Assembly: GCF_006345805.1 (NCBI RefSeq)
Contig: NC_043021.1
Coordinates: forward strand, 9,362,001-9,426,000
DNA: 64,000 nucleotides
DNA from: Octopus sinensis
Taxonomy: Eukaryota
Direction of reading: 5' to 3'
In this document: positions 1-64,000 of the stretch, in pieces
How positions within the stretch are numbered: position 1 is the stretch's first letter
How the letters are laid out: the number at the start of each line of letters is the position of its first letter
Program-made: the position numbers and the translations under genes
Notes under the pieces: generated by a model
Told to the model about the DNA's origin: nothing
The model's input: the letters and a program-made list of their open reading frames with translations, nothing else
The model's database searches: none

Positions 1-511
1 ATCATTTGCTTCCACGGAATTACCCGAAGTGAAGTGCTTTGATTTTGTCGAGTTATATCGAAAGAATGCCATAAAATAACTAACTACCAGTTGAGCACTG
101 GGGATCGATTATTCGACTTTCCCCGTCTTCCGAAATTGCTGGCCATGTGCTATAAACTCTTACATTTTTACTACTATATTTACAACCAACGAGAGAGAGA
201 CAGTTTATACGTTTTCTCGTGTAGGAGTAAACTGTACGAAAATACTATGAGATTGATACGTGAAACAACCAAAACATCAAAGACTAATAAAAATGTTATT
301 TCAAGAATAACTTCAACTTTTTTGCGTCGAAATCTTTTGTTGTTCGAAAATGTGTGAAGGTGTTTTTAATTAATGTTAAATCGCTTTCGCTTTGCATCGA
401 AGGTCAAGGCCGTTTTGCAAACGTGCGTGTTCAGCCACATTACTTATATGTGTGTGTGTATCTGTTGCTCTCACTCTCTCTTTATATACATACATACATA
501 TATATATAATA

Positions 512-553
<42 letters not shown>

Positions 554-590
554 GAATGGAGCTGAACGACGAATTAACAAATTTACTTTA

Positions 591-671
591 TTTTCTACAT
601 GTTTCGAAGGCTGCGTATTCCTAATTGCGAAGGAATAAGGAGTACATTATGCCGCTTTCTCATCAGGAAAA
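591..671 (-). ncRNA. Minimal type-I hammerhead ribozyme motif, apparently intact
   Basis: Minus strand: UUUUC CUGAUGA GAA..(hairpin UAUUCCU/AGGAAUA)..UUC GAAAC AU GUA^GAAAA. Stem I 5 bp; stem II closed by G-C; palindromic stem III ACAUGU. Confidence 0.75.
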
Positions 672-759
672 GCAAGGAACTTATGTCAACATCAAAATGC
701 ACAAAAAACTTTTAGATGATTGCTCACACGGAGCCCATAGCGATATATAAATATATATA

Positions 760-1026
760 GGTACTATTTAAGAAGAGTGGACCCGGTGCGCGCACTCGCG
801 CTAGCTAGTCGTGACTAGTCGATCCTACGGACTACCTAGCAAAGTAAATAAAACACGAAATAGTTTTTTTTTACACAAACTAAACAATTTTTCTTAAACA
901 AAGTAAATAATCTTTTAAAACAAAATAAATAAAACACAAAAACACGAAGAAAGGATCGAATAGTCACGTCTAGCTAGCGCGGATGCGCGACTACGCGCAC
1001 CGGGACCACTTTTGTTAAATAGTACC
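760..1026. mobile_element. Foldback MITE with ~70-bp terminal inverted repeats (Mutator/Merlin-like?)
   Basis: GGTACTATTTAA...CGATCCT (760-827) versus AGGATCG...TTAAATAGTACC (952-1026). ATATATATA on both flanks. Confidence 0.65.
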
Positions 1027-1029
1027 ATA

Positions 1030-1112
1030 TATATATATATATAACACACACATATATATAAATATATAGTAAAGCAAATAAAAAGGGCTAGCAGCAGGCT
1101 ATACATACACAC

Positions 1113-1145
<33 letters not shown>

Positions 1146-1328
1146 TATATCTATCACACACATATATATATATATACACACACACACACATATATATATA
1201 CACACACACATATATATATACACACACCACACATATATATATACACACACACACACCACCATATATATACACACACACACCACATATATATACACACACA
1301 CACACACATATATATACACCACACACAC

Positions 1329-1363
<35 letters not shown>

Positions 1364-1430
1364 TATATATACACACACACACATATATATATATACACAC
1401 ACACACATATATATATATACACACACACAC

Positions 1431-1461
<31 letters not shown>

Positions 1462-1476
1462 TATATATATACATAT

Positions 1477-1523
<47 letters not shown>

Positions 1524-1548
1524 TATATACACACATACACACACACAC
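1030..1548. repeat. Compound (TA)n(CA)n microsatellite
   Basis: Directly visible. Confidence 0.95.
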
Positions 1549-1566
1549 GTATTGTGTTATTCTTAC

Positions 1567-1795
1567 CTTCTATGTCATCTTCGTCTAACGCTTCGCCTTC
1601 TGCCTGGTCTTCCTCGTCGCTGTCCAACGAATGCTTCTCCTTAAACCTCCGGCTACTCGCCTCCTTCGACGCCACCACGCCGTCGTCGCATTCCTGTGCC
1701 GTCTCCAGGCACATCCTCTTCGGCGCTCCGGCGAGGATCTCTCCATCACCGTCCACCAGTTTCCTCCTCATCGTTTTGTGCGCGCTCGAAGCCAT
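1567..1795 (-). CDS. CD2BP2: CD2 antigen cytoplasmic tail-binding protein 2 (U5 snRNP 52K / Lin1) homologue, first coding exon; gene continues left out of the window
   Basis: Translation MASSAHK...SRRFKEKHSLDSDEEDQAEGEALDEDDIEG resembles the recalled human CD2BP2 N-terminus (SRFKGKHSLDSDEEE...EDVEG). Donor G|GTAAGA at 1567/1566, phase 1. The rest of the track ORF 1154-1795 is read-through into (CA/TA)n. An ATG at 1771 is an alternative start. No exon 2 seen in 1-1566. Confidence 0.85.
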
Positions 1796-1813
1796 GTTTA
1801 TCGAAACGTCTGC

Positions 1814-1823
1814 GTGACGTCAC
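1814..1823. promoter_or_regulatory. CRE/ATF-type palindrome GTGACGTCAC in the CpG-rich region at the CD2BP2 5' end
   Basis: Perfect 10-bp palindrome containing TGACGTCA, ~20 bp upstream of the CD2BP2 ATG, in the main CpG-rich stretch of the window (~1570-1960). Confidence 0.45.
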
Positions 1824-1994
1824 ACGTCGGAATCCGCGAGAGTAGGCACACGCCGACGACCACTGTCACACAACGGGCCATCACTCGGCTTACAGGTTGC
1901 CTGCCTGCCTGGCTTTCGCTCTGACCCAATTGTTGGTGGCGTCGCTGCCGTTGCTGCTGCTGCTGCAACACCACCACTACTACTACTACTACTA

Positions 1995-2620
1995 CCTTTT
2001 CTTTTTCTTCTTCTATTTCTTCTTCTCTTCTTCTTATTCTCCTCTCTCTTCTATTTCTTCTTCTTCTTCTTCTTCTTCTTCTATTCTTCTTCTTCTTCTT
2101 CTATTCTTCTTCTTCGTCTTTTCTATCTTCTCTCTTCGTCTCTTCTTCTTCTGTCTCTTTCTTCTGTCTCTTTCTTGTTCTTCTATTTCTTCTCCTTTTC
2201 TTTCCTCTTCTTATTTTCTTTTCTTCTTCTCTCTTCTCTTTTTTCTCTTCTATATTTCTTTCTCTCTTCCTTCTCTCTCTTCTTCTTCTTTCCTTCCGTC
2301 TTTCTTCTTCTTCTTCTCTATCTTCTTCTTCTTTCTTCTTCTTCTATTTCTTCCCCTCCTCCTCTTTCTTATCTTTCTTCCTTCTTCCATTTCTTCTCTC
2401 CTCCTTTTCTTTTCTCTTCTTCTTTCTTCCTCTTCTTCTTCTTCATTCTTCTTTTTTCTTCTTCATTCTTCTTCTTCCTTCTCCTTCTTCTTCTTCTTCT
2501 TTTCTTTTCTTCTTCTCTCTTCTTCTTCTCTTCTTCTTCTTCTCTTCTTCTTCTTCTTCTCTTCTTCTTCTTTCTTCTTCTTCTTCTCTTCTTCTTCTTC
2601 TTCTTCTTCTTCTTCTTCTA
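1995..2620 (+). repeat. Imperfect (TTC)n polypyrimidine tract, ~620 bp
   Basis: Directly visible. Confidence 0.95.
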
Positions 2621-2762
2621 CCAGTTGAGCATCGCAAAACTCCAGAATGTTCCCTCCTCATTCCTGGGTTCAAATTCCGCCGAAGTCGACTTTGCTTTTC
2701 ATCCTTTCGGGGTCGATAAATTAAGTACCTGTTGCGTACTGGAGTTGATACAGTTCTATATT

Positions 2763-3037
2763 TAACAGATGAGGAATTATGTACATTATTTACATTTGAC
2801 GGATATTTGTCCTCATCTTGTCTGTTGTTAACAAAACTTTTCGACCGATATAGCCTCCAGCCTTCATCAGGTGTCTTGAGGAAATTTCAAACCTGGGTTC
2901 TCATTCCTAAGGTATTTTTTTGATGTTGTTGTTGTTGTTATTATTATTGTTATTGTTATTATTCAGGTCACTGCCTGGAATCGAACTCGGAATCTTGGGG
3001 TTAGTAGCACCTGCTCTTAACCACTATGCCATATGCC
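2763..3037 (-). mobile_element. tRNA-headed SINE-like element with a Penelope-like, hammerhead-containing tail
   Basis: A box TGGCATAGTGG and B box GAGTTCGATTCC, (AAT/AAC)n linker, then a tail containing GACAC CTGATGA A GGCTG..CGGTC GAAA. Confidence 0.6.
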
Positions 3038-3575
3038 CGCAAGATTCAAAGTTCGATTCCAGGCAGTGACCTGAATATAATAATAATAATAATATAATAA
3101 TAATAATAATAATAGGATTCTTTGGGGTTTGAATAATTCACCTCTGGAAACATGGGTGGTTCTTTCAACATCCTTAAACAACCCTTATTCAGGGACCTTT
3201 TGAGCGGGATGGGCTACTCAACCTGAAGAAAATTCTAACTGGGCCCCACCTGCAAGGTCATGTGCTGTTTATATTGATATGAGATCACCATGTCGCGCAC
3301 ATATGGTTGTGATGCATGTGCCTGGTGTACCTTTATCAGACGGGTAGTCATGATGGGTATATTGGGCTTCGTATATTTTACCCCAGTGTCACTTTGATGG
3401 CATGCACTGCTCTCTCACTCAATAATAATAATAACATCAAAAAATACCTTAGGAATGGTTTGAAAAATACCTTAGGAAAGGTTTGAAATTTCCCCAAGAC
3501 ACCTGATGAAGGCTGGAGGGTATATCAGCCGAAACAAACAAGATGAGGACAAATATCCATCAAATGTAAATAATA
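3038..3575 (+). mobile_element. Second, inverted copy of the same element, interrupted by another repeat (3113-3420)
   Basis: B box at 3046-3060. Tail 3435-3575 is the reverse complement of 2780-2925 and contains CTGATGA A GGCTG..CAGCC GAAAC. Confidence 0.6.
3113..3420 (+). mobile_element. Unclassified ~550-bp interspersed repeat with (AAT)n tail, partial copy
   Basis: Inverted copy at 3710-4260; further fragments at ~7560-7650, 31960-32070 and 39430-39715. Confidence 0.65.
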
Positions 3576-3647
3576 TACTGGGGTTGATGTAATCGACATA
3601 CCCCTCCCCCAAAATTTCAGGCCTTGTGCCTATAGTAGAAAGGATTA

Positions 3648-3698
<51 letters not shown>

Positions 3699-3709
3699 CA
3701 TTATTATGT

Positions 3710-4260
3710 CAGAGAGCAGTGCATGCCATCAAAGTGACATTGCGGTACAACATACGAAGCCCAGTATACCCATCATGACTACCCGTCTGATAAGAGTACA
3801 CTAAGAACATGCATCACAACCATATGTACACGACATGGTGATCTCATATCAAGATAAAGAGCACATGACCTTGCAGGTAGGGCCCAGTTAGAATTTTCTT
3901 CTGGTCAAGTAATCCATCCCGCTCAAAAGGTCCCTGAATAAGGATTGTTTAAGGATGTTGAACGAAACACCTATGTTTTCAGAGGTGAATTATTCAAACC
4001 CCAAAGAATCCCTCTCAACACATGGCTATGATGCTCCCCCCACTACTTCTGCTCATGATCAGAGATGCACATATCGTCAGCCACTAAGGGACATGCTCAA
4101 CTGGTTATGGTCAAACAACTGACGAGCAAATCCGTGGTATTGAGCAGAATATTTGCTGTAGCCCATCTTTTATACCAAGACAAAACAATGTACATGATAA
4201 CACTTCCAATCAGTTAAGATCAGAAGCCACGAGAGCCACTGCCTGGTACTGCATCAGGGC
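3710..4260 (-). mobile_element. Unclassified ~550-bp interspersed repeat, near full-length copy
   Basis: Reverse complement of 3113-3420 over ~300 bp; (AAT)n tail at ~3650-3705. Confidence 0.65.
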
Positions 4261-4261
4261 A

Positions 4262-4620
4262 TTTATTATTATTATTATTATTCAGTAGTTTTATTTTTAT
4301 AGTGTGCTTTCACTTCACTACCGAGCGCAGCTCTGTGTGCCTTGGGTATGTGCTGTGATTTGTTGTGATGCTCTGATGGTTATTGTATGGAAAGTGTTCT
4401 GCGTAGGATGTGTGCAGTGCCTAGTAGTGCAATTTTCTGTGTGTTATATGTGTTTGTAAGTCCTGGTGTTTTTGTTATGTATTTGTCTGAATATTTTTTT
4501 ATCATGCCTAATGCACCTACTATGATAGGAATTGTTTCTGTTTTTAGATTCCACATTCTGGTTACCTCTATTTCCAGGTCTTTGTATTTTGAAAGTTTCT
4601 CCATTTCTTTTAGAGACACG
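4262..4620 (-). mobile_element. R4/Dong-like (RLE) non-LTR retrotransposon 3' fragment
   Basis: EKLSKYKDLEIEVTRMWNLKTETIPIIVGALG...QKIALLGTAHILRRTL is the typical RLE C-terminus; 3' UTR plus (AAT)n tail. Confidence 0.8.
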
Positions 4621-4626
4621 TTGTCA

Positions 4627-4674
<48 letters not shown>

Positions 4675-4968
4675 CATTAGTAGTAGTAGTAGTAGTAGTA
4701 GTAGAATTGCTAGAGCTTTGGAGAAATTCCCTCCTTATATTTGATCCCTTTGAGATAAACATTTCCTTTCATTCTTCCAGCATCAATAAAAACCAAGTAG
4801 CAAGTAGCAGTTAAGTACTGCAGTTGATGGCATTGACTAAATCGCCCTCCCCACGAAATTGCTGGCATTAGGCTTAAATTAGAAACAGTTGCTATTGTTG
4901 TTGTTGCTGATGTGGTAGTGGTGGTGGTCGTCGTCCTCCTCCTCCCCTCCCCTCCCCCACTACTATAC

Positions 4969-5004
<36 letters not shown>

Positions 5005-5602
5005 CACCACCACCACCACCATCATCACTGTTATTGTTATTATCATCATCAACAGGAAGACACTATTAACCTTGGCATTGTCAAATTTCCAGGTGCAGGA
5101 GTGGTCAAAGCCAATGGCAATTTTTTTGAATAAATTTACTCTTTTAGCATTTCAAGATATTTTTATGTAATTTTGGTAAATACATTTTTATTGCGTTAAA
5201 TACCTTCTGTCCTGCCCTTATTGGGTTTTGAGACTTGGTACATGTTCACTGTGTGCCTTAAGCAAATATGCTTTTAAGTAGATGGTGGATAATCCTGCCA
5301 CAGCTCCTTTGAATTTTACCATGGCTAGAGCCCAAGTAAGGGGAATAACTCCGTCTTGCCTACAGCTTAGACAATTATTTTTCATTTACAAAACCAACTG
5401 ACCAGTATGCATTTCTTCCTCCTGTTGTAGAGAGGTTATGTGCTTTCAGCCATTTGAATTTCATGAGTTGCCTATATGGCTAAGCACTTTTTAAAGGTGT
5501 GAAACCAATGGTCACCCCCTCCCCCCATCACTTTTAACTTCCTAATATAGATATAAATACACACACACACACACACAACACACCTATTTTTTATATATTG
5601 AA

Positions 5603-6003
5603 GGAGTAGGTATGTGGTAAGTAGCTTGCTTTCCAACCACATGATTCCGGGTTCAATCCCACTTTGTGGCACCTTGGGCAAGTGTCTTCTACTATAGCCT
5701 CGGGCCGACCAAAGCCTTGTGTGTGGATTTGGTAGATGGAAACTGAAAGAAGCCCATCATATATATGTACATATGTGTGTGTGAGTATATGTTTGTGTGC
5801 CTGTGTTTTTCCCCCCAACATCGCTTGACAACCGATGCTGGTGTGTTTACGTCCCTATCCCTTAGCGGTTTGGCATAAGAGACCGATAGAATAAGTACTA
5901 GGCTTACAAAGAATAAGTCCTGGGGTCGATTTACTCGACTAAAGGCGGTGCTCCAGCATGGCTGCAGTCAAATGACTGAAACAAGTAAAAAGAGAATAAA
6001 AGA
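5603..6003 (+). mobile_element. Octopus OK-like tRNA-derived SINE (family A), near full length
   Basis: Head GGAGTxGxTxTGTGGTAAGTAGCTTGCT..GGGTTCAxTCCCACT, internal (TA/TG)n, tail ..AAATGACTGAAACAAGTAAAAGAG. About 18 copies in the window. Confidence 0.8.
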
Positions 6004-6513
6004 ACTATATTCTCCAATGTGTTTTTTCTTAATTCAAAAAAGTGAGGCGTGATTTGAATGAAATTTAGCTAGTGTTTCTAGCAGGTCGATCTATGATGGA
6101 ATGTGTTTCAGTGGTGACCATCCCATTTTTTTTATATATACCGAGAACTATATTACCCGATATAGATTATTATGATGTTAAAGTGTAATTTGAGCATTAT
6201 TTGGTTGCTATTTTCAGCAGGTCAGTCAACCATTAAGAAGCACTCTTGTTGAGCACTGAGACGTACTGACACACTTTGACGTCACTTTACACCATCGAAT
6301 GAGTTAGGGTGTAATATTGTGAGGCAACAATACACCAGGCAGGCAGACAATACTAAACAGCTGTCTGTCTGTGCCTCTGAATCTTACACATTCTAATTCA
6401 TTACTTCAGAGAAGTGGTTGGTTTAAGTGGTAGTGTGAGGTATGAGTTACATAGAGGGGGTGTGAGGCATAAGTAGAGCAAAGAGTGGTATTGTTTCAAT
6501 TATATATATATAG

Positions 6514-6870
6514 ACTAGCAGTATTGCCCGGTGTTGCTCGGGTTTGTTTTGACCCTTTAGAATTGGAATTTTTGAAAAGTAAAAATTTTTGCATTATGTA
6601 GCTTGTTATTCTCTTAAAGTGAACATTTTTCTGGTTGAAATACACCGTAAAATGGCGACACAGCAGTCGAAGAATCGTAAAAAAATAGGGATTTTCATAG
6701 AAAAAAAAGCATCCTTTTGGTGTTAACATGGTCCGATTTGAATTTTTTCTTCTACAGAAGGAAGAGCAAGCCTTCTTCTATCATACTCTCAATTTTGGTC
6801 AGCTTGCGCTGCATGGTCTCGGAGGAGATAGTGTTAGTTGAAGGCTACCAAACCTGCCATACACAGACAA
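6514..6870 (+). mobile_element. Non-autonomous Helitron/Helentron-like element
   Basis: Begins ACTAGCAGTATTGCCCGGTGTTGCTCGGG (subterminal hairpin) in a TA run. Related end at 46300-46331 on the minus strand. Confidence 0.55.
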
Positions 6871-6887
6871 CTTCAGAGATTTAAAAC

Positions 6888-7099
6888 AGTGTTTCTCAAC
6901 CACTTTTTACTCGTGAATTCCTGTTTTATTTCTACCCATTTTATGTTTAAAAGATCATATTACATTTCTATGATTAAACATCATTAGGAATTTTATAAAA
7001 ATAATTATTTAAAAATTTTGTGTTTGGTAAAAGTAAACCAATTTATTGCAGTTAAATTTTACCAACAAAATCTTATATGGACCCCAGTTAAGAAACACT
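6888..7099. mobile_element. hAT (Charlie-like) MITE
   Basis: CAGTGTTTCTCAAC ... GTTAAGAAACACT ends; related fragment at ~55250-55340. Confidence 0.55.
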
Positions 7100-7934
7100 T
7101 ATCTATCACATACATAGCCAGATCATCATCATCATTAAGGAAGTGACTACTATTCCCTTCAAATTTTGCTTTTGTCAGCTGGACATTAATGTTTTGAAAC
7201 TGACCAATTTCCCATTACATCTCAGACAGATTCAGTGCTGAGTTGCTGAAGCAGAAATATCATTATAGTAAATATTCTGCTCAATGTCACAGATTTACTT
7301 GTCAATTGTTTGACTGTAACCTATTTCTTTATTACCCACAAGGGGCTAAACACAGAGGGGACAAACAAGGACAGACATAGGTATTAAGTTGATTACATCG
7401 ACCCCAGTGCGTAACTAGTACTTAATTTATCAACCCCGAAAGGATGAAAGGCAAAGTCGACCTCGGCGGAATTCGAACTCACAACGTAATGCAGATGAAA
7501 TACCGCTAAGCATTTCGCCCGGCGTGCTAACGTTTCTGCCAGCCCGCCGCCACTTAAGCATGTCCCTTAGTGGCTGACAATATGTGCATCTCTGACCACG
7601 AGCAGAAGTAGTGGAGTGCATGATAGCCATGTGTTGAGAGGGATTCTTTGGAGGTTTGGATAAATACTGTAACAAAAACTAAGTTTGAAGGAAATACTAG
7701 CCATTTTTTATACTTTCTAGGGGTAAGAAAAAAAGAAATACAGTTGCCAGCCAAAGACAAAAATCATATCACAGCGAATTCATCTATAAACATGATTTCT
7801 ATTTGAGATTGTTGCTTCATCTTGCCAAACTCTGATGGCATGAAGCAATCTTATAAAGTTATTTGTGAATGTTTTCAAAAAGTAAACCATGAGACTTCAA
7901 GATCTATTCTAGAAAGAGAAATTTTATAATGAAG

Positions 7935-8345
7935 GCGCAGGCATGGCTGTGATAAGAATCTTGCTTCCCAACCATAGTTCTGGGTTAAGTCTTGCTGTGT
8001 GACACCTTGGGCAAGTTTCTTCTACTACAGCCTCAGGCTATCCAAGGCCTTGTGAATGGATTTGGTCGGTGGAAACTGGAAGAAGCCTGTCATATATGTA
8101 TAGGTGTATATCTATGTGTGTGTGTGTGTATTTGTATCTGCGTTTGTCTCCCTGCCATCACTTGACAATTGGTGCTGGTTTGTTTATGTTCCTGTAACAT
8201 AGCAGTTCAGCGAGAGAGACCAATATAATAAGTACCAGGCTTAACAAGAAAAAAAAAAAGTCTCGGGGTCAAATCATTCAACTAAAAGTTGTTCAAGATG
8301 GTGCTCCAGTATGGTCACAGTTTAATGACTGAAACTGATAAAAGA
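7935..8345 (+). mobile_element. Family A SINE, diverged
   Basis: Same head, body and tail with many substitutions. Confidence 0.7.
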
Positions 8346-8462
8346 TAAGTGGAGGAAGCCATAAGCTGGATTATGTTAAATGTAATAAATATGAGGGTTG
8401 CTTGACCCTTTTACTGCAGAAATCAGATATATATATAAGCCAAATTCAAAGTCATAGGCACA

Positions 8463-8740
8463 GGAGTGGCTGCGTGGTAAGGAGCTTGCTTACCAACCAC
8501 ATGGTTCTGGGTTCAATCTCACTGTGTAGCACCTTGGGCAAATGTCTTCTACTATAGCCTCAGGCCGACCAAAGCCTTGTGAGTGGATTTGGTAGACGGA
8601 AACTGAAAGAAGCCTGTCGTATATATGTATATATATACATATATATGTGTGTGTATGTATGTGTGTATATGTTTGTGTGTCTGTGTTTGTCCCCCCAACA
8701 TCGCTTGACAACCGATGCTGGTGTGTTTACGTCCCCGTAG
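8463..8740 (+). mobile_element. Family A SINE, 3'-truncated
   Basis: Same head and body. Confidence 0.8.
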
Positions 8741-9655
8741 CTTTTTTTCTTTGTCTTGTATGCATTGCTGAGCAGAGAAATTAAGAGGTTTAGTGCCTCA
8801 TATTGTGTATCAACATTAAAGCAAGAGGTTTAATGCCTTGGTCTGTTGTTTTGTTTTGTGTTTATTGTTTGTAAGAGACTCAGAGCCTCAATTGAGAATG
8901 AACTATGAAACTAAAGTAAGAGATTTAATACCTCAAATTGTTTTTACTGTGTAAAAAAAAAAGAATAATGTTTTGGAGAAGCAAAAAATCAGCGGGCGTT
9001 TTTTGTCTTCTCCCATCAATATCATCCTTTTTCATCAGTCATCTCATCAATATTTTTGTCCAGCCTGCAAGCTGCTCCCTCTGTTTTATGCCTCTATGGC
9101 AAAATTTTGAAATAATGCAGGCTGAACAGAGTACTTTTTCCTACCTCTCACATGAAGCTTAATCTTTACTTTTATAAATGTAGCTATGAACTAAATTTGC
9201 TTTTAGCACACCATAGTATACTATGGCAAACCACGATGTAATTATTCAAATATTGTAATATACTTCTATGAAAATAGGTGTGCTGAAGACAGAGTAGATA
9301 AAAGGAAAGAGAAAGTGTCGGAATAAAATAAAAATACAGATTGTATTCCAGTATGGAACACTCTGTAATATAAACTGAAGCACAATTCTCTTACTTGTTC
9401 TTGGTCACTAATAAAGAAGCAGGAATTTCAATAATGTAGATTGTGTTTACATGTATATATTGGCTATTTGCTAGGTTTGTAAAGCAAACTGTGCACCATT
9501 ATTACAGGCTGACCATTGTCTGTAAATTGTCCATATAGATGGATTTTAAAGCTGTAAACTGTGCACTGTTATTATTGACTGGGCTCTGATATTATTCATT
9601 GTATTATGTATATGCCACATATAGCAAGTATACAGAGCTGTAAACCAAACAATTT

Positions 9656-10035
9656 GTGGAGGTGCAATGGCCCAGTGGTTAGGGCAGCGGACTCGCGGTC
9701 ATAGGATCGCGGTTTCGATTCCCAGACCAGGCGTTGTGAGTGTTTACTGAGCGAAAACACCTAAAGCTCCACGAGGCTCCGGCAGGGGATGGTGGTGATC
9801 CCTGCTGTACTCTTTCACCACAACTTTCTCTCACTCTTACTTCCTGCTTCTGTTGTACCTGTATTTCAAAGGGCCGGCCTTGTCACTCTCTGTGTCACAC
9901 TGAATATCCCCGAGAACTACGTTAAGGGTGCACGTGTCTGTGGAGTGCTCAGCCACTTACACGCTAATTTCACGAGCAGGCTGTTCCGTTGATTCGGATC
10001 AACCAGAACCCTCGTCGTTGTAACCGACGGAGTGC
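9656..10035 (+). mobile_element. tRNA(Arg)-like-headed SINE family C (Octopus OR-like)
   Basis: TGGCCCAGTGG A box, GGACTCGCGGTC anticodon-arm-like segment, GGTTTCGATTCC B box. Copies at ~37465-37830, 51145-51430, 60252-60550 and 44230-44450 (-). Confidence 0.8.
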
Positions 10036-10439
10036 TTCCATCCAAACCAAACAATATTATCATTCTCAATAAACTTACAAATAGTCTAAAGAAAATTTCG
10101 GTTACGTATTTGTTTTGCAAAATTCCTGATGTGAAATTGTGTGTTGAAACAGATATTGTTATATTTCGGAATGGTCGTTTTCTTTTTTTGCTAATTAATC
10201 ACAGTATGTGAAGTTAGTGGTAAGTAGCTTGCTTATGAACCACATGGTTCTGGGTTCAGTCCCACTGCGTGGCACCTTGGGCAAGTGTTTTCTACTATAG
10301 CTTCGGGCCGACCAAAGCCTTGTGAGTGGATTTGGCAGACGGAAAATTAAAGAAGTCCATCGTATATGTATGTATATGTAAGAGAACAAAGTGTACATAT
10401 GCTGCTATATATATATATTTATATATATATCTATCTATC

Positions 10440-10795
10440 TATCCGCTCAGTCGAAGTCGACTCTCGGTCACTCGTTGGATCAGTGTCCTCCAGTCAGTTC
10501 TATCCTGGGCGCTTCTTTCAGACTGGCTATGTCCATTCCGGTATCACTCTTGATGGTGTCAAACCAGCGAGTTCTTGGTCGGCCTCTTCCTCTCTTGCCA
10601 CTGACCATTCCAAGCATGATGTCCTTCTCCAGGGATTTTCTCCTCATAATATGACCGAAATATGACAATCTATGCTTGGTGATCCTAGCTTCTAGTGACA
10701 TTTTCAGCCTGATCTGCTTAAGAACTTCTCCATTGGTGAGCCTCGCTGTCCATGGAATCTGTAAAAATCTTCAAAGCCCAACCGTTCTCCTCACC
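10440..10795 (-). mobile_element. RTE-clade LINE 3' fragment
   Basis: LQIPWTARLTNGEVLKQI...RLSYFGHIMRRKSLEKDIMLGMVSGKRGRGRPRTRWFDTI. Confidence 0.85.
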
Positions 10796-10897
10796 GTGGT
10801 GCTGGGGGTGGCAACGGCATATGGTAAGTATGCTGGCTAAACGGCTCTGGCCTGGGGAAAGACCTGGCCACCGACCCCAGTATCCTGGCCTATATAT

Positions 10898-10940
<43 letters not shown>

Positions 10941-10949
10941 TTCTCTTTT

Positions 10950-11265
10950 TCTCTTTTTACTTGTTTCAGTCATTTTGACTGCGGCCATGCTGGAGCACCG
11001 CCTTTAATCGAGCAACTCGACCCTGGGACTTATTCTTTGTAAGTCTAGTACATATTTTATCGGTCTTTTGCCGAACCGCTAAGTGACGGGAACATAAACA
11101 CACCAGCATCGGTTGTTAACGCACATACATATATATACATATATATGACGGGCTTCTTTCAGTTTCCGTCTACCAAATCCACTCACAAGGCTTTGGCCGG
11201 CCCGAGGCTATAGAAGAAGACACTTGCCCAAGGTGCCACGCAGTGGGACTGAACCTGGAACCGGG
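10950..11265 (-). mobile_element. Family A SINE
   Basis: Reverse complement of family A with internal deletion. Confidence 0.8.
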
Positions 11266-11779
11266 AACAGTGCAGATGCACCATCAATGTTTTAGGTATC
11301 TGGTCACACACTGACATTTTTCATTCTTATTTCTTTTAACCATTCTATTCTCAAATCTACTACGGTATAGATGGCATATTCTATCTACATGACTGTTTTA
11401 GAATATCTTCAGACATTTTTTTTTTTTGCTTTCTATTCTTTACTGCACACTCTGACCGATATGTTTTCTCTGTGTAGTCAGATATCTTGCATGCAGGAGA
11501 TAAGGTATCGACTCCTGTTGGCCTACTTGCGATGCATTCCTCGTTATTGTTCAGAGACACAGCTTTAGGAGATACAGTTTGGCAAGTTTTGACGTGGCAC
11601 AGATTCTTCGTTACTTGTAGGTTACTTAGTCATACGTTTATCTAGAAAATGTCAGTGAAGTGGTGTTTGCAGGGTTTGAGCATACTGATGTTGACTGTGT
11701 GTATGCTGTGTGCGTGTATGTGTGTGTGTGTGTGTATAATTATATATATATATGTACATATGTATACACACACACATAA

Positions 11780-11890
11780 TTATATCTATCTATGTGTCTA
11801 TCCATCAATCTATCTATCTATCTATCCATCCATCAATCTATCTATCTATCTATCTATCCATCCATCATCCATCCATCCATCCATCCATCC

Positions 11891-11929
<39 letters not shown>

Positions 11930-11972
11930 CATCTATCTATCTCTATCCATCCATCCATCCATCCATCCATCC

Positions 11973-12030
<58 letters not shown>
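11780..12030. repeat. (ATCT)n/(ATCC)n tetranucleotide array
   Basis: Directly visible; second short array at 12285-12345. Confidence 0.95.
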
Positions 12031-12281
12031 TTGTGATACACGATCCCCATTGATCGTTTTTTTTCTCTCTCTCTTTTTACAATCCCTTTTGATCGAAAAC
12101 CTACCCCACTTTTTCTTTTTTTTCTCTTTTTTTTTCTCTTTTTACGATCCCTTTTTACCCCACTTTTTCTTTTTTCTTTTTCTTTTTCTTTTCTTTCCTT
12201 CTTTTTCTTTCTTCCCAAAAAGAAAAGCTCTACTTTGTAATTTGTCCCCTGTGTTCAGCCCTGTGTGGCTAATAAAGAAAC

Positions 12282-12342
<61 letters not shown>

Positions 12343-12479
12343 TTATCTGACTTTATTATTCCTATTCAAGAATGTTGTTGACATCAGCTTAGCTGGCCAA
12401 AACTTTGAAGTCACTATCAACAACATTCATGTATAAGAATAATAAATTTGAACTCTACAAAAGTATAGAGTAACCCATC

Positions 12480-12820
12480 AGATTAACGCAAAATTGTTTT
12501 TATATGCCGGTGGCATGTGAAAAACAACATTTGATCATGGTCATTGCCAGTGGCGCCGGACTGGCTCCCGTGCATGTAAAAATACTTTTGAGCATGGTGA
12601 CTGCCAGAACTGCCTGACTGGCCCTTGTGCTGATGGCACGTAAAAACACCCGCTACACTCTCAGAGTGGTTGGCGTTAGGAAGGGCATCCAGCTGTAGAA
12701 ACTTTGCCAGATCAGATTGAGCCTGGTGCAGCCTCTGGCTCACCAGTCCTCAGTCAAACCGTCCAACCCATGCCGGCATGGAAAGCGGACGCTAAACGAT
12801 GATGATGATGATGATGATGA
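12480..12820 (+). mobile_element. SINE family D with GGCGTTAGGAAGGGCATCCAGC core (Meta/MESC-like?) and RTE-type (GAT)n tail
   Basis: Core motif plus ..AAAGCGGACGCTAAACGATGATGAT tail. Minus-strand copies at ~13750-14080, 17740-18030, 22735-23000, 47270-47460, 49610-49860, 55365-55790, 59800-59950, 61000-61180, 62320-62560. Confidence 0.7.
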
Positions 12821-14126
12821 TGTAAAATGCCAGTTAGTAAATGAGAGCTGACCAATTGGATTGTAGGACTCACCATGACCCCTACCCCACTACACACAGG
12901 AGTTTCAAGATTAGTTGATCAGCTAAAAAGTAAGGGATACTAACATGACATCTTAGCCTCACCTAGTTTTCTCTCATTGATACACTCATGTACTAAATTT
13001 CCCTCGATGGGTTCGGCATTTTACATATAAACCTTCACCCCTATAACATAGACCGTGCCATCAAACCCACCACTAAAGTTCTATGGAAACACAATGTGAA
13101 CTACTGCCTAAAATTATCCCTCCTGCAAAAATTCCTCCTGAAAGTGACTCTATTCACCTACCCACCACTGGATGAAATACCATGGATTTTAGAAATCCTT
13201 TATGGGAAGTCTATACCATATTCCCCTTGCTATGCCAACATTATTGTTCTCTGCTCTATTTCACTTGCATTCTTGTTTTTGCTCTCATTCTTATTCTTAC
13301 TCTATTTAAAAGGATAAGCATACCTTATCTATTCTTAACTGACTTTTATATGTGTTAGCCCCCAGCCCCAACCACTTAGACCCTCTGAAGAAGCCTAGGG
13401 GCACATCTATCTATTATCCAAGCCTTGTCTGTTCATCCCTGAATGACATTGAAGTGATGGAGATAACCTGGAAGATTTTGTTGCCTCATGGCAGAAACGG
13501 CTGTAAGGAACTTGTACCTGCACACCCATTTATATTTTTGCTCATTTGTTTCTATATATTTGTATGTATTCACATCCTTGTCTATGCAGTTACCAGTTTT
13601 TTCCCCACTCGTCAATCTGTATCATTCGTACATGTGCGTGTATTTATCCAATACAACTGAATAAATAGACATAATTGAATGTTTACTGGCTGATGTCTGT
13701 TGATTTTATATCCTCTTTGTTTTCTTACATGCTGTATATATATATATATATATCATCATCATCGTCATTGTTTAACGTCCGTTTTCCATGCTAGCATGGG
13801 TTGGACACTTCGACCAGGATCTGGGAAGCCAGAAGGCTGCACAAGGCTCCAGTCTGATCTGGCAGTGTTTCTACAGCTGGATGCCCTTCCTAACGCCAAC
13901 CACTCCGTGAGTGTAGTGGGTGCTTTTTATGTGCCACCGGCACAGATGCCAGGCGAGGCTGGCAACGGCCACGATCGGATTGGTGTTTTATGTGCCGCCG
14001 GCACAGGGAGTACAGATACAATTTCCATTGATTTTTGATGTTGATGTACTTGACTCTATAGGTCTCCTCAAGCACAGGGTTGAAATGGTGTTTCTTTATA
14101 TATATATATATGTATGTATGTATATA

Positions 14127-14172
<46 letters not shown>

Positions 14173-14180
14173 ATATATAG

Positions 14181-14225
<45 letters not shown>

Positions 14226-14429
14226 TTGAAGATTAATCAGCCGAAATTGCGAGGATGATCCAGTTCTTGACGAGGATAGAAAGCTTCGAATGACTCATCC
14301 TTGTTTTATTGTATCCCCTATCTGGATGTTTTGTTGTCCCTTTTTGTATCACCTAGTTGTCCGGATGTTTTGCGTTCTTGTCCCATTTTATATTTTATAT
14401 ATATATATGTATATATATATATTCATATA

Positions 14430-14815
14430 TACTCTTTACTTGTTTCAGTCAGTTGACTGCGGCCATGCTGGAGCACCGCCTTTAGTCGAGCAACTCGACC
14501 CCGGGACTTATTCTTTGTAAGCCCAGTACTTATTCTATCGGTCTCTTTTTGCCAAACCGCTAAGTGACGGGGACGTAAACACACCAGCATCAGTCGTCAA
14601 GCAATGCTAGGGGGACAAACACAGACACACAAACACACACACATATAAATATATATATATACGACAGGCTTCATTCAGTTTCCGTCTACCAAATCCACTC
14701 ACAAGGCATTGGTCGGCCCGGGGCTATAGCAGAAGACACTTGCCCAAGATGCCACGCAGTGGGACTGAACCTGGAACCATGTGGTTGGTTAGCAAGCTAC
14801 TTACCACACAGCCAC
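14430..14815 (-). mobile_element. Family A SINE, full length
   Basis: Reverse complement of family A. Confidence 0.85.
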
Positions 14816-14935
14816 GTATACACACATATACATACATATGCATATATATATACATACATATACATATATACATGTATATATATGTATATATATATATGTA
14901 TATGTATGTATGGATGTATATAGTATATATATATC

Positions 14936-14971
<36 letters not shown>

Positions 14972-15504
14972 AATATATATACACACACACATATGTATGT
15001 ATGTACGCATGCTTTATGCAAATAACTGACTACAAAGAGACAAAATAATTTCCAGTCGAATAACTGACCTGAATTAACATATATAACATAACAATCACTC
15101 ACATTGGTTGGGTTTGTTGCTAGGATACAAAACAAACAATAATTAAAAGATGGCTGCAATGTGCTCGGATAAGTTGTGAAGTGAATTTTTAGCTGTTTCC
15201 CTACAACTAGTTAAAGCAATCCATCTCCCCTACCCCTTATTACAGAAAATTAATTGCTGTTGCCCGACCGGCCATGTAAGTGATTTGTGAAACGTGCTTC
15301 TTGTTTACTATATTGGTCCACAGTTGTTTACTAATTATAAGGTCATTTACTAATTATAAGGTAAATATAGAGTTTTGTTATGATAAGAACACAGACATAC
15401 AGACACACACACATACACATACACACATGCATGCACACATAACCACACGCACAAATATACAAATGCATATTATATAAACATGTACATGTGTGTATCTCTC
15501 TCTC

Positions 15505-15553
<49 letters not shown>

Positions 15554-15569
15554 ATGTGTAATTATTTTA

Positions 15570-16012
15570 TTCTTTTACTTGTTTCTGTCATTTGACTGTG
15601 GCCATGCTAGAGCTCTGCCTTTAGTTGAACAAATCGACCCCAGGACTTATTCTTTGTAAGCCTAGTACTTATTCTATCAGTCTCTTTTGCCAAACTGCTA
15701 AGGTACGGCAATGTAAACACACAAGCATCGGTTGTCAAGCGATGTTGGGGGGGACAAATACAGACACACAAACACACACACATACATACATAAATACATA
15801 CATACATACATACAGACAGACAGACAGACAGACAGACATATATATACATATATATATGATGGGCTTCTTTCAGTGTCTGTCTACCAAATCCACTCACAAG
15901 GCTTTGATTGGCCTGAGGCAATAGTGGAAGACACTTGCCTAAGGTACCACATAGTGGGACTGAACCCAGAACCATGTGGTTGGTTAGCAAGCTACTTACC
16001 ACACAGCCACTC
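15570..16012 (-). mobile_element. Family A SINE
   Basis: Reverse complement of family A with (CATA/GACA)n insert. Confidence 0.8.
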
Positions 16013-16151
16013 TAGAAATTATTAAGGTGACTTATTTGCAATTTACAACCAAAAGGCACAAGTATAGACGTCCCCTTAATGACTAAGGGTACTAGTCAGC
16101 TCCAGCATTGCTAGAAATAAGAGTCAGAACAACTCTTACCCACAGGAAGGT

Positions 16152-16723
16152 ATATGGGTTGTCCGGAAAGTTCGTGCCAATTTAAAGCAGCTTACCTTTC
16201 GACTTATTTTAGAACATGGTTGAATCCATAAAATAGGATTTGTCTACACCTCCATTTAGAGCACAGTTTAAGCTATCTTTTCGTGGAAGAAGGTCTATGT
16301 TCCTATAACCTGTGTTAATTCTGTAACCCTTTAAAATGGAAGATAAGACAGTTCATTTTCGGGACTTGATGCTTTGGGAACCAGACAAAAATTGCTGCAG
16401 CTCGGCTGGGATGTGTTACCCCACCCTCCATATTCACCGGATATTGCTCCTTTGGATTTCCACTTATTGCAGGTCTCTGCAGAATAGTCTTAATGGTAAA
16501 AATTTCAATTCCTTGGATGACATAAAAAGATACCTTGATGAATTTCTTTGCCATGAAACCACCTCAATTCTGGGAAGAGGGTATTTTCAAGTTAAAGGAA
16601 AGATGGAGATGCATTGTGCAATAAAATGGTTCATATTTGGTTGATCAAAAATGTAACGGCATGTATTTATTGAACTTTTTCTTGCCTTTAAAAATCGGCA
16701 CGTACTTTCCGGACAACCCAATA
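16152..16723 (+). mobile_element. Internally deleted mariner element
   Basis: TIRs TATxGGGTTGTCCGGAAAGTTCGTGCC / GGCACGTACTTTCCGGACAACCCAATA. Frameshifted transposase remnant HPPYSPDIAPLDFHL...SLQNSLNGKNF. Partial copy at 43655-43830. Confidence 0.85.
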
Positions 16724-16757
16724 TTTACCTAATGACTGACAAGGGAGACAAGCAATG

Positions 16758-16802
<45 letters not shown>

Positions 16803-16817
16803 CGATGACGATGACGA

Positions 16818-16853
<36 letters not shown>

Positions 16854-16965
16854 TGTTGATGATGATGATGTTGATGATGATGATGATGACGATGGTGATG
16901 GTGATGGTGATGATGATGATGTTGATGTGATGGTGATGGTGATGATGTTGATGGTGATGGTGATA

Positions 16966-17028
<63 letters not shown>

Positions 17029-17050
17029 TGATGATGATGATGATGATGAT
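16758..17050. repeat. (GAT)n/(GAC)n trinucleotide array just upstream of SANBR coding exon 1
   Basis: Directly visible. Confidence 0.95.
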
Positions 17051-17140
17051 AATGCATGCACACATCTTTTTATCTCCCCTCAGTGTTTCTCTTTCAGTTG
17101 GTCTCAGAAGTCTAAGATTGAGCGGAAGAAAGAAGCAGAT

Positions 17141-50182
<33,042 letters not shown>

Positions 50183-52804
50183 ATCTGGAACAGGGATGAA
50201 GAAGAAACTCATTTATCATCTAAAGTAACTAATTACGTGCTGGATTAAGGATTAACAATTGTCTGTTCTGGGCTGATTCTAGATTTCTAGTCTTACAGGC
50301 AAATTGGGCTCACATTTACTTGTGCCTTCTCTGCGGTAAATGCTGTAGCAAAGAGTTTGTGTACAACATCAATGTTGGCAGGGTTTAACAAATTGTCAAC
50401 TCATATATTCTTTTAGGCACATTGGTGGAAGAAAACACCTCCTTCTTGCAATACATTTGGTGACAAAAAAAAAAAAGCAATTTCACATTTGAATGATCAG
50501 TAGTGGAATTCATCAAACCACATTCTTGCTGGTGCATTGGAGATATTCATATCACCTATGCAGTAGAAAAACATTCTTTATCTTGACATCATCTTCTATT
50601 AAATTGTTAAAATAAGAACTGAGCTGGTCTCGAAATGCTGTCACCAGAAGAAATATATTTATGAAAGTTCATCTTAACTACATGCTGAAAATACTGCAAA
50701 TTTACAAGTAGATTTTCTTTGTAATTCTTTCAATTTTTGGAAACCCATGTAAAAAACTTTCAAATAAAAATTGTCATAAGTTACTCCCTACTCTCTTTAC
50801 TTTTCCCACCCTATCATATTAGTTATTTTATCTGATACCATTAAATTATGAAGACAGTATTTCCTAATGTCTCACAACCCTCTGTACACTCTCTCTTTCT
50901 CTTTCGTGTCCTCTCACTTTATTTTAAACCAGCTTTATTGTTTTAACATTGTACTAAACACTTTGAGATTGGCACAGGCGCGGCTGTGTAATAAGAAGTT
51001 TACTTTCTAACCACATAGCTCCAGATTCAATTCCACTGTGTACCACCTTGAGGTGTCTTCTACTATAGCCTTGGGCTGATCAAAACTTTGTGAGAGGACT
51101 TGGTAGACGGAAATTGAAATATAATATATATATATATTATTATATATGGCCAAGTGGATAGGGCAGCGGACTCACGGTCGGAGGATCACGGTTTCGATTC
51201 CCAGACCGGGCGTTATGTGTGTTTATTGAGCAAAAACACCTAAAGCTCCACGTGGCTCCGGCAGGGGGTGGTGGCGACCCCCGTTGTACTCTTTCACCCC
51301 AACTTTCTCTCACTCTCTCTTCCTGTTTCTTGAGTAATGCTGCGATGGACTGGTGTCCCGTCCAGCTGGAGGAAAAAACATATGCCACAGAAACCGAGCC
51401 CATGAGCCTGGCTAGGCTTGAAAAGGGAGCATAAATAATAAATATATATATATATAATTATTATTTTAATAATTATCTATATAATTATAACAAAGGATTG
51501 TCTATAAGCCTCTCCACTCACTGGAAAAATAGATGTGAAAAGACACTATTACCCTCTTAAAAACTCCGAGAATAACACACAGGGTGTGGCTGTGTCTATG
51601 TTTATCTCCCACAACCACTTGACAACTGGTGTTGGGGTTTTTAAGTCTCCAGAACTTAGTGGTTTGGTAAAAGAGACCAACATAATAAGTAGAAGGCTTT
51701 AAAAACAATAAGACTACTGAACAACAACAGCAAACAACAACAATAAAAACCAGATATTTCATTTGTGAAACTTTAATAGGATTTTCAATGTAGTGGTAAT
51801 AATAATAATAATAATAATATTAATATTAATAATAATAATGATAAAAGATCACATCCACCACCACTACTCCCAGTAATAATAATAATGATAGGTTTTTTAT
51901 TCAAACGACTTCCTCAAATTAGTCAAAATAATTTGATAATTAGCATTTCCCCCAATCTTGCTAAATGAAGTGTGTGTGCAGGCATACATTCATATGTATA
52001 TACACACATACATATATAAATATACATACACATACACACACACATGCATACAAATATATATATATATACACACACACATACATACACTCACACATACACA
52101 CATGTATGCATATGAAAATGATGCTCCAGTGTGGCCGTAGTTGTGATGGTTTAAAGAACCACACCCATATATACATACCTGTTAATGTATATACACATCC
52201 TCTCCATATGTATGTGTGTATGCGTATATCTATCTATCTATATATGTGTATATATGCATAATGACAAGTTTCTTCACTGTTATCAGATGTGAAGCCATCA
52301 GAGCTGTAGCGGTTTTGCTCCAGCTAAACAGACCAAATTAGTTATACTACAAAAACAAAAACAAAAAAAAACAAAACAAACAAAACAAAACAAATCATCA
52401 CCACTACCACCACCACCACTACTGTAACCTATGCAGCCACTGCAGTCCTTTAAAAGTCAGAAACTGTGATCCACATTCAAATTTGGACAAGAAACCATCT
52501 TCTGTCAGTCAAGACTTCTGGAATGATATACAACTGTAGAGTGAGTGACACAGCAGAAGTATGAGGAGAAGAGAGTGGGAAGGGGAGGGGGGGATAGTGC
52601 TAGTAGAGAATATAAGGATATGGGGTACAGTGTGTGTATGTAGCTGGTGGAGGTGGTGGTGGTGGTGAACTGGAGTTCAGAGTTTGCATGTTGAGGCAGA
52701 CGTTTGTGGTTTGTGATGTGGAGTGAGTAGTGGCAGTAAACTAGTCCAGAAATGTGTGCTTGTTGATCATCGGAGTTCAGAGCTATGGGTCTGTCATCTT
52801 GTCT

Positions 52805-52840
52805 CTAGTCTTCTAACAAATCATCATCTAAATTGACATC
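52805..52840 (-). CDS. COPB2: COPB2 terminal coding exon
   Basis: TTTCCAG|DVNLDDDLLED* (recalled human DINLDEDILDD*). Candidate minus-strand AATAAA at 51896-51901. Confidence 0.92.
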   Translation of the reverse strand, partial: DVNLDDDLLED

Positions 52841-55800
52841 CTGGAAATAGAGAAGAAAATAAAGACTTAAAATTCTGTGTGTATGCGTGTGTGTGTGTGT
52901 TGATTTTCATCTACAAGACGAAAGCACTAAATTCTATAGCAGAGTGTAATAGTGAATATATAAAGTTGTCTGTGTGTGTGTGTGAAGAAGCTTGAGAGGC
53001 TGTTGGATGGAACCTACACTCGCCTCCTTATGAGAGCTCAAAATCTCTCGTGGAAGCGCTATACAACCAAAATGCAAATATATGGGAAACTACCACCTGT
53101 GTCATCTCTTGTGAAAGGTAGGAGAGTCCAGTTTGCTGGACATTGTTGTAGAGCTGAAAAAGAGGTAATTTCTACTCGTCTCCTCTGGAAGCCATCTACT
53201 CGCAATACCAGAGGGCGCACACTCTCCTACCCTGATGTAATCTCCAGGGATACAGGCATCCAGCAACAGGACCTCCGTAATGCCATGATGGACCGTGAAG
53301 TCTGGCGTAGCATGGTAAATTCCATTGTCTTGACCACGGTCGAACAATGATGATGATGATGTGTGTGTGTGTGTATGTATGTGCCTGTGGAGTGGCTGTG
53401 TGGTAAGTAGCTTGTTTACCAACCACATGGTTCCGGGTTCAGTCCCACTGCATGGCACCTTGGGCAAGTGTCTTCTACTATAGCCTCGGGCCGACCAAAG
53501 CCTTGTGAGTGGATTTGGTAGACGGAAACTGAAAGAAGCCCGTCGTATATATGTATGCGTGTGTGTGTTTGTCCCCCTAGCATTGCTTGACAACTGATGC
53601 TGGTGTGTTTATGTCCCCGTTACTTAGCGGTTCGGCAAAAGAGACCGATAGAATAAGTACTGGGCTTACAAAAGAATAAGTCCCGGGGTCGAGTTGCTTG
53701 ATTAAAGGCGGTGCTCCAGCATGGCCGCAGTCAAATGACTGAAACAAGTAAAAGAGTAAAGATAGATATAAGGATACACAAAACTTACTGAAGTATCAAC
53801 ATTATCAAGGTTCAAGTTCTCTAAATCCAATTCCAATTCTTTCTCCAGGTCTGACACAGCTTGTTTTGACAATATTGAGTCTACAGATTTTTCTGTTGAT
53901 GCTGTTTCACTTTCAGTATGTTGGGCGATGTTGTCTTTATCATGGAGCTCCTATATATATCAGCCACAGAGATGAAGAAAAACAGACATTTAAAAAAACA
54001 CATTATAGAAAGAACATTTCACCAACGTTATGTTTACACAATCTAACTCCTTTCTGTATGATGCAAACTCCTAGCACACAAGTCACTAGCTCAACAACAA
54101 GACACGACTCATAGACCTACTACATTAGATATGTCACCAAACTGATGACTATACCGTACACTCAGATAGTATGTATTGCAGGTTGTTGCAATCTGCAATC
54201 TGGTGGGTCATAGGGAAGGATTGAATATATCACTGCCACACACCAGATCCTACCTGAAGATGTTCCTGACTAAAAACCGACCAAGATACAATAACACCAT
54301 ATGCACATTGCCCAACTGTTCAATCAACAATGAGAACATATGTTTGCATTCCTATGTGATGTTTAAAATCAGATGTAGGAACTGTAATGGATCTTGCGTT
54401 CTTGACAACATGCAGTGTTTAATGTTAGGGGTGTAGTGTTACAATGTGACGTACTGTACTCTCTCTACAGTCCAGTCTATACATTCTAATTGTAGCTATA
54501 GGAGAGGTAGGCAAAAGTGGGTCAGAACATGAGAATTGCTGGGGATTCTACAAATTTTTAATGCATTTTGCATTAAATGTTAGCACTAACTCACAACATA
54601 GGTGTTTATCTATCTATATAGGTGCAGGCATGGCTGGTGTAGTAAGAAGCTTGCTTCCCAATCACATGGTTCCAGGTTCAGTCCCACTGCATAGCACCTT
54701 GAGCAAGTGTCTTCTAGTACAGCCTCAAGCCGACCAAAGGCTTGTGAGTGGATTTGATGGTAGGAAAATGAAAGAAGCCCAATATATGTGTGTGTGTGTG
54801 TGTGTGTCCGTCTATTTCCTCCAGAACTGCTTGACAACTGGTGTTAACATCCTTGTAACTTAGCAGTTCGGCAAAATGAACTGATAAAATTAGTATCAGG
54901 CTTTACAAGAGAAAAAAAAATGTACTGGGAACGATGCATTCAACTAAAACTTCTTCAAGGAAATGCCCCAGCATGACCACAGTCTAATGACTGAAACGAG
55001 TAAAAGTCAAAAGATCTCACTACATAACTACTTCTAATTAAGCTATTTAAAACTCCATGCATTATGTTAACGGTAACAAAATCATTAACTTGATGCTCAA
55101 AATCCACACAAAAACACAGACACCTTCAGTGTCCATAAAATATTAGTCAGAAGTGAAGGCTTCAAATAAGAAATCTGTGCAAAAAGTTAAGACAAATGAA
55201 CAGTAGCATTTCAAGAGGATGGGGAGGTGGGGTGTTAAATATCCCTTATACCAGTGGTTCTCAACCATTTTTTTTTTACCTGTGGACCCCTTTGATCACT
55301 GTTTTACTTTTGGTGGACCCACAGAGGCTCTCAATGTTTAAAAACTAGTTCTATAGATATATCATCATTGTTTAACGTCCGTTTTCCATGCTAGCATGGG
55401 TTGGATGGTTCGACCGGGGTCTGGGAAGCCAGGAGGCTGCACCAGGCTCCAGTCTGATCTGGCAGAGTTTCTACTACTGGATTCCCTTCCTAATGTCAAC
55501 CACTCCGAGAGTGTAGTGGGTGCTTTTACATGCCACCGGCACAGGGACCAGTCAGGCGGTATTGGCAGTGACCATGCTCGAATGTTTTTACATGTGCCAG
55601 TAAGGTGACGCTGGTAACGATCACACTCAAATGGTGCCTTTTATGTGCCACTGGCATGGAAACCGGTTAGCCGCTCTGTCAACGATCACACTCGTATGGT
55701 ACTCATTGTACCTCGCTAGCACGGATGCCAGTCATTGAATTTGATTTTGAGTTCACTTGCCTCAACAGGTCTTCGCAAGCAGAGTTTAGTGCCCAAAGAA

Positions 55801-58800
55801 GGAAAAGGTACACATAAGTGGGCTGTTTACGCATATATATATATATATACCGTTGGCAATTTTTTTCCCTCTGTCTTCCCTTCTCCTATGTTTCCGACGA
55901 AGAGCTCCGCTCGAAACGTTAGACCCTCCTCCTTTCCTGAGTGTCCAATAATACTATATTTGTTCCACGTCCTCGCGTTGTTGTGTTTTTTTGTGCTCTC
56001 ATGTTTGGATTAACTATATATATATCTACACATGCACACACACATATGCACAAATGACTATCTATGTTTCTATCTATCTATATGTATATGTGTGTGTGTG
56101 TGTGTGCCTGCACATGCACACATATGTACACACACACAGATACACATACATGTATGCGTATGCATTAAGTAAGAAAAGAAAGAAAGAGAGAAAGCAACAG
56201 TGACCGTCACCAACCACCATTTCTGGACATTGAACTGAAAGCCGTTGCTATGGTTTTTAAATGCAGATGGTGTAACAAGAAGATGAAGAGGATAAAGCAG
56301 GCAGTGATAGAAGGGTTAGTGCAATGAAGTTAGGGTACGGCTGCTGTTTAGTAGTGGCTTCACACGTGTATGAGGTGGGGGTTAAGACGGCAGGGATGCT
56401 TATTGTGTTCGCATAGAGGAAGGAGATGGTGGTGAGGAGAGGTAGGAATAGAAAACGGTGCCACTTAATGACTCCACATGCACGCACAAACACACACACA
56501 CACACTGGGATGGTCATGTGAGAGGGTTGTGTTGGGTATAGTTGAGTAAATATCCTACTTCGACATGTGGCAAAGGGAATAAGATAAACATGTAGAGTTT
56601 AGTGAGAGTGCTACCAGACCATGTAATCATCAACATCATTGATGCTTAGCTGTTTAACCCTAGGTCAATATACATCACCACCATCATCATCATCGCTTCG
56701 CAATCTGTTTACATGCTCGTAGGGTTAAGATGGTTCCACTGGAGATGGTCAGCTGGAGAGCTGCACCAGGCTCTGGTCTGTTTTGGCTTGGTTTCTATGA
56801 CTGGATGCCCTTCCTAATGCCAACCACTCCACAGCATGCTGAGTGTTTTGTATGTGTTACTGGCACAGGTACCTTTCACATGGCCCCAGCAGTGAATATC
56901 CCATAAACAGTGCATCTAGGAGTACACTATCTAATGTAACCTTCACATTTGTTTTTAAAGACAATAGAAAAATGTGGCTATTGTTTCTAGCAGTTTGAGC
57001 AACTAAACAGGGATACCCTTGAGTTTCTGTTTCAGTGAGTGAATCCGGATAGATGTCTGCTGAAGCAAGACTGAGCAGTGACTAGTTCAGAATGACCACA
57101 GCAAGGGATCTAGACCTACTGAAGTAGAATTAATCAAAGATTAGTTCATGAATGACCACAGCTATAAACCTAGGCCCATTGAAACAGTACTGGCCAGAGA
57201 TTAACTCATAATGACCACTGCTTGAGATTTAATCAAAAATAATGTTCTGTCCAAATTGATGTCTAAGGCTATCATATAATAAGATTAGATGACCAAGGTT
57301 CTGGGAGCATAACTGGTTGGACAGCAACAATAATGTGGTAGACTTGAACTGTTGCCCAGTTTAATATTAACACCTGGTCATTGTGGGAGTCAGTACCATC
57401 TTTAAGCATGGGTACACTGGGCAGTCGCCCAGGGACCTCATGGGTTTATGGACCCAATTATGATCTATGTATGCTGTGGCTGGCTGTCAATGAATAAATA
57501 CAATAGAGTCAAGTGCAATGATTTGCCTCGGGGCTTATAATACTGTTAAGATAGCCCTGGTGGTGGGGTCATAAGTGGTGGCCACCATACTGCAATTATT
57601 TGGATCCAGTCTTCAGCCTGAGAATAACTCCTGACTTAATGGGTTCTGTTTCCCTTTCCTCATCATCAATAGTAGGGGCCCTACACAAAACAGTGGGATC
57701 GGCATGTCCTTTCTCTGACTAAACTATAAACAATGGGGAGAAGGGAGATGAGGAAATTGATCAATAGTCCACTCAGAACATATGGTCATGTTGGACATTT
57801 CCATCATGAAACAGAGAGAGTGTGAGAAGTGGGGGTGGGGTAGGGGTGGATGGAATTCTGCACACCACATAACGCCCTCATAAGATTTTTATTGTTTGGA
57901 ATTTTCAGAAAATTTTTGCTAATTTGTATTCTCCACATAGGAATTCCCATGACTTCGAAAAATAAACCTTTAAAAAAAATTTTATGGAAAATAAAAAAAT
58001 TTTTTTTTTTTTTTGAAATCACTGTTTAAAATACAGACAGTCCGAACTTTTTGCTTAAATATCTGCTACAGACCGTTGAATGTTTTTAAGGGGAGAAAGA
58101 TACTGAAAAACATCACTCTGTCAGCCTGACAAACAAATGAGAAAAGTATAAGGTGGTAGTTGGATGTGCTAAAAATAACAGCTAAATAGCCCTTAAGTCA
58201 AACACCAAACTTTTTTTTTTTTGATTTCGCATAATTGTATGAATTCCTGTGTGTTGAACACAAGTTTGCAAAAATTTTCTGAAAATTCCCAAAAAATAGA
58301 AAAGTTATGAGGGTTTATATATGGCATGCTTCAAGCAGAATTCTACCTGTGGGGGGGTGAAACCTGTTGTTAAGACCAAACTGTGAGGTTAGCAAAATAG
58401 CAAGCACCACTGGGGAAAATAAACAAGTAGTTTGACCATGATGGCCATTATGAACATACCAATGGGTCAGCAGGAGGTTTAGATGGAGGTGGGGATGGGG
58501 TAGGAGACAGACTGCGAGCAGTAGCATGGGGTGCACCAACAGCAGGCTCTGGTGGGTCGGAGAGGTCAGACCCCCAGTCTTCTTCTTCTTCTCCTCCTCC
58601 TCCTCCTCCTCCTTTTTGTCATCATCTTTCACAATTGCGGCATGGGACGGAGTGACAGCAACGGGGGGAGGCAAAGCGGCGGTGGAGGGTGGCGGGGAGG
58701 GTGAGGGTGAGGGAGACGCCGGAGTAGGAAGAGCGGCAGGAGTAGCAGTGGGAGTAGCAGCAGGAAGAGTTGGCACTGTTTCAGCTGCTGCTGCTTCCTT

Positions 58801-61800
58801 TTCTACTTGTTGTTGTGGTGGTGGTGGTTGTGGTTGTAGTGGTTGCAGTAGTGGTTGTTGGTGGTCATCCTGTCCAAAATGACGGTTGGCGTCGTCGTCG
58901 GACGTGCCGGTGTCACATACCACCTCTGCTTCGTTGTACGTAGAGTCCTCTGTCGGATCACTGCTCTTGTCACCATCGCTTGGTTTGTACACAAACTTCC
59001 CTTCCGCTTCAGCTTTCAACATTTCTTCCACAGGGTTCCTTTCAGAGTTCAACTAAAGACAGGGAAAGAGAAAAAAATTATTAGATGAAGGAAAGCAACT
59101 CAGATGAATTCATTTCAAAACATAACAAAATGTCACCCACACTTTTCTTTAACCCTTTCGTTACTGTCGAATGTAAATAATGAAAATAATGTAAATTAAT
59201 GTAGTCCTTGATGGGCAATCTTCAAAAACGACAGAGTAGTCAAGGTTGGAGTGTCTTTATTAATAAGTTTGTTTAATCAGGGTGGTCGTGGGACTAAACA
59301 AAACATAAATATACTTACTGGTCGGCTGCCGTAGGCTGTGGCTGGCAAAGATATAGAATACTGGGGTTGGAGATATTGCTCAGTTTTGAAAGTGTCCTTC
59401 AAACCAGGGAAAAGGTTCTCGTAATCGGTTGGGTCTGCCAAAGAATCAGCAGCACGTTTGTTGATCTTAGACAAAGCTTCCCGCCACAGTTTTACAACTC
59501 TATAAGCAGGAAGAAACAACACAGAGACATGTATCGGGGGGAAAAAATTGAAACGAAGCAAAAACAGAAGAGGAAAAGAGAAATGAAAAACGAATACGAG
59601 GTGATGAAACCAATGATAGATGTTTACATGTACTTGTTTAACCCTAGGTCAACCTAGATTCAGTAAACCTATGATTCAAACATGCTTGCTATGATAATCC
59701 TATACACTGCATATCTCAGTCTTCTGTCATCTCCTTCGTATGGTTCAGTGTTTTGAAATCAGCCTTTGATACTAAATGGCTGAATATTCGACACACAAAT
59801 CATCATCTTCGTTTAACGTCCACTTTCCATGCTGGCATGGGTTGGACGGTTTGACTGAGGACTGGTGAGCCAGAGGCTGCACCAGGCTCAATCTGATCTG
59901 GCAAAGTTTCTACAGCTGGATGCCCTTCCTAATGCCGACCACTCCGAGAATGTAATTCTTAATGTAAGTCTCAGCTGGAATCAGTCTGACAAAGCAGGGT
60001 ATTTGAATTACAGAAATGATCCTGGTCTGGTCATACCACCCTTGGCAGGAACAACCCCCTCAGGCATTGGCACCCATCAAGATGAAAAGGCTCAATCGTT
60101 TGCCAAAGATTAACTACTCGGATATGAACTAATGCTGACAAAGAGACTTTGAATTCAAATATGCCTAGATTCCTAGCGAACAAACAGAGAATTTCACTGT
60201 CTTTAATTGCAGCTGATGTTTGACAAGCAGAGAAGACATGTGGCGTATAGTGGAGGCACATGGCCTATTGGTTAGAGCAGCGGACTCGCGGTTGAGTGAT
60301 CGTGGGTTCGAATCTCAGACCAGGCGATGTGTGTGTTTATGAGCGAAACACCTAAGCTCCACGCGGCTCTAGCAGAAGGTAATGTCGAACTTCTGCTAAC
60401 TCTTTCACCACAGCTTTCTCTCACTCTTTCCTCTTGCATCTAGCAGCTCACCTGCGATGGACCGGCGTCCCGTCCAGGTGGGGAACCTATATACCAAGGA
60501 AACTGGGAAACTGGCCCTATGAGCTAGGCATGGCTCGAGAAGGATGGAACAAAAAAAAAAAAAGCAGAGGAGAGGAAAAGTAAAACAAGAGGTTTTCAAA
60601 ACACTGAAAATGGAAAGCATGTGAAACAATCAAGACAACATATGAGACTTACCGTGATATCTGGCTTGGTAGATATGTCCTGGCAAAGAAGGCAGCTTCA
60701 GGCAGACGGTTGGTGTTGATGAGGACTTCTAAACATTCATCAAGTCTGTGGAATTGAGAATGATAGAATGGTAAGTGATAGTAGGAGGAACAGAATAAGG
60801 AAGAAATAAAACTGTGAATGACAGCACCCAGAGGAATAGAATGTGCAAAGATAGAACTCTGATAGAATGTGTAATGGTAGAACTGTAAATGATAAAATGG
60901 TGAGGAATAGAATGGAGGGGAGGATAATAGAATGAGGACAATGAAGTGGTAAGGATAAAATGGTAATATACATGTTGAGTAGACAACAGAGGATCATCAT
61001 CATCGTTTAATGTCTGCTTTCCATGCTGGCATGGGTTGGATGATTTGACTGAGGACTGGCGAACCAGATGGCTGCACTGGGCTCCAATCTGATCTGGCAG
61101 AGTTTCTACAGCTGGATGCTCTCCCTAACGCCAACCATTCTGAGAGTGTAGTGGGTGCTTTTACGTGTTACGGGCACGTATTTTATACAAATTTTTTTTA
61201 CAAATATTTTATACAAATATTTTACAGATATTTTATACAAAACAGACAAAAATAAAACAAAATACACAAATATTTCAGGAAATAGTATCAGTATTTATAG
61301 CGGTGGGTGTTTATACCTATCTAATAGGCACAAACCCAGCAGATCTGTGATTAAAGGCATTCCAGCTGGTACCCTCACAACTTTTATCATTCAGATTCAG
61401 TGAACCTTAAACTGCTTTATTAGTGTCTTTGTTTTACTAAGACAACAGGATGTGATCAGGGGAAAGGCTTAGCTGCCTTTTCTGGTAGATCATGCAACTT
61501 TATAGAGCAGTCACGGGAAGGGCTGGCGCTAGGAAGTGTGGGCCCTCTGCTCTACTAAAGCTGAAGATTGATGCTTTATGCGGTATGCCAGTCTCCAGCC
61601 ATAAAGCGTTGAGGGTTTAAGGCTCCACCATTAGCCACAATGATATACTAAAAATTTATCAGAGCAACCTCTTATTTCTTTACTGCCCACATGGGGCTAC
61701 ACACAGAGGGGGCAAACAAGGACAGACAAATGGATTAAGTTGATTATATCAACCCCAGTGTGTAACTGGTACTTAATTTATCGACCCCAAAAGGATGAAA

Positions 61801-62265
61801 GGCAAAGTCGACCTCAGCGGAATTTGAACTCAGAACATAATGGCAGACAAAATACCGCTAAGCATTTTGCCCGGCGTGCTAACGTTTCTGCCAGCTTGCC
61901 GCAGTCAATTATATCAACCCCAGTATTCAACTGGTACATATTTTATCGACCCCTAAAAAGATGAAAGGCAAAGTTGATCTTGGTGGAATTTGAAGGATAC
62001 AGCAAGACATTAGCAATAAAAGTATAGAGGAAATAAAAACAAACACTCACTTTCCAAGAGCAAAGTAAGAGAGGAATGCAACATTATTCTGTGAGGCTTT
62101 CTCTGCTGTTTGACCAAGACGAAGGACCATGTCTGTGTTACCAGCAGATGTAGCCAGTAGGAGAAGGCCACCAAAGTCCTGTGCTTGGTGGAGACACTCT
62201 TGAGCCAGGCCAAACTCACACTTGTTGATAGCCAGCTCAGCAAGAAGTTTCCATTTCTGCTCAGA
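52805..62265 (-). CDS. COPB2: Coatomer subunit beta' (beta'-COP), last six coding exons; 5' part lies beyond the window
   Basis: Exons 62051-62265, 60653-60745, 59319-59499, 58460-59052, 53789-53950, 52805-52840, all GT-AG. SEQKWKLLAELA...QDFGGLLLLA...NNVAFLSYF, RLPEAAFFARTYLPSQ, AADSLADPTDYENLFPGLK and ELDLENLNLDNVDTSDVNLDDDLLED* match recalled COPB2. One apparent 1-bp frameshift near 58591. Confidence 0.93.
52985..53360 (+). mobile_element. Same RTE-like LINE family, 3' fragment
   Basis: Near-identical to 19318-19690 in the opposite orientation. Confidence 0.85.
53388..53760 (+). mobile_element. Family A SINE, full length
   Basis: Close to family consensus; inserted directly after an RTE tail. 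Confidence 0.85.
53789..53950 (-). CDS. COPB2: COPB2 penultimate exon
   Basis: ELHDKDNIAQ...DLEKELELDLENLNLDNVDTS|GTAAGT; 162 nt. Confidence 0.9.
54622..55010 (+). mobile_element. Family A SINE, diverged
   Basis: Same architecture. Confidence 0.75.
55890..55924 (+). ncRNA. Hammerhead motif with core substitution (CCGACGA)
   Basis: GUUU CCGACGA A GAGC UCC GCUC GAAAC GUU^AGAC. Palindromic AACGUU; U4 of the core replaced by C. Confidence 0.55.
57040..57235. repeat. Diverged 60-bp tandem repeat (about 3 units)
   Basis: GAATGACCACAGC at 57090 and 57150, AATGACCACTGC at 57210; the intervening sequences align loosely. Confidence 0.7.
57596..57718 (-). CDS. COPB2: Candidate alternative terminal exon of COPB2 (40 aa)
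   Basis: Strong pyrimidine tract, then TTTAG| and the phase-0 ORF SEKGHADPTVLCRAPTIDDEERETEPIKSGVILRLKTGSK*. No homology support. Confidence 0.35.
   Translation of the reverse strand, partial: SEKGHADPTVLCRAPTIDDEERETEPIKSGVILRLKTGSK
58460..59052 (-). CDS. COPB2: COPB2 large low-complexity exon (Pro/Ala/acidic), with apparent 1-bp deletion
   Basis: TCTTTAG|LNSERNPVEEM... to ...KPPADPL|GTATGT. The exon is 593 nt, but flanking phases 0/0 require a multiple of 3 (594). Confidence 0.8.
59319..59499 (-). CDS. COPB2: COPB2 exon
   Basis: VVKLWREALSKINKRAADSLADPTDYENLFPGLKDTF...GSRP|GTAAGT. Confidence 0.95.
60653..60745 (-). CDS. COPB2: COPB2 exon
   Basis: LDECLEVLINTNRLPEAAFFARTYLPSQIS|GTAAGT. 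Confidence 0.95.
62051..62265 (-). CDS. COPB2: COPB2 exon
   Basis: TTTCAG|SEQKWKLLAELAINKCEFGLAQECLHQAQDFGGLLLLATSAG...FALG|GTGAGT. Confidence 0.95.
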
Positions 62266-62766
62266 CTGAAAACATAAAAAAGAAGATTTTATATATATCA
62301 TCATCATCATCATCATCATCATTTAGCGTCCGTTTTCCATGCTAGCATGGGTTGGACGGTTCAACTGGGGTCTGTGAAGCCGGAAGGCTTCATCAGGCCC
62401 AGTCAGATCTGGCAGTGTTTCTACGGCTGGATGCCCTTCCTAACGCCAACCACTCCGTGAGTGTAGTGGGTGCTTTTTATGTGCCACCCGCACAGGTGCC
62501 AGACAGAGCTGGCAAACGGCCACGAACGGATGGTGCTTTTACGTGCCACCGGCACATATAGTGTGAACAAGCTATCTTTGAGATAGCATGTTATTACATT
62601 GGTTTGATATCATTGTATCATACGTTCCTATAGTTTATATGCATAAGTATACATATGACACATATATAGGAAGAATGCTGGCAAGACATGCAACATGAAT
62701 GAAGCTTGAACATCAAAAATGGAAAACGTAAAAATGAAACGCAATTATTTTAAAAGAACATGCATT

Positions 62767-62911
62767 TATAAGGTTGTCCCAAAAGTTCGTAGAAAGTCTT
62801 GGAAAATAATGGTCTTTATTTTGAGGAATAATTTTTGTTGTTTTTGTTAGTACTTGGCGAGTAAAAATTCAATTTTCGCAAGTGTTTACGAACTTTTGGG
62901 ACAACCTAATA
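62767..62911. mobile_element. mariner-type MITE
   Basis: TIRs TATAAGGTTGTCCCAAAAGTTCGTA / TACGAACTTTTGGGACAACCTAATA. Confidence 0.75.
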
Positions 62912-63437
62912 TAATGCAATAAAAATTACTACCTAAATACTGCCAATAAATTTTAATATACACACCCTACAATGCATTTTTAATACAGTTAATATTCGTT
63001 ACTAAACACAATATAATCACAACTACTGTTTTTTTTATTCACGTGTATATTTAGTGAAAAACCGAGCCCATCTCATTCACATTATTGTCACCCTTTTGAC
63101 GCAAACCAAATGAAAGAAGTATATTTTATGTTTATATATAACATGCAGTTATATACTTAGATATTGTTATATACAAAATGGAAGTGAAGAGAAGCAAGTA
63201 CCATCTGAAGCATATTTGCAGAAAATTTCATTTAAAAATATCCATTTTTCTGAAAGTTTATGAGGAAACAAAGTTGTTGGGAACACATAGGTATGCTGCA
63301 GCTAATGCTCAGGCAATTTACTGTATATCATTGCACATGCGTTAACCAGAAGTCAATAGTAAACATGTATTTTTAAAAATTATAATCATATATATATATA
63401 CATATATATACACATACATACATATATATATACATAG

Positions 63438-63799
63438 GTGTAGGAGTGGCTGTGTGGTAAGTAGCTTGCTTACAAACCACATGGTTCCGGGTTCAGCCCC
63501 ACTGTGTGGCGCACCTTGGGCAAGTGTCTTCTACTGTAGCCTCAGGCTGACCAAAGCCTTGTGAGTGGATTTGGTAGACGGAAACTGGAAGAAGCCTGTT
63601 GTATATATGTATGTGCTTGACAACCGATGCTGGTGTGTTTACGTCACCATAACTTAGCAGTTCGGCAAAAGAGACCGATAGAATAAGTACTAGGCTTACA
63701 AAGAATAAGTCCTGGGGTCGATTTGCTCAACTAAAAGGCGGTGCTCCAGCATGGCCACAGTCAAATGACTGAAATAAGTAAAAGAGTAAGAGTAAAGAG

Positions 63800-63800
<1 letters not shown>
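63438..63800 (+). mobile_element. Family A SINE
   Basis: Same architecture. Confidence 0.85.
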
Positions 63801-63830
<30 letters not shown>

Positions 63831-64000
63831 TCAAACACACATTCACATACATACACACACATACATATACATACAAATATACATACATGAATACACACAA
63901 TATATAAACAAAAAAAATTCAATTAGAGTAACTTCTCAAAAGCATGTTTACTGACAAAGAGAAATACAAAAAGTTTTAGGAGAAATATGAATATTACAAA

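What the first reader, a model, noticed from the sequence alone, without database searches (positions are those of the whole stretch)
591..671. Apparently intact hammerhead in sense orientation inside CD2BP2 intron 1
Seen, minus strand: UUUUC-CUGAUGA-GAA[...UAUUCCU/AGGAAUA hairpin...]UUC-GAAAC-AU-GUA^GAAAA. All core nucleotides are present; predicted cut between 596 and 595. CD2BP2 is transcribed on the same strand and its exon-1 donor is at 1566, so the motif should be in the pre-mRNA of a spliceosomal gene. Inference: the 2-nt loop III probably needs dimerisation, which would keep a monomer in pre-mRNA largely silent or make cleavage conditional. If active, it could affect intron 1 processing.
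Basis: partly seen in the sequence, partly recalled or inferred. Interest (0 to 1): 0.8.

Follow-up and report, generated by a model that had tools for sequence, protein, structure and literature searches.

The report
Transposon-type dimeric hammerhead in CD2BP2 intron
The hammerhead ribozyme motif is really there, in the sense strand of the first intron of a CD2BP2-like gene, but it is the well-known short-stem-III "dimer-only" type carried by Penelope-like retroelements and retrozymes, a lone copy that is most likely a silent transposon relic and not a regulator of the gene.

Summary
On the minus strand, 671->591 carries every hammerhead core nucleotide. Helix I has 5 bp, helix II is long and interrupted, and helix III is only the 6-nt palindrome ACAUGU. 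The predicted cut lies between 596 and 595. The motif sits 895 nt downstream of the exon-1 donor (GT at 1566/1565) of a CD2BP2-like gene on the same strand.

It is not a chance match. A descriptor built from published criteria hit 1 of 2000 shuffled windows but twice in the real one. The window holds two more type-I hammerheads (42074->42009 and 20475->20412), also on the minus strand. They lie in homologous repeat copies about 70% identical, with identical cores and six compensatory base-pair changes.

All three match the minimal, palindromic-helix-III hammerheads of Penelope-like elements and metazoan retrozymes. In vitro, single copies of that type do not cleave and dimers cleave weakly. 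The finding's copy lies in a ~190-nt island between (TA)n tracts, the insertion target reported for some PLE clades. It has no tandem partner in the window, and the predicted folds bury its core.

Best reading: a solo retroelement-derived hammerhead, essentially silent in the pre-mRNA. It is a new member of a known kind and of low interest. Copy number in the genome and conservation in other species could not be tested.

The parts
591..671 (-). HHR1, the hammerhead of the finding (type I, helix I open). Helix I is 671-667/595-591. The CUGAUGA box is 666-660. Helix II is 659-606, with G659-C606 as the 10.1-11.1 pair and an inner hairpin 637-631/622-616. GAA is 605-603. The palindromic helix III segment ACAUGU is 602-597. 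H17 is A596, and the predicted cut is 596|595.
   Evidence: Read directly. Found by the descriptor scans. Shuffle expectation 0.0005-0.027 per window.
551..742 (-). The ~190-nt unique island that carries HHR1: 71 nt upstream of the motif and a ~40-nt tail after it. It is bounded on both sides by TA-rich tracts. It is interpreted as a 5'-truncated or solo retroelement end.
   Evidence: Sequence. No other copy in the window by blastn. The flanking TA tracts appear.
440..550 (.). (TA)n / (TG)n-type microsatellite immediately 3' of the island in the transcript sense.
760..1026 (.). 267-bp foldback, MITE-like element with ~67-nt inverted arms (760-826 / 952-1026, 88-89% complementary). TA repeats lie on both sides. 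It is taken to be an independent insertion and not part of the hammerhead element.
1100..1547 (.). Compound (TA)n(TG)n microsatellite that fills the first ~450 nt of intron 1.
   Evidence: TRF; sequence.
1567..1795 (-). Coding part of CD2BP2-like exon 1 (ATG at 1795, last exon base 1567). The donor GT is at 1566/1565.
42009..42074 (-). HHR2, a second type-I hammerhead: CUACG-CUGAUGA-GCUUG...CAAGU-GAA-ACCAUUGGU-A^UGUAG. Its 10.1-11.1 pair is G-U. Helix III is one base short of a palindrome.
41857..42430 (-). The repeat element that carries HHR2. It has 103-nt inverted arms (41857-41959 / 42328-42430, 91%) and ends in a (TA)n tract.
20412..20475 (-). HHR3, a third type-I hammerhead: CCAUG-CUGAUGA-U-GGCUG...CAGCC-GAA-ACUAAUUAGU-A^CAUGG. 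It has an extra U between A9 and 10.1. Helix III is a perfect 10-nt palindrome.
20166..20483 (-). A copy of the element-2 family, about 70% identical. After the hammerhead and its tail comes the start of a further unit (20224-20166), a partial head-to-tail tandem. It ends in a (TA)n tract.

Best explanation
HHR1 is a solo copy of the minimal, dimer-dependent type-I hammerhead carried by Penelope-like retroelements (in their pseudo-LTRs) and by their non-autonomous derivatives, the metazoan non-LTR retrozymes. A short 3'-terminal fragment of such an element (~190 nt, 742->551) inserted into a (TA)n microsatellite in intron 1 of the CD2BP2-like gene. It happens to lie in the sense orientation.

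In the parent element, two hammerheads in adjacent tandem units pair their palindromic 15.x/16.x segments into one extended helix III, a double hammerhead. This lets multimeric element transcripts be cut to unit length. Here only one copy is present, so helix III cannot form: as a monomer it would be 2 bp closing a 2-nt loop.

The 6-bp ACAUGU self-duplex is worth only about -4.6 kcal/mol, which by my conversion is a Kd near millimolar. Two separate pre-mRNAs are therefore unlikely to dimerise. Predicted alternative pairings also bury the CUGAUGA box.

The motif is therefore expected to be catalytically silent, or nearly so, in the CD2BP2 pre-mRNA and neutral for the gene.

Shown: the motif, its strand and position, its non-random nature, and the hammerhead-bearing repeat family in the same window with covariation. 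Inferred: the PLE/retrozyme origin of HHR1 itself, the lack of activity, and neutrality.
For: 1. The anatomy matches the published definition of metazoan PLE and canonical type-I hammerheads. Helix I is short (5 bp) and helix II long. G10.1-C11.1 is present. Helix III is very short, and 15.2-16.2 plus the loop form a palindrome (criteria in PMC4209133 and PMC6765202).

2. The window holds two further hammerheads of the same class. They sit in homologous repeat copies that are 70% identical over 257 nt. Their cores are identical. Across 14 compared pairs there are six changes on both sides: two in helix I, two in helix II and two in helix III. Two further pairs change G-U to G-C, and no pair is broken. 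[quoted passage not shown]

3. That family shows a partial head-to-tail tandem and an inverted copy of its 3' tail, and it ends in (TA)n. PMC8557442 describes complex tandem and inverted insertions and a microsatellite target bias for PLEs. The HHR1 island likewise lies between TA tracts.

4. Chance expectation is 0.0005-0.027 per window, against 2-3 observed.

5. No second hammerhead lies downstream of exon 1 in the window, and the three helix III palindromes differ.

6. The hammerhead fold is not the predicted minimum. It scores -9.0 against -11.3 kcal/mol for the 81-mer. Forcing the core open costs 1.6 to 6.2 kcal/mol as flanks are added. The z-score against shuffles is 0.14. UUCCUGAU/AUUAGGAA and GCUUUU/GAAAGC compete with the active fold. 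The ACAUGU duplex is worth -4.6 kcal/mol.

7. In vitro, a single PLE min-HHR gave no detectable cleavage and dimers only weak cleavage (PMC4209133). Axolotl retrozyme hammerheads cleave efficiently only as dimers (PMC7229834).
Against: No other copy of the HHR1 island exists in the window, so HHR1 itself has no covariation or copy-number support. Its flanks show no similarity to elements 2 and 3.

No reverse transcriptase or GIY-YIG frame was found within 2.9 kb upstream of HHR2 or HHR3, and none can lie upstream of HHR1. The link to PLEs therefore rests on architecture alone.

[quoted passage not shown] Rfam models do not recognise any of the three.

The (TA)n preference was reported for Naiad PLEs, a clade that lacks canonical hammerheads (PMC8557442). 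It is therefore only a loose argument.

The rest of the genome and the rest of intron 1 could not be searched, so a partner copy further down the intron cannot be excluded.

Secondary-structure energies ignore the tertiary structure of the hammerhead core.
Confidence: 0.7

Rival explanations
1. Conditionally active intronic ribozyme. The motif cleaves CD2BP2 pre-mRNA when a partner is available. The partner could be a second copy further down intron 1 beyond the window, or abundant trans RNAs of the same family, such as retrozyme circular or multimeric RNAs carrying the ACAUGU palindrome. Cleavage would lower or modulate CD2BP2 expression.
For: The core is fully intact and in the sense orientation, and the palindromic helix III allows a double hammerhead. 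Retrozyme RNAs can be highly expressed in molluscs (PMC7229834). Conserved intronic type-I hammerheads, thought to be domesticated from retroelements, exist in amniotes (PMC6155905).
Against: No partner lies within the visible part of the transcript. The nearest hammerheads are upstream of the promoter and have different palindromes. The 6-bp duplex is weak at -4.6 kcal/mol. Competing folds bury the core. Even dimers of PLE min-HHRs cleave poorly in vitro (PMC4209133). No conservation data are available. The amniote intronic hammerheads have the conserved loop contacts of the canonical type (PMC6155905); from my own knowledge, not checked here, they also have a stable helix III, which HHR1 lacks.
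Confidence: 0.12
2. Chance match. The motif is a fortuitous arrangement of CUGAUGA, GAAA and short complementary runs in AT-rich intron sequence, with no ribozyme ancestry.
For: Helix I is four A-U pairs plus one C-G. Helix II has two mismatches. HHR1 has no homologue in the window. There is no Rfam hit. The fold is not more stable than shuffles (z = 0.14). At 0.0005-0.027 expected per 64 kb, a genome of a few Gb would hold tens to about a thousand chance matches.
Against: The full published feature set is met, including G10.1-C11.1 and a palindromic helix III, and that set occurred in 1 of 2000 shuffles. The same window holds two demonstrably evolved hammerheads of the same class, so genuine copies far outnumber chance ones in this genome. 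The island has the look of an insertion into a microsatellite.
Confidence: 0.1
3. Part of a larger composite element together with the adjacent 267-bp foldback (760-1026). This could be a viroid-like, highly base-paired retrozyme unit whose RNA is cut and circularised.
For: The foldback lies only ~90 nt upstream of the hammerhead on the same strand. Retrozyme circular RNAs fold into stable, highly paired structures (PMC7229834).
Against: TA-repeat tracts separate the foldback from the island on both of its sides, as expected for an independent insertion. There is only one hammerhead, so no unit can be excised. No tandem repeat was reported in this region at a score of 200 or more.
Confidence: 0.06

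Closest known systems
Minimal / small type-I hammerheads of Penelope-like elements (Cervera & de la Pena 2014, PMC4209133; Lunse, Weinberg & Breaker, cited in PMC6765202)
   Same: Type-I topology; short helix I (4-5 bp); long helix II; G10.1-C11.1; extremely short palindromic helix III that only makes sense as a dimer. They occur mostly as single scattered copies taken to be truncated elements. PMC8557442 describes complex tandem and inverted arrangements and a microsatellite target bias for PLEs. Standard models tend to miss them.
   Different: No pseudo-LTR or RT-EN reading frame accompanies any of the three copies here. [quoted passage not shown] Its helix II carries an unusually long 36-nt inner insert. 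Cephalopod examples were not found described in the searched literature.
Metazoan non-LTR retrozymes and classical satellite hammerheads (newt satellite 2, Schistosoma Sm-alpha, mussel, coral and axolotl retrozymes; PMC7229834)
   Same: Type-I hammerhead with 1-2 bp helix III and a palindromic loop; AT-rich non-coding repeat; dimer-dependent cleavage in the amphibian examples; now argued to be non-autonomous derivatives of PLE pseudo-LTRs (bioRxiv 10.64898/2026.07.22.740005).
   Different: Retrozymes are defined by tandem units of about 170-400 bp, each with a hammerhead. HHR1 is a single copy. The canonical loop 1 - loop 2 tertiary contacts are not recognisable.
Conserved intronic hammerheads of amniotes (RECK, CTCL and DTNB introns; PMC6155905)
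   Same: Type-I hammerhead, sense orientation inside an intron of a protein-coding gene, believed to derive from retroelement hammerheads.
   Different: The amniote motifs are conserved across birds and mammals and keep the loop-loop contacts (PMC6155905). From my own knowledge, not checked here, they also have a stable helix III and cleave as monomers. HHR1 has none of the structural features, and its conservation is unknown.
Double-hammerhead of avocado sunblotch viroid and newt RNA (Forster et al. 1988, cited in PMC4209133 and PMC6765202)
   Same: Two copies pair their helix III strands to form the active structure, and single copies stay silent.
   Different: Those RNAs are made as multimers by rolling-circle or tandem transcription, which supplies the partner in cis. 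A lone intronic copy has no such source.

Membership tests
Hammerhead ribozyme (structural class) | Conserved core: C3 U4 G5 A6 N7 G8 A9, G12 A13 A14, A15.1-U16.1, and H17 (not G) at the cleavage site | tested here: met
   All positions read directly at 666-660, 605-603, 602/597 and 596.
Hammerhead ribozyme (structural class) | Three helices radiating from the core | tested here: inconclusive
   Helix I has 5 bp. Helix II has 9 positions with 2 mismatches, plus a 7-bp inner hairpin. Helix III has only 2 bp closing a 2-nt loop, which cannot form in a monomer, but gives 6 bp as a self-duplex. The hammerhead fold is not the predicted minimum-energy structure.
Hammerhead ribozyme (structural class) | Match to the curated Rfam hammerhead covariance models | tested here: not met
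   No hammerhead family at gathering score or at E<=10 on short slices around HHR1, HHR2 and HHR3. The literature says PLE-type variants are atypical minimal motifs that needed a relaxed descriptor (PMC4209133).
Hammerhead ribozyme (structural class) | Site-specific self-cleavage giving 2',3'-cyclic phosphate and 5'-OH ends | not testable with these tools
   Needs in vitro transcription or end-specific RNA sequencing.
PLE-type / dimeric minimal type-I hammerhead | Type-I topology with a very short, palindromic helix III (15.2-16.2 and loop) | tested here: met
   Helix I is the open helix. ACAUGU (602-597) is a perfect palindrome. HHR3 has ACUAAUUAGU, also a perfect palindrome.
PLE-type / dimeric minimal type-I hammerhead | Conserved G10.1-C11.1, short helix I and enlarged helix II | tested here: met
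   G659-C606; helix I of 5 bp; helix II spans 54 nt.
PLE-type / dimeric minimal type-I hammerhead | Unpaired nucleotide between A9 and 10.1 | tested here: not met
   Absent in HHR1, present as a U in HHR3, ambiguous in HHR2. The paper lists it as a recurrent feature that emerged in the hits, not a requirement.
PLE-type / dimeric minimal type-I hammerhead | Belongs to a multi-copy consensus family with covariation in the helices | tested here: inconclusive
   Met for HHR2 and HHR3: six two-sided changes in 14 pairs and none broken. HHR1 has no second copy in the window, and the genome could not be searched.
Penelope-like element (the retrotransposon itself) | Pseudo-LTRs flanking an ORF with a telomerase-like RT and a GIY-YIG endonuclease | tested here: not met
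   No Pfam family in the three sense frames of the 2.9 kb upstream of HHR2 and HHR3. Upstream of HHR1 lie a foldback element, microsatellite and the CD2BP2-like exon 1. At most these are truncated or non-autonomous derivatives.
Penelope-like element (the retrotransposon itself) | Partial tandem and inverted arrangements, and insertion into microsatellites | tested here: met
   Element 2 has an inverted copy of its tail. Element 3 has the start of a further unit after the tail. All three end in (TA)n, as PMC8557442 describes. This is suggestive but not specific.
Metazoan non-LTR retrozyme | Tandem repeat units of about 170-400 bp, each with a type-I hammerhead (at least two consecutive) | tested here: not met
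   Single copy. No tandem repeat was reported over 551-1045 at the score threshold used, and self-blast found no further copy.
Metazoan non-LTR retrozyme | Expression as linear and circular unit-length RNAs | not testable with these tools
   No transcriptome data are available.
Domesticated intronic hammerhead (amniote HH9/HH10 type) | Sense orientation within an intron of a host gene | tested here: met
   Same strand as exon 1 and 895 nt downstream of its donor. The acceptor lies outside the window.
Domesticated intronic hammerhead (amniote HH9/HH10 type) | Conservation at the orthologous position across species | not testable with these tools
   No cephalopod sequence was found in the collections. 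The exon-1 search gave only partial hits at 75-84% identity from other organisms. Their short contigs hold no hammerhead.
Domesticated intronic hammerhead (amniote HH9/HH10 type) | Stable helix III and loop-loop contacts that allow monomeric cleavage | tested here: not met
   Helix III is 2 bp with a 2-nt loop. No recognisable loop 1 / loop 2 pair is present.

The most novel reading that the evidence does not exclude
The solo hammerhead has been co-opted as a concentration-dependent switch. It would cleave CD2BP2 pre-mRNA only when a partner RNA with the same ACAUGU palindrome is abundant. The partner could be a second nascent transcript at a strongly transcribed locus, a copy deeper in intron 1, or expressed retrozyme RNA. 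This would couple the output of a U5 snRNP assembly factor to retroelement RNA load or to its own transcription rate.
Probability: 0.04. Interest if true: 0.75.

Novelty: new member of a known kind. Interest (0 to 1): 0.22.

Why it matters
If the main reading holds, the value is practical. This genome carries many dimer-type hammerheads that Rfam-based annotation misses completely: three in 64 kb and none reported. Ribozyme censuses of molluscan or cephalopod genomes that rely on Rfam alone will therefore undercount them. Repeat annotation could use these motifs to recognise PLE-derived non-autonomous elements.

For CD2BP2 itself it probably does not matter. It would matter only if the motif proved to be conserved at this site or cleaved in vivo. 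That would add an invertebrate example to the very small set of host-gene intronic hammerheads.

Tried and rejected
1. Rfam was run at gathering score on the whole window, and at E<=10 on slices around each of the three motifs. There was no hammerhead hit, only low-complexity microRNA-like noise over the TA repeats.

2. I looked for other copies of the HHR1 island in the window and for similarity to elements 2 and 3. None was found.

3. I scanned JGI metagenome contigs for a pattern specific to the HHR1 family. There were 0 hits.

4. I tried to reach cephalopod sequence through the protein collection. The exon-1 search returned only three short partial hits from other organisms, and their contigs carry no hammerhead. 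An exact look-up of nine small ORFs overlapping the three elements found none in the collection. I concluded that further protein-based searches for element copies would be futile, so I did not spend them.

5. I searched for RT or GIY-YIG frames upstream of HHR2 and HHR3 and among the large ORFs of the window. Nothing was found.

6. A MAFFT alignment of the three hammerheads was out of register in helix II, and for HHR1 also at the 3' end. I therefore tabulated the pairs by explicit parsing instead and built no covariance model. A model built from two sequences would have had little power to test HHR1.

7. I rejected the idea that the 760-1026 inverted repeat is the 'inverted 5'-truncated copy' typical of PLE insertions. 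Such a copy should contain the reverse-complemented hammerhead and tail, and it does not.

8. A U3/A8-variant hit at 37195-37317 (+) lies in low-complexity sequence with a 21-nt helix III region. I regard it as chance.

Full report
**1. The observation**

On the minus strand, 671->591 reads UUUUC CUGAUGA GAAAGCGGC-(36 nt)-GCAGCCUUC GAA ACAUGU A GAAAA. Every invariant hammerhead position is present:
- C3-A9 at 666-660.
- G10.1-C11.1 as G659-C606.
- G12 A13 A14 at 605-603.
- A15.1-U16.1 as A602-U597.
- H17 as A596.

Helix I is open-ended, so this is a type-I hammerhead. It has five pairs, four of them A-U. After a 2x2 internal loop three more pairs could form (U674-A588, U675-A587, C676-G586), read by eye.

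Helix II has nine stacked positions, two of them mismatched (A656/C609 and G653/A612). It is followed by the 7-bp UAUUCCU/AGGAAUA hairpin.

Helix III as a monomer would be A-U and C-G closing a 2-nt loop, which is sterically impossible. However, the six bases ACAUGU are a perfect palindrome.

**2. More than chance?**

I compared the window with dinucleotide-preserving shuffles of itself.
- A generic descriptor (core, helix I >=5, II >=3, III >=2 bp, G-U allowed) expects 0.027 hits per window. It found two.
- A stricter descriptor also requires G10.1-C11.1 and a Watson-Crick palindromic helix III. Cervera & de la Pena list these features as arguing against randomness (PMC4209133). It hit 1 of 2000 shuffles and found two in the real window.

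I fixed the second descriptor after seeing the hits, so its figure is indicative only.

Rfam gives no hammerhead match, neither at gathering score nor at E<=10 on a 501-nt slice. The predicted fold of the region is no more stable than its shuffles (z = 0.14).

**3. Gene context**

An ORF starts at ATG 1795 on the minus strand. It runs into AAG|GTAAGA, with GT at 1566/1565.

Its peptide contains RRFKEKHSLDSDEED. The best PDB match is human CD2BP2 residues 31-56 (E = 0.36).

A search of the large protein collection gave three short ORFs from other organisms. They share this block and lose similarity exactly after DDIEG, the donor position.

A profile of the four peptides hits only CD2BP2 in the PDB, aligned from the initiator Met (E = 2e-4).

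Exon 1 of a CD2BP2 orthologue is therefore well supported. The hammerhead lies 895 nt into the following intron, on the transcribed strand.

The three minus-strand frames of 1-600 were translated. I recognised no CD2BP2-like exon 2 among them by eye; nothing was searched. The intron therefore appears to leave the window, and its acceptor cannot be verified.

I could not verify the organism. No identical or near-identical protein was in the collection.

**4. What surrounds it**

The first kilobase of the intron is a compound (TA)n(TG)n microsatellite (1100-1547; more TA tracts at 1027-1071, 743-759 and about 440-550). Two unique islands interrupt it.
- The first is a 267-bp foldback at 760-1026. 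It has ~67-nt inverted arms (88-89% complementary) and TA repeats on both sides. I read it as an independent MITE-like insertion.
- The second is the ~190-nt island 742->551 that holds the hammerhead. It has 71 nt upstream of the motif and a ~40-nt tail after it.

Neither island has another copy in the window.

**5. The window holds a hammerhead-bearing repeat family**

The scan found a second motif at 42074->42009. A relaxed scan that allows one extra base after A9 found a third at 20475->20412. Both are on the minus strand. Both lie in the ~50 kb between the CD2BP2-like promoter and exons encoding a coatomer COPA/B TPR domain at 60.6-62.3 kb, where no gene was recognised.

The two lie in homologous elements that are 70% identical over 257 nt. 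Their hammerhead cores are identical and their helices differ by compensatory changes:
- Helix I is CUACG/UGUAG in HHR2 and CCAUG/CAUGG in HHR3. That is U-A to C-G, C-G to U-A, and G-U to G-C.
- Helix II is GCUUG/CAAGU in HHR2 and GGCUG/CAGCC in HHR3. That is G-U to G-C, C-G to G-C, and U-A to C-G.
- Helix III is ACCAUUGGU in HHR2 and ACUAAUUAGU in HHR3. The third pair changes C-G to U-A. That changes position 15.3 and its partner 16.3, which a self-duplex counts twice.

In total there are six two-sided changes in 14 pairs, and no pair is broken.

HHR3 has a U between A9 and 10.1 and a perfect 10-nt palindromic helix III. HHR2 has lost one base of that palindrome and has G-U at 10.1-11.1.

These are evolved hammerheads, yet Rfam sees neither of them.

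**6. Architecture of that family**

In the hammerhead's orientation the unit reads: internal region, hammerhead, ~50 nt, then a ~100-nt tail.
- Element 2 carries an inverted copy of the tail at its upstream end (arms 41857-41959 / 42328-42430, 91%).
- Element 3 carries the first ~60 nt of a new unit directly after the tail. This is a partial head-to-tail tandem.
- Both end in (TA)n.

Craig et al. describe complex tandem and inverted insertions for Penelope-like elements. They also describe a bias towards microsatellites, specifically (TA)n for the Naiad clade (PMC8557442).

No reverse transcriptase or GIY-YIG frame lies within 2.9 kb upstream of either copy. These are truncated or non-autonomous copies.

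**7. Comparison with what is known**

Cervera & de la Pena (PMC4209133) characterise two things.
- Most metazoan type-I hammerheads have a helix III of 1-2 bp capped by a 2-4-nt palindromic loop.
- The PLE 'min-HHRs' have a short helix I (4-5 bp), a large helix II, a conserved G10.1-C11.1, often an unpaired base after A9, and palindromic 15.2-16.2.

These motifs are massively abundant and mostly occur as single copies, 'probably related to truncated PLEs'. In vitro a single motif did not cleave detectably, and dimers and trimers cleaved weakly.

The review PMC6765202 says the same and cites Lunse et al. for cleavage as dimers.

Metazoan retrozymes, including those of a mussel, carry the same class of hammerhead in tandem units of about 300 bp, and the axolotl ones cleave efficiently only as dimers (PMC7229834). 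A 2026 preprint derives retrozymes from PLE pseudo-LTRs. It finds about 43% of Xenopus copies in introns, a statistical depletion but still a very common location (10.64898/2026.07.22.740005).

HHR1 fits this class in topology, helix proportions, G10.1-C11.1 and the palindrome. It lacks the extra base after A9 and has an unusually long helix II insert.

It does not meet the definition of a retrozyme, because it is not in tandem. It is not a PLE proper, because there is no ORF. It is not an amniote-type domesticated intronic hammerhead, because it lacks a stable helix III and loop contacts, and its conservation is unknown.

**8. How it most likely works, or does not**

In its parent element the palindrome lets two neighbouring copies build a shared helix III and cut multimeric transcripts to unit length. 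In the CD2BP2 pre-mRNA there is no neighbour in the visible sequence. The other two hammerheads are upstream of the promoter and have different palindromes.

- The ACAUGU self-duplex is predicted at -4.6 kcal/mol. By my conversion this is a dissociation constant near millimolar, far above any plausible pre-mRNA concentration.
- The hammerhead secondary structure (-9.0 kcal/mol) is less stable than the minimum-energy fold (-11.3) for the 81-mer.
- Keeping the core unpaired costs 1.6 to 6.2 kcal/mol as flanks of 0 to 100 nt are added.
- Competing pairings put CUGAUGA in a hairpin loop (GCUUUU/GAAAGC) or pair UUCCUGAU with AUUAGGAA of the helix II insert.
- UUCGAA, which spans 11.x-G12-A13-A14, is itself a palindrome, and the predicted dimer uses it.

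These energies ignore core tertiary structure, so they argue against activity without excluding it.

I conclude with about 0.7 confidence that HHR1 is a silent, neutral retroelement relic.

**9. Rivals**

I give it about 0.12. It needs a partner that I cannot see.
- A pure chance match, about 0.1. The density of genuine motifs in the same window and the full feature set speak against it.
- A composite unit with the neighbouring foldback, about 0.06. The TA tracts between them and the single hammerhead speak against it.

**10. Verdict**

The feature is an ordinary member of a known, very abundant class of retroelement hammerheads that happens to sit in an intron.

The points of modest interest are two. 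Such motifs appear to be dense in this genome and invisible to Rfam. And I found no paper describing them in cephalopods.

The decisive tests need the whole assembly, sister-species introns and RNA-end data, none of which were available here.

Noticed in passing
window 42009-42074 (-) and 20412-20475 (-); host elements 41857-42430 and 20166-20483: Two further type-I hammerheads sit in homologous repeat copies about 70% identical. Their cores are identical and helices I, II and III show compensatory changes. Element 2 has 103-nt inverted arms, and element 3 is a partial head-to-tail tandem. Rfam detects neither.
   Followed up: yes
window 760-1026: A 267-bp foldback, MITE-like element (GGTACTATTTAA...TTAAATAGTACC) with ~67-nt arms, inserted in a TA tract of the same intron just upstream of the hammerhead island. 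It has no other copy in the window.
   Followed up: partly
window 60652-60993 (-) and 62050-62322 (-), probably also 58318-59648 (-): Exons encoding a coatomer COPA/B TPR domain (Pfam PF23953, E = 6e-11 to 7e-25) lie on the minus strand. The 3' part of a coatomer alpha/beta'-type gene therefore lies upstream of the CD2BP2-like gene.
   Followed up: partly
window 1999-2619: A 621-bp (GAA/TTC)n microsatellite lies about 200 nt upstream of the CD2BP2-like start codon, directly next to the presumed promoter and 5'UTR.
   Followed up: no
window 26001-26466: A 221-bp unit is repeated 2.1 times at 99% identity. The unit holds a SINE-like sequence (GGCGTAGGAGTGGCTGTGTGGTAAG...) and a TA tract, which suggests a very recent duplication. 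Similar peptide fragments recur in many stop-free stretches across the window.
   Followed up: no
window 10483-10770 (-), 52964-53347 (+), 4383-4628 (-): By eye these stop-free stretches resemble the C-terminal tails of non-LTR (LINE) ORF2 proteins (...GRGRPRTRWFDTIKSDTG...). None gave a Pfam hit at E<=0.01.
   Followed up: partly
window 34220-34498 and 47780-47999: Minisatellites: a 29-bp unit x 9.6 copies (94% matches) and a 33-bp unit x 6.6 copies (87% matches).
   Followed up: no
window 37195-37317 (+): A hammerhead-like match of the U3/A8 core-variant type lies in T-rich low-complexity sequence with a 21-nt helix III region. It is probably a chance match.
   Followed up: no
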